From positions 2,784,001-2,848,000 of the forward strand of contig OZ242010.1 in the NCBI GenBank assembly GCA_965204745.1: a stretch of DNA of 64,000 nucleotides. The letters are read 5' to 3'. This document shows positions 1-64,000 of this stretch, piece by piece. Within the stretch, counting starts at the first letter, position 1. Every line of letters begins with the position of its first letter. The position numbers and the translations under genes are program-made. The notes beneath the pieces were generated by a model that saw only the letters and a program-made list of their open reading frames with translations, was not told the origin of the DNA and ran no database searches. The stretch is from Candidatus Latescibacterota bacterium. Lineage in GTDB: Bacteria > Latescibacterota > UBA2968.

Positions 1-388
1 GCAAAACGCCGTTTTGGAGCGTGGAGTGCATGCGGTGACGCGGCGTGGAAGACGCAATGCCGAGTTTGTACCCCGCGGTTTGGAGATGTGCGAGCAGGTC
101 GAGAAACCCGGGCATGAGGGCGATTTGAGCGGGATCCGCAATCGCGGCCTCAAACCGGGTCATCCACGAGTGGAGAAAATCTTCCGGGCGAACCGGCAAT
201 GCGTAGCGCGTCACCGCATTCGCGCTGTTGTCCGCTACCGGATGCCCAACGCAACGCACGTAATCCGCACGGGGAATGTCGACCCCCTGTTCATTGAGGG
301 TCTGGTTATAGGTCTCGTAATAAAGGGTTTCCGTATCGACAATCAGGCCATCCATATCAAAGAGGACGGCCTGGTATGATTTCAACAT
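1..388 (-). CDS. HAD-superfamily hydrolase/phosphatase (subfamily IA), 3' end runs off the window
   Basis: Not in the ORF track. Manual translation from ATG 388 gives MLKSYQAVLFDMDGLIVDTE...LGIASS, with HAD motif I (DxDG) and motif II; the frame is open to the window edge. Confidence 0.9.
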   Translation of the reverse strand, partial: MLKSYQAVLFDMDGLIVDTETLYYETYNQTLNEQGVDIPRADYVRCVGHPVADNSANAVTRYALPVRPEDFLHSWMTRFEAAIADPAQIALMPGFLDLLAHLQTAGYKLGIASSTPRHRMHSTLQNGVL

Positions 389-406
389 GATTTTTCCTGC
401 GTGAAC

Positions 407-1240
407 TTAAAACTGATAGGAATAATACAGCGCGATGCCGTGTTCTTTCGCATAAGCCGCAACGGGTTCAGACGAGATCATATGCGTGATGAGAACGGGC
501 AAGACATTTTCAAACTGAGGCCTCAGGGGCTTGAGCCTGCGGTTGATAAATCGTTCGATGTGATTGGCGGACAACTGACTCTTGCTCTCGCCGAGGATGA
601 CCACCTCGCGCCCATTTTCGCGCCCTTTCCCATAAATGTTCACCTCGAGGGAACGGCCCCTATTATCCGTGAGATAGGTGCGAATGAGTTGGCCCTGCAC
701 CTCAATGCCATAGTCGGCCTTGAGGAGCGCAGGCAGTGCGCGATAGGCCACATTTTCGAGCGTATAACCCACGGTCATCGAGAGGCCGCCAAGTTGTCTG
801 CGGGTTTCTCGATGAGCACCGATCAAGTCGTTGAGCGTCTGTTCGGTGCGCGCTTGGGCCGCGGTCAACTTTTCAATCGCCGCTTCCACGCGCTCCAGAC
901 GTTCTTCGGTACGCGCTTGGGCCGCGGCCAGTTCATCGATGCGTTCTTCGGTGCGCGCTTGGGCCGCGGTCAATTTTTCAATCGCCGCTTCCACACGCTC
1001 CAGACGTTCTTCGGTGCGCGCTTGGGCCGCGGTCAACTTTTCAATCGCCACTTCCACGCGCTCCAGACGTTCTTCGGTGCGCGCTTGGGCAATCGCCAGT
1101 CTTTTGACCGCATCCTTGAGGTCTTGCATATCGACAGAGGTGGCCAAGCCCGTGCGTTGTTCGTCCAACACCTCGGCGAGAATGGCAACTTGGTCGTCGG
1201 TGAACGCGCTCTCCAATCTGCGTTTCATCTCATGCAACAT
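407..1240 (-). CDS. Coiled-coil repeat protein with C-terminal PD-(D/E)XK-like domain (DUF3782-like architecture)
   Basis: Five AQARTE(E/Q) coiled-coil units, then VGYTLE...EVNIYG...ILGESKSQL. RBS AGGAG upstream. Confidence 0.75.
   Translation of the reverse strand: MLHEMKRRLESAFTDDQVAILAEVLDEQRTGLATSVDMQDLKDAVKRLAIAQARTEERLERVEVAIEKLTAAQARTEERLERVEAAIEKLTAAQARTEERIDELAAAQARTEERLERVEAAIEKLTAAQARTEQTLNDLIGAHRETRRQLGGLSMTVGYTLENVAYRALPALLKADYGIEVQGQLIRTYLTDNRGRSLEVNIYGKGRENGREVVILGESKSQLSANHIERFINRRLKPLRPQFENVLPVLITHMISSEPVAAYAKEHGIALYYSYQF
842..1090. repeat. Coding tandem repeat with 63/42/63/63-bp spacing
   Basis: TTCGGT(G/A)CGCGCTTGGGC at 842, 905, 947, 1010 and 1073. Confidence 0.95.
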
Positions 1241-1635
1241 CGTTTCTCCTGTTCCTTTTCTGTTGACCCCTATTGACTATCGGATAGCCAGCAGTGATTC
1301 AACCAGTGCATTCTCGTTACAACATCCTGCTGGTTCTTGATTTCAAATTGTCATCAAGCCTTTAAGGACACAAGAATGGGTGGAACCCCCAAAGTCATTT
1401 CCAAGTTCTTCAAAGAACGCTTGGAATGACGCGAAATACGACTGTAACTGCTTACCAGAAAGACCCTTACACTGCCCTCTTACTACGCCCCTCGTACTAG
1501 GTCGGCGTGTGACAGTGACTGCACTACCCTCGGATTTCACGCGGTCAGGACTTTTCGCCGCAACAGGATTTGATACTGCAAAATAACAAGCAACAATAAT
1601 CAACAAATCACCTACAAGACATCACCTCCTTTTGG

Positions 1636-3561
1636 TCAATATTCAACGGGTTCTTTTTTTGCAACGCGCCGGGCCGTTGCAGCAATGGCATCGGGCGAGA
1701 GGCCGGCTTCATCGCGCAGGTCGCCCTGTGAGCCGTGTTGAAAAAATCGGTCCGGAATGCCCAGCGTATAGACGCGCTGCCCATCGCGCAGGCGGTCACT
1801 CAGATAACGCGCAACAGCCGCGCCGAATCCACCTTCCGCGGTATTTTCTTCTATCGCGATCAGCACCTGATAGCGGTCGGATAGATCCTCGAGCATCGCC
1901 AAATCCATCGGCTTCACAAATCGGCAGTTGATCACAGCGGCAGAAATCCCGGCATCCAACAGCTTTTCCCGCGCTTGACGAGCGTGATCCACCATCGTGC
2001 CCACCGCGAGGAACACCACGTCCTCGCCCTCGGCCAATGCCTCCCATGAACCGATCTTCAGCACCTCGGGATCGCGCCCGGAAAGCGGGGTATGCACATT
2101 GCCGCGCGGGTATCGGATGGCAAACGGATAATCGACTTGTTGCACCGCCGTGTATAACAAATCTCGCAACTCATCGCCATCCTTTGGCGCGGTGACGATC
2201 ATATTGGGCACACAGGTCAAATACGACAGATCGAAATCCCCGTGATGCGTCGGGCCATCTGCCCCCACCAACCCGGCGCGATCCATGCAGAAAATCACCG
2301 GCGCGGACTGCAAGGCCACGTCGTGAATGATCTGATCGTACGCGCGTTGCAAAAACGTGGAATAAATCGCGGCCACAGGGCGCATGCCCTCGAGTGCCAT
2401 CCCGGTCGAAAACGTCACCGCGTGCTGCTCGGCAATGCCCACGTCGAAAAACCGGTCCGGATGGGCTTCGGCAAACGCATCCAACCCAGTGCCTTCGGAC
2501 ATCGCGGCGGTCACGGCCACCACCCGGCTGTCGCTGTTCGCCAACGCGATCAATGCCTCGCCAAAAACCGATTGGTACTTGGGCAGGGGCGTTGGGGACG
2601 ACGGCGGGCTGATCGCGTGGTACTTGGTCGAATCCGCGCTATACGGGTCTTCCTCGCCTTCGTGAATCGCCCCCTTGCCCTTGATCGTATGGACGTGCAA
2701 CAACACCGGGCCTTTCAAATCCCGCACGTTTTTCAGGGTTTGCACCATCGCTTGCAAATTATTCCCATCCAAAGGGCCGAGGTACCGAAACCCCAGTTCC
2801 TCAAACAAAATCCCCGGCACCAACATGCCCTTCAATCCCTCTTCAAACCCGCCCAGTGCGCGGCGCAAATTTTCGCCCACAACCGGAATGCGCCCGGCCA
2901 AATTCCACGCCTCTTCCTTGATTTTTTGATACAGGGGATCGCCCGTGATCCGGTCTTTCACGCGGTTGTAAATCGGGTCCGTAATAATGCGCGTCAAGTA
3001 GTGAGAAATCGCCCCCACATTGGGCGAAATGGACATGCGGTTGTCATTGAGAATCACCAGCAGATCGCGATGGGACGCGCCGGCATTGTTCAACCCCTCC
3101 AGCGCGATGCCACTCGTCATCGCGCCGTCGCCAATCACCGCGACCACCTTGTGGTTTTCCCCCATCAAATCGCGCTTGGTCGCAAAGCCCAAAGCCGCGG
3201 AAATCGACGTGCCCGCATGCCCCACGGCAAAGGTGTCGTAGCGGCTCTCACTCCGCAACGGAAACCCGCTGATCCCGCCCGGTTGCCGAATGGTCTTGAG
3301 CGCGTCGCGCCGCCCGGTCAGCACCTTGTGTCCATACGCCTGATGCCCTACATCCCACACGATTTTGTCCTGCGGCGTATCGTACAAGTGATGCAAGGCC
3401 ACGGTCAATTCCGCGGCTCCCAAACTGGACCCAAAATGCCCGCCAATCTCCGTCACCACGTCGATGATGTACTGCCGCAGTTCCGTGCAAACCTGCTGCA
3501 ATTCTGCCATCGACAGGGGCTTTAAGTCGTCAGGCGAGTTGATCGTTTCGAGAAGGGACAT
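1636..3561 (-). CDS. dxs: 1-deoxy-D-xylulose-5-phosphate synthase
   Basis: GGHFGSSLG, WDVGHQAYGHK, GDGAMT...LNDN (TPP binding), DVGIAEQHA and GADGPTHHG motifs. Start MSLLETINSP with RBS AGGAG. Confidence 0.97.
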   Translation of the reverse strand: MSLLETINSPDDLKPLSMAELQQVCTELRQYIIDVVTEIGGHFGSSLGAAELTVALHHLYDTPQDKIVWDVGHQAYGHKVLTGRRDALKTIRQPGGISGFPLRSESRYDTFAVGHAGTSISAALGFATKRDLMGENHKVVAVIGDGAMTSGIALEGLNNAGASHRDLLVILNDNRMSISPNVGAISHYLTRIITDPIYNRVKDRITGDPLYQKIKEEAWNLAGRIPVVGENLRRALGGFEEGLKGMLVPGILFEELGFRYLGPLDGNNLQAMVQTLKNVRDLKGPVLLHVHTIKGKGAIHEGEEDPYSADSTKYHAISPPSSPTPLPKYQSVFGEALIALANSDSRVVAVTAAMSEGTGLDAFAEAHPDRFFDVGIAEQHAVTFSTGMALEGMRPVAAIYSTFLQRAYDQIIHDVALQSAPVIFCMDRAGLVGADGPTHHGDFDLSYLTCVPNMIVTAPKDGDELRDLLYTAVQQVDYPFAIRYPRGNVHTPLSGRDPEVLKIGSWEALAEGEDVVFLAVGTMVDHARQAREKLLDAGISAAVINCRFVKPMDLAMLEDLSDRYQVLIAIEENTAEGGFGAAVARYLSDRLRDGQRVYTLGIPDRFFQHGSQGDLRDEAGLSPDAIAATARRVAKKEPVEY

Positions 3562-3688
3562 GATCGCTCCTAAGTGATCGTGAGGGCGGCGATAAAATGG
3601 TCGGACGCATTGTCCAAATATAACCAACACAAAAAAGATCACAAAGTTGAAAAAAGAAAACGCACGAATAGAATCCCGCCCAAGGCGG

Positions 3689-5617
3689 TTACTTGGCATT
3701 AAACGCCATTAAGGCAGCATCGGCTCTGCCGCAAGAGACCCATAGTTCAGGGACGATATGACGACAAAGATGACGCAAGGACGAGTGGAACATTTGCCCT
3801 TCCGTATCTTTCAAATCATCAAATGCGAGTTCCGTCAGCCAATCCCCTACAAATTCCGTCCAATCATTAAGGTCCGCACGACTCGCAGCGGCTACGAGGC
3901 AAATGTTTATGATCTTTTGGATAGGCAACGCATACTCGGCATCGCGCCTGTATCTGCGTATGAGAATTCGCAATTCGTCCGCGAGCGCGGGGCACCTTGA
4001 AACGGCGGCAACTGAAGCCAATCCATTCAAGATATCGACAAGTTGCAATTCGCTCTCTAGGTTTTGGAGATGATAGTTGGACCGCTTTAGTGCTTTTACC
4101 GCTAATTCAGCCTGGCTTGTACCCATGGGGAAAATCAAGGCGAAATTCACGAGAGGAATGAAAGACAGTGGCTCTACCACCTCTGTGCGGAGTTGTGCCT
4201 CAATCGTTTCTGCGACTTTGGGAGGCAAAATGCGCTGAGGGGTTTCGGTTCCCTCTAATGGGCCAGGTAGCCATAGATAGGGGGAATCATCGCTAAAAGA
4301 TTGAAGGCTCCCGGGCTTGTTTGCGAGTAGCAAATCACATATTTGGCTACCCGTTATATTCTGTTCGTAGATCTTGGCTACAATCAGGATACGACCCAAA
4401 AAATCGTCCTTCATTTGTCGAGCATCTGCAAATTCAGGATGCCAGCGCGGGGCCAAACGCATATCGACGAGCGATTGCAGATAATACGGCCCTCCATGAT
4501 TGCGAAATGCCCACTTACTAAATTCCCCAACATCAACAGATGAATTTGCAAACTGACGCTGAATCAATGCGGCTTGCGCCAAGGCTGATAATCTTCTGTA
4601 GAAGGGTGGCTCTGCTGACAACAGCCGGGTTCTGGATAGCTCGCTATCCACGAGACAAAACAATGCCGAGAGCAGCTTAAACCCGCTCGCTTGCCCGTCA
4701 ACATCATCGTCTCGAATCTGCTCAATGAGACGAATGAGAGCTCGTTCTATCTCGGGTCTTGAAGGAAGAACTCGAAGGCCAACTTCAATCGCTCCCAACT
4801 GCGAGATTCTGTCTCCATGCTCGTCCAAAAAGTCAAAGGCGCGTACGAGGTCTTCACGACTCAACTGATCGACATTGATTTTAGCGGTCATTGAAGGATG
4901 TGACGACAAAAGGAGACGAGACAAAAATCCATCATAGGGTCGCCACGCAGACAGGTGGTCAAAGAGCTTCCCGCCTCCCCCGGAGGCGTAATCGCCGATA
5001 GTAGTGCTCCCGTCGAATTCACCCACAAGTCGTTCAAAATATCTACGAGAATGAGGAACCAGAGTGGATAAACCAATCGAGCCACTCCTAATTTTCCTGC
5101 GTATGGAAGGGGCCATTTCGACTGGCGTATCGAGAAATTCATCGTTAAACGCCGCAATTTCTTCGTCTTCAAGAGCGCGTTTTGCAAGAATGTCGCGCCA
5201 CCGGTCAGACGCGCTGTTGGGCAGATTGTAGTCGGAAGCAACTTTATCGAGAAAACGCAGACGTGTGTCCTTGTCCGGCGAAAGTGCCACAAAACAGGAT
5301 GGCAGGGGAATACGCTGATTACCGCGAAAAAGTGAAAGTTCCGGCAACTCTCCTTTTTTTTTCATGTTCTTTAGCCTCCACTTTTGTCCCTCCGTGTCCA
5401 TTACTTTCTTTTCCAATGCACCTGAAAGAACCCTGCGAACAGCATTGTTCAGAACGGAACGGCGGACGGAAATACCAGAATCATGAAAGGCAATAATAGC
5501 GTCCTCCCTAATGTCGTACTCCTTCCGAAATTTAGGATTTTCAATCAACGTCTCACCGATAAGCGGAGGTGTACGTTGCAAAGCTATCAATGCAGATTTG
5601 ACATCGGGACTATTCAT
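3689..5617 (-). CDS. Uncharacterised 642-aa, mostly helical protein; coupled partner of the TIR-TPR-PIN gene
   Basis: Long ORF whose ATG at 5617 overlaps the upstream stop by 8 nt, with RBS GGAGG/GAGG. No recognisable catalytic motif. Confidence 0.8.
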   Translation of the reverse strand: MNSPDVKSALIALQRTPPLIGETLIENPKFRKEYDIREDAIIAFHDSGISVRRSVLNNAVRRVLSGALEKKVMDTEGQKWRLKNMKKKGELPELSLFRGNQRIPLPSCFVALSPDKDTRLRFLDKVASDYNLPNSASDRWRDILAKRALEDEEIAAFNDEFLDTPVEMAPSIRRKIRSGSIGLSTLVPHSRRYFERLVGEFDGSTTIGDYASGGGGKLFDHLSAWRPYDGFLSRLLLSSHPSMTAKINVDQLSREDLVRAFDFLDEHGDRISQLGAIEVGLRVLPSRPEIERALIRLIEQIRDDDVDGQASGFKLLSALFCLVDSELSRTRLLSAEPPFYRRLSALAQAALIQRQFANSSVDVGEFSKWAFRNHGGPYYLQSLVDMRLAPRWHPEFADARQMKDDFLGRILIVAKIYEQNITGSQICDLLLANKPGSLQSFSDDSPYLWLPGPLEGTETPQRILPPKVAETIEAQLRTEVVEPLSFIPLVNFALIFPMGTSQAELAVKALKRSNYHLQNLESELQLVDILNGLASVAAVSRCPALADELRILIRRYRRDAEYALPIQKIINICLVAAASRADLNDWTEFVGDWLTELAFDDLKDTEGQMFHSSLRHLCRHIVPELWVSCGRADAALMAFNAK

Positions 5618-8600
5618 CACCTCGTCCTCCTTCCTCTGTCTGATCCCTATTAGCCACTTTCGCAATCCACCTTCGATGCCATTCGACGAGCTCAAAATAC
5701 AGATCGGGGTATTGTTCTTTGATCGGGGCCAGAATGCTCTCTTCGACCCAATTCCAGTACTCGTCTGTCACTTCCTGGGGCACATTAGCCGGAGGGATGA
5801 GCACCGCCAGGATATACGCGCTACGTCCCGTCTTGGCGATGTCAGTTCCATTTTCTCTGCCAAAGCTGTGCGCCCAGCCGCGCATGTCAACCTGCTCCAC
5901 AATCCAGTCGGAGCGAGCACGCACATCTGAAAAGTCAGCCTTGGTTTTCCACAGGTCTTTTAGCACTTGGACGAACGTTCTGTACAACTCAACCAGCCAA
6001 CGTCCCTCTTTCGGAAGTTGAAGCCAAGTAGTCATCCTAACATGAAGGATGTTTTCCCGGATGGCCTTTAGTTCGGCTGTCTCCATAACTTTGCCATTCT
6101 CGACCCTAGAGGCATTGAGATGATGTGCCAGTTCATCCTCGCTTACGGGAATGAAGAAATACCCGGCCTGACGGAGTTGCGTCCTGTACTCCATTCGTTC
6201 TTCAGGCGTGATAGAATTAGCGGCGACCAGTGCATCTATGATATCCAATGTTGTAAATACCCGCGCATGTGCGTCGCCATCATCGTTTGCATTACGTCCT
6301 CGAATATGGACATGTTGGTTGAGGCATCTGTCGTCCAAAATGATTGCGTCACAATGTCCTGCCAAATCGAAAACACCAGCGGTTGGATGTCCAGCGATTG
6401 CCTGTTCTTTTGGTTGATCGGGATAGATTTGCCTGCCTACCTTTATTTGGCCTGACTCTATCCGTTTATTAACGGCGGCCCGTATGCGTTCTATGGCGTC
6501 TTTGGCCTTGTCGGAAATCTTTTCATAAGAAATCAGTTGATTTGCTTCAGATACTTTTTTTGACGAAATAATCGGTGTGAAACCCGCGGCTTTTAGTTTG
6601 TCCAACATCCCGAGACGAAGGAAATAGTCCACAGCCAAATCATCCAAGTACAGCGTTGCCCCATCGGCAATCTGCGGTTGATTTGCCCAAGGCTTCTCGT
6701 GAAATCGAAAATAGGCACGCGCCTCCTGTTCTTCCCGCGTAGTTATCCGGCCCTTTTGTTGCAACTTATCTACAATGGCTTGACAACTACTCAACACCGT
6801 TGCATGCGCCGTTAAGTCCGCTTCTTCCTCCATCAACGAAGTGACTCGGTAAACCGGAGATGGCCGAACAACAATGCGTTGGTTACCGTCGCTGTCCCTC
6901 ACCGCTTCCGCCTCGGCGATAAGCAACGCCAAATCCTGTCCAACTTGAACGGACACATCGCTGTCCGCCACCGTGCTTGGCGAGAGCCTTTCCAGCACGT
7001 CTGTTGCAATCAAATCGCGGAGTTGACGCGCGGCCTTAATTCGACTGGGTTGATGAAATGCAACCCGCTGTTTTTCATGAAAAAGCCAATGAAGGGTTGA
7101 ATGCGGTAGGTGAACCGTCTCAAAAGCGTCCAATGCTTTATCGAGCGAGTTCAGAAGACTCAAGGTGAGTAATGCGGTTACATCCATTCCTACCTGTCCA
7201 CCGGTATTGAGCGGTGGCGGTTGCCGCTGGCCGCTATATGCGGGGATAGCACCTCGCCGTCTCGGATCGCTCTCCGACGGGTTCGCCAAAGCGGGGAAAA
7301 GCATCAAATCGCCAAGGGACCGGTTGAGGAAGATAGCTACCAGAAACATCGAAATTTCACCATGGCTCAACTGTTGCCAGATTTCAGACGCGCTGCGGTT
7401 CCAATCCGGTTCCAGGTCCAGAAATTCCCTTAGTGTCACCTGCCAGAGTGGGCCATCGTCGCCGGAGAGTTCGACGGCTTTCTGGATCCACTCAAAAACC
7501 CTTGGATCATCTTCCCAACCGGCATTTGAAGCCAACAAGTAAGCCTCTGCTAGTACATCAGCATCATCGTTGCCCTTTTGTGTCGCTGCAAATATCAACT
7601 CTTTTGCAATGTCCCAATGAAGGGCCAATTGAGCCGTGCGTATCAATTCTCGGGCACTTCTCTCGTCTTTTGCTTGGCGTTCTTTAGCCACAAATTCAGA
7701 GAGGGCGTTCCAATTCCCCAAAGAGATTTCGAGATCAATTTTTAATTTTCGGTAGTTCGGATCATCCCAATCGCCATTCAGTTTCGCCAACTCGGAGCGT
7801 GCCTCTAAGAGCATGCCCGTTTGGTACAAAGACCAGCAATAGAGCATTTGCAGCTTATGGGATTGTGCTAACGGGGTCTTGTTTGCTTTTAAGAACGCTA
7901 CGAGTCGTTCATTTTGCTGTGTCTCATGTAGAGCAAATGCAAACCGTTCCGCATCGCGCAAATCATGGGTTTTTTCAAACAGAATTTCGCCATACTCGCA
8001 AAGACTGTCCCAATCGTCTCTTTCTTCAAGGAAGGGAATGAGGGTCTCCAAATCAGATAGAGATTTTGTTTTTTTGAATTGCTCTTTGAGACCCTCAACT
8101 GGATCAGTCCCTTCTGCTTCGGCAATTATTTTTTCGAGTCGGCTTTCCTCCTCCTCGGAAAGCCTGTCTTTTATCAGTGTAGCCAAGCACTTATTTGCCT
8201 TTTCGATCTGCCCACTTTTTGTAAGTGCCACGAGTTGAAGATACAGCATTGCTTTTTTGTCAATGTGAGTGGCGAGTTCGTCATAGTGCCGGGCAATGTA
8301 GTCCGCAATGGCTTCCGGGCTTTTCTGCGTGAAGGCGAGAGCAAAGCGAGCGAGTGCGGCGTCAAGCGTAAGCCCGCCGTTGAGGGCAATTTTTCGTTCG
8401 ATCTCCCGTTCGATTGCCTCTATATCCAGGTCAATTCCAAATTCAACACCGAGATGAACAAAATTAAGAGCGGTCTTGGGATTGCGAAGTTTGGACTCCA
8501 ATCGTTTTCGCCCTTGATCTGATTCATCTGGGTCCCTGAGTTCAAGCCAAAGAGCGTACCCATCAGCCAGAGTTGCCACATGAGGGAGGCTTAACTCATG

Positions 8601-9785
8601 GGCAACTTTTTTTGTTTCTATAAAGTGTTGGTGTGCGACCCGGCGGGATTCTATCGAATCCGCATCTGAGGCAAGCGGGAAGTGTGCGACAGAGAGTGGT
8701 AGTTGTCTAAGTACAACGGTGCGAAACTCAACGGGTACCGTACTCAGCAAGTGAGTTATTGCCATCAGATGATGTAGCACAGGCGCGTCGCGCAAGTCGT
8801 CTTCAGTCAGCGCATCAATACTTTTCTGTGCGCCCTCCCAATCCTCGAGTTCAAACTGATACCACAAGAGAAAACATTTGCCGTCAGAGTCCAGATCAGA
8901 AATGCCTGCTTTCTTCAACCAGTCAACAGCCCCTTGCGGGCCGTCATGATGTGCAACGATGTTGAGTGCCGCGGATCGAGACATTGGCGAATCAATTTTA
9001 GTCAAGGTGCTCAGAGCCGCTTGCTTATCGCCCTGTTGAGAAAATATAAAAGCGTCTGCTATGTCGATTTCCTGGCAAGCTCCTAATTTCTTTGCGATCT
9101 TGAGGTACTCGCCTGCTTGGTCCAATTTTTCAGTACGTGCCAAGAATCTTACACACCAAGCGAGAGATTCACGCTTGACTACATTAGTGCCGCCCGAGAG
9201 TTCTCCTTCAACCAGCTTTCTCGCAAGTGCGAATGAAGATTGGACGCTGTCGTACTCTTCGAAAAAGCGAGATTTGCGGAGTATATCGGTCTCCTCTTTG
9301 ATTTTTTGATCAATGAGTTCCATTACAGCATCGCTTGGAAAAATTTTTTTTTGTTTTTTTGCTTCTTCTGCCAAAGCGTTTGCTATTTCAAAGAATGCGT
9401 CGTCGCATAAGGAGTAATGTACGACCGGCTTTCCGTCCTTTGGAAGTGCTTTCAGCCTGCCAAATGGTGCTCTCTGCCAATCACAGGGTCGTAAAATCAC
9501 AGGTATAGTTATTACTCCTCGTGTGTTTCTCTGCTCTAATGCTTTAACCGTTTCCACTTCTCGGCAGTATGTTGACGCCAAAAAATCTGGGCTTACCAAA
9601 AGAAGGATAATATCCGCTTGTTCCAGTTCCTTTTGGATCACACTGTCCAATTCTTCGCCTGGCCGGATTTGTTCGTCAGACCATATCATGACATTTTCTT
9701 GTCGTTTAAGTTCTGTGAGGTGTTTTTCTAGTTCCAGCCGCAGATCTTCATCTTTATGGGCATAGGAAATGAAAATTTTTATCAT
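5610..9785 (-). CDS. TIR domain + TPR-like repeats + C-terminal PIN-like domain(s), 1391 aa; putative defence protein
   Basis: N-terminal KIFISYAHKD...ADIILLLVSPDFLASTYCREVE...IPVILRPCDW (TIR_2). Long helical middle. C-terminal VGMDVTALLTL, LYLDDLAV and AIILDDR acidic PIN-like motifs. RBS AGGAGG. Confidence 0.8.
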   Translation of the reverse strand: MIKIFISYAHKDEDLRLELEKHLTELKRQENVMIWSDEQIRPGEELDSVIQKELEQADIILLLVSPDFLASTYCREVETVKALEQRNTRGVITIPVILRPCDWQRAPFGRLKALPKDGKPVVHYSLCDDAFFEIANALAEEAKKQKKIFPSDAVMELIDQKIKEETDILRKSRFFEEYDSVQSSFALARKLVEGELSGGTNVVKRESLAWCVRFLARTEKLDQAGEYLKIAKKLGACQEIDIADAFIFSQQGDKQAALSTLTKIDSPMSRSAALNIVAHHDGPQGAVDWLKKAGISDLDSDGKCFLLWYQFELEDWEGAQKSIDALTEDDLRDAPVLHHLMAITHLLSTVPVEFRTVVLRQLPLSVAHFPLASDADSIESRRVAHQHFIETKKVAHELSLPHVATLADGYALWLELRDPDESDQGRKRLESKLRNPKTALNFVHLGVEFGIDLDIEAIEREIERKIALNGGLTLDAALARFALAFTQKSPEAIADYIARHYDELATHIDKKAMLYLQLVALTKSGQIEKANKCLATLIKDRLSEEEESRLEKIIAEAEGTDPVEGLKEQFKKTKSLSDLETLIPFLEERDDWDSLCEYGEILFEKTHDLRDAERFAFALHETQQNERLVAFLKANKTPLAQSHKLQMLYCWSLYQTGMLLEARSELAKLNGDWDDPNYRKLKIDLEISLGNWNALSEFVAKERQAKDERSARELIRTAQLALHWDIAKELIFAATQKGNDDADVLAEAYLLASNAGWEDDPRVFEWIQKAVELSGDDGPLWQVTLREFLDLEPDWNRSASEIWQQLSHGEISMFLVAIFLNRSLGDLMLFPALANPSESDPRRRGAIPAYSGQRQPPPLNTGGQVGMDVTALLTLSLLNSLDKALDAFETVHLPHSTLHWLFHEKQRVAFHQPSRIKAARQLRDLIATDVLERLSPSTVADSDVSVQVGQDLALLIAEAEAVRDSDGNQRIVVRPSPVYRVTSLMEEEADLTAHATVLSSCQAIVDKLQQKGRITTREEQEARAYFRFHEKPWANQPQIADGATLYLDDLAVDYFLRLGMLDKLKAAGFTPIISSKKVSEANQLISYEKISDKAKDAIERIRAAVNKRIESGQIKVGRQIYPDQPKEQAIAGHPTAGVFDLAGHCDAIILDDRCLNQHVHIRGRNANDDGDAHARVFTTLDIIDALVAANSITPEERMEYRTQLRQAGYFFIPVSEDELAHHLNASRVENGKVMETAELKAIRENILHVRMTTWLQLPKEGRWLVELYRTFVQVLKDLWKTKADFSDVRARSDWIVEQVDMRGWAHSFGRENGTDIAKTGRSAYILAVLIPPANVPQEVTDEYWNWVEESILAPIKEQYPDLYFELVEWHRRWIAKVANRDQTEEGGRGDE

Positions 9786-9896
9786 GGTTTTTACCCTCCT
9801 GTTAATCGCATTCATTGAGCGGGTTAGTAAATCGGTATCTAAAAATCGCCCATCCTTTTCCGAGATCAGAGCTTTGGTTTTCTCAATCGCCGTGTC

Positions 9897-10892
9897 CTAT
9901 ATTCCAGTAAGGACGCGATGGCTTTTGTTTAGAAAGAGATGGGAGGGAAGTTTTGATTTTTTGAATTGACCCTCTACATCATACCGCGAGAATTTTGAGT
10001 CAAACTTGCTCACGCTTTCTCCATAGCGCCGACGGGGGGCTTGACGTTGCAATGGCAAGAGACGCTCTAACTCTTGTGGCACAGATGATCGTTGAGCAGT
10101 TCGTAGCTGGTGCAGGTGCCGGAATGACAAGAGACGCTTTAACTCTTGTGGCACAGATGAGTCGGATGATTCTGTCTGCATATCCTCGGGTTGCTCGTCA
10201 ATCACCCGCAAGACGTCAAAGACGCGGGTTTGGGATTCTGTCTGCATGTCCTCGGGTTGCTCGTCAATCACCCGCAAGATGTCAAAGACGCGGGTTTGGG
10301 ATTCTGTCTGCATGTCCTCGAGTTGCTCGCCCCGGTTGAAAACCGAGGATTCCGCCTCCCGTGCTGAATCGGAACGCCAAAGCTCGTCGAACGCACTGTC
10401 TCTTAGCGGTTCCCGTAGCGGTGATTTGATGATGTGATCGTTGACGTTTAGGATGTGGGACTCTGCCGAGCCGGGAGACTTTGAGGAATTAGCAAGGTCG
10501 CCCAAAACGAAACGTCCCCTTTGCGTAACATTTCGGCAGAGGTCCCCCGAATTTTGCATCGCGTCGGCGATTTCTCTATTGATGGTTTCTTTGAGCAGGT
10601 CGCGCAGTTCCTCGGCAATTTTTGGATGTGGGTGGCCCACGAGGGCTTTGTTCGCCAACTCCTTGGCCAAGCGTGGTTGATCGCAGTCCAAAGCCAGCCA
10701 ACCTGCGCTGCGGTGTAGTATGGACCAACTCAGCCCGTTCTGATCGTTCAGTGCGTCGATCGCGTTCAGTTCAAATTTCAACGCCTGTTCAAAGAACTCC
10801 GTTGCCCGTTTCTCGTTGCCTCGCCGCCGTTCCATAACAGCGTGGTCAACGCATTCCATTGCCTTGTTGTGAAGATCACTAACGTTGCCCAT
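9897..10892 (-). CDS. Small TPR-like helical domain protein with a repeat-containing low-complexity C-terminal extension
   Basis: N-terminal ~100 aa LHNKAM...SILHRSAGWLALDC...IAEELRDLL. Overlaps the upstream gene end; RBS GAGGAG. Confidence 0.7.
   Translation of the reverse strand: MGNVSDLHNKAMECVDHAVMERRRGNEKRATEFFEQALKFELNAIDALNDQNGLSWSILHRSAGWLALDCDQPRLAKELANKALVGHPHPKIAEELRDLLKETINREIADAMQNSGDLCRNVTQRGRFVLGDLANSSKSPGSAESHILNVNDHIIKSPLREPLRDSAFDELWRSDSAREAESSVFNRGEQLEDMQTESQTRVFDILRVIDEQPEDMQTESQTRVFDVLRVIDEQPEDMQTESSDSSVPQELKRLLSFRHLHQLRTAQRSSVPQELERLLPLQRQAPRRRYGESVSKFDSKFSRYDVEGQFKKSKLPSHLFLNKSHRVLTGI
10056..10330. repeat. Coding repeats: ~2.5 x 66 bp, plus 2 x ~33 bp spaced 72 bp apart
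   Basis: GATTCTGTCTGCAT at 10168, 10234 and 10300 (EDMQTESQTRVFD units). CAAGAGACGCT(C/T)TAACTCTTGTGGCACAGATGA at 10056 and 10128. Confidence 0.93.
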
Positions 10893-11475
10893 TTCTCTTC
10901 TCCTCAATCTCGGCAAGCGGCCTTCTAAATTCGACTACGATTACGTAGACAGGCAATCCCCAAGTATCAGATTGGTCTATCTGTTGTAACTTTTTTTGAA
11001 TTCTTTCTCTGATTCGATGGTCATTGCCCGTGCGAATGCCGGATACTTCCAGGCTACCTCTGACAACAAAATTGTCATCTTGTAGAATGTCTCGCAATTT
11101 CGTCGTTACCTCGCGTTCGATGGCCGATATATTTGACGTATCAGCATTACCCAGCCAGTAATCAAATCCCGTGCCTTGCCATGAACGTGCAATAACGGTA
11201 TAACCAATTTCCCGGATAGCCACTAGAACCGCTATGCCAATCGCACCGGCCTCGGTAGCTTCATTGGGGTCATTCCAAGTCCGGCGTACTTGATTATTTG
11301 CTGGCGTCCAAGACAAGGGATAGCTATTGCTAACATACCCTTGAACCATAAGTCGGACACCTTGTTGGTGTCCTTGAGATTCTAAGCATATCGCTCCTGC
11401 CTGTGCCAGTTCATTGCCCTTTACTCGCGTGATGCCAGGGATGTCGTCGGTGTCCAAGTCATTCAAATTCAGCAT
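10879..11475 (-). CDS. Uncharacterised protein, putative PD-(D/E)XK-like nuclease
   Basis: EATEAGA...RSWQGTGFDYWLG...LEVSGI...VYVIVVEF, an E...D...ExS arrangement. An alternative TTG start at 11496 overlaps the SDR stop. Confidence 0.65.
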   Translation of the reverse strand: MLNLNDLDTDDIPGITRVKGNELAQAGAICLESQGHQQGVRLMVQGYVSNSYPLSWTPANNQVRRTWNDPNEATEAGAIGIAVLVAIREIGYTVIARSWQGTGFDYWLGNADTSNISAIEREVTTKLRDILQDDNFVVRGSLEVSGIRTGNDHRIRERIQKKLQQIDQSDTWGLPVYVIVVEFRRPLAEIEEKRNGQR

Positions 11476-11492
11476 GTATAACCAGTTCCATT

Positions 11493-12272
11493 TCAAAACG
11501 CCGTGGGGCGGCCCTGCGCGCCGTCGACGGGGATGGACGCGCCGTTGATCCAGCGTGCGCGGTCAGATGAGAGAAAGACCACGACATCGGCGACTTCAAA
11601 ATCCGTGCCCAGGCGTTGTGCGGGAAATTCGCGCGTGCGGAACATCTCGTACTGATCGGGGTTCTCGTCCTCGAAGCGTTCCCAACCGCCGCCGGGGAAC
11701 AATAGGGACCCCGGGCACACGGTGTTGGCGCGGATATCGTGCGGTGCCAATTCCCAGGCGAGCGCGCCTGCGAGAAAGATCTCGGCCGCTTTGGTCGCGC
11801 CGTATTGCGCTCCCCGGTTCGCGGGTTTCCAGCCGGAGATGGACGAGATGGTGACGATGCTGCCCCCGCCGCGTTTTGCCATGTGGGGAACAGCCGTGCG
11901 GCTGGCGCGAACCGCGTGAAAGAGGTTGAGGTCAAAGGTTTGTTGCCAATCCGCATCTGTGGAGGCGAGCAACTCGCGGGCGCCGGCCGTGCCCCCCACG
12001 TTGTTGACGAGCACATCCACGCCCCCGAGTGCGTCTGCGGCCGCGTCGACAAACCGCTCGACTTCTCCGGGCTTGGCAACGTCGAGCGCGAGGCCATACG
12101 CCGCGACATGGTGTGCGCGAATCTCGTCGAGCACCGCGTCGATGCCCGCTTGCCCGCGCGCACACACGGCGACATGGCACCCCTCTGCGGCAAAGCGCAA
12201 TGCGGTTGCGCGCCCGATGCCGCGACTGCCGCCGGTGATGAGGGCGACCTTATCGGTGAGTTTCAGATCCAT
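11493..12272 (-). CDS. SDR family oxidoreductase
   Basis: TGGSRGIG, VNNVG and YGATK catalytic motifs. Confidence 0.95.
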   Translation of the reverse strand: MDLKLTDKVALITGGSRGIGRATALRFAAEGCHVAVCARGQAGIDAVLDEIRAHHVAAYGLALDVAKPGEVERFVDAAADALGGVDVLVNNVGGTAGARELLASTDADWQQTFDLNLFHAVRASRTAVPHMAKRGGGSIVTISSISGWKPANRGAQYGATKAAEIFLAGALAWELAPHDIRANTVCPGSLLFPGGGWERFEDENPDQYEMFRTREFPAQRLGTDFEVADVVVFLSSDRARWINGASIPVDGAQGRPTAF

Positions 12273-12273
12273 C

Positions 12274-13440
12274 TCATCCCTCGATCTCGATCCGGGGCGG
12301 GTTGGCAAAATCGTGATACCGCTCGCGGATATTGCCCTGTGTGGCGTCGCCCTTGTGGAAATAATAGCGATACATGCCCACGAGCGACTCGCCTTGGGCC
12401 AAGGTGTGGTGCCCGCGGCGGCTCTCATCGCCGTAGAAATACGAATGCCCGAAAGGGTTGGCGGTCATCAGCCCGTAATTTCGCACATGCCAGTGCGTTG
12501 GGTGCCGGAAGCTGTGCGGATGATCCATGATCGCAACGCCCGTGAGCTTGCCATTGACCGGCCCGGAATAATGGCACCACGGCGCGCGTTTGCCCCAGGT
12601 CTCCTCCTCGTTGATACCGCCGATGCCATTCTCAATTTTGCCCCCCAAACCGCGCTTCACCTCCATCGTTTCTGCCACGCGAATCGAGGCCAAGCCGCCC
12701 TCTTTGGTGTCGCCGAACAGCACATCCATGTTTCGCGCTGTGAGCGTCAAGTGCAAATCCATGATCCGCACGGAAGAAGGCGTGTTGTACACAGTCCACT
12801 CGGCGCGCTGCTCCAAAATCTCGCGCTTCTTTCCCGGCGGCCCCGTCCACCCATCCATGCCCACCCAATCGCCATGCGATGCGATTCGCCCCAAAACCGG
12901 GCCGCTCTCCAATGCGTCAAAATCCCGATGCAAAATGCGCCCGTGGGATTCGCCCTCGGACCAATTGTCCGCGCCATTCACCTCGCCGTGGGCAATCCAG
13001 ATCGACCGATGGTGGTGGTGATCCATCTCGCGGCCATCCCGTGGCGTTGCCAATCGCCGCGTCACCGGGTCCCCATAAGGCCCGATCACCGGGTAAAAGA
13101 GCGGACGCGCCAATTTCTCGCCGTAACAATAGGTGGTAAAATGTTGCCCATCGACAGAGACAGACACCTCATCGTTGCCCTGCACGACCTCCACGCCGCG
13201 CCCCCTGTGCTGTGGCTCCTCGCCCAACGCGAGAACGCACTCTGCGGTTTGCTCTGCGTCGAGACGCGCCACGATGAAATCGACCTGCACCCCATCGCGT
13301 ACCGGCTTCACCTGACACGGGACTTCCGCATCGCCCATGCTCATCGTCGCCACGGTCGCGCTTTGGGAAATGACCACGGAAACCGGACAGTTGATCCGAT
13401 TGTGTGGCCCTGCGTGAACGGTCAGTTTTACGGTTGCCAT
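12274..13440 (-). CDS. DUF6807/PmoA-like family protein (not methane monooxygenase)
   Basis: RPLFYPV..GDPVTR, DHHHHRSIW, FGDTKEGG, MDHPHSFRHPTHWHVRNYG. RBS GAGGAGG. Confidence 0.8.
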   Translation of the reverse strand: MATVKLTVHAGPHNRINCPVSVVISQSATVATMSMGDAEVPCQVKPVRDGVQVDFIVARLDAEQTAECVLALGEEPQHRGRGVEVVQGNDEVSVSVDGQHFTTYCYGEKLARPLFYPVIGPYGDPVTRRLATPRDGREMDHHHHRSIWIAHGEVNGADNWSEGESHGRILHRDFDALESGPVLGRIASHGDWVGMDGWTGPPGKKREILEQRAEWTVYNTPSSVRIMDLHLTLTARNMDVLFGDTKEGGLASIRVAETMEVKRGLGGKIENGIGGINEEETWGKRAPWCHYSGPVNGKLTGVAIMDHPHSFRHPTHWHVRNYGLMTANPFGHSYFYGDESRRGHHTLAQGESLVGMYRYYFHKGDATQGNIRERYHDFANPPRIEIEG

Positions 13441-13479
13441 CGTTATCCTCCTCAAGAGATGAATGGATGCGTCCACACC

Positions 13480-13593
13480 GCCCAACCCCCTTCGGTGAGA
13501 CGTAAGACGGGAGAGGTGAGGCAACCCCGCCACACCGCCCAAGTGGTCAGTGGTCAGTGGTCAGTGGTCAGTGGTCAGTGGTCAGTCCCCGCC
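13480..13593 (+). repeat. Composite dispersed repeat ending in an (AGTGGTC)6 heptamer array
   Basis: Homologous in inverted orientation to the element at 41654-41683 + 42869-42973, whose array unit is AGTTGTC. Confidence 0.9.
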
Positions 13594-13692
13594 CAACAGC
13601 CCCAAAACCCGACGCACTTCGTAAACGCAATGGAGCGGGTAACGGGATTGGGGATAGGTTACACAATCCGCGTTCAAAGTCAAGCAAAAGCG

Positions 13693-13721
13693 TTGACATC
13701 CCCTATACATGCGGTTATCAT
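13693..13721 (+). promoter_or_regulatory. sigma70-type promoter
   Basis: TTGACA-N17-TATCAT, 35 bp upstream of the epimerase ATG. Confidence 0.75.
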
Positions 13722-13756
13722 AAGTTCAAACCCTCATCACTCACTCGGAGATCACC

Positions 13757-14686
13757 ATGTCCATTCTCGTCACCGGAGGCTCGGGCTTTGTCGGGGCGTG
13801 GGTTGTCAAACGCTTGGCCGAAGAAGGCGAAAACGTCATCGTCTATGACGTGTTTGAACGCCGAGATGATTTCTTGTCCCATGTTGCGGACCGCATCACC
13901 TTTGTCGAAGGCAATGTCTTGGGTCTCGCGCATCTCAACGACATTGTACGCAATGCGGTCGAACTCACGGGCATCGTCCACACCGCCGCGCTCTTGGGCG
14001 GGGATGTGCGCGACAATCCCCATTTTGCAACGCAGGTGAACGTGGGCGGCACGCACAACATCCTCGAAATCGCCCGTCAGGTCGGGGGGCTCAAAGTCGT
14101 CTATATCTCCAGCGGCGCGGTCTATGGCAAGCAAGAAGGCCCCCTGACCGAAGATACGCCGATGATTCCAAGCGACCCCTACGGCGCGACCAAAGCCATG
14201 GCCGAACACCTCTGCCACCAGTATTACGCGACTTACGGCGTGGATGTGCTGTGCGCGCGCATCTTCTTCGTGTACGGCCCGCCCAACGCGCCGGGGCCGG
14301 ACTCGGGCTTTAACACGCGCTTGTTCGCCGGGCTGCGTGGGCAAGACGTGCATCTGCCAAAGGGCCGCGACCAAAAAGCCGATTGGACGTATGTCGAAGA
14401 CGCGGCCCGCGGGATCGCGCTCATGCTCAAGGCGACCCATGTCGCGCAGCGATCTTTCAACATTGCGACCGGCACGTACAACCCGATTGACGAAATCGTG
14501 GAAGTCATCCAGCGGCACGCGCCGGGCAATCCGGCGTACGACATCGGCCCAGGCGTCAACCTCGAGCGCGGCGCGCCACTCGACATCACCCTCGCCAAAG
14601 ACCAACTCGGCTACGAACCCCAATACGACCTCGAAGCGGGCATCCGTGCGTACCGCGCTTGGTTTGATACGCAACGGGAATTATGA
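13757..14686 (+). CDS. NAD-dependent epimerase/dehydratase
   Basis: ILVTGGSGFVG, ISSGAVYG, YGATK, VYGP. Confidence 0.93.
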   Translation: MSILVTGGSGFVGAWVVKRLAEEGENVIVYDVFERRDDFLSHVADRITFVEGNVLGLAHLNDIVRNAVELTGIVHTAALLGGDVRDNPHFATQVNVGGTHNILEIARQVGGLKVVYISSGAVYGKQEGPLTEDTPMIPSDPYGATKAMAEHLCHQYYATYGVDVLCARIFFVYGPPNAPGPDSGFNTRLFAGLRGQDVHLPKGRDQKADWTYVEDAARGIALMLKATHVAQRSFNIATGTYNPIDEIVEVIQRHAPGNPAYDIGPGVNLERGAPLDITLAKDQLGYEPQYDLEAGIRAYRAWFDTQREL

Positions 14687-14714
14687 CCGCCCCACGGAGA
14701 GGAGAGACCTCGTT

Positions 14715-14782
14715 CCCTTTGTATCTTTGGGCGAGCACGGGGCATCGTAGGCACAGGCGTAGCCTACAACGCAACGAAGCAA
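14715..14782. repeat. REP-like dispersed repeat modules
   Basis: 14715-14747 matches the reverse complement of ~48936-48970. AGGCACAGGCGTAGCCTACAA is also present at 51858-51878. Confidence 0.7.
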
Positions 14783-14798
14783 AAAAAAGGAAAATACC

Positions 14799-15743
14799 AT
14801 GCCAAACAAAACCATTCGCTACTTGGACGATGGCAGTATCGAACTCATCGAACGGGATGTTCCGGATCCGGTTGCGGGCGAAATTCAAATTGCGGGCGGC
14901 GCGTGTGGGATTTGTTCGTGGGATGTGGCGACCGCCAAACTCGGCGTGCAAATGCACCCGATGGCGCCGCCCGGGCACGAGGGCGTGGGCTATGTCGCCA
15001 AAGTGGGGGCGGGTGTCATGGGCTTCAGAGAGGGCGACCGGGTCGCAGGAGGCGGGTTCGCGCTGATTCGCAACTTGTCCGCGCAGCGCGTTCACAAAAT
15101 CCCGGCATCGAACTTGCCGGACGAACACTGGATCGTCGAACCCGTGGCTTGCGCGGTCACGGGCATTGACCATTGCCAGATTCAACCTGGCTATCGCATC
15201 GCGGTGATCGGTTGCGGGTTCATGGGCTTGTTGATCCTGCAAGGGCTTCTCCGCCATCCCCTCGACGATTTGATCGGCTTGGACATCGCGCAAGGCCGGT
15301 TGGATATGGCGCGACAACTCGGGGTCGCCGAAGTCTATAATACGACGCAGGTGGATATGCCCGCCTTGGCGCGGGAACTCAAAGCCCGAGAGATCGACGT
15401 TGTGGTCGATACCTCGGGCAGTCAGGCCGGCCTGGACCTCGCCACTGACATCGTAAGACGCGGCGGGCGCATCAACCTCTTCGGCTGGCTCAAAGGTCAA
15501 ACCGCCACATTTGACCCCACAAAATGGCACTTGGGGGGATTCACCGTCGTCAACTCCGCGCCGGCTTCAAAACTGCGCGACACATTCGGGCCGGCGATTC
15601 GCCTCATCCACAAAGGCATCATCGACCTCAAACCGCTGGTGACACACACGGCCCCCCTCGAAGATTATCCCGCGCTCATGACCCGCATTGTAGCGGGCGA
15701 TGAGCATTACATCAAAGGCGTCGTCACGCTCGACCCAGAATGA
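14799..15743 (+). CDS. Zinc-binding (MDR family) dehydrogenase
   Basis: CGICSWD, GHEGVG, EPVAC, GCGFMG. Confidence 0.92.
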   Translation: MPNKTIRYLDDGSIELIERDVPDPVAGEIQIAGGACGICSWDVATAKLGVQMHPMAPPGHEGVGYVAKVGAGVMGFREGDRVAGGGFALIRNLSAQRVHKIPASNLPDEHWIVEPVACAVTGIDHCQIQPGYRIAVIGCGFMGLLILQGLLRHPLDDLIGLDIAQGRLDMARQLGVAEVYNTTQVDMPALARELKAREIDVVVDTSGSQAGLDLATDIVRRGGRINLFGWLKGQTATFDPTKWHLGGFTVVNSAPASKLRDTFGPAIRLIHKGIIDLKPLVTHTAPLEDYPALMTRIVAGDEHYIKGVVTLDPE

Positions 15744-15783
15744 CGCCAGGCGGCTGTCTCGCCTACTGAAAAGGACAAAAGAA

Positions 15784-18252
15784 ATGGCCCTCAAAACGAC
15801 AACGGACTTTGCAACGGGCAAGGCCATTCAAGCCGACAAGGCAGAGGAAAAAGTCCGTCAAGAATACGAACGAGTCTTGGTCCACGACTACGGCTATCGC
15901 AAGTCGGAGATAGACATTGAAGTGCCGATTCCACGCGGATCGAGTCAGAAAGATCGCGCCGATGTGGTGGTGTACGCCGCCGCAAAGGGCAGAGATCCAT
16001 CCGCCGATATTCTGGGCATTATTGAAACCAAGCGGCCCGGAGATACCTCCGGCAAAGCACAACTCAAATCGTACATGACGGCGACCTCAGCGGTTTGGGG
16101 AGTCTGGACCAATGGAGACAGCATCGAGTATTTCTGCAAGCCCTACGGTCAGACCGCCGTATCAGAGGGCTATCTCAACAACATCCCTTCGCGGGGACAG
16201 CGCGTTGAAGATGTGGGAAACCACAAAAAGAGCGAATTGAAACCTTATGGACGAGTGGAACTCAAGTTGGCCTTTCGGCGCATTCTGAATACCCTGTACG
16301 CAAACACCACGATCAGCCGTCGCGAGAAGCTCGGCAATGAGATGATCAAGTTGATTTTCGCAAAGATACGAGACGAAACGACCTATCCCAATCGCGTGCC
16401 AGCCTTCCGCGTCGGTTATGGCGAAGATCCAGAATCCGTCAAAGAGCGGATCGTCGCTCTGTTTCGAGACTCGGTCCGCGACCTGTCCCATGATGGCGTT
16501 TTCGATCAACGCGACACGATCACCTTAGATGCCAAGGGCGTAGCGTGGGTGGTCGGGCAACTGGAGCGGGGAAGTCTGGTCGAGACCCCTACGGATGTGG
16601 TGGGCGATGCCTTCGAGGTTTTTGCCGAATCCAAACTCGTGGGCGAGAAAGGCGAGTTTTTTACGCCGCGGGGCGTCATCGACCTCGCCGTGAAACTAAC
16701 CGGTCCCCAACCCGAGCAGACGGTCTGCGATCCGGCCTGTGGTTCGGGCGGTTTTCTAATCGCCACCATGCGCCATATTTGGCAATCGATGGAGAACGAT
16801 CCAAAATGGAAAAATCTACCGGAACTACAGTTGCAATCAGCCAAACACCAAATCGCTTCAAGGTGTTTTTTCGGCATTGACAAGGAATCCGATCTCGTCC
16901 GAATCGCAAAGGCGTACATGGCGATTTCAGGCGATGGACGAAGCAATATCGTCCATGAGAACGCGCTACACGAGGTGGCGGACTTCAACGACATAGCCAG
17001 ACAGCGGTTTATGGAAAATGGCAAGTTCGAGCAGTTCGATTTCATCCTGACCAATCCGCCTTATGGCACGAAGACAAAAGTCTTAAAAAACGAAGCTCAA
17101 AACTTTGAGTTGGGGCACAAGTGGTCCCTAAAAAATGGAGAATGGGTCAAGGGAAAGCCCCGAGAAACCGATCCTTATGTGCTGTTTGTGGAGCGATGTT
17201 TCGACATGCTCAAAGATGGCGGCACGTTGGCTATCGTCTTGCCGGAAACCGTTTTTCACGCGCCGACAACCGCGTACTTGCGCCACTATATGGCAAAGCA
17301 AGGCGATGTGGTTGCCGTCATCGGACTGCCGCATAACACCTTTCGCCCGCATTGCAATGCAAAAACCTGCTTGCTGGTGATGAAGAAAGGGACGGGGCGG
17401 AGGGATGAGCGGCAAACCGTCATCATGGCCGCCCCAAAGGAAATGGGACACAACCACCAAGGAAAAGAGATGTATCGGCCTGGCACGTTGGATGTGTGGA
17501 ACGATCTGCCCGTTGTCTTAAAAGAATTAGACGATCCTTCAGACAGCGAAAATGCGTTCGTCTTCACTGTGCCATGGAAAAAGATCGAAGCGACTGGGCA
17601 CCTCATCCCGCATTACTACGCCTACCGCCGCAAGCCAAAGTTGCCACCGCCTGGGCAAAAGTGGGTGCGATTGGGGGATCTCGTCGCCGAGGAGGTCATC
17701 GTTGCCTGGGACGGTCACGGATCGCCATCGAGCGCGGAAAAAGGAGAAGGCGACATTCCCTACATTCGCGTCGCGGACATCGTGAATTGGGAGCTATACC
17801 GAAACCCCACCTCGGGCGTCACGCTCGAAACTTATGAGAAACTCACGCGGGGAAAACCGCGTGTGAAAGCAGGAGACGTCATTTTCGTCCGCAGAGGTAG
17901 CTATCGAATCGGGACCGTGGCAATGGCGTCTGAGCGAGACGAAATGGTCGTCCTCACGCGCGAGTTGTTGACGCTTCGCGTGCAGGACAACGATTATGGG
18001 TTCACACCGCACTATCTCCTCGCGCTTATGTCGTCACAATTGGTACAAGATCAAATCGAGAGCCTCGTCTTCATAGATACCACGCTACCCAACATCGGCG
18101 ACCGCTGGCGAGAACTTTTGCTCCCCGTGTATCTAAAAAGGAATGAGATCGACGAATTGAGTGCCCGCGTGTCATCCGCCATCCAAAAGAAGTGGGCGGC
18201 CCAACGCGAGATTCAGGGTCTTCGCGCCGACATCGGAGGCCTGGTCACATGA
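15784..18252 (+). CDS. Restriction-modification fusion: HsdR-N-like nuclease + amino-methyltransferase (NPPY) + single TRD
   Basis: EEKVRQ...RADVVVY...IIETK; GEFFTPR; CDPACGSGGFL; NPPYG; C-terminal HsdS-like half (IPYIRVADI, GDVIFVR). Confidence 0.88.
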   Translation: MALKTTTDFATGKAIQADKAEEKVRQEYERVLVHDYGYRKSEIDIEVPIPRGSSQKDRADVVVYAAAKGRDPSADILGIIETKRPGDTSGKAQLKSYMTATSAVWGVWTNGDSIEYFCKPYGQTAVSEGYLNNIPSRGQRVEDVGNHKKSELKPYGRVELKLAFRRILNTLYANTTISRREKLGNEMIKLIFAKIRDETTYPNRVPAFRVGYGEDPESVKERIVALFRDSVRDLSHDGVFDQRDTITLDAKGVAWVVGQLERGSLVETPTDVVGDAFEVFAESKLVGEKGEFFTPRGVIDLAVKLTGPQPEQTVCDPACGSGGFLIATMRHIWQSMENDPKWKNLPELQLQSAKHQIASRCFFGIDKESDLVRIAKAYMAISGDGRSNIVHENALHEVADFNDIARQRFMENGKFEQFDFILTNPPYGTKTKVLKNEAQNFELGHKWSLKNGEWVKGKPRETDPYVLFVERCFDMLKDGGTLAIVLPETVFHAPTTAYLRHYMAKQGDVVAVIGLPHNTFRPHCNAKTCLLVMKKGTGRRDERQTVIMAAPKEMGHNHQGKEMYRPGTLDVWNDLPVVLKELDDPSDSENAFVFTVPWKKIEATGHLIPHYYAYRRKPKLPPPGQKWVRLGDLVAEEVIVAWDGHGSPSSAEKGEGDIPYIRVADIVNWELYRNPTSGVTLETYEKLTRGKPRVKAGDVIFVRRGSYRIGTVAMASERDEMVVLTRELLTLRVQDNDYGFTPHYLLALMSSQLVQDQIESLVFIDTTLPNIGDRWRELLLPVYLKRNEIDELSARVSSAIQKKWAAQREIQGLRADIGGLVT

Positions 18253-18289
18253 CCATAGATGAATAGACGAATCCCGCACAACCCCCAAA

Positions 18290-18395
18290 AGCAAGAGGGG
18301 AGAGGTGAGACGCAAGACGGGAAAGGCGAAAAGCAACCACATAAGAACGCGGATGAGAGGTACGTAGGGGCGGTGTACAACTGCGATAGCAGTTC
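18290..18395. repeat. Degenerate heptamer array plus GTAG-type REP-like palindrome
   Basis: GCAAGAG GGGAGAG GTGAGAC GCAAGAC GGGAAAG, then GTAGGGGCGGTGTACAACTGCGATAGC, with relatives at 30364, 37157-37184 and 48882. Confidence 0.65.
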
Positions 18396-18447
18396 CCGAC
18401 AAGAAGAAAGGCGAGTCGTAAGGGCAATCAATAAACCCATTTCAACC

Positions 18448-19359
18448 ATGAAAACAGCTATCGACCAATTTCTCAACCACCTGTCGCGGGAGCGGCGGTT
18501 GTCCGAGCATACGTGCAAGGCTTATGCCACGGATCTGGACCAGTTCGCCGATTTTTTGCAGACGCGCGATATACGCCATCCGCAACAGATCGACCGAAAC
18601 GCCGTGCGGGGGTTTTTGGGCTTCTTGCACAACCGGGGATTTGGCCGGCGATCCGTTGCCCGAAAGCTGGCGGCGGTGCGTACGTTTTTGAGTTATTTGT
18701 GTACGTTGGACGATGCCGAGTATCCCCAAACCAGCCGTTTGGATCAAAATCCCGCGCTCGACGTGCGGCCGCCCAGGCAGGATAAGGCATTGCCCGTTTA
18801 TATTGACGTGGATGAGGCCGCACGGGCCATGTCCATCCCATCGCCCAACACGGTCTTGGGATTGCGCGACCGGGCCATCTTGGAATTGTTTTACAGCACG
18901 GGCATTCGCCTGCGCGAACTCGCGGGTCTCAAAACAGACGCGCTGGACTTGACCGACAAACTGGTGCGCGTTGTCGGCAAGGGCAACAACGAGCGGTTGG
19001 TCCCGTTTGGCGAACCGGCCCGAGTCGCGCTGGTGGCGTATCTGGCGCGACGGGGGGAATTGATTTCGCAACAGACCGCGGATCGCCACCACCTGTTCTT
19101 GGCGCGATCCGGACAGCCGCTCAGCCCAAGCGGGGTTCAAAGCCGCGTCACCCGGCACCTCGGCAAAGCGACCGGGCGCGCCTTGTCCCCCCACGCCTTG
19201 CGCCACGCATTTGCGACCCATCTGTTAGATGCAGGCGCAGATTTGAACTCGGTGAAAGAATTGCTCGGGCATGCGAGCCTGTCCACCACGCAGGTCTATA
19301 CGCACGTCAGCGTTGAACGCCTCAAAAAATCCTATCGAAAAGCGCATCCGAGGGCATAG
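18448..19359 (+). CDS. xerC: Tyrosine recombinase XerC
   Basis: RDRAILELFYSTGIR, GKGNNER, PHALRHAFATHLL, LLGHASLSTTQVYTH, YRKAHPRA. Confidence 0.88.
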   Translation: MKTAIDQFLNHLSRERRLSEHTCKAYATDLDQFADFLQTRDIRHPQQIDRNAVRGFLGFLHNRGFGRRSVARKLAAVRTFLSYLCTLDDAEYPQTSRLDQNPALDVRPPRQDKALPVYIDVDEAARAMSIPSPNTVLGLRDRAILELFYSTGIRLRELAGLKTDALDLTDKLVRVVGKGNNERLVPFGEPARVALVAYLARRGELISQQTADRHHLFLARSGQPLSPSGVQSRVTRHLGKATGRALSPHALRHAFATHLLDAGADLNSVKELLGHASLSTTQVYTHVSVERLKKSYRKAHPRA

Positions 19360-19386
19360 AGAAACAACTCCCGGCGGGTGGAATAC

Positions 19387-19463
19387 TAGGTCGTGTTGAC
19401 ATTTTATTTTTTTGAGGTTACGCAGAGTAGCAAATGTGTTGCTTGTCTCAAGCGTTTGGTCCT
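19387..19463. repeat. Truncated copy of the MITE-like repeat (terminus TAGGTCGTGTTGACATTTT)
   Basis: Matches the starts of the copies at 50607 and 53205. Confidence 0.85.
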
Positions 19464-19507
19464 TTGATGGCTTATCTCAAGGGTTGCTCTGATGGCATGC
19501 GCGAGGG

Positions 19508-19774
19508 GACCTATCCCCCGGCCCCTTTCCTGCGAGGAAAGGGGAGTAAAGTCCCTTTGATGGCTTAATCAATGGCTGTTTTTAAGAGCATTGCGCGAGG
19601 GCATAAAGCGATTGAAAATCCCTCACTCCATCCCTCGCAAAGCCCATCCGTGGCTGTTTTTAAGGGCGTTGCGCGAGGGCATAAAGCGATTAAATATCCC
19701 TCATCAATCCCCTCGCAAAACCGCTCACAGTTCCCCCCTTCCTCAAAGGAAGGGGGGGCTAGGGGGGGTAGGTC
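19508..19774. repeat. Palindrome-ended repeat with an internal ~78-bp tandem duplication
   Basis: GACCTATCCCCCGGCCCC...GGGGCTAGGGGGGGTAGGTC ends. Duplicated TGGCTGTTTTTAAG...CCCTCGCAAA at ~19573 and ~19651. Inverted relative at ~51700-51915. Confidence 0.75.
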
Positions 19775-19779
19775 CCGAT

Positions 19780-19890
19780 AAGGAGCGACTGTTCCAGTTT
19801 TTCAAACCGAGAGCATATTCTGCGATAGGGCTTGATTTTCTCGATAAACCGCTCAAGCCAGTTGCTTTGCTCGTAAATGTCATAATTGTA
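19780..19890 (-). pseudogene. IS5-family (IS427-like) transposase C-terminal remnant
   Basis: Translates to YNYDIYEQSNWLERFIEKIKPYRRICSRFEKL, resembling the YxxRxxIERF..K.K.YRRI..R.EK tail. A second, shorter remnant lies at 50961-51010. Confidence 0.7.
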
Positions 19891-19911
19891 CCCCGTTCCG
19901 CAGATCGTCCC

Positions 19912-21549
19912 ATGCTCGCCTATTTTTTTCTGCACTGGCGTGCGCTGGCACTTACCATGTGTCTTTTTGCCTGTGCGCGGCAGATGCCACCGCCGGGCGG
20001 GCCGCCCGATGAAATACCGCCCCGAGTGGTCGCCACAGTGCCCGCGGATGATTCCGTGCGCGTGGGATTGGACACCTCCATTCGCATTCGGTTTTCCGAG
20101 GCGATGGATCGCCCATCGGTCGAGCGCGCCGTGTTCGTGTCGCCGCAGGGTTCTGAGGAACCCGAGTTTCGCTGGCGTGGGCGCGAGTTGGAAATCCGAT
20201 TGTCCGATGGCTTGCAAGCGGACCGAACGTATCTGGTGACAGTGGGGCAGGAGAGCGCGGATGAATGGCGCAACCGCATGCACGCCTCGTTCAGCTTTGG
20301 ATTTGCCACCGGCGAGCACCTGAATCGCGGGGCAATCCACGGGCGGGTCTTGGCGGCTGACGATCAGAAGGGACAAATTTTTGTTTTCGGATACGACCTC
20401 GCGCTCGCATCAGCACCCGACCCGGGACGCGACCGCCCGGCTTATGTGACGCAACCGGATGAAGCCGGGCAATTCGTCTTGCCGCGCTTGGGGCCTGGCA
20501 CCTATCGGATCTTTGCTTATGGCGATCAAAACGCGGATCGCACGTATTCGCCCGGGGATTTTTTGGCCCTCCCGCCCGGGGATGTGGTGCTCGAAGATGA
20601 AGCGCGCGTTCGCTTGGGCGATCTCAAACTCGCGGTGCGCGACACGTCTGCCCCCGCGCTCCTCGCCATTCGCACCCCGGATCGACAGCACGTCTTGATG
20701 CGGTTCGACGAACCCGTGCGGATTTTCGCCGCGCACATGCCCCAACTCGCCATCTTGGACACGTATCGAGATACAGACTCAAGCGGCATAGGCTTGATAA
20801 CCGCGCCACAAACCCGGGGAAAGGAATACGATGTGCAGGTCGATCTCGCCGACCCATGGGGCAACCGCGACACCATTTACGCGACCGCAAAAGGCGATGC
20901 CACGCCCGACCGCCGCGCGCCCGAAGTGTTAGCCATCACGCCATCGCGCAATGCCGCGCATGTCTCGCCAAGTGCCCAGATTCGCATTGTGTTTTCCGAT
21001 GCCATGCGGTTGGATGCCGCGTCCCAAGTGTGGGTGGCGTCTGATTCCACAGTCGTTCCCGAGGGGCGGTTTGACTGGGACGCGCCCAACCAACTCGCGT
21101 TTGGTCCGGCGCGTCCTTGGGCGAGTGGGCAGACGGTTCGGCTCATCGGCAACCCGGATGGATTTTCCGATCTCGCGGGCAATGCGCTCGCGGACCCGAT
21201 TGTGTTCGTTTTTACGGTGATAGACACAGCGGCTTTGGGCCGCATTTCCGGAACCGCGTCATCCCCGGATGTGGTGATTTGGGTGCAGGGTTTGACGCAC
21301 GACTTTTTTGCACAACACGCTTTGCGCGATACTGCGTTTGAGGTGAGCGATTTGATTCCAGGCACGTACCGCATTTCCGGGTTTTTAGACCGAGACCGCG
21401 ATAGACGATGGATGGTCGGGCAAATCCACCCGTTTGTGCCGGCCGAGCCGCTGATAACGCATGCCGATACCGCAGAGGTGCGGCCACGCTGGGAGACCGA
21501 AGTCCGAAAACTAAAGCCGGAAATCCAGTGGCATGAGGGGCGTCCGTGA
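19912..21549 (+). CDS. Lipoprotein with bacterial Ig-like (Big_5) domains
   Basis: Lipobox LFAC, then PPPGGPPD..PP, IRFSEAMD, and a second IVFSDAM...DLAGNAL domain. Confidence 0.85.
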   Translation: MLAYFFLHWRALALTMCLFACARQMPPPGGPPDEIPPRVVATVPADDSVRVGLDTSIRIRFSEAMDRPSVERAVFVSPQGSEEPEFRWRGRELEIRLSDGLQADRTYLVTVGQESADEWRNRMHASFSFGFATGEHLNRGAIHGRVLAADDQKGQIFVFGYDLALASAPDPGRDRPAYVTQPDEAGQFVLPRLGPGTYRIFAYGDQNADRTYSPGDFLALPPGDVVLEDEARVRLGDLKLAVRDTSAPALLAIRTPDRQHVLMRFDEPVRIFAAHMPQLAILDTYRDTDSSGIGLITAPQTRGKEYDVQVDLADPWGNRDTIYATAKGDATPDRRAPEVLAITPSRNAAHVSPSAQIRIVFSDAMRLDAASQVWVASDSTVVPEGRFDWDAPNQLAFGPARPWASGQTVRLIGNPDGFSDLAGNALADPIVFVFTVIDTAALGRISGTASSPDVVIWVQGLTHDFFAQHALRDTAFEVSDLIPGTYRISGFLDRDRDRRWMVGQIHPFVPAEPLITHADTAEVRPRWETEVRKLKPEIQWHEGRP

Positions 21550-21923
21550 TGGCGACATTTTTGTATCGACTGGGCAGTGTTCTCGTCCTGTGCGCGGTGC
21601 TGTGCGCGATATTGATTCATCGTTTTACCGACCGCACCCCCGAAGACCGAGAGCGCGAACGCGCCCGCATTATGTTGCAACGCATCGCGGCCCTGCAACA
21701 CGCGTACCGGGCCGAACACGGGACGTATCTGCCGATTGATCGCGAAAACAACGCCCGCATTTTGCAACTCAATCGAGTGCCCGGGCGGTTTCGCTACCGG
21801 GTGGTCGTTTATCCAGATGGCTTCACCGCGTACGCCGAAGCGGGTTCTGACCGCGATGGCACAGCCGAAGTCTGGATGTTGGATGCCAAGGGCGTAGAAC
21901 CCGTGCTCAAAAATGGAGATTGA
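21549..21923 (+). CDS. Small pilin-like membrane protein
   Basis: N-terminal TM helix; ARIMLQRIAALQHAYRAEHGTY resembles the type IV pilin helix end; FTAYA. No class III prepilin cleavage site seen. Confidence 0.6.
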   Translation: MATFLYRLGSVLVLCAVLCAILIHRFTDRTPEDRERERARIMLQRIAALQHAYRAEHGTYLPIDRENNARILQLNRVPGRFRYRVVVYPDGFTAYAEAGSDRDGTAEVWMLDAKGVEPVLKNGD

Positions 21924-21924
21924 C

Positions 21925-24447
21925 ATGGTCAAAAAAATTTCCCTCCTCGGCCTTTTGCTCGCCCTGTCGATAGCCGCAGACGCTTATGTGCGTCAAACCC
22001 ATCGCAATGAGCGGGGCAACATTATCTACATTCGCTGGGCCGAGCCGAGGGCCGAGGCCGGGATTCCCTTTGCGGTCGATGCGGGCAGTTTCCCCTTTCC
22101 CAAAGCCGCCGTGGTGCGGATTGCACAAAAAGGGTTTAACGACTGGGCCGCCGTGCCATCGGCATTTATCACCTTTAAGGACGAAACGGAAATTCCCGCG
22201 TCGCCTCCCAACCCGCGCAATGAGATTGTGTACGACGAGACCGGCAACATCATCAACGCGCCCGAGGGCACCGGCGTCATCGCCATAGCGCGCCTTAGCT
22301 GGAACCCCGCCGGGTTGATCGTGGAGGCGGATATTATTTTTAATGGCCGGGATTTTACGTTTTCAATAGACGACAACACCACGCCTGAAAACCGAATCGA
22401 TCTCCAAGGCGTGATGACGCACGAGATCGGGCATCTCTTGGGCTTGGATCACTCGCCGTTGGTCGGCACCCCAAGCACGCGCCCGACCATGTATCCGTAC
22501 AACACGCCCGAAGCACCGCGCCAAGAGCGTTCACTCGAACCCGATGACCACGCGGGGATAACCGCGATCTATCCCGTGGAGGGCCTAACCGGCGGCATAA
22601 GTGGGCAGATCATCGGTCCGAATGGCCCGGCCTTTGGCGTGCATGTGGTGGCGTATCGGGCAGACACACAGACCTTCGTCGCCAGTGCGCTGTCGGGTTC
22701 CGCGGGCACGGGCGAAGATGGACGATACGAAATTCTCGGCCTGCCCCCGGGGGATTATCACATTGCGATTGAACCCCACAACTGGCGGATTTCGCCGGAG
22801 AATTTCGGCGGCATTTTTTCTCAACCATTCGATGGGGATTTTGAAAAAGAGTTCTACGACAATGTGTTTCAGCAGAAAAATGCCCAAATCGTGCGCGTTG
22901 AAATTGATCGGGTTATATCCAATAAAAACTTTGCCCTCGGCCCTTCTGCGCCCGGCGCGCCCTTTATCAAAAAACCCAATTTTCCATTCCACACGCCCGA
23001 CCCCAATGGCCCCTATCGCTTTTCGGCAACCGTGACCGACAACAAGGGCATCGCGGCGGTTGAACTGCACTATCGCATCAACGGGGGGCCGATACGGGTG
23101 GAGCCAATGACCAGTGCGCCCGGCGATTCGGTTTTTGTAGGTGAAATTAGCGGCCAGCGCGCAGGCTCAATCATCCACTATCGCCTGATCGCACGCGATA
23201 GCGATGGCAATGAAACGCCGATGCCCGCGCTGGAACTGTCCATGCTTCAATTCGAGGTGCTCGTCCTCTCCGGCTCGCCCGTGGCCTTTGTCGCATTGCG
23301 GGATGCAAACGCGCTGGCCGTGATCGACATGGGGCCGGGCAAAGAAGTGGCGCGTATCCCCACCGGCATCTCGCCCTTGAGCGTGTTGATGACGCCGGAT
23401 GAACGCTATATTTTTGTCGCCAATAGCGGATCGGAAAGAGGTGCATCTGACAATCGGATCACCGTGATCGAGACCGCCACGCATCGGGTCGCCGCGACCA
23501 TTGAAGTCGCCACCAACCCCTTGGATCTCGCTTTGAGCGCGGACGGGGAGTTGCTCTATGTCACCCATGCAGAGGAGAAGACGGTTTCGATCATCGAGGT
23601 CGCAACCTTGACCGCGCGGCCTTCTCGCATTCGCGTGCCGCCCGCAGTAGTGCGCGGGCCTTATGGCGTGGCGATCAGCCCAGATGGGGCGCGGCTTTAC
23701 GTGACGGATATCGGCAACAATCAGGTCTTGGTCATAGATACCGCACGCAGGACAACGATTGGGCGCGTCAATGTGATTTCCGAACCCCGATCACTGGTTA
23801 TGTCCGCCGATGGCAGGCGGCTGTACGTATCCGGCGGCGGCTTTAGGACTACGAATGGCGGTATTTCGATAGTCGCGACCGATACAGCGCGTGTGCCCTA
23901 CACAGATGCGTCTCGTTTGGTCGAGACGATTTCCACGGGCGAGTCCGGGATATTTCGCCTTGCCCTATCGCCCGATGGCACTCGGCTATACGCAACGGAC
24001 CGCGTGAACGCGCAGTTGCTCGTCATCGATGTGAACGAAAATCGCATCGTCAAGCGTAGGGATGTTTTGCCGGGCGGTGAAGAATCGCGCGATTTGTTCG
24101 TATCCCCCGATGGGTCGCGGGTGTACGTGACCAACCAAGATTCGGATGAACTGGTCGTTTTTGACGCCGAGTCGCTCAATATTCTGAGAACCCTGCGCTT
24201 AAGCGATAGACCTCGCGGCGTGGCCGTGCGCGCCCAACCGGCCGTGTTTCGGCCCAGGCGAGATGTGTCCGCTCGGGCGGATTTCAATAACGATGGTCAG
24301 GTCGGTTTTCCCGATTTTCTCCTGTTCGTCGCTGCATTTGGCACCGAAAACCCCGATCCGCGCTTTGATTTAGACGACGACGGCAAAGTCGGTTTCAGCG
24401 ATTTTTTGGTATTCGCCGGTGTATTCGGCAAAACGGTTGGCGCGTGA
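21925..24447 (+). CDS. Secreted matrixin-like (M10) metallopeptidase with YVTN beta-propeller and EF-hand/dockerin-like C-terminus
   Basis: Signal peptide; HEIGHLLGLDH with Met-turn TMYP; (S/T)PDG..LYV repeats; DFNNDGQVGFPDF and DLDDDGKVGFSDF. Confidence 0.88.
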   Translation: MVKKISLLGLLLALSIAADAYVRQTHRNERGNIIYIRWAEPRAEAGIPFAVDAGSFPFPKAAVVRIAQKGFNDWAAVPSAFITFKDETEIPASPPNPRNEIVYDETGNIINAPEGTGVIAIARLSWNPAGLIVEADIIFNGRDFTFSIDDNTTPENRIDLQGVMTHEIGHLLGLDHSPLVGTPSTRPTMYPYNTPEAPRQERSLEPDDHAGITAIYPVEGLTGGISGQIIGPNGPAFGVHVVAYRADTQTFVASALSGSAGTGEDGRYEILGLPPGDYHIAIEPHNWRISPENFGGIFSQPFDGDFEKEFYDNVFQQKNAQIVRVEIDRVISNKNFALGPSAPGAPFIKKPNFPFHTPDPNGPYRFSATVTDNKGIAAVELHYRINGGPIRVEPMTSAPGDSVFVGEISGQRAGSIIHYRLIARDSDGNETPMPALELSMLQFEVLVLSGSPVAFVALRDANALAVIDMGPGKEVARIPTGISPLSVLMTPDERYIFVANSGSERGASDNRITVIETATHRVAATIEVATNPLDLALSADGELLYVTHAEEKTVSIIEVATLTARPSRIRVPPAVVRGPYGVAISPDGARLYVTDIGNNQVLVIDTARRTTIGRVNVISEPRSLVMSADGRRLYVSGGGFRTTNGGISIVATDTARVPYTDASRLVETISTGESGIFRLALSPDGTRLYATDRVNAQLLVIDVNENRIVKRRDVLPGGEESRDLFVSPDGSRVYVTNQDSDELVVFDAESLNILRTLRLSDRPRGVAVRAQPAVFRPRRDVSARADFNNDGQVGFPDFLLFVAAFGTENPDPRFDLDDDGKVGFSDFLVFAGVFGKTVGA

Positions 24448-24468
24448 TACCCGATCAGGAGGTAATCA

Positions 24469-25140
24469 ATGGCTGATGTAACGGTTCGAGAAAACGAAAG
24501 ATCGCACGTTCATGCCATTGCGCGGTCGTACAAAGAACGAGGCTATGAGGTGTTGGCAGAGCCTCAAGGCCATCAACTGCCCGAGTTCTTAAGGCCATTT
24601 CAGCCGGATTTGATCGCGCACAAAGGCCAGAACCACATTGTTGTCGCCGTAAAATCGCGCGGGCAATTTCCCAAATCCTCTCGCGTCAATGAATTGGCAC
24701 AGGTCGTCCGCAAAAAGGCCGATTGGAAATTTGAGCTCGTCTTGTTGGGGCCGGAAAATTCATTGTCCGTAGGGCGGGCTTTGCCGCTCACGATTGAAGA
24801 AATTCGCTCAAAAATGGCGGACGTGGCTTCATTTGTTGAGCATGGACATTTAGAAGCCGCATTTCTGATTGCATGGTCTTTGGCAGAAGCGATTTTGAGA
24901 ATGCTCGCTGTGAACGAGGGGATAGATGCCGAAAAAGCAATCCCCGCTTATCTGCTCAAACACCTGACTTATGAAGGAATCATTTCACGCGACACGTATC
25001 GCCAACTCGCGCAATTACAACAAACGCGAGACGCGCTTATCCACGGTTTCAAGCCCTTGCAGCTCAACGCAGAAACCGTGCGTGAATTGATCGATTTGAT
25101 CGGTAACGGGCTGTTGCCCGAGTTGGACAACGCGGAGTGA
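24469..25140 (+). CDS. REase (AHJR-like PD-(D/E)XK) + HEPN-like domain protein
   Basis: YKERGYEV...FQPDLIA...VVAVKS; C-terminal AAFLIAWSLAE...RDALIHG (Rx4H). RBS AGGAGG. Confidence 0.7.
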   Translation: MADVTVRENERSHVHAIARSYKERGYEVLAEPQGHQLPEFLRPFQPDLIAHKGQNHIVVAVKSRGQFPKSSRVNELAQVVRKKADWKFELVLLGPENSLSVGRALPLTIEEIRSKMADVASFVEHGHLEAAFLIAWSLAEAILRMLAVNEGIDAEKAIPAYLLKHLTYEGIISRDTYRQLAQLQQTRDALIHGFKPLQLNAETVRELIDLIGNGLLPELDNAE

Positions 25141-25204
25141 CGGCATTTCTCAACCGGTTGCGCGATAGCGAAGCGAGGGGCAAACCGCGTCCATGAGGTA
25201 TCCG

Positions 25205-26062
25205 ATGGCACTTAGGGAACTTGTCGCATACAGCCGGATGATTAAGTTCGGCCACAGCATTTTTGCCTTGCCATTTGCATTTTCAGGCGCGGCATTGGCG
25301 GCTGTTGAATATGGGATTTCGCTCGGGCAAGTGTTTTGGATTGCGGTGGCGATGGTGGGGGCGAGAAGCGCGGCAATGGGATTTAATCGGCTCGTGGATA
25401 GAAAGATGGATGCGGCCAACCCGCGCACGGCCCAACGCGAATTGCCACGAGGGGTCATCTCCGCGGGCGCCGTGAAAGTGTTTGTGGTCGTCTTCTCTGC
25501 GGTGTTCGTTTTCGCCGCGTCCAAGTTAAATCCACTCTGCACAATGCTGTCGCCCGTGGCACTCGGCATTGTGTTTTTTTATTCGTACACCAAGCGATTC
25601 ACCTGGGCGACGCAACTCTTTCTCGGCTTGGCATTGGCCCTCGCGCCGGTGGGGGCGTGGATTGCGGTCGCGGGATATCTGGATCTGAAAATTTTGCTCT
25701 TGGGGGGCGCGGTGGCGATGTGGGTCGCGGGCTTTGACGCGATTTACGCCTGCCAAGATGCCGAGTTTGACCGACGCTTTGGCGCGTATTCGATTCCGCA
25801 AAAATACGGCGTCGCGTCCGCATTGCGGATTGCGCGGGTCTTTCACCTGCTCGCCTTTGGCCTGATGATGGGCGTGGGGTGGGCATTCGCGCTGGGCGCG
25901 ATCTACGCGGTCGGGGTCATGGCCGTGGGCGGGTTGCTGATTTACGAACACTACTTGGTGCGGCACGAGGAGTTGTCAAAAGCGGGCATGGCGTCGTTGA
26001 CGATGAACGGCGTGGTCAGCGTGGTGTATTTTGCGGGCACGATGGCGGATTTGTTGATTTAA
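25205..26062 (+). CDS. ubiA: UbiA-family polyprenyltransferase (MqnP-like)
   Basis: HSIFALPFA, FNRLVDRKMDAANPRTAQRELP, YSYTKRF, GFDAIYACQD. Confidence 0.9.
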   Translation: MALRELVAYSRMIKFGHSIFALPFAFSGAALAAVEYGISLGQVFWIAVAMVGARSAAMGFNRLVDRKMDAANPRTAQRELPRGVISAGAVKVFVVVFSAVFVFAASKLNPLCTMLSPVALGIVFFYSYTKRFTWATQLFLGLALALAPVGAWIAVAGYLDLKILLLGGAVAMWVAGFDAIYACQDAEFDRRFGAYSIPQKYGVASALRIARVFHLLAFGLMMGVGWAFALGAIYAVGVMAVGGLLIYEHYLVRHEELSKAGMASLTMNGVVSVVYFAGTMADLLI

Positions 26063-26086
26063 TCCCCGAGATAGAGGGGGCTTGCG

Positions 26087-26686
26087 ATGAAACGAATGAC
26101 CGTTGCGATTACAGGGGCGAGTGGGGCGATTTACGCGCTGCGAACTGTGCGCGCCTTGCTGATGTGCGAGGCCCGCGTGGATGTGGTCATCTCCGAATTT
26201 GGTTGGATGCTGTTGCGCGACGAAGGGGGCTTTGCCGGCAAACAGCGCGATTTTGCCGGGTTCATCCGCGCCCTGTACGGGGTTCCAACAGACCATCTCG
26301 CCCTGCATCCATTGAAAGACCTCGCGGCCACGCTGGCGAGCGGATCCGCACCCTCGGATGGCATGGTGGTCGTACCGTGTTCGATGAAAACACTGGCCGG
26401 CATCGCCCACGGCTTGTCGCGCAATTTGATCGAGCGCGCCGCAGACGTGGCCCTAAAAGAACGCCGCCCACTCGTCATCGTGCCGCGCGAAACCCCCATG
26501 AATTTGATTCAACTCCGCAATTTGGTAACGGCGACCGAAGCCGGTGCCATCATCGTCCCCGCAATGCCCGCGTTTTATCAAAAACCCAAAACATTCGACG
26601 ATCTGGCCGATTTCATCGTCGGGCGCATCTTGAGCTCGCTGGGCCTCGACCACAACTTGTATCCCGCGTGGGAAGGCAGGGCGTAA
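26087..26686 (+). CDS. ubiX: Flavin prenyltransferase
   Basis: ITGASGAIY, ASGS, PCSMKTL, RAADVALKERR, RETP, PAMPAFY. Confidence 0.95.
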   Translation: MKRMTVAITGASGAIYALRTVRALLMCEARVDVVISEFGWMLLRDEGGFAGKQRDFAGFIRALYGVPTDHLALHPLKDLAATLASGSAPSDGMVVVPCSMKTLAGIAHGLSRNLIERAADVALKERRPLVIVPRETPMNLIQLRNLVTATEAGAIIVPAMPAFYQKPKTFDDLADFIVGRILSSLGLDHNLYPAWEGRA

Positions 26687-26835
26687 CCACAGATGAACGC
26701 GGATAGGCGATGGCCCGAGGCCATAATGAAAATCAGATGTTTGTTTTACGCATCCCAAGGTGGCGGCAAAATTGCAAGCGAACCCGCCGGATGTGTTGAT
26801 CGTTGCGTACCCGAGATATGAACAGGAGGGATGAG

Positions 26836-27876
26836 ATGAAAACGTATCACGCGGTGATTGTGGGATTGACCGGCATTGGGGCCAGTCGGCCCCGTGAACC
26901 CGAGGGGCCGGTGTTTGGCGCGATGCCGGCATCGCACGCAGCAGCGTATCGCGAGCACCCACAGACGGAAGTGGTGGGCGTGTGCGATTTGCGCGCCGAG
27001 GCGTTGGAGGCGTTTTGCAAGCAGTGGCGCGACGTGTGGCCGCAGGTGAATGCGTACACGGATTACCGGGAAATGTTGGACAAAGAGCAACCGGATTTGG
27101 TCAGCGTGGTGACGTCTGACCACGCGCACGCCGATATAACGGTGGCCGCCGCCGAGGGGAGCGCGCAGGCGATTTTGTGCGAAAAGCCCATTGCCACGAC
27201 CTTGCAGGACGCGGACCGCATGATCGAAGCCGCAGACGCAAACAACACCTTGTTGTCTATCGAACACACGCGCCGCTGGTACCCGAGTTATCTGCAAGCG
27301 CGGGAGATGATTCGCGCTGGCGAGTTGGGCGCGTTGCGAACTGTTGTTTGCGAGCAATTTGGCCCGCGTGCGATGATGTTCCGCAATGGCACGCACATGA
27401 TCGACATGATGTGCTTTTTCGCAGAGGCGCGGCCCGCGTGGGTGGTGGGCGATTTGGAGCCCGGGTTCGTGCATTTCACTGAGTACATGGGCGATGGCGG
27501 GCACGACCCGGCAACCGATCCGTTTGCGTCTGCGTATATCCATTTTGACAATGGGGTGCGCGCATTTTACAACTGCCGCAAAATGGCGTTTAATGGGTCG
27601 CGATTTTCCCTGACGTGCGAAAATGGGCGGATCGAGATTTCGGATCAAAAATTTGAAGTGATTACACAGCGGGAAGCGCGCTGGTGGTCTTCTGCCGAGG
27701 TGCCCACGGATCCGTATATGGCGATCCGACAAAGCGGCGCGGTTACAGAACTGATCCACATTTTGGAACATGGCGGCGCGCTCGTGTCCCCCGGGCGCGA
27801 GGCGAGAAAGACCCTGCAAATTATGCTGGGCATCTTGGACTCGCACCACGCAGGCAATGTGCGCGTCGATCTGTAG
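26836..27876 (+). CDS. Gfo/Idh/MocA family oxidoreductase
   Basis: ILCEKP, GTHMID. RBS AGGAGG. Confidence 0.92.
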   Translation: MKTYHAVIVGLTGIGASRPREPEGPVFGAMPASHAAAYREHPQTEVVGVCDLRAEALEAFCKQWRDVWPQVNAYTDYREMLDKEQPDLVSVVTSDHAHADITVAAAEGSAQAILCEKPIATTLQDADRMIEAADANNTLLSIEHTRRWYPSYLQAREMIRAGELGALRTVVCEQFGPRAMMFRNGTHMIDMMCFFAEARPAWVVGDLEPGFVHFTEYMGDGGHDPATDPFASAYIHFDNGVRAFYNCRKMAFNGSRFSLTCENGRIEISDQKFEVITQREARWWSSAEVPTDPYMAIRQSGAVTELIHILEHGGALVSPGREARKTLQIMLGILDSHHAGNVRVDL

Positions 27877-27926
27877 ATGGTCTAACCGTTTGTTTTGCTG
27901 ACCGCTGATTTTATGGTTGGGTGCAA

Positions 27927-27951
27927 GGACAAGCACAGGGCCTGTCCCTAC
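27927..27951 (-). repeat. GTAG-type REP-like palindrome
   Basis: Reverse complement is GTAGGGACAGGCCCTGTGCTTGTCC. Confidence 0.6.
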
Positions 27952-28046
27952 GATTGATGGAGCTGTGGGCCGAGGTTGCTGATGGGCATGTCGCGGTCAG
28001 AGAGGGCTTATCCCTTGGCCACTTGAACGGGATAGCATAGCTGCCT

Positions 28047-28088
28047 TCTCACCTCTCCCGTCTCACCTCTCCCGTCTTCCGTCTTACG
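28047..28088. repeat. Degenerate heptamer array
   Basis: TCTCACC TCTCCCG TCTCACC TCTCCCG TCTTCCG TCTTACG, overlapping the amidohydrolase stop. Confidence 0.8.
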
Positions 28089-29337
28089 ACCGCCACAACC
28101 TCGGCACCGCAACCGGTTTTTCCGTGACCGGCCAGTATGCCGGGGGCGCGTCTTTCCAGTGGGGCACAGTGCGCGCATCTCGGTCGAAGATGATCTCGCC
28201 CTTGCGGATCGTCAGCCGGCAGACCAAACGCTCGTCCGCGTCCAGGCGCGCATAGCCGCAATCCTCAAACGCGCACTTGCCCATTTCCAGGGACAGCGCG
28301 GCGACATCGGCCTCTGCGCCGATAGATAGGGTGCCCAAGTCCACGCGGTTAATCGCCTGCGCGGGCGTCGCGGTCGATCTGTAAATCACCTCTTCGAGCG
28401 GCATGCCCATCGCCAAGCATTTCGACATCGTATCTTGCATGCTGAACACCGGGCCTGCGATATTGCCCATGTGCAGGTCCGTGCTGATGGAATCCGGCGC
28501 GAACCCATTGGCGATGGCCCGCGCGCCGTTGCGAAACCAAAAACTCCCGGCGCCGTGCCCGAGGTCAAACCAGATGCCGCGTTCTCTGGCCTTAAACATG
28601 TGCGGCTCGACTTGCCCGTCGCCATCCACCACCGGAAATTGCCGCGCGTACACATGGGTGTGAATATCGCCCGGGCGGAGTTTTTTTAGAATGAGCGTGG
28701 GGTACGGGCGTTCGGGTGGGCGCGGCCAAAAATCAACCATGACGGGCATGTTGCATGCGTCTCCTGCTTCAACGGCTTTTTCCACGGATTCCCACGCCGG
28801 GTGCATCGCGTCAAACGGCGCGCTCGTCCAATAATGCGCGGTCTTGATGCCCACCACCACGTCCTCGTGGTCGCGTGCCGCCCGCGCCGCACTTGCCACG
28901 TCAAAGGTTCGGATATCCTGCTCTGGCGCGCCCATCCCCGGCGCGGCGATATTGATGTATGCCAACACCCGGGTTTTTGCCCGCGCCATCACGGTTTGGC
29001 GAAAATGGTCAATTTCCTCGCAGCCGGCCGTGCCCGTATCCACGCACGTCGTCACGCCAGACAATGGAAAATGGGCGTCCGGATTCAGGCTCGCATCAAA
29101 AAGCCCCTCGCCGAGTGCGCGGGTAAAATAAGCGTGGACGTGGATATCAATCAACCCGGGCGTCACGATCAACCCGGACACATCCACGACGTGGGCGGCG
29201 TTTTCCACGGGGATATTCGCTTCCACCGCTGCAATTTTCCCATCCGCAATGCCCACCTCGCGCAATCCATCCACCCCATTGACCGGATCGATCACCCGCC
29301 CGCCTTTCAGCAACAAGTCAAACTGTGCATCAGCCAT
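28084..29337 (-). CDS. Amidohydrolase/deacetylase-family metallohydrolase (dihydroorotase-like)
   Basis: PGLIDIHVH, GDIHTH, FDLGHG, ISTDLH, GAEADVA. Confidence 0.92.
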   Translation of the reverse strand: MADAQFDLLLKGGRVIDPVNGVDGLREVGIADGKIAAVEANIPVENAAHVVDVSGLIVTPGLIDIHVHAYFTRALGEGLFDASLNPDAHFPLSGVTTCVDTGTAGCEEIDHFRQTVMARAKTRVLAYINIAAPGMGAPEQDIRTFDVASAARAARDHEDVVVGIKTAHYWTSAPFDAMHPAWESVEKAVEAGDACNMPVMVDFWPRPPERPYPTLILKKLRPGDIHTHVYARQFPVVDGDGQVEPHMFKARERGIWFDLGHGAGSFWFRNGARAIANGFAPDSISTDLHMGNIAGPVFSMQDTMSKCLAMGMPLEEVIYRSTATPAQAINRVDLGTLSIGAEADVAALSLEMGKCAFEDCGYARLDADERLVCRLTIRKGEIIFDRDARTVPHWKDAPPAYWPVTEKPVAVPRLWRS

Positions 29338-29551
29338 CGTTCACCTCCAAGTTCAAATAATCCGTGCGATCCCCGCCGCCCTGTGCCCCCAACCCGTGCG
29401 ATCCCTACCGCCTCTCAACCCCGCCGGGTGCGTGAGTGCGGTAGAAACAGGCCATTCCACCGCCATTTCCGTCGCACCTTGGGGTAGCGATGGAGGGGTC
29501 ACAGCGGGACGCTTGCATAGCATAGCATCACACTCGTAGATTAACCAACCT

Positions 29552-30328
29552 CTAATCCAATGCGACGACGTGCCGGCACAGGGTTTTGCCGCGTTCTGAG
29601 AGGGTGTTGTAAAGGGCGCGGGGTATCTCGCCATCTCGTTGGGGCCGGCGAAACCACGGGGCGTAGTACCCCACGCTGGTCATAATGCGGATGTCCCGAG
29701 ACGTGTTGACCGTGCCCCCGTGCCAACAACGCACGTCTCGAATGATGGCCGAATGGGTCCGCACGCAAGCGATAGCGCGTTTCATCCAATCGGGTTCTTC
29801 GTCCAAACTGGGAATGGGATGGCGCGAGCGGTGGGTGCCGCGGATGAAGCGAGTCGCGCCGTTTTCCGCGCTAAAGTCGATCATGGGAAAATTGACCACG
29901 ACAAAAGGCGTTGGCACATCCATGATGGTAACGCGCCCCTCAGGGTCGTTGATCACGTCTGACAGGTCGCGGTGGAGCCGCTGGATTTTCGCGCCGGGTA
30001 GGGAATAATCGCCGCCCGCGCCACTGCATGCGAACAGGGAGCTGTCGAAAATCGCCTCCATAATCGGGAGAATGGTGGGCAGATCGACGAGCATGGCCCA
30101 TTCGGGATGGTGAATCTGCGATCCGAAAGAATAACGCGCAAAGCCCCGGTTGGCCTTTTCCAATGGAATGGCAACGGTTTGCTGTGCGACAACGCGATGC
30201 GCGCCCGCTTTGAGATAGGCGAACTGGGCATCGGTCAGCGCGTTGGCAACGACGACAAAGCCATCGCGGTGAAACAGCGCGGCTGCGCGGTCCGGTTGCG
30301 AGGGGGCAACGAGATCGAGGTCGAGCAT
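29552..30328 (-). CDS. Phytanoyl-CoA dioxygenase (PhyH) family protein
   Basis: FHRDGFVV, QRLHRD, ENGATRFIRGTH, WHGG. Confidence 0.9.
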   Translation of the reverse strand: MLDLDLVAPSQPDRAAALFHRDGFVVVANALTDAQFAYLKAGAHRVVAQQTVAIPLEKANRGFARYSFGSQIHHPEWAMLVDLPTILPIMEAIFDSSLFACSGAGGDYSLPGAKIQRLHRDLSDVINDPEGRVTIMDVPTPFVVVNFPMIDFSAENGATRFIRGTHRSRHPIPSLDEEPDWMKRAIACVRTHSAIIRDVRCWHGGTVNTSRDIRIMTSVGYYAPWFRRPQRDGEIPRALYNTLSERGKTLCRHVVALD

Positions 30329-30363
30329 GGGAACTCCTATGCGAATGGACGAATCAGCGAAGC

Positions 30364-30549
30364 GGGGTACAACTGCGATAGCCGTTCATCTATGAAGAGC
30401 GTCGGGTTTTGCGCCGATAGGCAGGGACCGACCACTGGGGCGGCGGCAGGATTGCCTCCCCTCCCGTCTTACATCTCCCGTCTTACATCTTACGTCTCAC
30501 GTCTTGCCTCTCACTGGTGGATGGGCGAGGGCGGGGGCCACATCCCTAC
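30364..30549. repeat. Cluster of REP-like palindromes and a heptamer array
   Basis: GGGGTACAACTGCGATAGCC; CTCCCGT CTTACAT CTCCCGT CTTACAT CTTACGT CTCACGT; ends in CCCTAC. Confidence 0.7.
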
Positions 30550-30689
30550 ATTCTCACATTTTGATTTTGCGCCGGATATCGCGGATGGTTTCCATCACGG
30601 GCTAAGGGTGTGCCTTACAGTTTCCGTGACGGATGCATCGGATTGCGACACGGAGATTTGATGCCGAAAAACGATTACGCGCAGAAAAC

Positions 30690-30729
30690 AAAAGCCCGGG
30701 TTCTCAGTGAACTCGGGCTTTTATTTTTT
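30690..30729. terminator. Bidirectional intrinsic terminator, probably ending the gatB operon
   Basis: AAAAGCCCGGGTTC-loop-GAACTCGGGCTTTT with T runs on both strands. Confidence 0.75.
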
Positions 30730-30745
30730 TGGCACGCGGTTTGCA
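30730..30745 (+). promoter_or_regulatory. sigma54 (-24/-12) promoter with no downstream CDS
   Basis: TGGCAC-GCGGT-TTGCA with exact consensus spacing. Confidence 0.65.
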
Positions 30746-30934
30746 ATTTGAATCGAGTCCAGCATTTAAGGAGCCATCGCCGAGCCGAACAGGGGGTCGT
30801 TCATCATCGGTGCTCCTCCGCTTGCCGCCATAACAGCATGATGTACGAGCCTGAGTTATGCGAACATCAGACGACCTTTTGGTTGGGGAATGGAACGGCC
30901 TAAACTTTTTTGTAATTATGGGTCATTGCGTTCA

Positions 30935-32368
30935 TTATCCCAATTTCTCCATCAACAGTTGACTCGCTTTCCGGGGGTTGGCTTGCCCGCGGGTGGCTTT
31001 CATGAGTTGGCCCATGAAGAAGCCCATGAGGCGTTTGTCGCCATCTTGGAAGCGTGCGACTTCAGCGGGGTTGTCGGCGATGATCTGGTCGATGACGCCG
31101 TGCAGTTCATCGGCATCGCTGATCTGTACGAGACCCTTTTGCGCGACGATGGAGGCTGGGTCGTCGCCGGTTTTGACCATGTCGTCGAACACGGTTCGAC
31201 CGATGGTGGTGCTGATATCGCCCTTGTCGATCAGCGCGATCAACTCGGCGAGGTGTTGGGGTGAAAGGCGCAAGTCCGCAATGGCGATTTTGCGGTCATT
31301 GAGCACGCGCAAGATGTCGCCTTGGATCCAGTTGGCCGCTTGCCTGCTCCCTGCGCCTGCTGCAACTGTGGCTTCAAAATAATCGGCGATGTCTCGGTCT
31401 GCGGTGAGCACCTCGATCTGATCCGCGGCCATGTCATAAGAGGTGGCAAAGCGCGTGCGTTTGGCGTTTGGCAACTCCGGGATCTGGCTTTGAACGTGTT
31501 CGACCCACGCCTCATCTACGACGACCGGGACGAGGTCCGGATCGGGAAAATAGCGGTAGTCGTCCGATTCCTCTTTGGTCCGCATGGCGCGCAACACATT
31601 GCGGTCCGGATCGTAGAGCATGGTCGCCTGGTCGATCTCGCCGCCGGTTTCGCGCAGGTCGATTTGCCGCTGGATTTCGGATGCGATAGCGCGCTGGCAG
31701 TTGCGAAACGAGTTGACGTTTTTGATCTCGACCTTGGTGCCGAGCCTCGATGCGCCAACGGGCCGAATCGACACATTGGCGTCGATTCGCATGTGGCCCT
31801 TTTCCATATCGCCCTCGGACACGGCCGTGTACACGAGCAGTTGGTGCAGGCCGGTGAGATAGTGAAACGCTTCTTCGGGGGTGGAGAGTTCGGGTTCGCT
31901 CACGATCTCGATGAGGGGCACGCCACAGCGGTTGACGTCGACCATGGACTCGCCCGGTGCGTGGATGCTCTTACCCGCGTCTTCTTCTAGGTGGATGCGC
32001 GTGAGGGGAATGGTCTTTGTCCCGTCGCCGGTGGATATGTCGATGCCGCCGCCGGTTGCCAGCGGCAGTTCTTCATGCGATTGAAATTGCGAAATCTGAT
32101 ACCCCTTGGGCAGGTCGGGATAAAAGTAGTTTTTTCGCAAAAACCGACTGCGCGGCTGGATGGTGCAACCCGCGGCCAGGGCGATCCGCATCGCCAGATC
32201 GACTGCGTTTTGGTTGAGCACGGGCAACGCGCCCGGCAAGCCCAAGCAGACCGGGCAGACGTGGGTGTTGGGATCGCCGCCAAATTCCGCGCTGCACCCG
32301 CAGAAAATTTTGGTGGTGGTCGCCAGTTGGGCGTGGACTTCCAAGCCGATGACGGGTTCGTAGATCAT
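30935..32368 (-). CDS. gatB: Asp/Glu-tRNA amidotransferase subunit B
   Basis: [53 protein letters not shown]. Confidence 0.97.
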
Positions 32369-33813
32369 GCCAATTCTCTTTCGACAACCGCGGCGGCGCG
32401 CAAAATGGTTTCCTCGGCAAAGGCATCGCCGAGCAGTTGCAAGCCGATGGGCAAGCCCGCGGGGGAAGTCCCACACGGGACTGAAATGCCGGGAATGCCC
32501 GCGAGATTGACGGACACCGTGTAAATATCGGAGAGGTACATCTGGAGGGGATCGCGGAGTTTTTCGCCTAACTCGAAGGCCGGGGTGGGCGATACGGGCG
32601 ACGCGATCAAATCGCAGGTCTCAAACGCGCTGGCAAAATCCCGGCGGATGAGGGTGCGGGCCTGCTGTGCTTTGCGGTAATACGCATCGTAGTATCCCGC
32701 GCTGAGGGCGTACGTCCCCAGCATGACGCGCCGCTTGACTTCCGCGCCAAAGCCCTGACTGCGCGTTTGGATGTACATGTCGATCAGGTTTTCCGCGTCT
32801 GCGCGAAACCCGTATTTCACCCCGTCGTAACGCGACAGATTGGACGAGGCTTCGGCTGTGGCGACGACGTAGTACGCGGCGATGGCATAGGCGGGATGCC
32901 CGGCGATGGGCAGGGAAATTTCGCGGATGTACGCGCCATTTTTCTCGAGAATTTCGACGCCGCGCATGACGGCCCGGCGGACATCGGGTTGCAGACCCTC
33001 GGCGAAAAATTCTTTTGGCAATCCGATGGCGAGGCCCTCGACGCCGCGTCGACACGCCGAGGGATAATCGGGCACCGGCACGCGAGCAGCCGTGGAATCC
33101 CGGGGGTCGTGCCCGGCAATGACGCGGAGCAGGAGGGCGGCATCTTCGACCGTGCGCGCAACCGGGCCGATTTGGTCGAGCGACGACGCGTATGCGATGA
33201 GGCCGTACCGAGAGACGCGCCCGTACGTGGGCTTGAGCCCGACCACGCCGCAAAAGGATGCGGGCAAGCGGATGGAGCCGCCGGTGTCGGATCCCAAGGT
33301 CATAAACGCCTGACCCGCCGCGACGGCCGCCGCAGATCCACCGCTGGATCCCCCGGCCACGCGGGTCGGGTCGTGCGGATTTTTGACCGCGCCAAAATGG
33401 GAGTTTTCGCTGGAAGAGCCCATGGCAAATTCATCCATGTTGAGTTTGCCCAAGATGATGGCATCGGCTCGGCGCAGGCGGGAGACAGCGGTCGCGTCGT
33501 AAGGGGGGATGAACTGGGCGAGGATTTTTGAAGCGCAGGTCGTGCGGAGCCCTTGCGTACACAAGGTGTCTTTCAGGGCGATGGGGATGCCGGCGAGTGG
33601 GCCTAATGGCACGGCGTCAGCGGCTTTTTGATCGACGGCGTCAGCGGCTTTCAGCGCGCCTTCTCCATCGAGGGTGATGAATGCGTTGAGGTCTGTGCGG
33701 CGGATGTGCGCGAGGGTTTTTTGTGCGATGTCGCGGGCCGTGTGCGAACCCGTGCGAATGCCGTCTATAAGCCCCCGCGCGGTTTGTGCGGGAAAAACAG
33801 CGTCGTCAGGCAC
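32365..33813 (-). CDS. gatA: Asp/Glu-tRNA amidotransferase subunit A
   Basis: [39 protein letters not shown]. Confidence 0.97.
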
Positions 33814-33825
33814 CCTGCCTCCAGA

Positions 33826-34053
33826 TTACGATTTTGTGGTGGTGTCCGATGGCGTCTGTGTGGCTTGTTGATCGGACGTCGACGTCGCATTGACGTTGTT
33901 CTCAATCTCGGTCTGCACGTCTCTGACGCCGCGCTTAAATTCGGTGATGCCCTTGCCCAGAGATTGGGCAATTTCGGGAATGCGTTTCGCGCCGAAGACC
34001 AACAGGACGACGATCAGAATCATCACGATTTCCCACGGTCCCATGCCGAACAT
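33826..34053 (-). CDS. tatA: Twin-arginine translocase TatA/E
   Basis: GPWEIVMILIVVLLVFGAKRIPEIAQSLGKGITEFK. Confidence 0.95.
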   Translation of the reverse strand: MFGMGPWEIVMILIVVLLVFGAKRIPEIAQSLGKGITEFKRGVRDVQTEIENNVNATSTSDQQATQTPSDTTTKS

Positions 34054-34073
34054 AGTACACCTCCAGAAATGAG

Positions 34074-34352
34074 TTAATAGGAATACTTGACGTAGTACCA
34101 GGCAACGCCGATACCGAGAAAGCTCAACACGTTGAAGTCGAGCGAAAAGCCAAAGGTGAGGGTCATAATGATCAAATTCAACCGGATGGGGTAGAACTCG
34201 TAAGCGTACGAATTGACCAGCACTTTTTCGACCACGTTGTTTTGTAGGCCCAGGCTGTCAAAAACCACGGCCAATATCTCGCCGACCACGCTGCCGGCGA
34301 GGATGCCGATCGCGATTGCAACGATGAGAACCCCCAGATTTTTTTGCCTCAT
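34074..34352 (-). CDS. DUF4321-like small membrane protein
   Basis: IGILAGSVVGEIL...LNLIIMTLTFGFSLDFNVLS. Confidence 0.7.
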   Translation of the reverse strand: MRQKNLGVLIVAIAIGILAGSVVGEILAVVFDSLGLQNNVVEKVLVNSYAYEFYPIRLNLIIMTLTFGFSLDFNVLSFLGIGVAWYYVKYSY

Positions 34353-34377
34353 AACAACCCTTTCGGGACAGCGAATT

Positions 34378-35109
34378 TCAGTCTTTCACGTCGGCCACTT
34401 CGCGGTCCGCGATGAGGCAGTAGAACCACCTGAGCATGCCGGCCAAAGAGATGGCGAGCGCGAGCGGGAAAAACACTTCGTACGTGTAGAAAACCATGAG
34501 CACCATCACGCAGAACAGGCCGATCAGGCAGAGGCGGTGGCGCGTGGTTTCGATAGACAAGCGCGGAAATGCGGGGTATTCGATGGTGCTGACCATGAGA
34601 AATGAGAGCATGATGCACAGGCCAATGGCGATGAGCGGCTCGTGCGCGTCGCTTTGCCACACCCGTTCCGTGAACAGGATGTACGCGGCTAGGGTACTCG
34701 CTGCCGTGGGGATGGGAAGGCCCGTGAAATTGTCTTTGTCAAAGCCCTTTAAGTGCGCGTTGAAACGCGCCAAGCGCAGCGCGCCGCACAACAGAAAGAG
34801 AAAACAGATCGCAAACGGCAACCAAAAAATGACCAGCAGGGCGTCGAAGTAGTAGAGCATGAGCAGGGCCGGGGCCACGCCAAAGGAGCAGACATCCACG
34901 ATAGAATCGAACTGAACCCCAAAGGTGCTGGACGTGTGAAAGTAGCGCGCGATTTTTCCATCGCACGCGTCGAGCAAGCCGGCGATCACGATGAGGAGTG
35001 CCGCGCCGAGAAAACGCCCGTTCACAGCGTAGTACATCGACAAAAATCCGCAAAACAAACTGCTGATGGTGAACAAGTTGGGCAGGGCTACTTTGGCATT
35101 CATTGGCAT
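34378..35109 (-). CDS. pssA: CDP-diacylglycerol--serine O-phosphatidyltransferase
   Basis: LPNLFT, DACDGKIAR, FGVQFDSIVDVCSFGVAP, LRLARFN, FTGLPIP. Confidence 0.93.
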   Translation of the reverse strand: MPMNAKVALPNLFTISSLFCGFLSMYYAVNGRFLGAALLIVIAGLLDACDGKIARYFHTSSTFGVQFDSIVDVCSFGVAPALLMLYYFDALLVIFWLPFAICFLFLLCGALRLARFNAHLKGFDKDNFTGLPIPTAASTLAAYILFTERVWQSDAHEPLIAIGLCIMLSFLMVSTIEYPAFPRLSIETTRHRLCLIGLFCVMVLMVFYTYEVFFPLALAISLAGMLRWFYCLIADREVADVKD

Positions 35110-35122
35110 GCCTCCGGTGGGG

Positions 35123-36232
35123 TTACTCGTTGCGCGGGTCCGCTTCTAGGACGAGTTGGGCGTCGAAAACGCGGTGTCGAGGGCGCAAAATTTTGAGGTG
35201 AAAGGTATCGCCGACAGCCGCGTACCGAAACGCATCGACGACCTGGTCCGCGCTGTTGGCATTTTGGCGGTTGACCATCACGATCACGTCGCCGGGTATC
35301 AACCCCGCGCTTTCGCCCGGGCTTAGGGGATCGACGACGGTGATCAGCGCGCCTTTTATGGTGGGAACGCCCAGCGTGCGCGCAATATACGGGTTGATGT
35401 TGTGAATGTCCAGCCCGGTCCAGAACTCGCGGCTGCCCTGATCGATGAGTTGACACGCCACTTCTATCGCGCGGTCGATGGGCACGGCAAAGCCGATGCC
35501 CAAGGAGCCGCCCTGTGAAAAGATGAATGAATTGACGCCGATGACTTGGCCGAGGCTGTTCACCAAAGGGCCGCCGCTGTTGCCCGGGTTGATCGAAGCG
35601 TCGGTTTGAATCAGGCCCTTGTGGGCGCGCGCGTTTTGCTCGGGGCGGACGATGCGATCTATCGCGCTGATAACGCCGACTGTGGCGGTGGGGTTGAGGT
35701 CTTCAAAGTGCAACCCAAAGGGATTGCCGAGCGCGATGGCCCATTCGCCGATGATGACGCTTTCCGAGGTGCCCATCTGCGGGACGTAGAGGCTATCCGC
35801 GTCGATTTGCACGACTGCGAGGTCCCATTGCCGGTCGATAAAAACGTCGAGCACGTCGAAGCGACGACCATCTGGAAAGGTGACGAAAATTTCCTGCGCG
35901 CCATCTACGACGTGGCTGCTGGTCAAGATGTAGCCATCGGCTTGAATCACAACCCCGGATCCAATGCCGGGGATGCGCTGCATGTCGGAATAGGGATCAA
36001 AGGGTTCAAAAAACCGGTCGGGATAGCGGGGATACGACCGGTCATAGACGGTATTGATGCTGACGACTGCGGGCGCGGCGTGTTCAATGGCTTGCACTAT
36101 GGCATTGCGGCGCGAAGTCTCGATGCTTTCACTGCGCGTGTTGGGCAAGGGCCGGTTGAGCATGGGAAAGATCCCCAGGCCGATGACTATGCCCAATGAC
36201 AAAATCAGCAGGGTGCGTTTCACGGCACTCAT
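35123..36232 (-). CDS. HtrA/DegQ-like serine protease with one PDZ domain
   Basis: GSGVVI, SHVV, DLAVV, IQTDASINPGNSGGPL. Confidence 0.93.
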   Translation of the reverse strand: MSAVKRTLLILSLGIVIGLGIFPMLNRPLPNTRSESIETSRRNAIVQAIEHAAPAVVSINTVYDRSYPRYPDRFFEPFDPYSDMQRIPGIGSGVVIQADGYILTSSHVVDGAQEIFVTFPDGRRFDVLDVFIDRQWDLAVVQIDADSLYVPQMGTSESVIIGEWAIALGNPFGLHFEDLNPTATVGVISAIDRIVRPEQNARAHKGLIQTDASINPGNSGGPLVNSLGQVIGVNSFIFSQGGSLGIGFAVPIDRAIEVACQLIDQGSREFWTGLDIHNINPYIARTLGVPTIKGALITVVDPLSPGESAGLIPGDVIVMVNRQNANSADQVVDAFRYAAVGDTFHLKILRPRHRVFDAQLVLEADPRNE

Positions 36233-36974
36233 CCTCGCGGAGGTCATCGCGGTAAATCACCCGTTCGAGAAACAAGCCCTGGGGCGGCGCGGATTCCCCG
36301 GCACTTTGGCGGTCGCGTGCGCGGAGAATATCGCGCATGGCTTCTGGGGATCGCGCCCCGCGGCCTATCTCGGCGAGCGTGCCCACGATGCTTCGCACCA
36401 TCGCGCGCAAGAAGCGGTCGCCGGAAATGCGAAACGTGAGCTCGTCGCCGCGCTGTTGCCAATCGCAAGCGTAAATTCGACAGACGCGATTTTCCCGTTC
36501 GTGCGCCGCCACGCAAAAAGATGTGAAGTCGTGCCGACCGATGAGCATGTGACTCGCCCGTTTTATTGCGCCGAGATCGAGTTGGCGGCGCGCGTACCAC
36601 GCATAGTGCCGACCAATGGGCCGTTTGGTATAACGGATGCGGTAAAAATAATGCCGGCGCCGGGCATCGAAACGCGCGTGAAAGTCGGGCGATGCGCTAT
36701 CGGCGCGGTTGACGGCGACATCCGGGGGCAACATGCCATTGAGGGCGTGTTGCAAGCGGTCGAGTGGCATATCTCGCGTGGGCGCGAAGTTGACGACCTG
36801 CCCGAGGGCGTGAACGCCCGCATCGGTGCGCCCAGACGCCGTGACCGAAATCGGCGCGCCGTAGAGCCGCTGGAGCCGCGCTTCGAGTTCTCCTTGAACC
36901 GTGCGCTGGCGGGGCTGAATTTGCCAGCCCTTAAAGTCCGTGCCATCGTATTCGAGGGTCAGGCGAATTTGCAT
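36129..36974 (-). CDS. truA: tRNA pseudouridine(38-40) synthase
   Basis: YDGTDFKGWQ, GRTDAGVHALGQV, FHARFDA, FLRAMVR, APPQGLFL. Confidence 0.95.
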   Translation of the reverse strand: MQIRLTLEYDGTDFKGWQIQPRQRTVQGELEARLQRLYGAPISVTASGRTDAGVHALGQVVNFAPTRDMPLDRLQHALNGMLPPDVAVNRADSASPDFHARFDARRRHYFYRIRYTKRPIGRHYAWYARRQLDLGAIKRASHMLIGRHDFTSFCVAAHERENRVCRIYACDWQQRGDELTFRISGDRFLRAMVRSIVGTLAEIGRGARSPEAMRDILRARDRQSAGESAPPQGLFLERVIYRDDLREDECRETHPADFVIGHSHRPGDLSHAQPALAQHAQ

Positions 36975-37031
36975 GATAGGGCCTGCGCCAAATCCCAACT
37001 TCCACGAGATCATACTCCAAACCGCTCGAAA

Positions 37032-37060
37032 AATATACCATCTCACATGGGGAAAGTCAA
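37032..37060 (-). promoter_or_regulatory. sigma70-type promoter of the truA...gatB operon
   Basis: TTGACT-N17-TATATT with extended -10 TG. Confidence 0.7.
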
Positions 37061-37232
37061 TGACGAAAAGGGGAACGTTTTTTGCCGGTGGGTGAACGAT
37101 TCGTTCCCCCCAAAGCCATCTTATCGGAGAGCGGAGAGGTTCTGTCGTAGGGCGTTTGAACGGGCGTTGTACCCCGCTCGTGCCTTTCATCAGGGAGGAA
37201 TGAGGAATAGACATTCCATAGAGATCAGGCGG

Positions 37233-37530
37233 TGCTTGTCTCAAGCGTTTGGTTCTGCATCCTTGTTGGTTGCCTTCGATGCCTTCGGCGACCTACTTTT
37301 TTTCAACAGCAAAAAAAAGTAGGCAAAAAATGCCGCTCTCAAACGCCGAGGGGCTTGCACAGCGCAAATCGCTTTGGTAACAGAACGACATGCGCCAGCC
37401 TGCTAAGAGGGTTGCAAAATGAATGTTGGTTGCGAGACGGACTTACGCGCTGTGCGTGATGGCTTTAGCTGATGGTCTTTTGCGATGGCATTTTTGCAAT
37501 GACTTCTCTGAATGGTTGCGGAACGTCAAG
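37233..37530. repeat. MITE-like dispersed repeat, copy lacking the terminus
   Basis: Colinear with 50607-50960 and 53205-53562; contains the CCTACTTTTTTTCAACAGCAAAAAAAAGTAGG hairpin. Confidence 0.9.
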
Positions 37531-37618
37531 GGGATCGCTCGCTGTCAGCATACCGCATCACATGAGGTCAACAGAAAATCAATTTAGCATAACGGACCGA
37601 GGAGTAGGTTCCGATAAA

Positions 37619-37633
37619 TGGCACAAAAATTGC
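37619..37633 (+). promoter_or_regulatory. sigma54 (-24/-12) promoter upstream of comEC
   Basis: TGGCAC-AAAAA-TTGC, 30 bp before the ATG. Confidence 0.65.
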
Positions 37634-37663
37634 CACAGTACGGGTCGGGGGAAAGGAGAAGGT

Positions 37664-40021
37664 ATGAGAAGACCCGCATTGTGGACTGCGCTGTTCTTTG
37701 CATTGGGCATCGGCTTGCACGGGTATGTAGGGGAATTGCAGATCGCTTTGGTGCTCGGCGCGGTTGTCCTCGTCGGGCTTTGTGGCATGGGGTTCTGGTT
37801 GCGCTGGCACGCGAGAAATCTGAGCGTCCTGTTCGCGGGCGTGCTCGTGCTGATCGGCGCGTTGCGCGGGGCGCAAAGCCTGGAGCGCGACGCGGATCAC
37901 TTCGTGCTGTTTTTGCCGGACCGCGCATTCGTGGAAGCCGAGGGCTTTGTCGCGTCTGAACCCGAGCGCATCAAGGGCGATTATCGCGTCGTGTTTGACG
38001 TGCGCCAACTCGCGGTTGAAGACGCGGTGCATGCGGTCAGCGGCAAGGCCCTCATCCGATTTCGGGCCGGGACCGCGGTGCCCGCGTACCGGGATTGGAT
38101 GCGGTTGCAGGTGCAACTCTATCAACCGAGCCAGCCGCGCAACCCGGGCGCGTTTGACTATCGGGCATTTTTGCAGCGCAGGGGCTTGGATGCTTTGGGC
38201 ACGGTGCGAAAGCGGTCGCAAATCCTCGCGCATCGAGAAGGCGCGGACGACTGGTGGGCGCGGATCATTCTGCCGGTGAGAGGCGTTATCCGCGGCGCGA
38301 TTGAACAAAATCTTTCCGGTGGGCCGGCTGGGCTTTTGAAGGGCGTGTTGTTGGGCGCGAAAAAGGCCGTGCCCGAAGAGGTCAAGACCGCGTTCGCACA
38401 AACTGGGGTCAATCACGTCTTGGCGGTGTCCGGGCTGCACGTCGGGCTGATTGCAGGCGCGGTGTTTTTCATGCTGAAAATGCTCGGGGTCAGACGAGGG
38501 ATTACCGCGGGGTTGACGATTTGCGCGCTGGTGTTTTACGCGCTCATCACCGGGTTGCCCCCGTCTGTGGTGCGTGCCGCGACAATGGGTTGCGTGGCAT
38601 TGCTGGGCATCGTGGGGCAGCGCGATATCGATGGCGGCAATATCTTGGGCATCGCGGGGTTGGGCTTGCTGATCGCCCGGCCGCAGGATTTGTTCGACGT
38701 GGGGTTTCAACTGTCATTCGTCGCCACGGGTGGCATCTTGGTGCTCTATCGGCCCTTGCGCGATCTCATGCCGGTCGAGAGGGGATGGTGCGATACGTGG
38801 ATCGCTGGGCCCTTGGCGGTTTCGGTCGCCGCGCAAGTGACGACCCTGCCCTTTGTGGTGTCGTATTTTGGGTTGGTGTCGGTCGTCGGCCTGATCGCCA
38901 ATTTGATCGTCGTGCCTCTGGTCGGTGTCGGCGTCGGCTTGGGCCTGCTGACGGTGGTGGCGTTTGTCGTGTGGTCGCCGATAGCGACGGTCTTGAACGC
39001 CGCGAACTGGCTCGTTTTGAGCAGTGCGATTGGGCTTGCGAACTGGATGGCGCGGCCCGATTGGGCGGCGTTTGAGGTCGCGCGGCCGCCGTGGTTTGTC
39101 TTTGGCGTGTACCTGTCCCTGGTGCCCCTGATTTTGCCGCAGGTCAGACGGGTTTGCAGCGCGTATTGTCTCATCCTCGCCCTGGTTCTGGCAAATATCG
39201 GGGTTTGGAAAACTATCTTACTTTCGGGGTCGGCCCTCGAAGTCTATGTCCTCGACGTGGGTCAGGGGGATGCGATTTTTTGCCGGTATCCAAATGGGCG
39301 AACCCTGCTGGTCGATGGCGGCATTCGCACGCACTATACGGACATGGGCGAGCGCGTGGTGTTGCCATTTCTCAACAGTCAGGGGGTTGGACATGTGGAT
39401 GTCGTGGTGGGGTCGCACCCGGATGCGGATCACATCGGCGGGCTGATTTCCGTGTTGGAAGAGGTGTCGGTCGGGCATTATCTCGATTCGGGGCAACACG
39501 TCGAAACGGTTACCGGCAAGCGGCTTTTGGAGGTCGTCAAGGCAAAGGGCATCGCGTATCACGCAGTCGCCGCGGGGGACAGTCTGATAGGGCTTGGCGG
39601 GTTGGTGCTCCATCCGACACCGGATTATGTGTCCGATTCAGGGCCGGCGCCCGAGGGCGAGAATAATGGGTCGGTCGTCATTCGCATCGTGCATCGCGGC
39701 GCCACGCTGTTGCTGACAGGCGATATTGAACGCGAGACAGATGGCGACATGGCGCGCTGGGGCCATCGCTTGCGCGCAGACATTCTCAAGGCCGCGCACC
39801 ATGGCTCGCGCACGTCCTCAACCCGCGCATTTCTCGATGCGGTCGATCCCAAGGTGGCGGCGATTTCGTGCGGGGTGAACAATAAGTTTCGGCATCCCTC
39901 GCCGGAGGTGATTGCGCGCTTTCGAAAGATGGGCATACAAATTTGGCGCACCGATCAGTCGGGTGCTATTGCGATGAAGCTAGATGGGGGGCGGATCGAT
40001 GTCGTGCCGTGGATAAAATAA
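37664..40021 (+). CDS. comEC: DNA uptake protein ComEC/Rec2
   Basis: RNPGAFDY, HVLAVSGLHVG, GFQLSF, LDVGQGDA, SHPDADHIGG, AHHGSRTSS. Confidence 0.96.
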   Translation: MRRPALWTALFFALGIGLHGYVGELQIALVLGAVVLVGLCGMGFWLRWHARNLSVLFAGVLVLIGALRGAQSLERDADHFVLFLPDRAFVEAEGFVASEPERIKGDYRVVFDVRQLAVEDAVHAVSGKALIRFRAGTAVPAYRDWMRLQVQLYQPSQPRNPGAFDYRAFLQRRGLDALGTVRKRSQILAHREGADDWWARIILPVRGVIRGAIEQNLSGGPAGLLKGVLLGAKKAVPEEVKTAFAQTGVNHVLAVSGLHVGLIAGAVFFMLKMLGVRRGITAGLTICALVFYALITGLPPSVVRAATMGCVALLGIVGQRDIDGGNILGIAGLGLLIARPQDLFDVGFQLSFVATGGILVLYRPLRDLMPVERGWCDTWIAGPLAVSVAAQVTTLPFVVSYFGLVSVVGLIANLIVVPLVGVGVGLGLLTVVAFVVWSPIATVLNAANWLVLSSAIGLANWMARPDWAAFEVARPPWFVFGVYLSLVPLILPQVRRVCSAYCLILALVLANIGVWKTILLSGSALEVYVLDVGQGDAIFCRYPNGRTLLVDGGIRTHYTDMGERVVLPFLNSQGVGHVDVVVGSHPDADHIGGLISVLEEVSVGHYLDSGQHVETVTGKRLLEVVKAKGIAYHAVAAGDSLIGLGGLVLHPTPDYVSDSGPAPEGENNGSVVIRIVHRGATLLLTGDIERETDGDMARWGHRLRADILKAAHHGSRTSSTRAFLDAVDPKVAAISCGVNNKFRHPSPEVIARFRKMGIQIWRTDQSGAIAMKLDGGRIDVVPWIK

Positions 40022-40051
40022 AAAAAGCGACCCGATTGGATCGCTTTTTTT
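40020..40051. terminator. Bidirectional intrinsic terminator between comEC and 6S RNA
   Basis: AAAAAAAGCGACCCGATTGGATCGCTTTTTTT. Confidence 0.85.
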
Positions 40052-40053
40052 GG

Positions 40054-40244
40054 GTGGATGGAGGCGTCTTTTCCCTCGGCCTCCGCGGATTGGGATGCAC
40101 CAAAATTTAGGGTGCGGTTTCTTCTAAGATCGGCCTGATACAGCGTCATCTCCCCCGGTGACACCGCAATCTAACCGTTGAAGAACCGCCTTATTTTTCC
40201 TGGACCAATCCCAGAATTTGAGGGTGTGACCATCCTCCATCCAC
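40054..40244 (-). ncRNA. ssrS: 6S RNA
   Basis: ~190-nt rod. Terminal stem GTGGATGGAGG/CCTCCATCCAC, then CCCTC/GAGGG and TGGGAT/ATCCCA; A-rich central bubble with a 3' hairpin GCACC..GGTGC; GCGGTT/AACCGC; apical TGTCA..GGGAGATGACG; followed by a terminator. Confidence 0.8.
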
Positions 40245-40421
40245 GCAATGGGTCAACAGTGTGATTCGGAACAAAACAACCCCGAAAAGCGGGGTCGTGC
40301 AACGTGCGACTTCCTCCCCACAAGGCCTGGCGATAGACCCGGTACTCCAGATGCGAAAAATATGCGTAACCATATTAAAAATATAAAGATATGGCCGATG
40401 TTCACCCTGAAGCACAGAGAC

Positions 40422-40450
40422 AATATATAGTGTGAAGGGCAGGGCGTCAA
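40422..40450 (-). promoter_or_regulatory. sigma70-type promoter facing the 6S locus
   Basis: TTGACG-N17-TATATT. Confidence 0.7.
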
Positions 40451-40574
40451 CCCTTATTTTCGCCTTTTTGAGCGGTTTGTGGAGCGGCATAAAAATAAGG
40501 TTTTGAAACTTAAGGATATACCCCATCAAAAAAAAATTTTGGCGTTTCATGATGGGCTTTGGGCACGCGCCTAG

Positions 40575-41540
40575 TTATGGCGATTCCTCCCAAACGCCCA
40601 TGCGCGCAAATTTTTCGGCTCGCAATTTGGGCAGATTTTCAGACGGGATTTTGTCCGTCTCTGCGAATGCCTCTGAAACGGCTTTTTTTAAGTTTTGCGC
40701 GGCCAATTCAAAGTTGCGATGCGCCCCCCCAAATGGCTCTGCCACGATGCGGTCGATGATGCCCAAGTCCATGAGATCTTCTGCCGAAATTTTCATGGCT
40801 TCTGCGGCTTCGGTGCGTTTGTCGCGGTTGCGCCACAAGATGAGCGAGCAGGATTCGGGGTTGATCACGGAGTACCAGGCGTTTTCGAGCATGAGGATGT
40901 GGTCGCCCACCCCGATGCCGAGCGCACCTCCGCTCGCGCCTTCGCCGATGATCGCCACGACAATGGGAATGGGCAGGCGCGCCATTTCAAACAGGTTGCG
41001 CGCAATGGCTTCCGAGATGCTGCGCTGTTCCGAGGCCAGGCCGGGGAACGCGCCCGGGGTATCGACCATGCAGAGCACGGGTCGATTGAATTTGGCGGCC
41101 AACTGCATCAGGCGGAGGGCTTTGCGATACCCTTCCGGGTGGGGCAGGCCAAAATTGCGCGCGAGGTTCTCCTGCGTGTTGCGTCCCTTTTGTTGCCCGA
41201 TGACGACGATGGGCCGGCCTTCAAAATACGCCAGTCCGCCCGCGATAGCGCGGTCATTGCCGGAACAGCGATCCCCGTGCAATTCGATGAAATCAGCCAT
41301 CATGAGGTCGATATAATCCAGGGAATAGGGCCGCTGCGGGTGGCGCGACAACTGGTATTTTTGCCACCGCGTGAGGTTGTTAAAAATGTCGCGCTCGAGT
41401 TTCGCGCTGCGTTCCTCAAGGGCTTTAATTTCCGTGCTCTTGTCCGCGTTTTCCGCTTGGGCCCGCGCCCGCAGTGCGGCGATTTGCTTTTGCAATTCGG
41501 CGAGTGGCTGTTCAAAGTCGAGATAAGATCGGTCGCTCAT
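40575..41540 (-). CDS. accA: Acetyl-CoA carboxylase carboxyltransferase alpha subunit
   Basis: YLDFEQP, RHPQRP, PEGYRKALRLM, DTPGAFPG, GEGASGGAL. Confidence 0.97.
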   Translation of the reverse strand: MSDRSYLDFEQPLAELQKQIAALRARAQAENADKSTEIKALEERSAKLERDIFNNLTRWQKYQLSRHPQRPYSLDYIDLMMADFIELHGDRCSGNDRAIAGGLAYFEGRPIVVIGQQKGRNTQENLARNFGLPHPEGYRKALRLMQLAAKFNRPVLCMVDTPGAFPGLASEQRSISEAIARNLFEMARLPIPIVVAIIGEGASGGALGIGVGDHILMLENAWYSVINPESCSLILWRNRDKRTEAAEAMKISAEDLMDLGIIDRIVAEPFGGAHRNFELAAQNLKKAVSEAFAETDKIPSENLPKLRAEKFARMGVWEESP

Positions 41541-41683
41541 GGGAATCGTCCTTTCGCAGTCGGAAATTAGCGGAACGAGTTACAAATAACAGGTGGGCTT
41601 GAAACGCACCCCATTGTACCGCCCGTTCATCGGTGCTTTTGTTTTTGGGCGGAGGCGGGGACTGACAACTGACAACTGACAAC

Positions 41684-42868
41684 GGCGTTGTTGCATAAAT
41701 AGCAATTTCCTGCAAGTTGGGATTGCAAAAAGACAGGCTCCTTCGTAGATTGGGCATATAGATCACCAAAACAACTCACCCTTTCTCACCAGGAACCTGT
41801 CATGCCCAAGATAACCGCTTCCAAACCCGCCGTCAAGTCCCCGCGTCGCCCGCGTCGCCCGCGCTGTGCGCCTGTCTATCGGGTTAGGAACTGGGCGGCC
41901 TACGAGGCCGGTCTCAAGCAGCGGGGCAGTCTGACGTTTTGGATCACGCCGCAAGCCCTTCGGAACTGGTACCATCAAGGGCCAACGCAACGGGGGCGGC
42001 AAAACACCTTTTCAGATTTGGCTATTCAAACGGCATTGATGGTGCGCTTGGTCTATGCCTTGCCCCTGCGTCAAACCGAGGGGTTTCTCAAGTCCATCCT
42101 GGCATTGATGGGGGTGGATTTGCGTGTGCCCGATCACACGACCCTCTGCCGGCGACAGGGCGATTTGAACGTGGATTTACCTGTCCAATCCCGTCACGAG
42201 CCGATCCACTTGGTGGTGGATTCTACCGGCCTGAAAGTGTATGGCGAAGGCGAATGGAAGGTGCGTCAACACGGCTTTTGCAAGCGCCGGACTTGGCGCA
42301 AATTGCACATCGGCGTCGATGAGGCCACCGGGGAGATTGTCGCACAGACCCTGACCTCGGCAAGCGTTGATGACGCTTCGCAGGTCAACCCCTTGCTCGA
42401 TCAAGTCCCGGCCCCTGTCCATACGCTGGGCGCCGATGGCGGCTATGACAAACGCAAGGTCTTCAACACATGCGCCGCCCCCAAACAAGGAGCCCCCATC
42501 CGACCTCTGATTCCCCCGCGCCATGATGCCAAAATTGAACAACACGGAAACAGGAAGGCACCCCCCCTCGCCCGCGATGAAATCATCCGAGCCATCCGGC
42601 GTCAAGGCCGCCGACAGTGGAAACGCACCAGTGGCTATCATCGTCGCTCGGTCGTTGAAACCCACATAGGCCGCTACAAACAACTCATTGGGCGGCAGTT
42701 GCGCGCACGAAAAAAGAAGAACCAAGAAACGGAAGCACGGTTGGGATGTGCGGTGCTCAATCGCATGATGAGGATCGCGAAACCCGTGTCCTATCCCATA
42801 GAAAGAAGGGCTTAAATTTCGCGGGAAAGGGACGAACTTAGCCACGACAACATTTATGCAACAACGCC
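41684..42868 (+). mobile_element. IS5 family, IS903 group insertion sequence (1185 bp)
   Basis: Perfect 17-bp IRs GGCGTTGTTGCATAAAT / ATTTATGCAACAACGCC; 9-bp direct repeat ACTGACAAC at 41675-41683 and 42869-42877. Confidence 0.95.
41802..42815 (+). CDS. IS5 family (IS903 group) transposase
   Basis: NWAAYEAGLKQRGSL, VVDSTGLKVYGEGEW, RRTWRKLH, ADGGYD, YHRRSVVET. Confidence 0.95.
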   Translation: MPKITASKPAVKSPRRPRRPRCAPVYRVRNWAAYEAGLKQRGSLTFWITPQALRNWYHQGPTQRGRQNTFSDLAIQTALMVRLVYALPLRQTEGFLKSILALMGVDLRVPDHTTLCRRQGDLNVDLPVQSRHEPIHLVVDSTGLKVYGEGEWKVRQHGFCKRRTWRKLHIGVDEATGEIVAQTLTSASVDDASQVNPLLDQVPAPVHTLGADGGYDKRKVFNTCAAPKQGAPIRPLIPPRHDAKIEQHGNRKAPPLARDEIIRAIRRQGRRQWKRTSGYHRRSVVETHIGRYKQLIGRQLRARKKKNQETEARLGCAVLNRMMRIAKPVSYPIERRA

Positions 42869-42984
42869 ACTGACAACTGACAACTGACAACTGACAACTG
42901 ACAACTTGGGCGGTGGCGGGGTTGCCTCACCTCTCCCGCCTTACGTCTTACGTCTCACCGAAGGGGGTTGGGCAGGGGGGGCGT

Positions 42985-44190
42985 CTATTCTATTCGCCCC
43001 AATGCCGCTTCCACGCGGTCCATGCCCTGGGCGATAAGGTCTGCCGATGCCGCGTAGGAGAATCGCAGGTACCCCGGCGCGCCAAACCCGGTGCCGGGCA
43101 CGCACGCCACGCCCGCTTCGTCGAGCAGATAATCGCACAGCGATACATCGCTGTCAATGCGCCCGCGAGGCGATGATTTGCCGATGAGTTCGGATATGTC
43201 GGGAAACACGTAAAACGCGCCGCGTGGCGATGGGCATGACACGCGCGGCATTCGATTGAGGCGGGAAACGATTTGATCGCGCCGCGTGGCAAATGCCCGT
43301 CTCATCGTTTCCACGCAATCCTGCGGGCCGGTGAGGGCTTCGAGTGCGGCGTATTGCGAGATGGTGCAGGTGTTTGTGGTTTCCTGCGTTTGGACTTTGA
43401 TCATCAGGTCGATCAAGTTTTGCGGCCCCGCGCCATAGCCCACGCGCCACCCGGTCATGGCATGGGATTTGGAGACGCCGTTGACGACCAGGGTTTTCCC
43501 TGCCAACTCGGGCATCAGCGCGGCAATGGACACGTGCTCGGCGTTGTCGTACAGGAGTTTTTCGTAGATTTCATCCGCGATGACGTAGATGTTCGCCTGC
43601 GCGATGACCTCGGCCAAGGCCGCGAGGTTGTCGCGGGTATAGACCGCGCCTGTTGGGTTGCAAGGGCTGTTTAAGAGCAGGAATTTTGTGCGCGGGGTGA
43701 TGGCGTTTTCGAGTTGTTGCGCGGTCATGCAAAAGTCCGCGTCTCGCGTGGTGGGCACGATGATCGGCTCGCCCCCCATCAAGCGCACTTGATCCGCGTA
43801 GCTCGTCCAATACGGCGCGGGGATGATGGCTCGGTCTCCGTCTTCTATCAACGCGATGATGGCGTCGAAGATGGTTTGCTTCGCGCCGCACGTCACGATG
43901 ATTTGCGATGGCGCGTAGCGCAACCCATTGTCGCGCTCCAATTTGTCGCAAATCGCCTGCTTGAGTTCGGGAATGCCCGACGCGGGGTTGGTGTATCGCG
44001 TGTGCCCGGTTTCGATGGCGCGGATCGCAGCGGCGCGGATGTGCGCGGGGGTGTCGAAGTCGGGTTCACCCGCGACGAGTGAGATGAGATCGACGCCCTG
44101 CCGCTTCAACGCACCGGCTTTGGCAAATGCCGACACGGTCGCAGAGGCTTGAATATTGAGCACGCGCTGGGTAAAGGGAGATTTGGGCAT
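42985..44190 (-). CDS. aspC: Aspartate aminotransferase-like class I PLP enzyme
   Basis: GEPDFDTP, NSPCNPTG, DEIYE, GVSKSHAMTGWRVG. Confidence 0.88.
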   Translation of the reverse strand: MPKSPFTQRVLNIQASATVSAFAKAGALKRQGVDLISLVAGEPDFDTPAHIRAAAIRAIETGHTRYTNPASGIPELKQAICDKLERDNGLRYAPSQIIVTCGAKQTIFDAIIALIEDGDRAIIPAPYWTSYADQVRLMGGEPIIVPTTRDADFCMTAQQLENAITPRTKFLLLNSPCNPTGAVYTRDNLAALAEVIAQANIYVIADEIYEKLLYDNAEHVSIAALMPELAGKTLVVNGVSKSHAMTGWRVGYGAGPQNLIDLMIKVQTQETTNTCTISQYAALEALTGPQDCVETMRRAFATRRDQIVSRLNRMPRVSCPSPRGAFYVFPDISELIGKSSPRGRIDSDVSLCDYLLDEAGVACVPGTGFGAPGYLRFSYAASADLIAQGMDRVEAALGRIE

Positions 44191-44228
44191 GGCTAAGAGA
44201 TGGAGAAAAACCTAGGGACAGCGTCCCG

Positions 44229-45425
44229 TTACGTCGTGTATTCGGCATTGATGCGGACGTAGTCGTACGTGAGGTCGCACGTATAAATGGTCGCCGCCGC
44301 GTCGCCGCTAGACAGGTCGATGGCGATAGCGATGTCGGACGCGGAAAGGGCATCGACAGCGCGGTCGTGGTCAAAGGGCAAGCCACCGCCGTTGGCGTAA
44401 ATGGGAATGCCCGCCATGGAAACGGAGACGCGGGCCGGGTCGATAGCGACACCGGCATAGCCCGCGGCGCACAAAATGCGGCCCCAGTTGGGATCGCGTC
44501 CAAAAACCGCGGTTTTGACGAGGTTGGAGTTGGCAACGGACATGCCCACGGTGCGCGCGTCTTCTCGCGTGGGCGCGCCTGCAACGCGAATGGCGATGAG
44601 TTTGGTCGCGCCTTCCCCATCGCGTGCGATTTGTTTGGCGAGGCTGATGCAGACCGCGTTGAGTGCTGTCTGAAAGGCGCGGAGGTCTTCGCCCGTGAGT
44701 TCGTTCGCGTTTGCCGCGCCATTGGCCAGGGCCAATACCGTGTCGTTGGTGCTCATGTCGCCGTCAACCGTAATGCAGTTGAAGGATTGCGTCACCGCGT
44801 CGCGCAGTGCGTTTTGAAGCGCGGGCACGGCCAGGGCCGCATCCGTCACCACAAACGCGAGCATAGTCGCCATGTTGGGCGCGATCATGCCCGCGCCCTT
44901 GGCAATGCCTGCGATAGTGATTTCGCCGTCCCGGATTTGGAGGCGCGCAGACGCTTTTTTGGGCACGGTGTCCGTGGTCATGATCGCTTCTGAAGCGTCG
45001 TCCCAGCCGGTTGCATCGAGTTGTGGGATGATGGTTTGAATCCCGGTTTCGAGATATGCCATCTGCAAGGGCACGCCGATGACGCCAGTGGAATTGACGA
45101 GTACATCTTCTGGCGCGATGTCCAATCCGCCACCCACCCATTGCGCGGTCTGTCGCGCATCGCGCATGCCTTGGTCGCCAGTACACGCATTGGCGTTTTT
45201 GCTGTTGACCACAACAGCACGCGCACATCCATCGCGCAGGTGCTCTCTGTTGATCTGCACAGGGGCCGCGCACACGCGATTGGTCGTGAACATCCCGGCT
45301 GCCGAAGCCGGGCGATCAGACGCGATGAGCGCGAGGTCCTTCTCCTCGCCATCCTTAAGCCCGCAATGCAACCCCGCGGCCGTATAGCCCTTGGGGGGAT
45401 AAATGGCATTTTCCGTAACGTTCAC
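44229..45425 (-). CDS. argJ: Bifunctional ornithine acetyltransferase/N-acetylglutamate synthase
   Basis: NANACTG, STGVIG, IMTTDT, KGAGMIAPNMATML, DGEGATK, YVRINAEYTT. GTG start assumed from RBS GAGG. Confidence 0.96.
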   Translation of the reverse strand: MNVTENAIYPPKGYTAAGLHCGLKDGEEKDLALIASDRPASAAGMFTTNRVCAAPVQINREHLRDGCARAVVVNSKNANACTGDQGMRDARQTAQWVGGGLDIAPEDVLVNSTGVIGVPLQMAYLETGIQTIIPQLDATGWDDASEAIMTTDTVPKKASARLQIRDGEITIAGIAKGAGMIAPNMATMLAFVVTDAALAVPALQNALRDAVTQSFNCITVDGDMSTNDTVLALANGAANANELTGEDLRAFQTALNAVCISLAKQIARDGEGATKLIAIRVAGAPTREDARTVGMSVANSNLVKTAVFGRDPNWGRILCAAGYAGVAIDPARVSVSMAGIPIYANGGGLPFDHDRAVDALSASDIAIAIDLSSGDAAATIYTCDLTYDYVRINAEYTT

Positions 45426-45560
45426 AACACACCTCACTGTAGAGTTATCAAGATACGCCGCTCGTTTCCTCACAGATCGTACACCAGCCGATCAATCTTT
45501 GGATAGCACCGAAACGTACACAAACCATTCTGTTCGGTATGCGTGCGATTGTTCAGAACG

Positions 45561-47552
45561 TCAAATACTGTTCTGGATAATCCTCATCGTTTTTTCTTTT
45601 ACTTCGACTTTCTTGGAGATGATGTCCTCTATTTCGCTTGTGATTTTTCTGATTTCATCTTTGTCATTGTTGATCGGCAGGACAACTTCGCCCAGTCTGT
45701 TTCCGATTGTCGAGATTGTCGCCTGTACAAAGGTTTTGGAATCGATCTGTTTTCTTACAATTTTGCTGTTCAAAAGGTAAAATAGGTAGTATGGGTCGAT
45801 GAATTTTTTCTTCATTACTCTTATCTTTTTGAGATGGCTTTGAATGATGATTTTTATGTCCAATCTCGTGACAATAGCGGTGCGCCCGATTAAAAACGTG
45901 CCATCGCTCACAAACAGAATATCTCTTTCCCGAATATCTTGGGAGCATTTGTACTCGTCATACACTTCCTCTGCCACTGCCTTAATAGGGTCAAACTTGA
46001 TTTCCCAATTCACGATATCGCTGGTTCGCACAAATGGCACGTTCCCCGTACCATAAAAGCGCGAGCCTATCTCGTTACCCCTTTTGATCTGCAAGATATT
46101 TTTTTTTAGCAATTCTCCAATTGAAACCAAAAAATATTTTCCGCTGTGTTTCAACTCCTCTAATTCTCTACGGACTTCCGGGTTGTAATACTCTGGAATA
46201 AAAATGCTCTCGTTCAACTCGGAATACGGGATGTGGAAGCCGAGGTGATTTTCCTCATCTTTTCGTTTGAAGTTGTTCGTGATGGAGGGAATATCGTCAT
46301 CGAGGATTTCTTCGCCGGTTTCAACATCCGCTTTGTAGATCGGTTTGCCGTTTTTGTTGTGTCCAACACTGCCTGCGATAGCCATGAACAACGAATCTCG
46401 TCTCTCGGTCGTCTTTTCGAGAAAAAGCACGCTCGTTTTCGTATGCGTGCTCGGTTGAAAAGTTTCTTGGGGGAGGCTCACAACGCCGGTAACCGAGCAC
46501 ACGCTGTTCACATATTCCCAGATATATCTGTCCGAAGGATTACCAAAAATACCTTCCGGGAGAACGATGCCCAAACGACCACCCTCGCGTAGCAGTTGAA
46601 TACACCGCTCGATGAACAGGACTTGAGGGGATTGTTTCTCGAGTGATTCGCGTGATCTGTACCATTTGCCGTGCTTTCGCCACCTGTGACCGAGTTGATA
46701 CTGCCCCAGTAGTTGTTTTCCTATGACTGGGATTTTCGCTCCGAAAGGAGGATTGGTAAGCACGATGTCAAATGCACCACACTGGATATCCCTTCTCGTA
46801 TCTCCGCTCCATTTTGCTGGATTATCCAAGCTGTTCTCGCAGTAGATGCGATAATCGCCATCACCGATTAGCGAGAGATAAATTTTTGCGATTTTTGCGA
46901 GAAAGGCATCTTTGTCAAGCCCTACAATATCAAAATCTTTCGCACTGCGAGACAGAAAATATCTCAATGTGTAGGCCAGAAAACCACCGCTTCCACAAGC
47001 CGGGTCGATCATTCTTTCACCTTCCCGGGGCTCGAGAATATCGATCATCATTTGTACGACGTTTCTCGGCGTGAAAAATTGTCCCGCGCCACCTCTAAAC
47101 GAAGTTCCTATTAACTCCTCAAAAGCATCTCCGATTACATCCCTGTCAGCGTCCAAAATAGAATAGTCTTCCAGTGTCGAGACGATAAATGACAGGTCTT
47201 TGGGTTGCACTTCTATTTTTTCATTCGGTTCAAAGAGGCCGGGATAGACGTCTTTCACCCTGTCAAACAAGTTGCTGATCCGCGACAGGAGCAAGTCGTT
47301 GCTTTCGCGTGGACGGTTGGAAAATTCGACGATATCCAGACTCGTTTTTTCGTCGTAGATTTTGCAAAATAGCAACCGCATCATGTTTTGGGCGATTTTC
47401 TCATCCCGCGTGATTCCAGTCACATTCCCCGCACAGTAATCTCTTATTTTTTTGAAAACGGACTTCAGATTGTTTATCGGACGCAATTCGGCAACACTGA
47501 CGAACCTTTTTGTTTTTAAGGTGTCTGGATTAAACAAAGAGGGTGCTTCCAT
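45561..47552 (-). CDS. Type I-like N6 methyltransferase (NPPF) fused to a single TRD, no nuclease domain
   Basis: LLFCKIYDE, GQFFTPR, IDPACGSGGFL, NPPFG, VPFVRTSDI. Visibly AT-richer than neighbouring genes. Confidence 0.88.
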   Translation of the reverse strand: MEAPSLFNPDTLKTKRFVSVAELRPINNLKSVFKKIRDYCAGNVTGITRDEKIAQNMMRLLFCKIYDEKTSLDIVEFSNRPRESNDLLLSRISNLFDRVKDVYPGLFEPNEKIEVQPKDLSFIVSTLEDYSILDADRDVIGDAFEELIGTSFRGGAGQFFTPRNVVQMMIDILEPREGERMIDPACGSGGFLAYTLRYFLSRSAKDFDIVGLDKDAFLAKIAKIYLSLIGDGDYRIYCENSLDNPAKWSGDTRRDIQCGAFDIVLTNPPFGAKIPVIGKQLLGQYQLGHRWRKHGKWYRSRESLEKQSPQVLFIERCIQLLREGGRLGIVLPEGIFGNPSDRYIWEYVNSVCSVTGVVSLPQETFQPSTHTKTSVLFLEKTTERRDSLFMAIAGSVGHNKNGKPIYKADVETGEEILDDDIPSITNNFKRKDEENHLGFHIPYSELNESIFIPEYYNPEVRRELEELKHSGKYFLVSIGELLKKNILQIKRGNEIGSRFYGTGNVPFVRTSDIVNWEIKFDPIKAVAEEVYDEYKCSQDIRERDILFVSDGTFLIGRTAIVTRLDIKIIIQSHLKKIRVMKKKFIDPYYLFYLLNSKIVRKQIDSKTFVQATISTIGNRLGEVVLPINNDKDEIRKITSEIEDIISKKVEVKEKTMRIIQNSI

Positions 47553-47585
47553 TTACTTACTCCTGCGGCGGAGGGCAATCTGCTT

Positions 47586-48758
47586 TCAGAACAGGGCGCG
47601 TTTGACATTTCGCACGGCTTGGCGGATTCGGTGTTCGTTTTCGACCAGAGAGATGCGGACATAGCCCTCGCCCATGTCGCCAAAGCCAATGCCGGGAGAC
47701 ACTGCGACTTCGGCTTCTTCCATGAGTTTGAGGGCGAAGTTCATCGAGCCGAGATGCCGATAGGGTTCTGGAATGGGCGCCCACACAAACATAGACGCTT
47801 TGGGTTTGTTGACCGGCCACCCGATGCGGTTGAGACCGCCTATGAGCGTATCCCTGCGGCTTTGATACATGGCCGCTGCTTGCCGCACGCAGTCTTGCGG
47901 GCCGTCAAGTGCGGCAATGGCCGCGACTTGGATCGGGGTGAAGACGCCGTAGTCGTAGTAATTTTTGATGATGGACAAGGCTCTGATCACCTCGGGATTG
48001 CCCAAGCAGAAGCCCACGCGCCACCCGGCCATGTTGTAGGATTTGGACATGGTGTAAAATTCGACCCCGATTTCTTTCGCGCCTTTGACCTGCAACAGAC
48101 TCGGCACTTCGGTGCCGTCAAACGCGATGTCCGAATAGGCCATGTCGTGGATGACGATGATATTTTGACGCCGGGCAAAAGCCACAATTTCCTGAAAAAA
48201 AGAAATATCGACCGTGGCCGTGGTGGGGTTGTGCGGGAAGTTGAAAATCATGACCTTGGGCTTGGGCCACAACTCCCGCGAGATCATGTGCAGATCGGGC
48301 ACAAATTCTTTTTCCGCGCGCAAGGGCAGGCTGAGGACATTGCCATTGGCGATTGCAACGCCGTACAAGTGCAGGGGATAGGCCGGATTGGGCACGATGG
48401 CGAGGTCGCCCGGATCCAGGAGGGCCAGGCAAATATGCGCCAACCCCTCTTTGGAGCCAATGGTGACTATGGCCTCGGTTTCCGGATCGAGATCGACGCG
48501 GAATCGGCGTTTGTAATGCCGGCAGATGGCCCGGCGCAACGCGGGAATGCCCGCCGATGGCGCGTACCCGTGCGCTTTGGGATCGCGGGCCACTTCGGCG
48601 AGTTTGTCGATAATATGCGGCGGCGTGGGCTGGTCCGGATTGCCCATGCCCAGGTCGATGATATCCACGCCCTCGCGCCGCAGGTGCATTTTGCGGGCAT
48701 TGACCTCGTGAAAAATGTATGGCGGCAGGCGTTCGATGCGTCGAGAATTGATTTGCAT
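47586..48758 (-). CDS. AlaC/LL-DAP-like class I aminotransferase
   Basis: RLPPYIF, DLGMGNPD, GSKEG, NFPHNPT, SKSYNMAGWRVG, ENEHRIRQA. Confidence 0.9.
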   Translation of the reverse strand: MQINSRRIERLPPYIFHEVNARKMHLRREGVDIIDLGMGNPDQPTPPHIIDKLAEVARDPKAHGYAPSAGIPALRRAICRHYKRRFRVDLDPETEAIVTIGSKEGLAHICLALLDPGDLAIVPNPAYPLHLYGVAIANGNVLSLPLRAEKEFVPDLHMISRELWPKPKVMIFNFPHNPTTATVDISFFQEIVAFARRQNIIVIHDMAYSDIAFDGTEVPSLLQVKGAKEIGVEFYTMSKSYNMAGWRVGFCLGNPEVIRALSIIKNYYDYGVFTPIQVAAIAALDGPQDCVRQAAAMYQSRRDTLIGGLNRIGWPVNKPKASMFVWAPIPEPYRHLGSMNFALKLMEEAEVAVSPGIGFGDMGEGYVRISLVENEHRIRQAVRNVKRALF

Positions 48759-48834
48759 GGGAATGCTCATTAAAAGGGTCAAGCCCTATCCGAGACGGGG
48801 AGATGTTCTCTCGTCTCGAGGAAAATGGAAATTT

Positions 48835-48970
48835 AGCCACAAAAGGCACAAAAAGCACAAAAGTATAAAAGCCACAAAAAGCACGAGCGGGGTACAACTG
48901 GCGATAGCCAGTTCAAAGACGAGTGGTGTATAGGGGCGATGCCTCCGTGTTCGGTCAAAGATACAAGGGG
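48835..48970. repeat. 9-mer (CACAAAA.G) array and REP-like modules
   Basis: GCCACAAAAGGCACAAAAAGCACAAAAG; GCGGGGTACAAC; GGGGCGATGCCTCCGTGTTCGGTCAAAGATACAAGGG. Confidence 0.65.
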
Positions 48971-48986
48971 TTAGAGGGTAGGGCCA

Positions 48987-50567
48987 TCAGTTGATGGCAA
49001 TGACGCCATCGAGCAACAATTTGTAGGTCAAACTATCGACCAGCGCGATCCAACTGGCTTCGATGCTGTTTTCAGAAACGCCCACCGTATTCCAGACGCG
49101 CTGGCGGTCAGAGGATTCGATCAGCACGCGGGTTTTGGCCGCCGTGCCCTCTGCGCTGGACAACACGCGCACTTTGTAATCTTCGAGGCGCACGTCTTTG
49201 AGGGTGGGATACACGCTTTCAAGGGCTTGGCGCAAGGCCAAGTCCAAGGCATTGACCGGCCCGTTGCCTTCGCCTATCGTGTGGTAAATGCGACCGTCGA
49301 TCTCGAGTTTGACAATGGCTTCGACTTCAGAGCCGGCCATGTTCTTGCGGTTGATCGTGCGGTAGTGGATGAGTTTGAACGGGTTGCGAATGCTGCCCAA
49401 TACCCGCCGCGCGAGAATCTCAAACGAGGCTTCAGCCGCTTCAAACACATAGCCCTCGTGCTCGAGTTGCTTAATTTCTCGCAACAATTTTTGCACGGTG
49501 GGATGGCGTTTGTCCAAGCCCGGGATCAGGTGATCCAATTTTGCGGCAATCGCGCCCCCGCCCGATTGTTCCGACAGGAGAAACCTGCGCTCGTTGCCCA
49601 CCCATTCCGCGCTGCAATGCTCGTAAGTGGCGGGTTGTTTGAGCATGGCATCCACATGAACCCCGGCCTTGTGTGCAAACGCGCTTTCGCCCACGTACGG
49701 TTGGCGGTGGTCGTGGTACACATTGGCTATTTCGCTGACAAAGCGGGACAATTCCATGAGTTTTGTGAGATTTGCCGCGCCAATCGCTGTTTTGCCCAGC
49801 TTGAGCTCGATATTGGGAATGACCGAACACAGATTGGCATTGCCACAGCGTTCGCCGTATCCGTTGATCGTACCCTGCACGTGCATCGCCCCCATTTCGA
49901 GCGCGACAATGCTGTTGGCCACGGCCATGCCCGCGTCGTTGTGCGTGTGAATGCCCAGAGGCACGGTGAGTTCGCGCTGAACGGCCGCGATGATCTGCTG
50001 GATTTCGTAGGGCATCGTGCCGCCATTGGTGTCGCACAAGGCGATCACCTCTGCGCCGCCGGCCTGCGCGGCCTGCAAGGTGCTCAATGCGTATTCGGGA
50101 TCGGCTTTGTACCCGTCAAAAAAGTGCTCGGCATCGTAGATGACTTCCCTGCCGTTTTCCTTGAGCCACGCGCAGGAATCCGCGATGATCTGCAAATTTT
50201 CGTCGAGCGTTGCCCGCAGGACGTCGGTGACGTGCAGGGTCCAGCTTTTTCCAAAGAGCGTGACGACCGCTGTGCCGGCCCTGAGCAAGGTGGCGAGGGT
50301 CGGATCGTCTTCGGGCGGATTGCCCACGCGGCAGGTGCTGCCAAAGGCCACGATTTTGGCATTGCGAAATTCGCAGTCGCGCACGCGCTCAAAAAACTCG
50401 AGGTCCTTGGGATTGGTCGGATTCGGCCAACCGCCTTCGATGTAGTGAATGCCCATCGCGTCGAGACGCTGCGCGATCATGGCTTTGTCTTCAGCCGAAA
50501 ACGAAATGCCCTCGGCCTGCGCGCCATCTCGAAGGGTGGAGTCGTAAATTTGCACCAGTTCAGACAT
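48987..50567 (-). CDS. cimA: Citramalate synthase
   Basis: YDSTLRDGAQAEG, IEGGWP.NPKD, DAEHFFDG, CDTNGG, AFAHKAGVH. Confidence 0.93.
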   Translation of the reverse strand: MSELVQIYDSTLRDGAQAEGISFSAEDKAMIAQRLDAMGIHYIEGGWPNPTNPKDLEFFERVRDCEFRNAKIVAFGSTCRVGNPPEDDPTLATLLRAGTAVVTLFGKSWTLHVTDVLRATLDENLQIIADSCAWLKENGREVIYDAEHFFDGYKADPEYALSTLQAAQAGGAEVIALCDTNGGTMPYEIQQIIAAVQRELTVPLGIHTHNDAGMAVANSIVALEMGAMHVQGTINGYGERCGNANLCSVIPNIELKLGKTAIGAANLTKLMELSRFVSEIANVYHDHRQPYVGESAFAHKAGVHVDAMLKQPATYEHCSAEWVGNERRFLLSEQSGGGAIAAKLDHLIPGLDKRHPTVQKLLREIKQLEHEGYVFEAAEASFEILARRVLGSIRNPFKLIHYRTINRKNMAGSEVEAIVKLEIDGRIYHTIGEGNGPVNALDLALRQALESVYPTLKDVRLEDYKVRVLSSAEGTAAKTRVLIESSDRQRVWNTVGVSENSIEASWIALVDSLTYKLLLDGVIAIN

Positions 50568-50606
50568 GTGATTTTCCCAATGAGGAGACCTTGAACGGGT
50601 TGTCGC

Positions 50607-50960
50607 TAGGTCGTGTTGACATTTTATTTTTTCTGACGTTACACACAGATTAGCAACTGTGTTGCTTGCTGATTTAAGGCGTTTGGTCCTACAGCCTCGT
50701 TTGTTGCTTTCGATGCCTTCGGCGACCTACTTTTTTTCAGCAGCAAAAAAAAGTAGGCAAAAAATGCCGCTCTCAAACGCCGAGAGGCTTGCACAGCGCA
50801 AATCGCTTTTGTAATCGCACGACATGCGCCAACCTGCAAAGGGGGTTGCAACATGGATGTGGGTTGCGAGACGGCCTTGCGCGCTGTGCGTGATGGCTTG
50901 ATCGGAGGGGTTTTGCGAGAGCACTTGTTGTGATGCCTGCTTTGAACTGCGGAACGTCAG
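50607..50960. mobile_element. MITE-like repeat (~350 bp), followed by an IS5-like transposase remnant at 50961-51010
   Basis: Starts TAGGTCGTGTTGACATTTT; colinear with the copies at 37233 and 53205. Confidence 0.75.
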
Positions 50961-51020
50961 GGCTTGAGTTTCTCGATAAACCGCTCAAGCCGTTGCATGG
51001 CTCGTAAATCTCAACACAAC

Positions 51021-51614
51021 CTAAAAGCCCGCGACGTAAGGCAGTTTGGCGGCGACGGCGCGGGTGGCGTCTCGGGCTTCGAGGAGCATGCCCGTGGCGT
51101 CCCACGCGCCTTCGATGAGTTGCAGGCGGTTGCTTTCTGCGATTTGCAGATCGATTTCCAAAGTGCCAAATGTCAATTTTTTGTTTTGGAGATCGACCGC
51201 CATTTCCCGCTGCGGATGCGCGCCAACGGCATCTTGGATTGTTGCGATGTCCTCGGGCGGCGCGGTCAGACAAGGCATGCCCATCGCCGTGCAATTGCCG
51301 AGAAAAATTTCCGCAAAGGATTCGCCGACAATGGCCCGAATCCCCCAGCGCATCAGGGCTTGGGGCGCGTGTTCCCGAGACGACCCGCACCCGAAATTGG
51401 CATTGACGACGAGGATGGCCGCGCCCCGATAGGCCGGATTGTCAAACGGGTGATCGGGATTCGATTTGCGGTCGTCTTCAAATGCGTGTTCGCCCAAGCC
51501 ATCAAACGTAATGGCGCGCAGATAGCGCGCGGGGATGATGCGGTCCGTGTCGATATCGTTTCCCCGAACCGCAACCGCACGGCCCGTCGCGTTTTGAATC
51601 ACAGATAAATTCAT
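51021..51614 (-). CDS. leuD: 3-isopropylmalate dehydratase small subunit
   Basis: DIDTDRIIPARYL, NFGCGSSREHAP, SFAEIF. Confidence 0.96.
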   Translation of the reverse strand: MNLSVIQNATGRAVAVRGNDIDTDRIIPARYLRAITFDGLGEHAFEDDRKSNPDHPFDNPAYRGAAILVVNANFGCGSSREHAPQALMRWGIRAIVGESFAEIFLGNCTAMGMPCLTAPPEDIATIQDAVGAHPQREMAVDLQNKKLTFGTLEIDLQIAESNRLQLIEGAWDATGMLLEARDATRAVAAKLPYVAGF

Positions 51615-51639
51615 GAATATCCTCTTCCTGATATTGGTC

Positions 51640-51923
51640 TGAATCGCGGATTGGCGCGGATTAAGGGATTGCGCGGAATAACCCCACACCCCCACATCCG
51701 CTTAGACCCCCTACCCTCCTGAAAGGGGAATGCAAATGTTTTTTGCGAGGGATCACGCGAGGGTTTTGGGGGTTTATCGCATGCCCCACGCGCTTAAAGC
51801 CCCCAACCTATCCCGTGCGTTTATCTCTCAAGAAAGCCATGCTCCCCCTTTCCTTGAAGGCACAGGCGTAGCCTACAATGAGCGAAGCGAATAACGGGGG
51901 CCGGGGGGATAGGTCACACCGCC
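51640..51923. repeat. CGCGGAT-type short repeats, a palindrome-ended repeat, and copy 1 of a 50-bp direct repeat (51874-51923)
   Basis: Related to 19508-19774; the last 50 bp recur at 53567-53616 with one mismatch. Confidence 0.75.
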
Positions 51924-51939
51924 AGCGCGTTTGACCTCA

Positions 51940-53202
51940 TCACATCCCACCGCCCATAGTCGGATATCGTCTGTACTTATTCGAGAAAAATTGCGATAGC
52001 CTACCAATGCGGACATCGCGCAATTCTTTGGGCATGAGAAAGTCGTAGTCGAGAATGGCGATGATTTCGATCTCGCCATCCCCCACGACAACCACCATGT
52101 TTTCATACCAAGATGCCGAGGGGAATGTGCGGACTTGTGTCGGTTCGTTTTCGTATAATTTTGTCTTTTTGATTTTGTCGATCAAAAGAACGCCCGATGT
52201 TTCTTCGACAACCCAGCCAAAAGTGCCAATAAGCACCCGTTCTGCATCGGGGGTTGAAATCGCATAATCCGCAAGCCCGTTTTGCGTGCGTTGGAAATTA
52301 AACGCCCAATTGAAAGCCTGCACAGTGTGATGGTGCGACACGCCCACAGCCCGTTCTCTGCTACAGTAGAGCCGTTGCGGTCGTCCGATATCAAGCGCGA
52401 TTTCGCAAAAATGAGACTCCGCTTTTCCAGCGGGTAATCGCCGCCCCGTAGAATTTTTTCTCAAAATTTTGTCGCGTTCAAGATGGGCAAAATTGTCCGT
52501 CGCCTCATAGCCATTAGATACCGCCATCCAGATGCTGGTGTGAAAGTCAAAATCCGATGTTATCACGGCATCGCCCCAGTGCCAGCCGATGTGGTTTGCG
52601 GAAATGGGCACTGCCTCCTCCTCGCCAAATCCCACGCGCACCCGTTTTGACGAAATATCGCAAATGGGGACAACGTGCAACCACTCGGGCGACATGACCC
52701 ATAAGGACTGCGAATTTACACCAATAGAGAACGCACAATCGTCGAGTACCCGATAGATTCGAGAGCATTTTCCCTTCGCATGCCCCGGCCCTGCCTTGAC
52801 ATAACTGACCCCTTCTTCCCCTATCAGCCAGACGTGAGAACGGAAAAGTTCAATGGTGTGAAACCGCTCAGGCCCCAAGTCAAACTCATTGCGTTCATCT
52901 TCTTTGGGACAAAGAACAGTGCCATCCATCTGTTGCAAATTCTCAAGCAACACGTTCTTAAAGCCGTCATACTGTGCCCAATCCATGAGACACCTATCTT
53001 CATGGGCCAACGCATTGTTGGTCAACACCATAGCCGCCAACGGATCGGTCCCACTTTTATTCCGTGCCGGGAAAACGCGCTCTATCAACCTGTTCCAATC
53101 GAGCAGTTGCAACGTGTTCTCTGCGGTCAGAAGATAGAGGTGCCCCCGATAAAAAAACGCATCGAGATACGCGCCTGGCAATTTGAGTTTCAAAAACTGC
53201 AT
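51940..53202 (-). CDS. Uncharacterised beta-strand-rich protein (~420 aa)
   Basis: Long ORF, AT-richer than neighbours. Start MQFLKLKL abuts the MITE terminus; an alternative start at 53220 lies inside the MITE. Confidence 0.7.
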   Translation of the reverse strand: MQFLKLKLPGAYLDAFFYRGHLYLLTAENTLQLLDWNRLIERVFPARNKSGTDPLAAMVLTNNALAHEDRCLMDWAQYDGFKNVLLENLQQMDGTVLCPKEDERNEFDLGPERFHTIELFRSHVWLIGEEGVSYVKAGPGHAKGKCSRIYRVLDDCAFSIGVNSQSLWVMSPEWLHVVPICDISSKRVRVGFGEEEAVPISANHIGWHWGDAVITSDFDFHTSIWMAVSNGYEATDNFAHLERDKILRKNSTGRRLPAGKAESHFCEIALDIGRPQRLYCSRERAVGVSHHHTVQAFNWAFNFQRTQNGLADYAISTPDAERVLIGTFGWVVEETSGVLLIDKIKKTKLYENEPTQVRTFPSASWYENMVVVVGDGEIEIIAILDYDFLMPKELRDVRIGRLSQFFSNKYRRYPTMGGGM

Positions 53203-53204
53203 CT

Positions 53205-53562
53205 TAGGTCGTGTTGACATTTTATTTTTAGACCTGACGTTACGCACAGAGTAGCAAATGTGTTGCTTGCTCATTTAAGGCGTTTGGTCCTACAGCCTCG
53301 TTGGTTGCCTCCGATGCCTTCGGCGACTTACTTTTTTTCAACAGCAAAAAAAAGTAAGCAAAAAATGCCGCTCTCAAACGCCGAGAGGCTTGCACAGCGC
53401 AAAGCGCTTTTGTAACAGAACGATATGCGCCAGCCTGCAAGGTGGGTTGCATAATGGATGTTGGTTGCGAGACGGCCTTGCGCGCTGTGCGTGATGGCTT
53501 GATCGGAGTGGGTTTTGCTATGGCACTTATTGCGATGCCTTCTTTGAACTGCGAAACCTCAG
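53205..53562. mobile_element. MITE-like repeat (~355 bp)
   Basis: Colinear with 50607-50960. Confidence 0.75.
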
Positions 53563-53566
53563 TGAA

Positions 53567-53616
53567 TACAATGACCGAAGCGAATAACGGGGGCCGGGGG
53601 GATAGGTCACACCGCC
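53567..53616 (+). repeat. Copy 2 of the 50-bp direct repeat
   Basis: TACAATGA(C/G)CGAAGCGAATAACGGGGGCCGGGGGGATAGGTCACACCGCC. Confidence 0.95.
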
Positions 53617-53733
53617 GGCTCCGCATCCGCGTCGCCGGCCGCCAGTGCGTTCATGTACGCGAGGCACAGATCGCGGGACAAATACCGGCCATAGTCGGCG
53701 GTTTCTTGTTGCTCGACAATGGGGAATGTCGAA

Positions 53734-54813
53734 TAGGACTTACGCCAGGGTCATTGGTATCGCCGGTGTTTTGAGTTGTTGTCTCAAATAATCCTCCCAT
53801 AAGCCATGTTTGACTTGATAGATGGTTTGTCCAGTCTGATAGGCGACTTGGGTCAGTCGTCCCCAAACGAGAAAGGCACACGCGATGTGGTTTCGCACAA
53901 TGCGTGCCAATCGGCATTGACACTTTTCAAGCCCCGTTACCTGTTTTGCTTCCCGGTGAACTTGCTCAATCTTCCAACGCAAGTGGCACACCGCTTGTGC
54001 CACTGACGGGTCGGTTTGAGTCAAGTCGTTGGTTACGATATACGCCGTGCGTCTCGTCGCAGACGCGACCCGGAATACGTTCACCTTGTGGTTTTTAGGG
54101 AACCCTCTGAGTTTCATGCGTTTTCCTGTGGCCTGTTCGCGTTTTGTCCAAGTTAAGGCATCGACCCGTTGATAGGGGTTTTCACCTGACGAATCGTCCA
54201 CGAGGCGATTCTTTTTGATAGGACAGTAATAGGTCTTTTGCAAGTGCTCAATGTGAAGCATGACCGCTTTGGTGGCATACCAAGTATCCATCACCACTCG
54301 CTCAAAAGGCAGTTTTTTGTGATAGACCAAGAGTGACAACATCTCTTTGACGTGGTCTAACTTGGTTTTTCCATCCCCTTGCGGATCGTAAATGCGATAG
54401 TCAATCAGCCAAAACCGATCTTGAATCGGATTGACATACACACACGTCACCACACCGATCCCCGAGATGACCCCCTTCGCATTGCCACTGTATTGCCGAC
54501 GCACGAGAGCCATCTTTTTGGCATAGCGCTTATCTAAGACCGTGTCATCAAAGAGAATTACGCCCTTTGCGGTCGACGTGAGGTGGGGTTTGACGTTTTT
54601 CCAGATCACACGCGGCGAGACGCGATCCCCACCCAGATAGCGGTTGAGCATATCATGCGTGAACCGGTCGCTGTGATCTGCGAAATGAGTCAGGGTATAA
54701 TTGAGCGGACTGCTAAGCAGATACTGGCAGTAATCCAAGCGCGTTGGTTTCGCCATACAGACCTCCAAAGTGAGGATGGGGGTTCGATCCTGTTCTTTTT
54801 TGCGTAAGTCCTA
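53734..54813 (-). mobile_element. IS701 family insertion sequence (1080 bp)
   Basis: IRs TAGGACTTACGC / GCGTAAGTCCTA; TCGAA duplicated at 53729-53733 and 54814-54818. Confidence 0.93.
53740..54756 (-). CDS. IS701 family transposase
   Basis: LDYCQYLL, FDDTVLDK, RRQYSGN, MDTWYA, RWKIEQVHREAKQ. Confidence 0.93.
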   Translation of the reverse strand: MAKPTRLDYCQYLLSSPLNYTLTHFADHSDRFTHDMLNRYLGGDRVSPRVIWKNVKPHLTSTAKGVILFDDTVLDKRYAKKMALVRRQYSGNAKGVISGIGVVTCVYVNPIQDRFWLIDYRIYDPQGDGKTKLDHVKEMLSLLVYHKKLPFERVVMDTWYATKAVMLHIEHLQKTYYCPIKKNRLVDDSSGENPYQRVDALTWTKREQATGKRMKLRGFPKNHKVNVFRVASATRRTAYIVTNDLTQTDPSVAQAVCHLRWKIEQVHREAKQVTGLEKCQCRLARIVRNHIACAFLVWGRLTQVAYQTGQTIYQVKHGLWEDYLRQQLKTPAIPMTLA

Positions 54814-57800
54814 TCGAATAGACATAGCGCGCATCATCGCGGTCCGCAATGCCGTAGAGGTGAAAGAATACCGCGTCGAGTTGGGCGCGCAAACGCAGGC
54901 GGCGGTCCTCATCCCAAACAAAGGGCGGTCGCACCTCGCCCGATTCATCGACATAGCCCAAGTCGCGGGCGAAAGGGGCCATGTCATGCGCGGTGTACGC
55001 GAGTTCCAACACGGCTTCGCGGACGAGATCGCGGGCGGTTTTGGGGCCGAATCGGACAGACGCGAAGCGATCCGGGGCGATGACCGGGAGTTGCTCGATG
55101 ATGAACCAGTTCAAATGCTGACCTTGCACTTTTTGGCGCGTAACAAAATCGAATGCAAGGGCATTCAAATTGGCGGCCAGCAGATAGGCTTCCTTTTTGT
55201 ATGCTTGCACGGCGCCGTCTTCGGCGATAGGCAACAGAATGGGCAAACTGTTGCCAAAACCGGCGCGTGGCACGATAGCGGCAATCATCGTTCGCATATT
55301 GGTCGGGTTGGTAATTCCGCGGAAACCCAATGCCCAGCCGCTGCTCTGCGGAAAGGCCATCTCCACATTTTCCGCAGGAACATAGTATTGCGGTTGCGGG
55401 AGAAAGTCCAGATCCGCGTGTTGCCCCGCGCTGACTTCCTCGCTCAAATAGGGATTGTGCGTACTCTGAGGGTTGATGCGAACCGAGTTGGCGCGGTGGT
55501 CAAATTGCCAAATCATTCGGCCTTGGTACAGCGGTAGCCATTCCCCACTTGGACTATTGAAGCGATTGCCGCCGATGGGATACGCCCCTTCCCGCTCTTC
55601 CAATTCTTCCCGCGTGCGAAATAGTCCGGAGTCGTTGGTCATATCGAACATTCTGTTGTAGCGCACCGGCCAAGCGCGGCGTTCTTTGTCTCCTGCGTGA
55701 TCGACCAATACAGGATGGTGCTCGTAGATGCGGCGGGTGATCTCGGCATCCTTGCGGTTGCGAAAGACGGGGGCAGTGCCGGTGTTCGGATTCACGCGGG
55801 CGAAATCGTCCGGCGTCAGCGGGAAACAGCGTTGTGGATCGTCAATCGTTGCGATGTCGTGGAGGAAGAAGGCGCAGTGCGTCTCGGGGAATGTTCGTTT
55901 TTCGCCGCCGAATATTAGGGCGCAGAACTTGAACGAGGCGTGAATGTCTTTGAAGAAAATTTTCTTGTTCTCAAAATCGAATACACCAGCGACGTGCCCG
56001 GCCGTGGAGGCGGATTTGAAGAAGGGCGCCGCGGTCTTGTCCGCGTAGATGCCCGAGGGCGTGAGCAAGCCGATGATGCCATCCGGCTTTACGAGGCGCG
56101 TCGCCCGTTCCACGAACAAGGAGTAGAGGTTGATGTCGCCGCCGCCGAGCAGGGGATAGTCGCCGGAGGTGCGGACCAAGTGCGCGAGTTTGTCCGATTG
56201 CGCCTTGGCCGCGTCGAAGTGGGCGGCCAGTGGATCGTCCTGTTTGCGGAGCTTTTGGATGGCGGTGCGCCGCGCTGCTGCGGTTGGGGCGCGTGCCAAC
56301 TCGGGCGCGCGGCTCGCGAACCACTCGACCTCTTGCAACTTGATGCGATCCCACGGCGGATTGCCGATCACCGCGTCAAAGCCGCCTTCTGGCTGATTGC
56401 GTTGCCAGTTCTGCCACACGCCCGGGAACGCGGCCTCCCAGTGCAAGAAGTGCTCGCGGTGCGCGAGGGTCTTGGCCTCGTTCCAGAGCGCGGAAAAGCT
56501 CGACCATGCCGCGTCGCCGGTATCGGGCAGAAGGTCATGCATGCACTCCGGCCCCCTGGCCAAAAGCGCGTACGCACTGGCCTGCTGGCGGCCGAGCGTC
56601 GTAACGAGCGGCCCTTCTAGGGTGGCGCGGTTTTTTTCGCTCAGGCCCGCGCTTACCCAGCGCAAGCCGCAGAGGAAATCGAGCAAGCCGCGCAGGTCCG
56701 CGGTCGTCTCCTCCACTTGCCCGAACAGGGACGCGGACGCTCGCACCTCGGCCACATCCGCGTCGGACATGTCCTCAATGCGCTGCATGCCTTTGGTGGC
56801 GGTCTCGGCCCCGGCAATGGCACTGGCGGCGAACAGGCCGCCGAGTCGGCTCAATTCGTCGGTGGCCTCCTTGACGCGCATGCCCACGAGCGAATCCCCG
56901 CAGCGCAGATGGTGATCGAGAAAACTCAGCGGCGCGCCTGCGGTGAAGGTGTGCAACCACAGGGACACTTTGGCGAGTTCGACGACCATCGGGTTTTTAT
57001 CCACCCCGTAAATGCACCGCTTGAGCACCATGCGCCGGATGATGTGCCGGTCGTCGAGGCGTTCGGCGTCAATGGCCCAGCCATTTTTTTCAGCATTGCC
57101 CATAATCGTATCGCGGATGGCGTCAACGCGCTCGGTCAGCGGCGAGACATAGCCCGGTATCGCGTCTTCGGCCATCGCCGCGATCACGCGGTCCGCGAGA
57201 TAATCCACAAGCCCGGCCAAGAAGTGCCCGGATCCCATCGCCGGATCGCAGATTTTCAACTCGAGCAACCTCACCGCCGGATCGACGCGCTTGAGTTCGG
57301 CAATTTTGACCCGCTTGGCGCGGCGGCTTTTTTTGAGTTCTTTCACCTTGCTGGCAAAGGCATCTATGCGGGCCTGCACCAATGGGTCAAGCGTCTTTTC
57401 GATAATCAGGCGCACGAGCCCATCCGGCGTATAGTAGCTGCCCGATCCCTTGCGCGCAAAAATGTTTGGACGGATCACAACCCCATCGCCATCGCGCACG
57501 ACCTCGTGTTCGAGCAACCCCTCGTAGATCGATCCGAGTTGCTCAACACTCAGGTTGCGGTAATTGATATAGCGGCGGCCTTCGGGCATCTTCTCGAAGG
57601 ACAGGGCGTCGATCACATCGACCATGACCTGATCGCCGAGGCGGATATCGGACAGGAGCGGCGTGCGTTCGCGGTCGAACAGGCCCCCGTTGTACGGCGG
57701 CAGGCCAAGAGAGGAATCGCCCTTGTCGATGATCCGGCACAAATCGTCGATGGCGTGGTAGTAGCGGGCCGCAGTGCCCGAGACCGCATCGCCCCGTTCT

Positions 57801-58800
57801 TTCCGCGCGCGCACCTCGGCGCGCACTTTTCGCAGGCTGTAATCGTCGTAGCGGCTATCGCGCACGGGCAGCAGGTCGCGATCTTCGGCATAGAGGATGA
57901 ACAACAGGCGGTAGAGCAAGGTCAGGGCCGCGGCGCGTACGTCGGGCAACGGCGCGTCGGGCGCGGCTTGGACCATAACCCGAGCGAGTTGGGGAAAGAC
58001 TTCGTCGAAGACCAACCCGGAAACATTGTTGGCGACGCGCTCTTCGTAAAAACGCCCCTCGTCGAGCGCGTATTGGTGAAACGTGGGATCGCCGCCAAAA
58101 CTCTCTCGACGAAAGAACAGGACGAACAACTTCAAGCAGTGCCGTCTTTCTCCAGCGGAGAGATCGAAGAGTGCCGCGAGGTCGATCTCGAAAAACTGTT
58201 CCGACACGGAGCGGGCACCTTGGTAATAAAGCCGCCATTTCGCGCCATTGGTCAGGATGCCCCAGCGGAGCTTGCCCTGGGTCAGATCATCGACGCGCCG
58301 CAAATAGCGGAGCATCTGCGTTGAAGGCGCGGTCGTTTCGCCATCGCTTTGGCCTCGGCGGTCGAGGGGCATGTGCCAACGCTTGGACTCGACAATGGCG
58401 ATGCCAAACACATAGCGTTGCCATTCTCGGCGGTGTGTATTGGCGCGATCTTTTGTCTCGTCATCGACAAATAGCAGCCCATCGGGCACATCGGATCGCC
58501 CCCGAGGCGCGAGGTTTTGTTGCCGCAGGTGCGCGGTCCAACCGAGACGCCGCAGGATGGGCCAGATCAAATCGTCCTCGGTCTGCGTTTCATTCGGCGA
58601 TTGATCTGCGGGGAATCGGTCAAAAATTTCCCAAAACGCGCTGTCGATCCCGTCGATCATCCCATCGTCCAACGCGCGATAGGCGTCTGCGCGAATCGCT
58701 GTTTCCCGCAGAAAATCGTCGGCAAACAGGGTTCCGGAAAATAGACTGGCGAAAAAGTCGGTCATTATTTTTTTATCCGCGTTTATCTGCGCTTCGCCGT

Positions 58801-60198
58801 TCACATCCCTCGCACGTCGATGACTTCGCCGGCAATGGCCGCGGCGGCCACCATCGCGGGGCTCATCAAGAGCGTGCGCCCTGTGGGGCTGCCTTGCCGG
58901 CCTTTGAAATTGCGGTTGCTGGACGAGGCGCAAACTTCGCGGCCCTGCAATTTGTCGGGGTTCATCGCCAAACACATGGAGCAACCCGCGCCGCGCCATT
59001 CAAAGCCCGCGTCTCCAAACACATGGTGCAAGCCCTCGGCTTCGGCGGCTTTGAGAACGGATTTGGATCCCGGGACGACCAGGGCCTTGACGCCATCGGC
59101 GACGCGGTGGCCTTTGACGATGCGGGCCGCTTCTCGCAGGTCGGAAATCCGGCTGTTGGTACACGATCCCACAAATGCCACGTCGATGGGAATGCCCGAG
59201 ATGGCCGTGCCCGGCGATAAGTCCATATAATCGTACGCTTCGGCGGCGACATCGCGCTCGTCGTCCGGCAAGTCCGTGAGCGCGGGCACTTTTTCCGAGA
59301 CGAAGAGGGCTTGCCCCGGGGTGATGCCCCACGTCACGGTGGGTTCGAGGGCAGAGCCGTCGAGGTGATAGACGTCGTCGTAATCCGCGTCTGGGTCAGA
59401 GGCGAGAGAATGCCACCACGAGATGGCGCGGTCAAACGCGTCGCCCGAAGGCGCGTACGCGCGGCCTTGCAAATAGTCGTAAGTCGTCTGGTCGGGATTG
59501 ACATACCCCGCGCGCGCGCCGCCTTCGATAGACATGTTGCACACGGACATGCGCGCTTCCATGTCCATGCCCGCTATCGCGGCGCCTGCGTATTCGTACG
59601 CGTAGCCAGTGCCGCCTTGGACGCCGAGGTTGCGGATGATGTTGAGAATGACGTCTTTGGCGTACACGCCGTCGCCCAAGGTGCCGCTCACTTCAATGCG
59701 GCGCACTTTGAGCGGGTCCATTGCCAAGCACTGCGTTGCGAGGACGTCGCGCACTTGTGACGTGCCAATGCCAAATGCTATCGCGCCAAACGCGCCGTGC
59801 GTGGCGGTGTGGCTGTCCCCGCAGGCAATGGTCATGCCCGGTTGCGTGAGGCCCAATTCCGGGCCGATGACGTGGACGATGCCCTGGCGCTCGTCGTCGA
59901 GGTCGAACAGGGGAATGCCAAATTCCGCGGCATTGTCCTCGATGGCGAGCAACATGTGTTCGGCCATTTCGTCTGCAAAGGGCCGGTCGCGGTCGCGCGT
60001 GGGCACGATGTGATCGACGGTGGCGAACGTGCGGTCTGGATACGCGATGCCCAACTTGCGCTCCCGCAACATTTCAAACGCCTGCGGGCTGGTGACTTCG
60101 TGGACGAGGTGCAAGCCGATGAACAACTGCGTTTGACCCGATGGCAGGGTCCGCACCGCATGCGCGTCCCAAACTTTTTGAAACAAACTTTGCCCCAT
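58801..60198 (-). CDS. leuC: 3-isopropylmalate dehydratase large subunit
   Basis: [47 protein letters not shown]. Confidence 0.97.
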
Positions 60199-60219
60199 GA
60201 TCTCCTCTTTTCTCGGTGT

Positions 60220-61770
60220 TCACACGGTCGGCTCGCGCTCTTTGTGCGTGGCTTGCTGGAGGGCCAGGCGATTGAGCGCGTCGAGGAAGGCTTTGACGCT
60301 GGCTTCGATGATATCGGTGGATGCGCCGCGCCCTCGGCAGACGCGCCCGTGGCAGGACACGTTGACCGTGACTTCGCCGATGGCTTCCGCGCCCCCGGTC
60401 ACGCCGCGGATGGTGTAGTTTTCGACTTTGGTGTCCGCGTTGGCCGTGGCTTTTTTGATGGCGCGATAGGCCGCATCCACGGGCCCGTCGCCCCAAGCGG
60501 ATTCCTGAATGTGGGTCTCGCCATCGATGCCGATGCGAACCGTCGCGGAAGGTACGGTGCCCGTGCCGCTGACCGTGTGCAAGTAGTCGAGGGTGAAGCG
60601 CGTGGGGAAGTCGCGGATCTCGTCTTCCACAATCGCCATGAGGTCTTCGTCATAGACCTCTTTCTTTTTGTCAGCCACTTTGACGAACCGCTCGTACGCG
60701 ATGTCTAATTCCGCTCGATCCAAGCGAAAGCCGAGTTCCTCCAGGCGATGGCGCAAGGCGTGCCGCCCAGAGCGCGCGGTGAGCACGATGCTCGATTCGT
60801 CCCACCCCACGGATCGGGGATCGATGATTTCAAAATTTTCCCGGTCTTTGAGCACGCCGTCTTGGTGGATGCCCGAGCTGTGGGCAAATGCGTTGGCGCC
60901 CACAATGGGTTTGTTCGGCGGAACGACAATGCCCATCAACCGGCTGACCAAGCGGCTCGTGGTCGCAATTTCCCGGGTTTCGATGTCCGTGTACAGGTCA
61001 AAGTAATCCCCGCGCGTCTTGAGGGCCATGACCACTTCTTCGAGCGAGGTGTTGCCCGCGCGTTCGCCCAAGCCATTGATGGTGCATTCGACTTGGCGCG
61101 CGCCGTTTTTGAGGGCTTCGAGCGCGTTGATGGTCGCCATGCCCAAATCGTCATGGCAGTGGACGCTGACGACTGCGCGATAGATGTTGGGCACGCGGTC
61201 GCAGATGTTGCGGATGATCGCGCCGAACTGATCGGGCACGGCATAGCCCACCGTGTCGGGAATGTTGATGGTGGTGGCGCCCGCGTCGATGGTGGCTTCG
61301 ATCACTTCGAGGAGATAGCGCGGGTCTGTGCGCGCCGCGTCCATCGGAGAAAATTCCACGTCGTCGCAGTACGACTTGGCACGCGCAACCGCATCCACGG
61401 CCATTTGTCGGACTTGGTCCGGGGATTTGCCCACCATGGCGATGTGCAGGGGCGAGGTGCCGATGAACGTGTGAATGCGCGGATTGGGCGCGTCTTTCAA
61501 GGCTTCGCCCGTGCGGTCGATGTCTTTGAAGATGGCGCGGGACAAGCCGCAGATCACCGGGCCTTCGACCTCGTGGGCAATGCGCCGCACGGCCTCAAAG
61601 TCCTGATCGGAGGAGATGGGGAACCCGGCTTCGATCACATCGACATTGAGCCGGGCGAGTTGCCGAGCGATTTCGAGTTTTTCGCGCACGGTGAGGGACG
61701 CGCCGGGGGTTTGTTCTGCGTCTCGCAAGGTGGTGTCAAAAATGATGACGCGATTTTTGTTTTTGTGCAT
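60220..61770 (-). CDS. leuA: 2-isopropylmalate synthase
   Basis: FDTTLRDAEQ, NIPDTVG, HCHDDLG, GLGERAGN, HSSGIHQDG. Confidence 0.96.
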   Translation of the reverse strand: MHKNKNRVIIFDTTLRDAEQTPGASLTVREKLEIARQLARLNVDVIEAGFPISSDQDFEAVRRIAHEVEGPVICGLSRAIFKDIDRTGEALKDAPNPRIHTFIGTSPLHIAMVGKSPDQVRQMAVDAVARAKSYCDDVEFSPMDAARTDPRYLLEVIEATIDAGATTINIPDTVGYAVPDQFGAIIRNICDRVPNIYRAVVSVHCHDDLGMATINALEALKNGARQVECTINGLGERAGNTSLEEVVMALKTRGDYFDLYTDIETREIATTSRLVSRLMGIVVPPNKPIVGANAFAHSSGIHQDGVLKDRENFEIIDPRSVGWDESSIVLTARSGRHALRHRLEELGFRLDRAELDIAYERFVKVADKKKEVYDEDLMAIVEDEIRDFPTRFTLDYLHTVSGTGTVPSATVRIGIDGETHIQESAWGDGPVDAAYRAIKKATANADTKVENYTIRGVTGGAEAIGEVTVNVSCHGRVCRGRGASTDIIEASVKAFLDALNRLALQQATHKEREPTV

Positions 61771-61893
61771 GGTGATTCCTTTGCGCGCCAGACCGAGGTG
61801 AACGGGCAGACGGAACGGGTCTGGCTGTCATTGCCCTCTGCCAAACGAGATCGAGGTCGCCGAGGTCGGCTTCCATCTGCATCACCTCCTTTT
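61736..61893 (-). promoter_or_regulatory. Candidate leader uORF (ATG 61876, 46 aa) and structured leader overlapping the leuA start
   Basis: Perfect SD AAGGAGGTGAT; MEADLGDLDLVW...; stem GCCAGACC/GGTCTGGC just before the leuA RBS. Confidence 0.45.
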
Positions 61894-61903
61894 GCTGAAC
61901 GGG

Positions 61904-62401
61904 TTAGGGTTCTTGGATCGCGGAGTCCCGCAACAGGGCCACGGTGCCGGTGCGCGCGATTTCCAGGATGCCAAAAGAACGCAGCATGCCGATGATGGCC
62001 TGAATTTTGTCGTAGCGGCCCGTGACTTCAATGGTCATGGAATGCGTGCTCACATCCACGATATTTGCGCGGAACACTTCGGCGATTTGAATGACCTCTG
62101 CGCGCGTGGCTGTATCGGCCTTGACTTTGATGAGCACGAGTTCGCGTTCGACAAATTTGCCCTGCGTGATGTCGATCACGCGGATGACGTCGATGAGGCG
62201 GTCCAATTGCTTGACCACCTGCTCGAGCACGCTGTCGTCACCGCCGACAACGATGGTCATGCGCGAGATGCTCGGGTCTTCTGTTTCGCCGACGGACAAG
62301 CTGTCGATGTTGAATCCGCGACTGGAGAAAAGCCCCGAGATGTTGCACAAGACGCCAAAATGGTTTTCGACCAGCGCGCAAATCGTGTGTTTTTGAGTCA
62401 T
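61904..62401 (-). CDS. ilvN: Acetolactate synthase small (regulatory) subunit
   Basis: LVENHFGVL, RGFNIDSL, EQVVKQL, RELVLIKV, EIARTG. Confidence 0.95.
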   Translation of the reverse strand: MTQKHTICALVENHFGVLCNISGLFSSRGFNIDSLSVGETEDPSISRMTIVVGGDDSVLEQVVKQLDRLIDVIRVIDITQGKFVERELVLIKVKADTATRAEVIQIAEVFRANIVDVSTHSMTIEVTGRYDKIQAIIGMLRSFGILEIARTGTVALLRDSAIQEP

Positions 62402-62500
62402 GAGAATTTCCCGAATCCATGAGGTGACAACGGCCAGTGAATCGATCAAAGGCTCTGTCCTGTTGTGGCGTTGTCGTGAAAGTGGGGAAAGAGCCTGCGC

Positions 62501-62656
62501 TTAGTGAACGAGAATAGCGAGGGAAAGGCCCGCGATGAGGAGCAGGTGCAGACGCGCGCGACCTGCAATGGAAAGGCGCGAAATGCGGATGACCTGCTGT
62601 CGCAGGTGTCCACCGCTTCGCAAGGTGGAGATCGCCAATGTGGGGATTGAGCGCAT
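62501..62656 (-). CDS. Candidate Ile/Leu/Val-rich leader peptide (51 aa)
   Basis: 20 of 51 residues are I/L/V, including 10 of the last 16. Lies between a promoter and ilvN. Confidence 0.5.
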   Translation of the reverse strand: MRSIPTLAISTLRSGGHLRQQVIRISRLSIAGRARLHLLLIAGLSLAILVH

Positions 62657-62699
62657 GGCAGAACTAGGGAATTGCGTGGTTGCGAATTTCAGATGGCAT

Positions 62700-62729
62700 A
62701 ACCTACGCAACCTAAGTGGAATATGTCAA
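62700..62729 (-). promoter_or_regulatory. sigma70-type promoter of the ilvN-leu operon
   Basis: TTGACA-N18-TAGGTT. Confidence 0.55.
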
Positions 62730-62750
62730 GGAAAAAAACAGCGAAGGGAA

Positions 62751-62821
62751 GGTGAGAGGTGAGAGGCAAGACGGGAGAGGCAAAGGAGGCAAGAGGTGAG
62801 AAGGCCACCCCTCTCCCCTCT
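62751..62821. repeat. Heptamer arrays flanking the IS110 insertion
   Basis: GTGAGAG GTGAGAG GCAAGAC GGGAGAG..., then inverted CCTCTCC CCTCT|, which continues as TACGTCT at 63994. Confidence 0.75.
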
Positions 62822-62854
62822 TGTATCGTAAGGGAATCGAGATGCCATCTTGAG

Positions 62855-62980
62855 GCTCGGGGAAGGCCGGCCCCTCTTGAGGCGATGACCTTGTAGGTAA
62901 GATAGGCCCCCCGACCGCCGGGTCTATGCCGAAGGTATCTAAGCCCCTTGAGGCTGCATATACAAGACGGTAGACTTGGC
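62855..62980 (+). ncRNA. IS110 bridge RNA (target- and donor-binding loops); boundaries approximate
   Basis: Two stem/internal-loop modules. Guides CCCCTCT (62871-62877), GTAAG (62897-62901), GTATCT (62935-62940) and ATACAAG (62960-62966) match the junctions. Confidence 0.8.
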
Positions 62981-63050
62981 GTCAATGGTCGGGACGCGAC
63001 CCCGAGCGCGCACCAGATCCCTTACAACCCCCTCATCACAGGAGGCCCCC

Positions 63051-63966
63051 ATGTCGAAATCTCACCCCGCTTTTGCCGGCATTGATGTCAGTGCCCGCAC
63101 GTTGTCCGTTGCCCTGTCCAGACCCGGACAAGCTGTCATGCAAGCGACCTTTGCCAATGATCCCCAAGCGCATAAGCGGTTGCTGAAGTGGCTCACGAAG
63201 GGCGGGCACATGGTCTCTGTGTGCCTCGAAGCGACCGGGCTTTACAGTTTGGGGGTGGCCTTGGCCTTGCATCGGCATCGCCACACAAAGGTCATGGTCG
63301 TCAATCCCAAAGCGATGAGCAAGTACGCCCAAGCCTGCATGCAACGGGCGAAGACGGATGCGAAGGATGCGTTGTTGATCCTCGACTATGCCGAGCGCAT
63401 GCCTTTTGTGCCTTGGCAAGCGCCGAGCGAGCAACGGCTTCAACTGCAAGCCCTCACCAGACGCATTGACCAACTCAAGCAGGAGATCATCCGCGAACAG
63501 AGCCGCAACCACGCGCAGAGCTACCACATCCGCAGCACACGTCTCATCGCACGCGATATTCAGGTGAATATTCGACACTTCAAACGCCGGATTGCATACT
63601 TGGAAAGCCAAGCCCTCGATCTCGTTTTGCACGATGAGCCCCTCAAGCGTGCCTACCAACGCCTCTGCTCGACGCCTGGCATCGCGCAAACGAGTGCCTT
63701 GCGGCTCTTGGCCGAGTTGACCCTTTTGCCAGAGGAGATGCAACCGCCCCAGTGGGTCGCACATGCAGGCCTGGATCCCAAACCCAAACAATCGGAACCG
63801 CCATCCACAAAGACGCATCTCGAAAACCGGGAATAAGTACCTCCGCCATGCCCTCTATATGCCTGCCTGGGTGGCCATCAGACACGAAGGCCATGTCAAA
63901 GCCTTCTATGACCAACTCATCGCCCGCGGCAAGAAACCTTTGCAGGCTATCGTTGCGGTGATGCGA
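63051..63966 (+). pseudogene. IS110 recombinase, frameshifted and C-terminally truncated
   Basis: GIDVS, CLEATG, KTDAKDA. Frame breaks near 63795-63812 at the catalytic QS(G); ISKTGNKYLRHALYMPA...AIVAVMR continues in another frame, then similarity stops. Confidence 0.85.
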
Positions 63967-64000
63967 TGGTCCGTTCCAAACTTTTGCGTATCTTACGTCT

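Follow-up and report, generated by a model that had tools for sequence, protein, structure and literature searches.

A TIR- and PIN-bearing gene pair of a Candidatus Latescibacterota bacterium as a split form of the TPR-GreA/B-C-PIN family

The gene pair described here is a distinct split form of the TPR-GreA/B-C-PIN (TGP) conflict systems, that is, a variant of a known family rather than an undescribed system. We consider its membership in this family very probable, because the Pfam models PF24407 and PF20698 on the large protein and PF24388 on its partner all exceed their cut-offs. A role of the pair in defence is likely. On balance, we favour a two-subunit anti-phage system of the abortive-infection type, which would dock at or sense RNA polymerase, cut RNA with its PIN domains and destroy NAD+ with its TIR domain. 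A preliminary description of this DNA had named the label TPR-GreAB-C-PIN, and this is the family to which the three Pfam models point. It had also ranked the pair as the best candidate for an undescribed system, which does not hold, as the family has been described with a TIR head (PMC8195603) and one member, Bab/Agp, acts against phage T5 (bioRxiv 10.1101/2024.11.07.622273).

Both genes lie on the minus strand of the window, the whole stretch of 64,000 nucleotides that was analysed. The open reading frame listing and the translation agree that they form a translationally coupled unit, as previously proposed, with the stop of the large gene at 5610-5612 and the ATG of the partner gene at 5615-5617. 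The large gene encodes, in order, a TIR head, a helical (TPR-like) region, an HTH domain, two PIN domains and a C-terminal helical domain. The features of the locus are as follows.

3590 to 10583, no strand assigned: AT-richer cargo segment (~7 kb) from dxs to the conserved flank, from GC content and sister-genome comparison
9795 to 9800, minus strand: Shine-Dalgarno AGGAGG, 9 nt upstream of the large-gene ATG
5610 to 9785, minus strand: large gene, 1391 codons, ATG at 9785, from the open reading frame listing, translation and Pfam
9366 to 9785, minus strand: swappable head, TIR domain (residues 1 to ~140), with E76 and E78
7434 to 9338, minus strand: helical TPR-like region (residues ~150-784), with sub-threshold TPR/ARM matches
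7224 to 7433, minus strand: HTH_upst_double_PIN domain (residues 785-854), Pfam PF24407, 76.6 bits, cut-off 27
6786 to 7196, minus strand: PIN copy 1 (residues ~864-1000), with D868, T870, E904 and D990
6216 to 6668, minus strand: PIN copy 2 (residues ~1040-1190), with D1048, D1151, D1152, R1153, N1156 and D1181
5610 to 6143, minus strand: C-terminal helical domain (residues ~1215-1391 plus stop), from the structure model
3689 to 5617, minus strand: partner gene, 642 codons, its start overlapping the large-gene stop by 8 nt
5306 to 5497, minus strand: beta-rich domain of the partner (residues 41-104), Pfam PF24388 Permuted_GreAB-C
3692 to 5299, minus strand: all-alpha solenoid of the partner (residues 107-642, 535 aa), from the structure model
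3676 to 3688, minus strand: terminator-like GC hairpin, immediately 3' of the partner stop

Terminator-like and promoter-like sites are no more numerous in this region than expected by chance. The GC content is 0.43-0.52 over about 3.5-10 kb and 0.55-0.65 in the flanks, in keeping with the earlier remark that the genes are AT-richer than those of the host. No integrase, tRNA or flanking repeat was found in the window, and the borders of the insert are unmarked. At the same dxs-side site, the cargo differs in the three closest sister genomes, with restriction-modification or CBASS-type genes in two of them (a C5 methylase with a type I restriction-modification system in G091; a SMODS cyclase with a type ISP enzyme in G082) and non-defence genes in the third (G087). 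The examined loci share no neighbours, the context differing at every one, and a copy on a conjugative Agrobacterium plasmid adjoins VapBC, an integrase, an HsdR-N protein and a SIR2 protein.

Body and partner are 60-68% identical across distant taxa and phyla, which is unusually conserved for immune proteins. This conservation and the chromosomal site beside dxs would suit a non-immune housekeeping role in processing RNA or in the quality control of transcription. We regard such a role as highly improbable given the patchy distribution of the pair, which occurs in only 11-12 of the 168 genomes of the phylum and, within the genus, in 4 of 20 others. The changing context, the low GC content, the toxic and swappable heads and the plasmid copies in defence-rich surroundings argue against it as well. 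Where the HTH domain was found in the phylum (11 genomes), the partner was also matched in 10, and the eleventh genome has a fused, divergent form.

PIN copy 2 matches the family-specific model PF20698 (45.5 bits, cut-off 27.8), and the match of copy 1 is weaker. The acidic motifs that had been taken as PIN-like are real and conserved: MDVTAL contains D868, with Asp in 66 of 69 aligned sequences, LDDLA contains D1048 (conserved in 60/67), and LDDR contains D1151 and D1152 (69/69). When the AlphaFold model was compared with solved PIN domains in VIA-align, the best match was 1o4w (Z 7.9, rmsd 3.3, 121 of 125 residues aligned), which we treat as supportive because this Z falls in the range that the tool rates as common. 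The expectation of two effector types, TIR and PIN, is supported, both being predicted from the sequence.

The helical region between the head and the HTH domain is presumably a sensor or scaffold. It had been described as about 650 aa of helical repeats; this description and the assignment to TPRs are weak, as all TPR/ARM matches of the query and its homologues are sub-threshold and the PPR/TPR matches in the PDB are weak. Pfam identified no P-loop or STAND NTPase family in either protein, confirming an earlier observation and setting the pair apart from Avs, whose STAND NTPase domain it does not match. The exclusion of Thoeris, CBASS and SPARTA has likewise stood. Foldseek against the PDB returned no match at E<=1e-3 for the model of either protein, and in profile searches of PDB sequences neither the body nor the partner had a relative; the HNH heads within the alignment alone gave a strong match (9om4_A, 8.3e-12). 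The ESM Atlas gave scores of 0.82 only and was uninformative.

The partner had been left as an anonymous unknown, whereas it appears to carry the GreA/B-C-like module of the family. The assignment of a circularly permuted GreA/B-C-like domain to residues 41-104 is based on a single short Pfam model, which only just clears its cut-off (PF24388, 28.5 bits, cut-off 27) and scores 31.7-39.6 bits in three relatives. By a precomputed annotation column, PF24388 is present in 118 of the 120 partner homologues listed. The domain is modelled as strands and one helix, and none of its residues reaches 90% conservation. Modelled alone, the partner has a pLDDT of 95.7. A wide VIA-align search with it matched nothing but helical repeats of generic or designed type, with a top Z of 10.2, below the level that the tool considers meaningful for repeats. 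Neither the solenoid nor the beta domain is tied to a solved fold, because the structure searches gave nothing specific, and because the solenoid dominated the whole-model searches they offer no comparison of the 41-104 fold with GreA.

The two genes are inherited together and in many cases fused. A single-protein scan of genome contigs gave 3 loci, and the wider context came from a genome search. At 12 of 13 other loci examined, the partner adjoins or is fused to a double-PIN body: an intact body is directly followed by the partner at nine (L001, L021-L025, L027, L030 and L031), the partner is broken at L003, the genes are fused at L002 and L035, and a remnant is found at L028. The partner family comprises 1048 representative clusters (50% identity) at E<=1e-3 and 477 at E<=1e-30, and no partner homologue was found in the phage collection. 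Among the best 150 representatives, 111 are 600-700 aa long and 24 exceed 1400 aa and are fused to the body, with the partner invariably at the C-terminal end. Single fused ORFs of ~1900-2200 aa, an arrangement that the preliminary description had suggested looking for, do occur among the homologues.

Complex modelling is consistent with a physical association of the two proteins. The model of the large protein with its partner reached an ipSAE of 0.70, compared to 0.01 for the best of three controls; 58 of 80 solved complexes attain this mark, as against 2 of 110 mismatched pairs. At least 80% of the contacts agree between runs, and the partner has a pLDDT of 86 in the complex. Recall of a memorized structure is an unlikely source of this result because a solved relative is absent. 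In the predicted interface, the partner uses its first and last helices to contact the C-terminal helical domain of the large protein (residues 1235-1382, away from the PIN active sites), which would be its docking surface.

These observations bear on whether the pair works like a toxin-antitoxin module, in which the partner would inhibit the PIN and TIR domains until its removal on infection. The translational coupling with the partner downstream and the VapC-type fold of the PIN domains are compatible with this scheme, and the partner had previously been suggested to be a scaffold or inhibitor. We nevertheless think it quite improbable. The partner is large, highly conserved and well folded in its model, the predicted interface avoids the PIN active sites, and a labile antitoxin is hard to reconcile with the covalent fusion of partner and body seen in 24 of the best 150 representatives. 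In VapBC itself, the PIN toxin is small and so is its antitoxin, which is encoded upstream, whereas the PIN domains here lie within 1391 aa and the 642-aa partner is downstream and often fused. Because of the natural fusions and the passing complex model, the partner looks like a constitutive subunit; of the earlier pair of roles, inhibitor is disfavoured.

TGP systems were described computationally by Kaur, Iyer, Burroughs & Aravind (eLife 2021, PMC8195603), whose main text lists TIR among 13 heads, predicts action on phage-hijacked RNA polymerase, and presents the systems chiefly as single genes that stand alone, their domains ordered TPR, GreA/B-C, PIN. The pair has the variable N-terminal effector, a putative helical repeat region, the family-specific PIN (PF20698) and a GreA/B-C-type module, which here sits on the other chain. 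It is unlike TGP in being two genes rather than one standalone gene of that order, in its arrangement of helical region, HTH, PIN and PIN followed by a permuted GreA/B-C domain and a 535-aa solenoid, and in a body and partner that are not fast-evolving. This contrast is drawn with the main-text descriptions, and the supplementary data of PMC8195603 may list a split architecture. Our literature search, whose coverage lay outside subscription journals and 'GreA/B-C' spellings, returned no paper on a split, permuted form.

According to the preprint text, the TGP member Bab/Agp of E. coli ECOR25 protects against phage T5, and this protection is lost when GreA/B-C is mutated so as to mimic defects in RNA polymerase binding (bioRxiv 10.1101/2024.11.07.622273). 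Agp (1094 aa) holds TPR, GreA/B-C and PIN in one chain, and Bab has 109 aa and acts as a membrane-targeting executioner once amyloid templating has activated it (10.1101/2024.11.07.622273). Both cases combine a TGP protein with an adjacent gene, in an abortive-infection defence that is predicted for the present pair and that in Agp requires the GreA/B-C domain. In the present pair, however, the presumed executioner, the TIR, forms part of the large protein, and it is the 642-aa partner that bears the GreA/B-C-like module. GAPS6, from the GMT islands of Vibrio parahaemolyticus, is also a two-gene system, with experimental anti-phage activity and one TPR and PIN protein (bioRxiv 10.1101/2023.03.28.534373). 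As GAPS6 is described there, its TPR-PIN protein is the second of two rather than the first, and that description mentions no head, HTH or GreA/B-C domain.

By analogy with TGP systems, the GreA/B-C-like module would bring the complex to the secondary channel of RNA polymerase, or sense in some other way polymerase seized by a phage, and the PIN module would cleave RNA at the polymerase. The TIR head would then be switched on, probably by oligomerisation, and destroy NAD+, such that the infected cell no longer supports the phage. The docking, RNA-cutting and TIR-activation steps are taken from Kaur et al. 2021 and the Bab/Agp genetics. Docking at RNA polymerase, considered by itself, is possible but somewhat doubtful, and may not be conserved because the GreA/B-C domain is permuted and follows the PIN domains instead of preceding them.

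The same defence could instead have another trigger, the helical region or the partner solenoid binding a phage protein and the permuted GreA/B-C domain being a structural remnant. It is well established that TPR proteins can sense phage proteins, which we count in favour of this reading, as we do the marginal score of PF24388 and the lack of residues with 90% conservation in its domain. In addition, the L002 variant has, in place of the head and helical region, a NACHT protein of its own, which is a classic direct sensor. We judge this trigger unlikely, since PF24388 persists in nearly all listed partner homologues and since the strong conservation of both proteins is easier to explain by a conserved host target than by phage ligands, which evolve fast. 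The loss of Bab/Agp defence on GreA/B-C mutation (10.1101/2024.11.07.622273) also speaks for sensing at RNA polymerase. If confirmed, the pair would be a second, architecturally different test case for the sensing of phage takeover of RNA polymerase by a GreA-like domain, and would define a large uncharacterised two-protein system of at least 1000 clusters at 50% identity. A more ambitious proposal, which we consider rather unlikely, is that of a widespread two-subunit immune machine patrolling RNA polymerase, with permuted GreA/B-C in the secondary channel, paired PINs cutting nascent phage RNA, and suicide heads swapped by recombination at a fixed junction, head type being almost random with respect to body phylogeny; this would be a plug-and-play platform distinct from single-chain TGP.

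The TIR domain of this pair matches Pfam TIR_2 (E 5e-16). Residue E76 of the STYCREVE motif aligns with the Glu of the WCxxE motif in the TIR domains of RPS4 and Cat1, which we take to be the catalytic Glu, in agreement with the earlier placement of a Glu at the catalytic position. Both E76 and E78 are retained in all 11 TIR-headed relatives, the query included. PADLOC v2.0.0 and NCBIfam recognise the TIR only, with no match on the rest of the body or the partner, so that for PADLOC this two-protein system amounts to a ThsB-like TIR on its large protein. The fold with its conserved Glu is common to ThsB and other bacterial TIR effectors. The match to the ThsB-type model is strong (8.7e-50), as would suit Thoeris-like signalling, in which the TIR makes a nucleotide signal for an effector encoded elsewhere. 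We find such signalling very improbable, as no ThsA of SIR2, Macro or SLOG type is present among the neighbours of the pair, and here the TIR is a head that can be exchanged for others on the PIN-bearing body. Almost identical bodies carry HNH, SMEK or esterase heads instead, which argues for an autonomous toxic output. Given this exchange with HNH, nuclease-like, SMEK and esterase heads, we read the TIR as a self-contained toxic output and not as a signal maker.

Effector swapping with the partner kept, which had been put forward as a check, is indeed observed among the homologues. With linker sequence trimmed off before clustering, the relatives carry HNH, TIR, SMEK_N or DUF676 esterase heads, an unassigned class of 180-190 aa, or no head at all. 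The junction between head and body is sharp and lies at residues ~140-157. Its repeated use makes it a natural experiment in immune-effector exchange, and it may serve as a scaffold for tests of effector domains. The head class changes at least 20 times on a tree of 106 bodies, and the bodies nearest to that of the TIR-headed protein described here, at 91-96% identity, bear HNH heads.

The TIR-headed gene pair belongs to the TPR-GreA/B-C-PIN (TGP) conflict-system family, as a variant that is split over two genes, has a double PIN and carries a permuted GreA/B-C. Its two genes are coupled, with the ATG of the second gene, which encodes the partner, overlapping the stop of the large gene by 8 nt.

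Features of the gene pair (window positions)
5610-9785, minus strand: large gene, 1391 codons, ATG at 9785 (ORF listing)
9 nt upstream of this ATG, minus strand: AGGAGG (sequence inspection)
3689-5617, minus strand: partner gene, 642 codons (ORF listing)
3676-3688, minus strand: GC-rich hairpin after the partner gene stop (count of such sites in the region not above chance)

Three Pfam families were assigned to the large protein, with positions counted from its true start.

Domains of the large protein
Residues 4-109: TIR_2 (Pfam, 5e-16)
Residues 785-854: HTH_upst_double_PIN, PF24407 (Pfam, 76.6 bits, cut-off 27)
Residues 1046-1160: PIN-TPR-GreABC, PF20698 (Pfam, 45.5 bits, cut-off 27.8)

A weaker first copy of PF20698 is found near residues 868-928, the TPR/ARM matches across residues 150-784 are all sub-threshold, and Pfam matched no NTPase family in the pair. 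In an alignment with solved TIR domains, E76 of the head coincides with the WCxxE-motif Glu, which we take to be the catalytic Glu of TIR domains. All 11 of 11 TIR heads, that of the query among them, keep both E76 and E78, and PADLOC recognised the ThsB-type TIR alone in the pair (8.7e-50). The AlphaFold model of residues 780-1391 (pLDDT 88.0, pTM 0.83) contains two PIN-type beta-alpha repeats followed by a helical domain. Foldseek returned nothing for this model at E<=1e-3. A VIA-align comparison with 48,161 chains retrieved many solved PIN domains, including 1o4w (Z 7.9, rmsd 3.3, 121/125 aligned), SMG6/EST1A (2dok, Z 7.1), 3ix7 (Z 7.0) and Nmd4 (8rdd, Z 6.7) and, lower, SMG5 (2hwy, Z 6.5), Utp24 (5yz4, Z 6.0) and VapC (5x3t, Z 5.5); with Z values within the tool's 'common' range, these matches to a predicted model support the Pfam PIN call and are no independent proof of it. 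The PIN acidic residues are kept in an alignment of 69 sequences, namely D868 (66/69), E904 (68/69), D990 (63/67), D1048 (60/67), D1151 and D1152 (69/69 each) and D1181 (61/69). GC content is 0.43-0.52 over ~3.5-10 kb compared to 0.55-0.65 outside. The ORFs and their overlap, the TIR, the PIN residues and the low GC confirm the coupled TIR/PIN pair observed in the preliminary description.

The partner carries a Permuted_GreAB-C domain (PF24388) at residues 47-96, which scores 28.5 bits against a Pfam cut-off of 27 and 31.7-39.6 bits in three relatives, and is precomputed on 118 of 120 partner homologues among the matches listed. Its very confident AlphaFold model (pLDDT 95.7, pTM 0.94) begins with three short N-terminal helices, continues through a beta-rich domain with one helix (residues 41-104) and ends in an all-alpha solenoid reaching residue 642. 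No solved relative was found by PDB sequence search, Foldseek or VIA-align, where the best match (Z 10.2) was to designed repeats. The family is large: a 50%-clustered library yields 1048 representatives at E<=1e-3, of which 477 reach E<=1e-30. Among the best 150 of the 1048, 111 are free-standing proteins of 600-700 aa, 10 are shorter than 600 aa, five are intermediate (701-1400 aa), and the 24 longer than 1400 aa always have the partner at the C-terminus.

Body and partner are linked in several arrangements. Searching with residues 780-1391 of the body, the part behind the head, matched 853 proteins, and six of the best 120 also carry PF24388, five of them as fused ORFs of ~2005-2013 aa. At 9 of 13 other loci, an intact body has the partner directly behind it. 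At one locus (L003), the partner gene behind an intact 1281-aa body is split into three ORFs (7998-9926), a break that could have arisen by decay or through misassembly of that MAG, and at another (L028) a partner remnant is found. Body and partner are fused at two of the 13. In the first (L002), a 2053-aa NACHT-type NTPase (2-6163) precedes a 1226-aa HTH-double PIN-partner fusion (6180-9860) without the head and long helical region, and here a STAND sensor may replace the head and TPR part. In the second (L035), on the minus strand of a same-genus genome, a separate gene for a 351-aa Mrr-like head (9106-10161) overlaps a 1789-aa fused body-partner gene (3765-9134); a type I specificity-subunit gene adjoins the two. 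The partner was matched in 12 of 168 genomes of the phylum, two of which hold a remnant or fragment only. The body HTH domain occurs in 11 of the 168, 10 of them common to the partner list and the eleventh being the fused form at L035. Modelling body residues 1041-1391 with the partner gave an ipSAE of 0.70 (runs 0.70, 0.60, 0.75), a mark attained in 58 of 80 solved complexes and in 2 of 110 mismatched pairs, whereas none of three controls exceeded 0.01. Here ipSAE expresses the confidence of the model itself and is no measured quantity. At least 80% of contacts agree between runs, with a partner pLDDT of 86. In the predicted interface, partner helices 4-34 and 584-641 contact the C-terminal helices of the body (1235-1382). 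This arrangement would bring the GreA/B-C-like domain beside the PIN module and agrees with the natural fusions.

Kaur et al. (2021, PMC8195603) describe a TGP core of TPR, GreA/B-C and PIN with 13 alternative heads, including TIR, in 'mostly standalone genes'. In their proposal, the protein docks on RNA polymerase that has been hijacked, its PIN cleaves the transcript and the head fires as a fail-safe. The preliminary description was right about the kind of system but overstated its novelty in calling it the best candidate for an undescribed system, given that TGP proteins with TIR heads already appear in that paper. For the present pair, we infer RNA polymerase docking. In Bab/Agp (bioRxiv 10.1101/2024.11.07.622273), a small partner joins a single-chain TGP protein (Agp, OWC60848.1), and the protection against T5 that the two confer is lost upon GreA/B-C mutations. 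GAPS6 (GAPS6a/b, WP_248387294.1 and WP_248387295.1) is a validated two-gene system with TPR and PIN domains on its second protein (bioRxiv 10.1101/2023.03.28.534373). With PF24388 and PF24407, the permuted GreA/B-C and an HTH that precedes a double PIN are already recognised by Pfam curators. A search of main texts outside subscription journals, under slash-free spellings, found no paper on the split, permuted form.

For each of the best 120 of the 853 body matches, the alignment starts at query residue ~140-157 and runs to the end, with 59-96% identity. Of these, 106 have a full-length body and 14 are N-truncated. The heads of the 106 are HNH-like (82), TIR (10), a 180-190-aa class without a Pfam match (10), helical singletons (2), SMEK_N (1) and a short 56-aa stub (1), and a DUF676 esterase-like head is found on more distant plasmid copies. 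The three bodies most similar to that in the window (91-96% identity) carry HNH, not TIR. On a FastTree tree of 106 bodies, head class changes 20 times, compared to a possible minimum of 5 and a shuffled mean of 23.4. The 11 TIR rows require 11 changes on the body tree, at least 10 of which are forced by well-supported branches, and in all 55 of 55 pairs the TIR heads resemble each other more than their bodies do (median identity 86% versus 67%). Because of the many head changes and the greater likeness of TIR heads than bodies, we read the heads as probable cassettes repeatedly exchanged at a fixed junction, on a quick tree with metagenomic kinship uncontrolled. The 180-190-aa class (P0135, P0137, P0144 and seven other proteins) has conserved GGDAGVECYWK and WQAKYF motifs; a PD-(D/E)xK-type nuclease is only a guess for it. 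The solved 435-aa 'HNH endonuclease' 9om4_A matches the HNH heads of relatives (E 8.3e-12) and could be used as a template for that class.

No neighbour gene in the window was found in common with any related locus. The next gene downstream of the pair is dxs. Its relatives begin to align only at residue ~42-44 of the long ORF, which puts dxs ~120 nt from the pair. We compared this region with three same-genus genomes having the closest Dxs (97, 96 and 93% identity), and the system is absent from all three. Conserved flanks stop at about 3589 and 10584, with different cargo between them in the sisters: a C5 methylase and a type I restriction-modification set in G091, a SMODS/CD-NTase cyclase and a type ISP restriction enzyme in G082, and, in G087, ~3 kb with a gene for a di-haem oxidoreductase and an ORF without a Pfam match. 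The site upstream of dxs (sister loci L032, L033 and L034) is a variable cargo spot, with known defence genes in two of three sisters. The system is single-copy in its own genome and had no copy in the phage collection searched. A distant copy on a conjugative Agrobacterium plasmid sits beside VapBC, an integrase, an HsdR-N protein and a SIR2 protein. The predicted defence function is well supported by context. On the minus strand, ORF 9897-10916 has no family match and spans the conserved/cargo boundary near 10584, and so may be chimeric or spurious; within it, tandem repeats at 10051-10329 (66 nt x3 and 72 nt x2) encode repeated peptide units. About 6 kb from the system, an 850-aa protein (15700-18252, plus strand) with HSDR_N, N6_Mtase and Eco57I-type domains looks like a single-chain restriction-modification enzyme.

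What the first reader, a model, noticed from the sequence alone, without database searches (positions are those of the whole stretch)
62805..64000. IS110 bridge RNA readable by eye and programmed against the genome's heptamer repeats
Seen: the junctions give an empty target CTCCCCT-CT-TACGT, in register with the CCTCTCC/CGTCTTA heptamer family also found at 13.5, 18.3, 28.0, 30.5 and 42.9 kb, and a circle donor TGCGTAT-CT-TGTAT. The 5' noncoding end folds into two modules. One is GGCC[CCCCTCT..GAGG/CCTT hairpin..GTAAG]GGCC, whose guides match the left target plus core and the reverse complement of core plus right target. The other is GTCTA.GCCG[GTATCT..AGCC/GGCT hairpin..ATACAAG]CGGTAGAC, whose guides match the donor. 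Known: IS621-type bridge RNAs work this way with a CT core and target REP sequences; from memory the IS621 donor is ACAGTATCTTGTAT, nearly the same. Inference: a natural RNA-guided recombinase retargeted to short tandem heptamer arrays. This is a new specificity rather than a new system class, and a possible driver of repeat-anchored rearrangement here.
Basis: partly seen in the sequence, partly recalled or inferred. Interest (0 to 1): 0.78.

Follow-up and report, generated by a model that had tools for sequence, protein, structure and literature searches.

The report
Bridge-RNA insertion sequence targeting heptamer arrays
The window holds a damaged copy of a small mobile element that uses its own guide RNA to insert into the genome's seven-base repeat arrays; it works like the known IS621 system and differs only in its target.

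Summary
The core reading holds, but part of the observation does not. Window 62822-63966 is one copy of a 1293-bp IS110-family element. The genome has 52 full-length copies, 31 of them identical. The 335-aa protein passes NCBIfam's 'IS110 family RNA-guided transposase' model and matches the solved IS621 and ISCro4 recombinases.

The 267-nt left end folds as an IS621-type bridge RNA. Its stems covary across 40 relatives. The target loop reads CCCCTCT and, as a reverse complement, CTTACCT.

Of the 45 copies with these guides, 40 have CCCCTCT on the left, against a 6.5% background. The perfect site CCCCTCT|TACCT is occupied in 20 of 25 cases, the one-wobble site in 16 of 81, and worse sites in 0-5%. 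Sub-lineages, a second genome (18 copies) and 34-36 loci from other taxa change guides and flanks together.

The window copy is defective. It differs from the consensus only by deletions, has two frameshifts, and lacks its last 108 bases. So the inferred donor (TGCGTAT-CT) and empty target (…TACGT) are wrong. The real ones are AGAGAGTAT-CT-TGTAT and CCCCT-CT-TACCT.

This is a new member of a known kind, of moderate interest.

The parts
62755..62821 (.). Target heptamer array. It has minus-strand units (62755-62782), a short spacer, then two plus-strand CCCCTCT units (62808-62814 and 62815-62821). The last CT (62820-62821) is the recombination core.
   Evidence: Sequence. The same left unit CCCCTCT flanks 40 of 45 copies with these guides.
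62822..63966 (+). Defective copy of the 1293-bp IS110-family element (consensus positions 1-1185, 40 nt shorter than expected). It differs from the consensus only by deletions and lacks the last 108 nt, including the right end.
   Evidence: Over the aligned core (62836-63966): BLAST gives 1131 window bases over 1143 columns with 0 substitutions; pairwise alignment; 52 full copies.
62837..62853 (+). 5' stem-loop of the bridge RNA. Its loop is shortened in this copy.
   Evidence: Folds. A 5' stem-loop is part of the published architecture (PMC11208160 passages).
62865..62908 (+). Target-binding loop. Basal stem GGCC/GGCC; left target guide CCCCTCT(TG) 62871-62879; hairpin 62879-62892; right target guide AGGTAAG 62895-62901; then AUA (62902-62904), a candidate handshake guide complementary to the donor's TAT.
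   Evidence: The handshake reading is inference by analogy with A81/U82 of IS621 (PMC11208158 passages).
62910..62993 (+). Donor-binding loop. Outer stems 62910-62925 with 62972-62993; inner stem GCCG/CGGT; left donor guide GTATCT 62935-62940 (AGAGTATCT in intact copies); hairpin AGCC/GGCT 62942-62955; right donor guide ATACAAG 62960-62966.
62842..63029 (+). Full match to the covariance model built here from 40 related left ends. The window copy was not in the training set, but near-identical sister copies were.
   Evidence: 123.6 bits, E 5.8e-36. Intact copies score 153.7 bits.
62855..63007 (+). Long-range helix GCTCGGGG (62855-62862) with CCCCGAGC (63000-63007) that encloses both loops.
   Evidence: MFE fold. 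Helix 1 has 5 of 8 pairs with compensatory changes but only 63.9% of cells paired, so it is weaker than the other helices.
63052..63966 (+). Transposase gene remnant. It starts with ATG at 63052. Single-base deletions after 63792 and 63802 shift the frame, giving a stop at 63834-63836. The last 29 codons and the stop are missing.
   Evidence: ORFs, alignment. The intact 335-aa ORF is P0001. Only residues 1-252 match in the window.
63967..64000 (-). Not part of the element. This is coding sequence of a neighbouring AAA-ATPase paralogue. It includes an anomalous 15-nt stretch (63989 to 3 nt past the window end) that mimics 'right end + heptamer + left end'.
   Evidence: Paralogue alignment; Pfam AAA_22 for the gene; contigs of X1 and X2 lack the 11 extra bases.

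Best explanation
The window carries one damaged copy of an active 1293-bp IS110-group insertion sequence that transposes by bridge-RNA-guided recombination, as IS621 does.

Inferred mechanism: the element excises as a circle. Joining the right end (…CTTGACC-N14-CT) to the left end (TGTATCTT…) would place a TTGACC -35 box 17-18 nt from a TATCTT -10 box. This would drive a roughly 190-nt RNA from the left end.

Shown by sequence statistics: that RNA has a 5' stem-loop and two internal-loop modules. In the first module, CCCCUCU matches the left half-site plus the CT core, and AGGUAAG pairs with core plus right half-site (CT-TACCT). In the second module, AGAGUAUCU and AUACAAG do the same for the element's own ends (AGAGAGTAT-CT-TGTAT).

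The DEDD/Ser recombinase (D12, E60, D103, D106 and S248 are conserved) would then exchange strands at CT. This places the element between a CCCCTCT unit and a TACCTCT or TGCCTCT unit of the genome's (YRCSTCT)n arrays.

Sister lineages with changed guides use other unit junctions. The window copy cannot move. It lacks its right end and an intact recombinase gene, and its defects are probably consensus or assembly errors.
For: Protein:
- Pfam PF01548 (1.2e-24) and PF02371 (4.8e-20).
- NCBIfam NF033542 at 213.8 bits against a cutoff of 140.
- Full-length matches to ISCro4 (7.6e-40) and IS621 (5.8e-36) chains, with the catalytic D, E, D, D and S aligned (residue names from PMC11208158 passages).

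Copies: 52 full-length, 31 of them identical. 51 have open 335-aa frames without stops.

RNA fold, for my 40-pair structure on 40 left ends:
- 83.4% of cells are paired, against 74.1±0.6 in shuffles (0 of 500 reach it).
- 27 of 40 pairs show compensatory change.
- Slid controls give 51% or less.
- RNAalifold independently finds the same loop-closing stems and hairpins.

Targeting in this genome, for the 45 copies with the main guides:
- The left unit is CCCCTCT in 40. The background is 6.5% of 3045 unit pairs.
- The right side is TACCT in 24 and TGCCT in 17.
- Occupancy is 20 of 25 perfect sites, 16 of 81 one-wobble sites, 4 of 87 TACCTCT|TACCT sites, and 0 of 38, 0 of 18 and 0 of 45 for three other junctions.
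- All 52 insertions have the same orientation relative to the heptamer strand.

Co-variation:
- Copy 1297036+ has guides TCCCTCT and (as reverse complement) CT-CACCT, and exactly those flanks.
- The 88% lineage has guides YGCCTCT and CT-TACTT. Its flanks are CGCCTCT 3, CACCTCT 1 and TACCTCT 1 on the left (the two misses are rG·dT-compatible), and TACTT in 4 of 5 on the right.
- In G018, 18 of 18 copies have a YRCCTCT left unit for guide CGCCTCT, and 14 of 18 have CCCGT on the right for guide CT-CCC.
- Across taxa, the left guide matches the left flank at 7.03 of 9 positions against 4.75±0.18 permuted (34 loci, 0 of 2000). The right guide matches at 4.17 of 7 against 2.24±0.18 (36 loci, 0 of 2000).

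Donor: the guides match the real ends in all 52 copies, except that the left donor guide of copy 1297036+ has one mismatch. A TTGA-type box at a fixed distance from the right end is shared by most relatives printed.
Against: - No RNA, circle junction or activity was observed. No listed run is on record as RNA, and Rfam 15 has no matching family.
- Copy 602782+ carries guides TGCCTCT and CT-TACTT but sits at TCCCTCT|CACCT, with 1 and 2 mismatches. Seven of the 45 main-guide copies have imperfect half-sites: 4 with left TACCTCT, 2 with right CCCGT and 1 with right TGCCC. So base-pairing is not the whole story, or RNAs act in trans, or flanks were swapped by recombination between copies.
- The long-range closing helix is weakly supported (63.9% paired).
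- The shuffle controls ignore relatedness. In one search the right end was misplaced in 4 loci (L047, L054, L065, L067) and not found in 4 of 40.
- The promoter is a consensus reading in a phylum whose promoters are uncharacterised here.
Confidence: 0.9

Rival explanations
1. The guide-flank matches are a by-product of low-complexity, pyrimidine-rich heptamers. The element simply prefers arrays, by protein recognition or DNA structure, and the RNA plays no part in site choice.
For: All array units look alike (YRCSTCT), so a 7-nt match is easier to obtain than in random DNA. Many left flanks sit next to a GGTGGCC-like box or in inverted arrays that can form hairpins (14 of 52). A preprint abstract reports a target stem-loop as an extra determinant for ISPpu10.
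Against: Within arrays, the left unit is CCCCTCT in 40 of 45 insertions against a 6.5% background. Occupancy falls from 80% to 20% to 5% to 0% with mismatch number. Guides and flanks change together in three sub-lineages, in G018, and in unrelated non-heptamer targets of other taxa.
Confidence: 0.04
2. The window copy is a real, decayed and 3'-truncated relic produced by a deletion that fused it to the ATPase gene. It is not an assembly error.
For: The junction uses a GCGA microhomology shared by both partners. The genome holds about 25 other fragments of the element. Contigs cannot prove absence of a rare form.
Against: There are zero substitutions but 7 deletion events in 1131 aligned bases, and 4 of the 5 single-base losses fall in two-base runs. 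This is the signature of a poorly polished long-read consensus, not of decay. An exact 110-bp tandem duplication lies just beyond the window end. No contig in 4 runs bridges 63966/63967. Contigs identical to the ATPase flank lack the 11 extra bases and run on into other sequence.
Confidence: 0.25
3. The RE-like 15-mer at 63989-64003 (TATCT-TACGTCT-TGT) is a genuine footprint of an earlier insertion or excision of this element inside the ATPase gene.
For: It reads as right end + one heptamer + left-end start, the arrangement seen between the tandem pair at G000:C1:1122880-1122888. It is unique in the genome.
Against: Known bridge recombination is described as scarless (PMC11208160 passage). The site has no guide match. 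Contigs of X1 and X2 for the same locus lack it.
Confidence: 0.1

Closest known systems
IS621 of Escherichia coli (IS110 group), the founding bridge-RNA recombinase (PMC11208160, PMC11208158; passages read)
   Same: Two-domain DEDD + Ser recombinase (E 5.8e-36 over the full length). Long left end and very short right end. RNA with a 5' stem-loop plus target and donor internal loops. Left guides identical to the top strand and right guides complementary to it, each including a CT core. Donor AT-CT-TGTAT identical at the nine positions named in the paper's passages. AU after the right target guide, like handshake A81/U82. A -35 box in the right end. Multi-copy intergenic repeats as targets.
   Different: The target is a junction between two units of a tandem heptamer array, not a REP palindrome. 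The right target guide is longer (5 non-core positions, against 4 paired bases G77-G80 in IS621). A covarying long-range helix encloses both loops. Copy number is 52, with several guide variants in one genome. No experimental data exist.
ISCro4 transposase (PDB 9t56)
   Same: Best solved-structure match (E 7.6e-40, residues 7-326).
   Different: Only the depositor's molecule name was seen. No paper on it was read, and its RNA and target were not compared.
ISPpu9 / ISPpu10 of Pseudomonas putida (abstracts seen: PMC12288879 in the listing; 10.64898/2026.03.19.712850)
   Same: IS110 elements that insert into many copies of one intergenic repeat.
   Different: Their targets are REP-type or stem-loop sequences. 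Sequences were not compared here.
IS1111-group elements with seekRNA (named in the abstract of PMC13604230; group features from PMC11208160 passages)
   Same: Same recombinase superfamily and RNA-guided site choice.
   Different: IS1111 elements carry the RNA in a long right end and have longer subterminal inverted repeats. This element has the IS110-group layout (left end 267 nt; 18 nt after the stop codon).

Membership tests
IS110 family (IS110 group) bridge recombinase element | N-terminal DEDD RuvC-like domain (PF01548) and C-terminal Tnp domain (PF02371) | tested here: met
   PF01548 at 87.3 bits and PF02371 at 72.2 bits, both above cutoff. NF033542 'IS110 family RNA-guided transposase' at 213.8 against 140. 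Tested on the intact copy P0001. The window copy matches residues 1-252 only.
IS110 family (IS110 group) bridge recombinase element | Catalytic D, E, D, D and Ser (IS621 D11, E60, D102, D105, S241) | tested here: met
   D12, E60, D103, D106 and S248 (followed by G249) align with the IS621 chain and are invariant in 16 homologues. Residue roles are taken from PMC11208158 passages.
IS110 family (IS110 group) bridge recombinase element | Long non-coding left end, short right end, RNA encoded in the left end | tested here: met
   Left end 267 nt (L017:1459-1725). The stop codon lies 18 nt from the element end.
IS110 family (IS110 group) bridge recombinase element | Insertion at a conserved dinucleotide core present at both junctions, with no longer target duplication | tested here: met
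   CT on the right in 52 of 52 copies and on the left in 51 of 52 by script. The 52nd copy has a 1-nt insertion at left-end position 3.
Bridge RNA (IS621 type) | [quoted passage not shown] | tested here: met
   The guide columns of loop 1 vary, while loop 2 (GGAGTATC…ACAAG) is nearly invariant across 40 sequences.
Bridge RNA (IS621 type) | Loop 1 guides match the left target (same strand) and right target (complement), core included, and covary with them | tested here: met
Bridge RNA (IS621 type) | Loop 2 guides match the element's own right and left ends | tested here: met
   AGAGTATCT equals the right end …AGAGTAT-CT. The reverse complement of ATACAAGA is T-CT-TGTAT, the left end. In the window copy the left donor guide is shortened by a 1-nt deletion and the right end is absent.
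Bridge RNA (IS621 type) | Match to a curated covariance model of the family | not testable with these tools
   Rfam 15 gave no relevant match at E up to 10. The authors' model is not at hand. A model built here (R1) finds the window copy at 123.6 bits, but it was trained on sister copies.
Bridge RNA (IS621 type) | Promoter rebuilt across the RE-LE circle junction; RNA expressed and bound by the recombinase; RNA-dependent recombination | not testable with these tools
   Only the sequence reading is available: TTGACC in the right end, TATCTT in the left end, with 17-18 nt between them once joined. A TTGA box is conserved in relatives.

The most novel reading that the evidence does not exclude
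The element and the heptamer arrays have expanded together, and target supply drives natural reprogramming. At least four guide variants coexist, each on its own unit junction. The two genomes of the genus with heptamer-targeting copies (G000 with 52, G018 with 18) are also the only two of 41 with hundreds of four-unit array matches (738 and 220; all others have 15 or fewer). One bold version follows from every unit ending in the CT core: recombination between cores seven bases apart could itself add or remove units, so the element would help build its own landing pads.
Probability: 0.15. Interest if true: 0.6.

Novelty: new member of a known kind. Interest (0 to 1): 0.36.

Why it matters
This is a clean natural example of bridge-RNA programming. 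One genome supplies 52 independent insertions, a graded relation between mismatch number and site occupancy, and sister lineages whose guides and targets changed together. That gives an in-genome estimate of natural mismatch and wobble tolerance, and a ready set of intact orthologues (335 aa, 1293 bp) with short, well-defined targets for testing.

It also shows that tandem heptamer arrays, not only REP palindromes, can serve as multi-copy landing sites. And it flags a very repeat-rich genome in which 52 near-identical copies could promote rearrangement.

It does not reveal a new mechanism. The published survey already predicted bridge RNAs and matching targets for thousands of IS110 elements (PMC11208160 passages).

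Tried and rejected
- Rfam 15 over 62000-64000 at E up to 10 gave only chance-level microRNA and sRNA names.
- Sequencing runs: no RNA holder was listed, so nothing can be said about expression.
- Laid contigs could not decide whether the single-base deletions belong to this copy. Contigs over those places may come from any of the other 51 copies, and no listed piece spans the whole stretch.
- Literature searches for IS110 together with heptamer, tandem repeat, heptanucleotide or STRR returned nothing relevant. The 'tandem repeat' passages in 10.1101/2025.10.25.684509 concern tandem cargo copies.
- I did not fetch IS621 DNA, so its RNA was not aligned with this one.
- I considered that TGTACTTTGC just right of the window might be the left end of a second IS110 element. 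I rejected this because it is coding sequence shared by about 10 ATPase paralogues.
- My first count of the 88% lineage's right flanks (5 of 5 TACTT, in my notes) was corrected to 4 of 5.
- The printed label says '>=2 units', but the code counted 3 or more. 47 of 52 copies meet this.
- The weak model hits at window 22560-22727 (8.4 bits, E 0.22) and G000:C1:949217-949365 (26 bits) were not followed.
Full report
WHAT IS IN THE WINDOW

The window ends with an IS110-type element.

The gene that follows (ATG at 63052) is broken. One frame stops at 63836 and a second runs on from 63763.

THE ELEMENT IN THE WHOLE GENOME

The window is G000:C1:2784001-2848000 of a single 5.48-Mb contig. BLAST of the region against the genome shows a 1293-bp element, TGTATCTTGG…AGAGAGTATCT, counting one CT core. 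There are 52 full-length copies, of which 31 are identical to the reference copy, 14 are 96-99.9% identical, and 7 are 88.5-95.7% identical. About 25 fragments are also present.

The window copy is the odd one out. It matches only consensus positions 43-1185 by BLAST. Over those 1131 bases it has no substitution but 12 deleted bases in 7 events. A further 28 bases are missing near the left tip.

Five of the deletions are single bases. Three lie in the RNA gene (after 62879, 62934 and 62967). Two lie in the recombinase gene (after 63792 and 63802) and cause the frameshifts.

THE RIGHT JUNCTION IS NOT A JUNCTION OF THE ELEMENT

Homology stops at 63966. In every full copy the sequence runs on with AAGTTGCTCC… for 108 more bases to …CTTGACCTTTTAAGAGAGTAT-CT.

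In the window, 63967-63988 instead aligns with about ten paralogues of a minus-strand AAA-ATPase gene (Pfam AAA_22). Those paralogues read …GCGGAGCACTTTGCACTCG. The window has 15 bases (TATCTTACGTCTTGT) where they have GAGC.

I laid Logan contigs of four runs on the locus:
- Contigs of X1 and X2 that match the ATPase flank with 0-1 other letters lack exactly 11 bases there and continue leftwards into sequence unlike the window.
- Every contig that reaches 63966 from the element runs on with the consensus AAGTTGCTCC.
- Every contig over the five single-base deletions carries the missing base, though such contigs may stem from other copies.

An exact 110-bp tandem duplication lies just past the window end.

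Three things make a locally poor consensus the likelier explanation, at about 0.75: the deletion-only differences, 4 of 5 single-base losses falling in two-base runs, and the unsupported junction. A true relic is not excluded. Either way the copy as written cannot move, because it has no right end and no intact recombinase.

THE PROTEIN

The intact ORF (P0001, 335 aa) has the two IS110 domains. It passes NCBIfam NF033542, 'IS110 family RNA-guided transposase', at 213.8 bits against a cutoff of 140.

It matches the solved ISCro4 and IS621 recombinases over their whole length, at E 7.6e-40 and 5.8e-36. D12, E60, D103, D106 and S248-G249 align with the residues that PMC11208158 names as catalytic (D11, E60, D102, D105, S241; passages). 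They are invariant in 16 homologues. 51 copies have open frames.

Homologues are numerous: 3473 at E ≤ 1e-30. The closest genome records are titled Latescibacterota MAGs, at 84, 77 and 76% identity.

THE RNA

The 267-nt left end folds with a 5' stem-loop and two internal-loop modules.

I aligned the corresponding 185 nt of 40 left ends. Five came from this genome and 35 from other records, chosen from the 80 loci as those in which a script found the donor-guide motif. The guide columns of the first loop vary, while the second loop is nearly invariant. This is the pattern described for bridge RNAs (PMC11208160 passages).

RNAalifold recovers the basal stem and hairpin of loop 1, the outer stem of loop 2 and its hairpin. 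17 of its 26 pairs show compensatory changes.

For a 40-pair structure that I wrote from the reference fold:
- 83.4% of cells pair, against 74.1±0.6 in shuffles (0 of 500 reach it).
- 27 pairs have compensatory changes.
- Sliding the partners by 1-3 columns gives 30-51% paired.

These controls overstate significance for related sequences, as the tool warns, and the structure was derived from one member.

A covariance model from this alignment finds the window copy at 123.6 bits (E 5.8e-36) and nothing else credible in the window. It finds 60 places in the genome.

TARGETING

The genome (56.5% G+C) holds 654 arrays of three or more units of a YNYBTYT heptamer family, up to 49 units long. A shuffled megabase holds none.

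All 52 copies sit with these units on the same strand, and 47 have at least three units summed over the two flanks.

For the 45 copies with guides CCCCTCT(T) and AGGTAAGA:
- The left unit is CCCCTCT in 40, TACCTCT in 4, and shifted by a 1-nt insertion in 1. CCCCTCT is 6.5% of left units among 3045 adjacent unit pairs.
- The right flank is TACCT in 24, TGCCT in 17 (an rU·dG wobble), CCCGT in 2, TACTT in 1 and TGCCC in 1.

Occupancy falls with mismatch:

| Site | Occupied |
|---|---|
| CCCCTCT\|TACCT | 20 of 25 |
| CCCCTCT\|TGCCT | 16 of 81 |
| TACCTCT\|TACCT | 4 of 87 |
| CCCCTCT\|TGCGT | 0 of 38 |
| CCCCTCT\|TACGT | 0 of 18 |
| CCCCTCT\|CCCCT | 0 of 45 |

CO-VARIATION

Within the genome:
- Copy 1297036+ has guides TCCCTCT and AGGTGAGA, and flanks TTCCCT-CT and CT-CACCT.
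- The five copies of the 88% lineage have YGCCTCT and AAGTAAGA. Their left units are CGCCTCT (3), CACCTCT (1) and TACCTCT (1). Their right flanks are TACTT (4) and TACCT (1).
- One copy (602782+) disagrees with its own guides and fits those of 1297036+. It may have been moved in trans or be a recombinant.

In a second genome of the genus (G018), 18 copies carry CTCGCCTCT and AGGGAGA. All 18 have a YRCCTCT left unit, 14 have CCCGT on the right, and 17 lie in arrays.

Across other taxa, whose targets are not heptamers, guides track flanks:
- Left guide: 7.03 of 9 positions against 4.75±0.18 after permuting flanks (34 loci, 0 of 2000).
- Right guide: 4.17 of 7 against 2.24±0.18 (36 loci, 0 of 2000). 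This is despite four loci where my script misplaced the right end and four where it found none.

Examples with perfect 8-9-nt matches are L036, L038, L039 and L040.

DONOR AND PROMOTER

The second loop's AGAGTATCT equals the real right end plus core. The reverse complement of its ATACAAGA is T-CT-TGTAT, the left end.

The three bases after the right target guide (AUA) are complementary to the donor's TAT before the core. This resembles the handshake guide of IS621; it is inference from PMC11208158 passages.

The right end carries TTGACC, overlapping the stop codon, 14 nt from the core. After circle formation this would stand 17-18 nt from TATCTT in the left end. A TTGA-type box at the same place is shared by most relatives printed. 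This fits the published junction promoter (PMC11208160 passages) but is only a sequence reading.

COMPARISON AND NOVELTY

Every defining feature of an IS110-group bridge element that sequence can test is met. Expression, binding and activity cannot be tested here.

What differs from IS621 is the target (a junction between two units of a tandem heptamer array), a somewhat longer right target guide, an enclosing long-range helix of modest support, and the high copy number with several guide variants in one genome.

I found no paper linking IS110 to heptamer arrays in the library. The supplements of the survey paper, which list thousands of natural targets, could not be seen. I therefore file it as a new member of a known kind.

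WIDER PATTERN (A LEAD ONLY)

Among 41 genomes of the order:
- Four-unit array matches number 738 in G000 and 220 in G018.
- G001 has 15, G019 has 14, eight genomes have 1-2, and 29 have none.
- Close relatives of the recombinase were found in G000 (52), G018 (18), G016 (8) and G036 (3).

The one G016-like locus examined (L031) has different guides and a non-heptamer flank. Arrays thus exist without the element, but they are abundant only where a heptamer-targeting lineage lives. With two related genomes this shows nothing by itself.

VERDICT

The window copy is defective and probably mis-assembled. The system is known and the specificity is new. Interest is moderate.

Noticed in passing
window 13542-13586; 41661-41683; 42869-42906: Perfect tandem arrays of two other heptamers: AGTGGTC x6.4, and ACTGACA x3.3 and x5.4. 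They often lie next to the YRCSTCT arrays and G-rich boxes, so the genome has several heptamer families.
   Followed up: partly
G000:C1:2848022-2848243 (just right of the window; L001:2702-2923): Exact 110-bp tandem duplication inside the AAA-ATPase gene next to the element. The gene has about 10 paralogues at 80-89% identity. It may be another sign of local mis-assembly.
   Followed up: partly
G000:C1:1121591-1124180: Two full copies in tandem, separated by a single TACCTCT unit. The second copy therefore used a site formed by the first copy's right end plus one heptamer.
   Followed up: no
G000:C1:2459530 (+): A roughly 30-nt string, TGTATCTTGTATCTTGGAAGTATCT, that looks like left-end starts joined to a right-end tip. 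It could be an extreme internal deletion or a footprint.
   Followed up: no
flanks of the five 88%-lineage copies, e.g. G000:C1:2197889, 288678, 216675: All five sit in nearly the same composite repeat: a G-rich box GGGGCGGTGGG, a four-unit mini-array, then TTGGGGATAGGGCTTGCGGT. The arrays are therefore part of larger REP-like intergenic elements. A GAAGGGGGTTGGGCGGGG box recurs at other array ends.
   Followed up: no
window 62741-62821: The target array is an inverted pair: minus-strand units followed by plus-strand units around GAAGGCCAC. It can form a long imperfect hairpin. The same arrangement recurs at several other insertion sites.
   Followed up: no
window 842-1090; 10168-10329; 19573-19719: Longer tandem repeats of 63/105, 66 and 78 bp, unrelated to the finding.
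   Followed up: no
G000:C1:949217-949365 (-): Weak match (26 bits, E 9.6e-5) to the bridge-RNA model outside any copy of this element. It may be the left end of a more distant IS110 relative.
   Followed up: no
runs X5-X8, X11, X15, X16: Runs that hold half or more of the stretch's sampled words are labelled sponge metagenomes. Marine metagenome runs hold about 0.29 of the words. Only X5 of these was laid.
   Followed up: no
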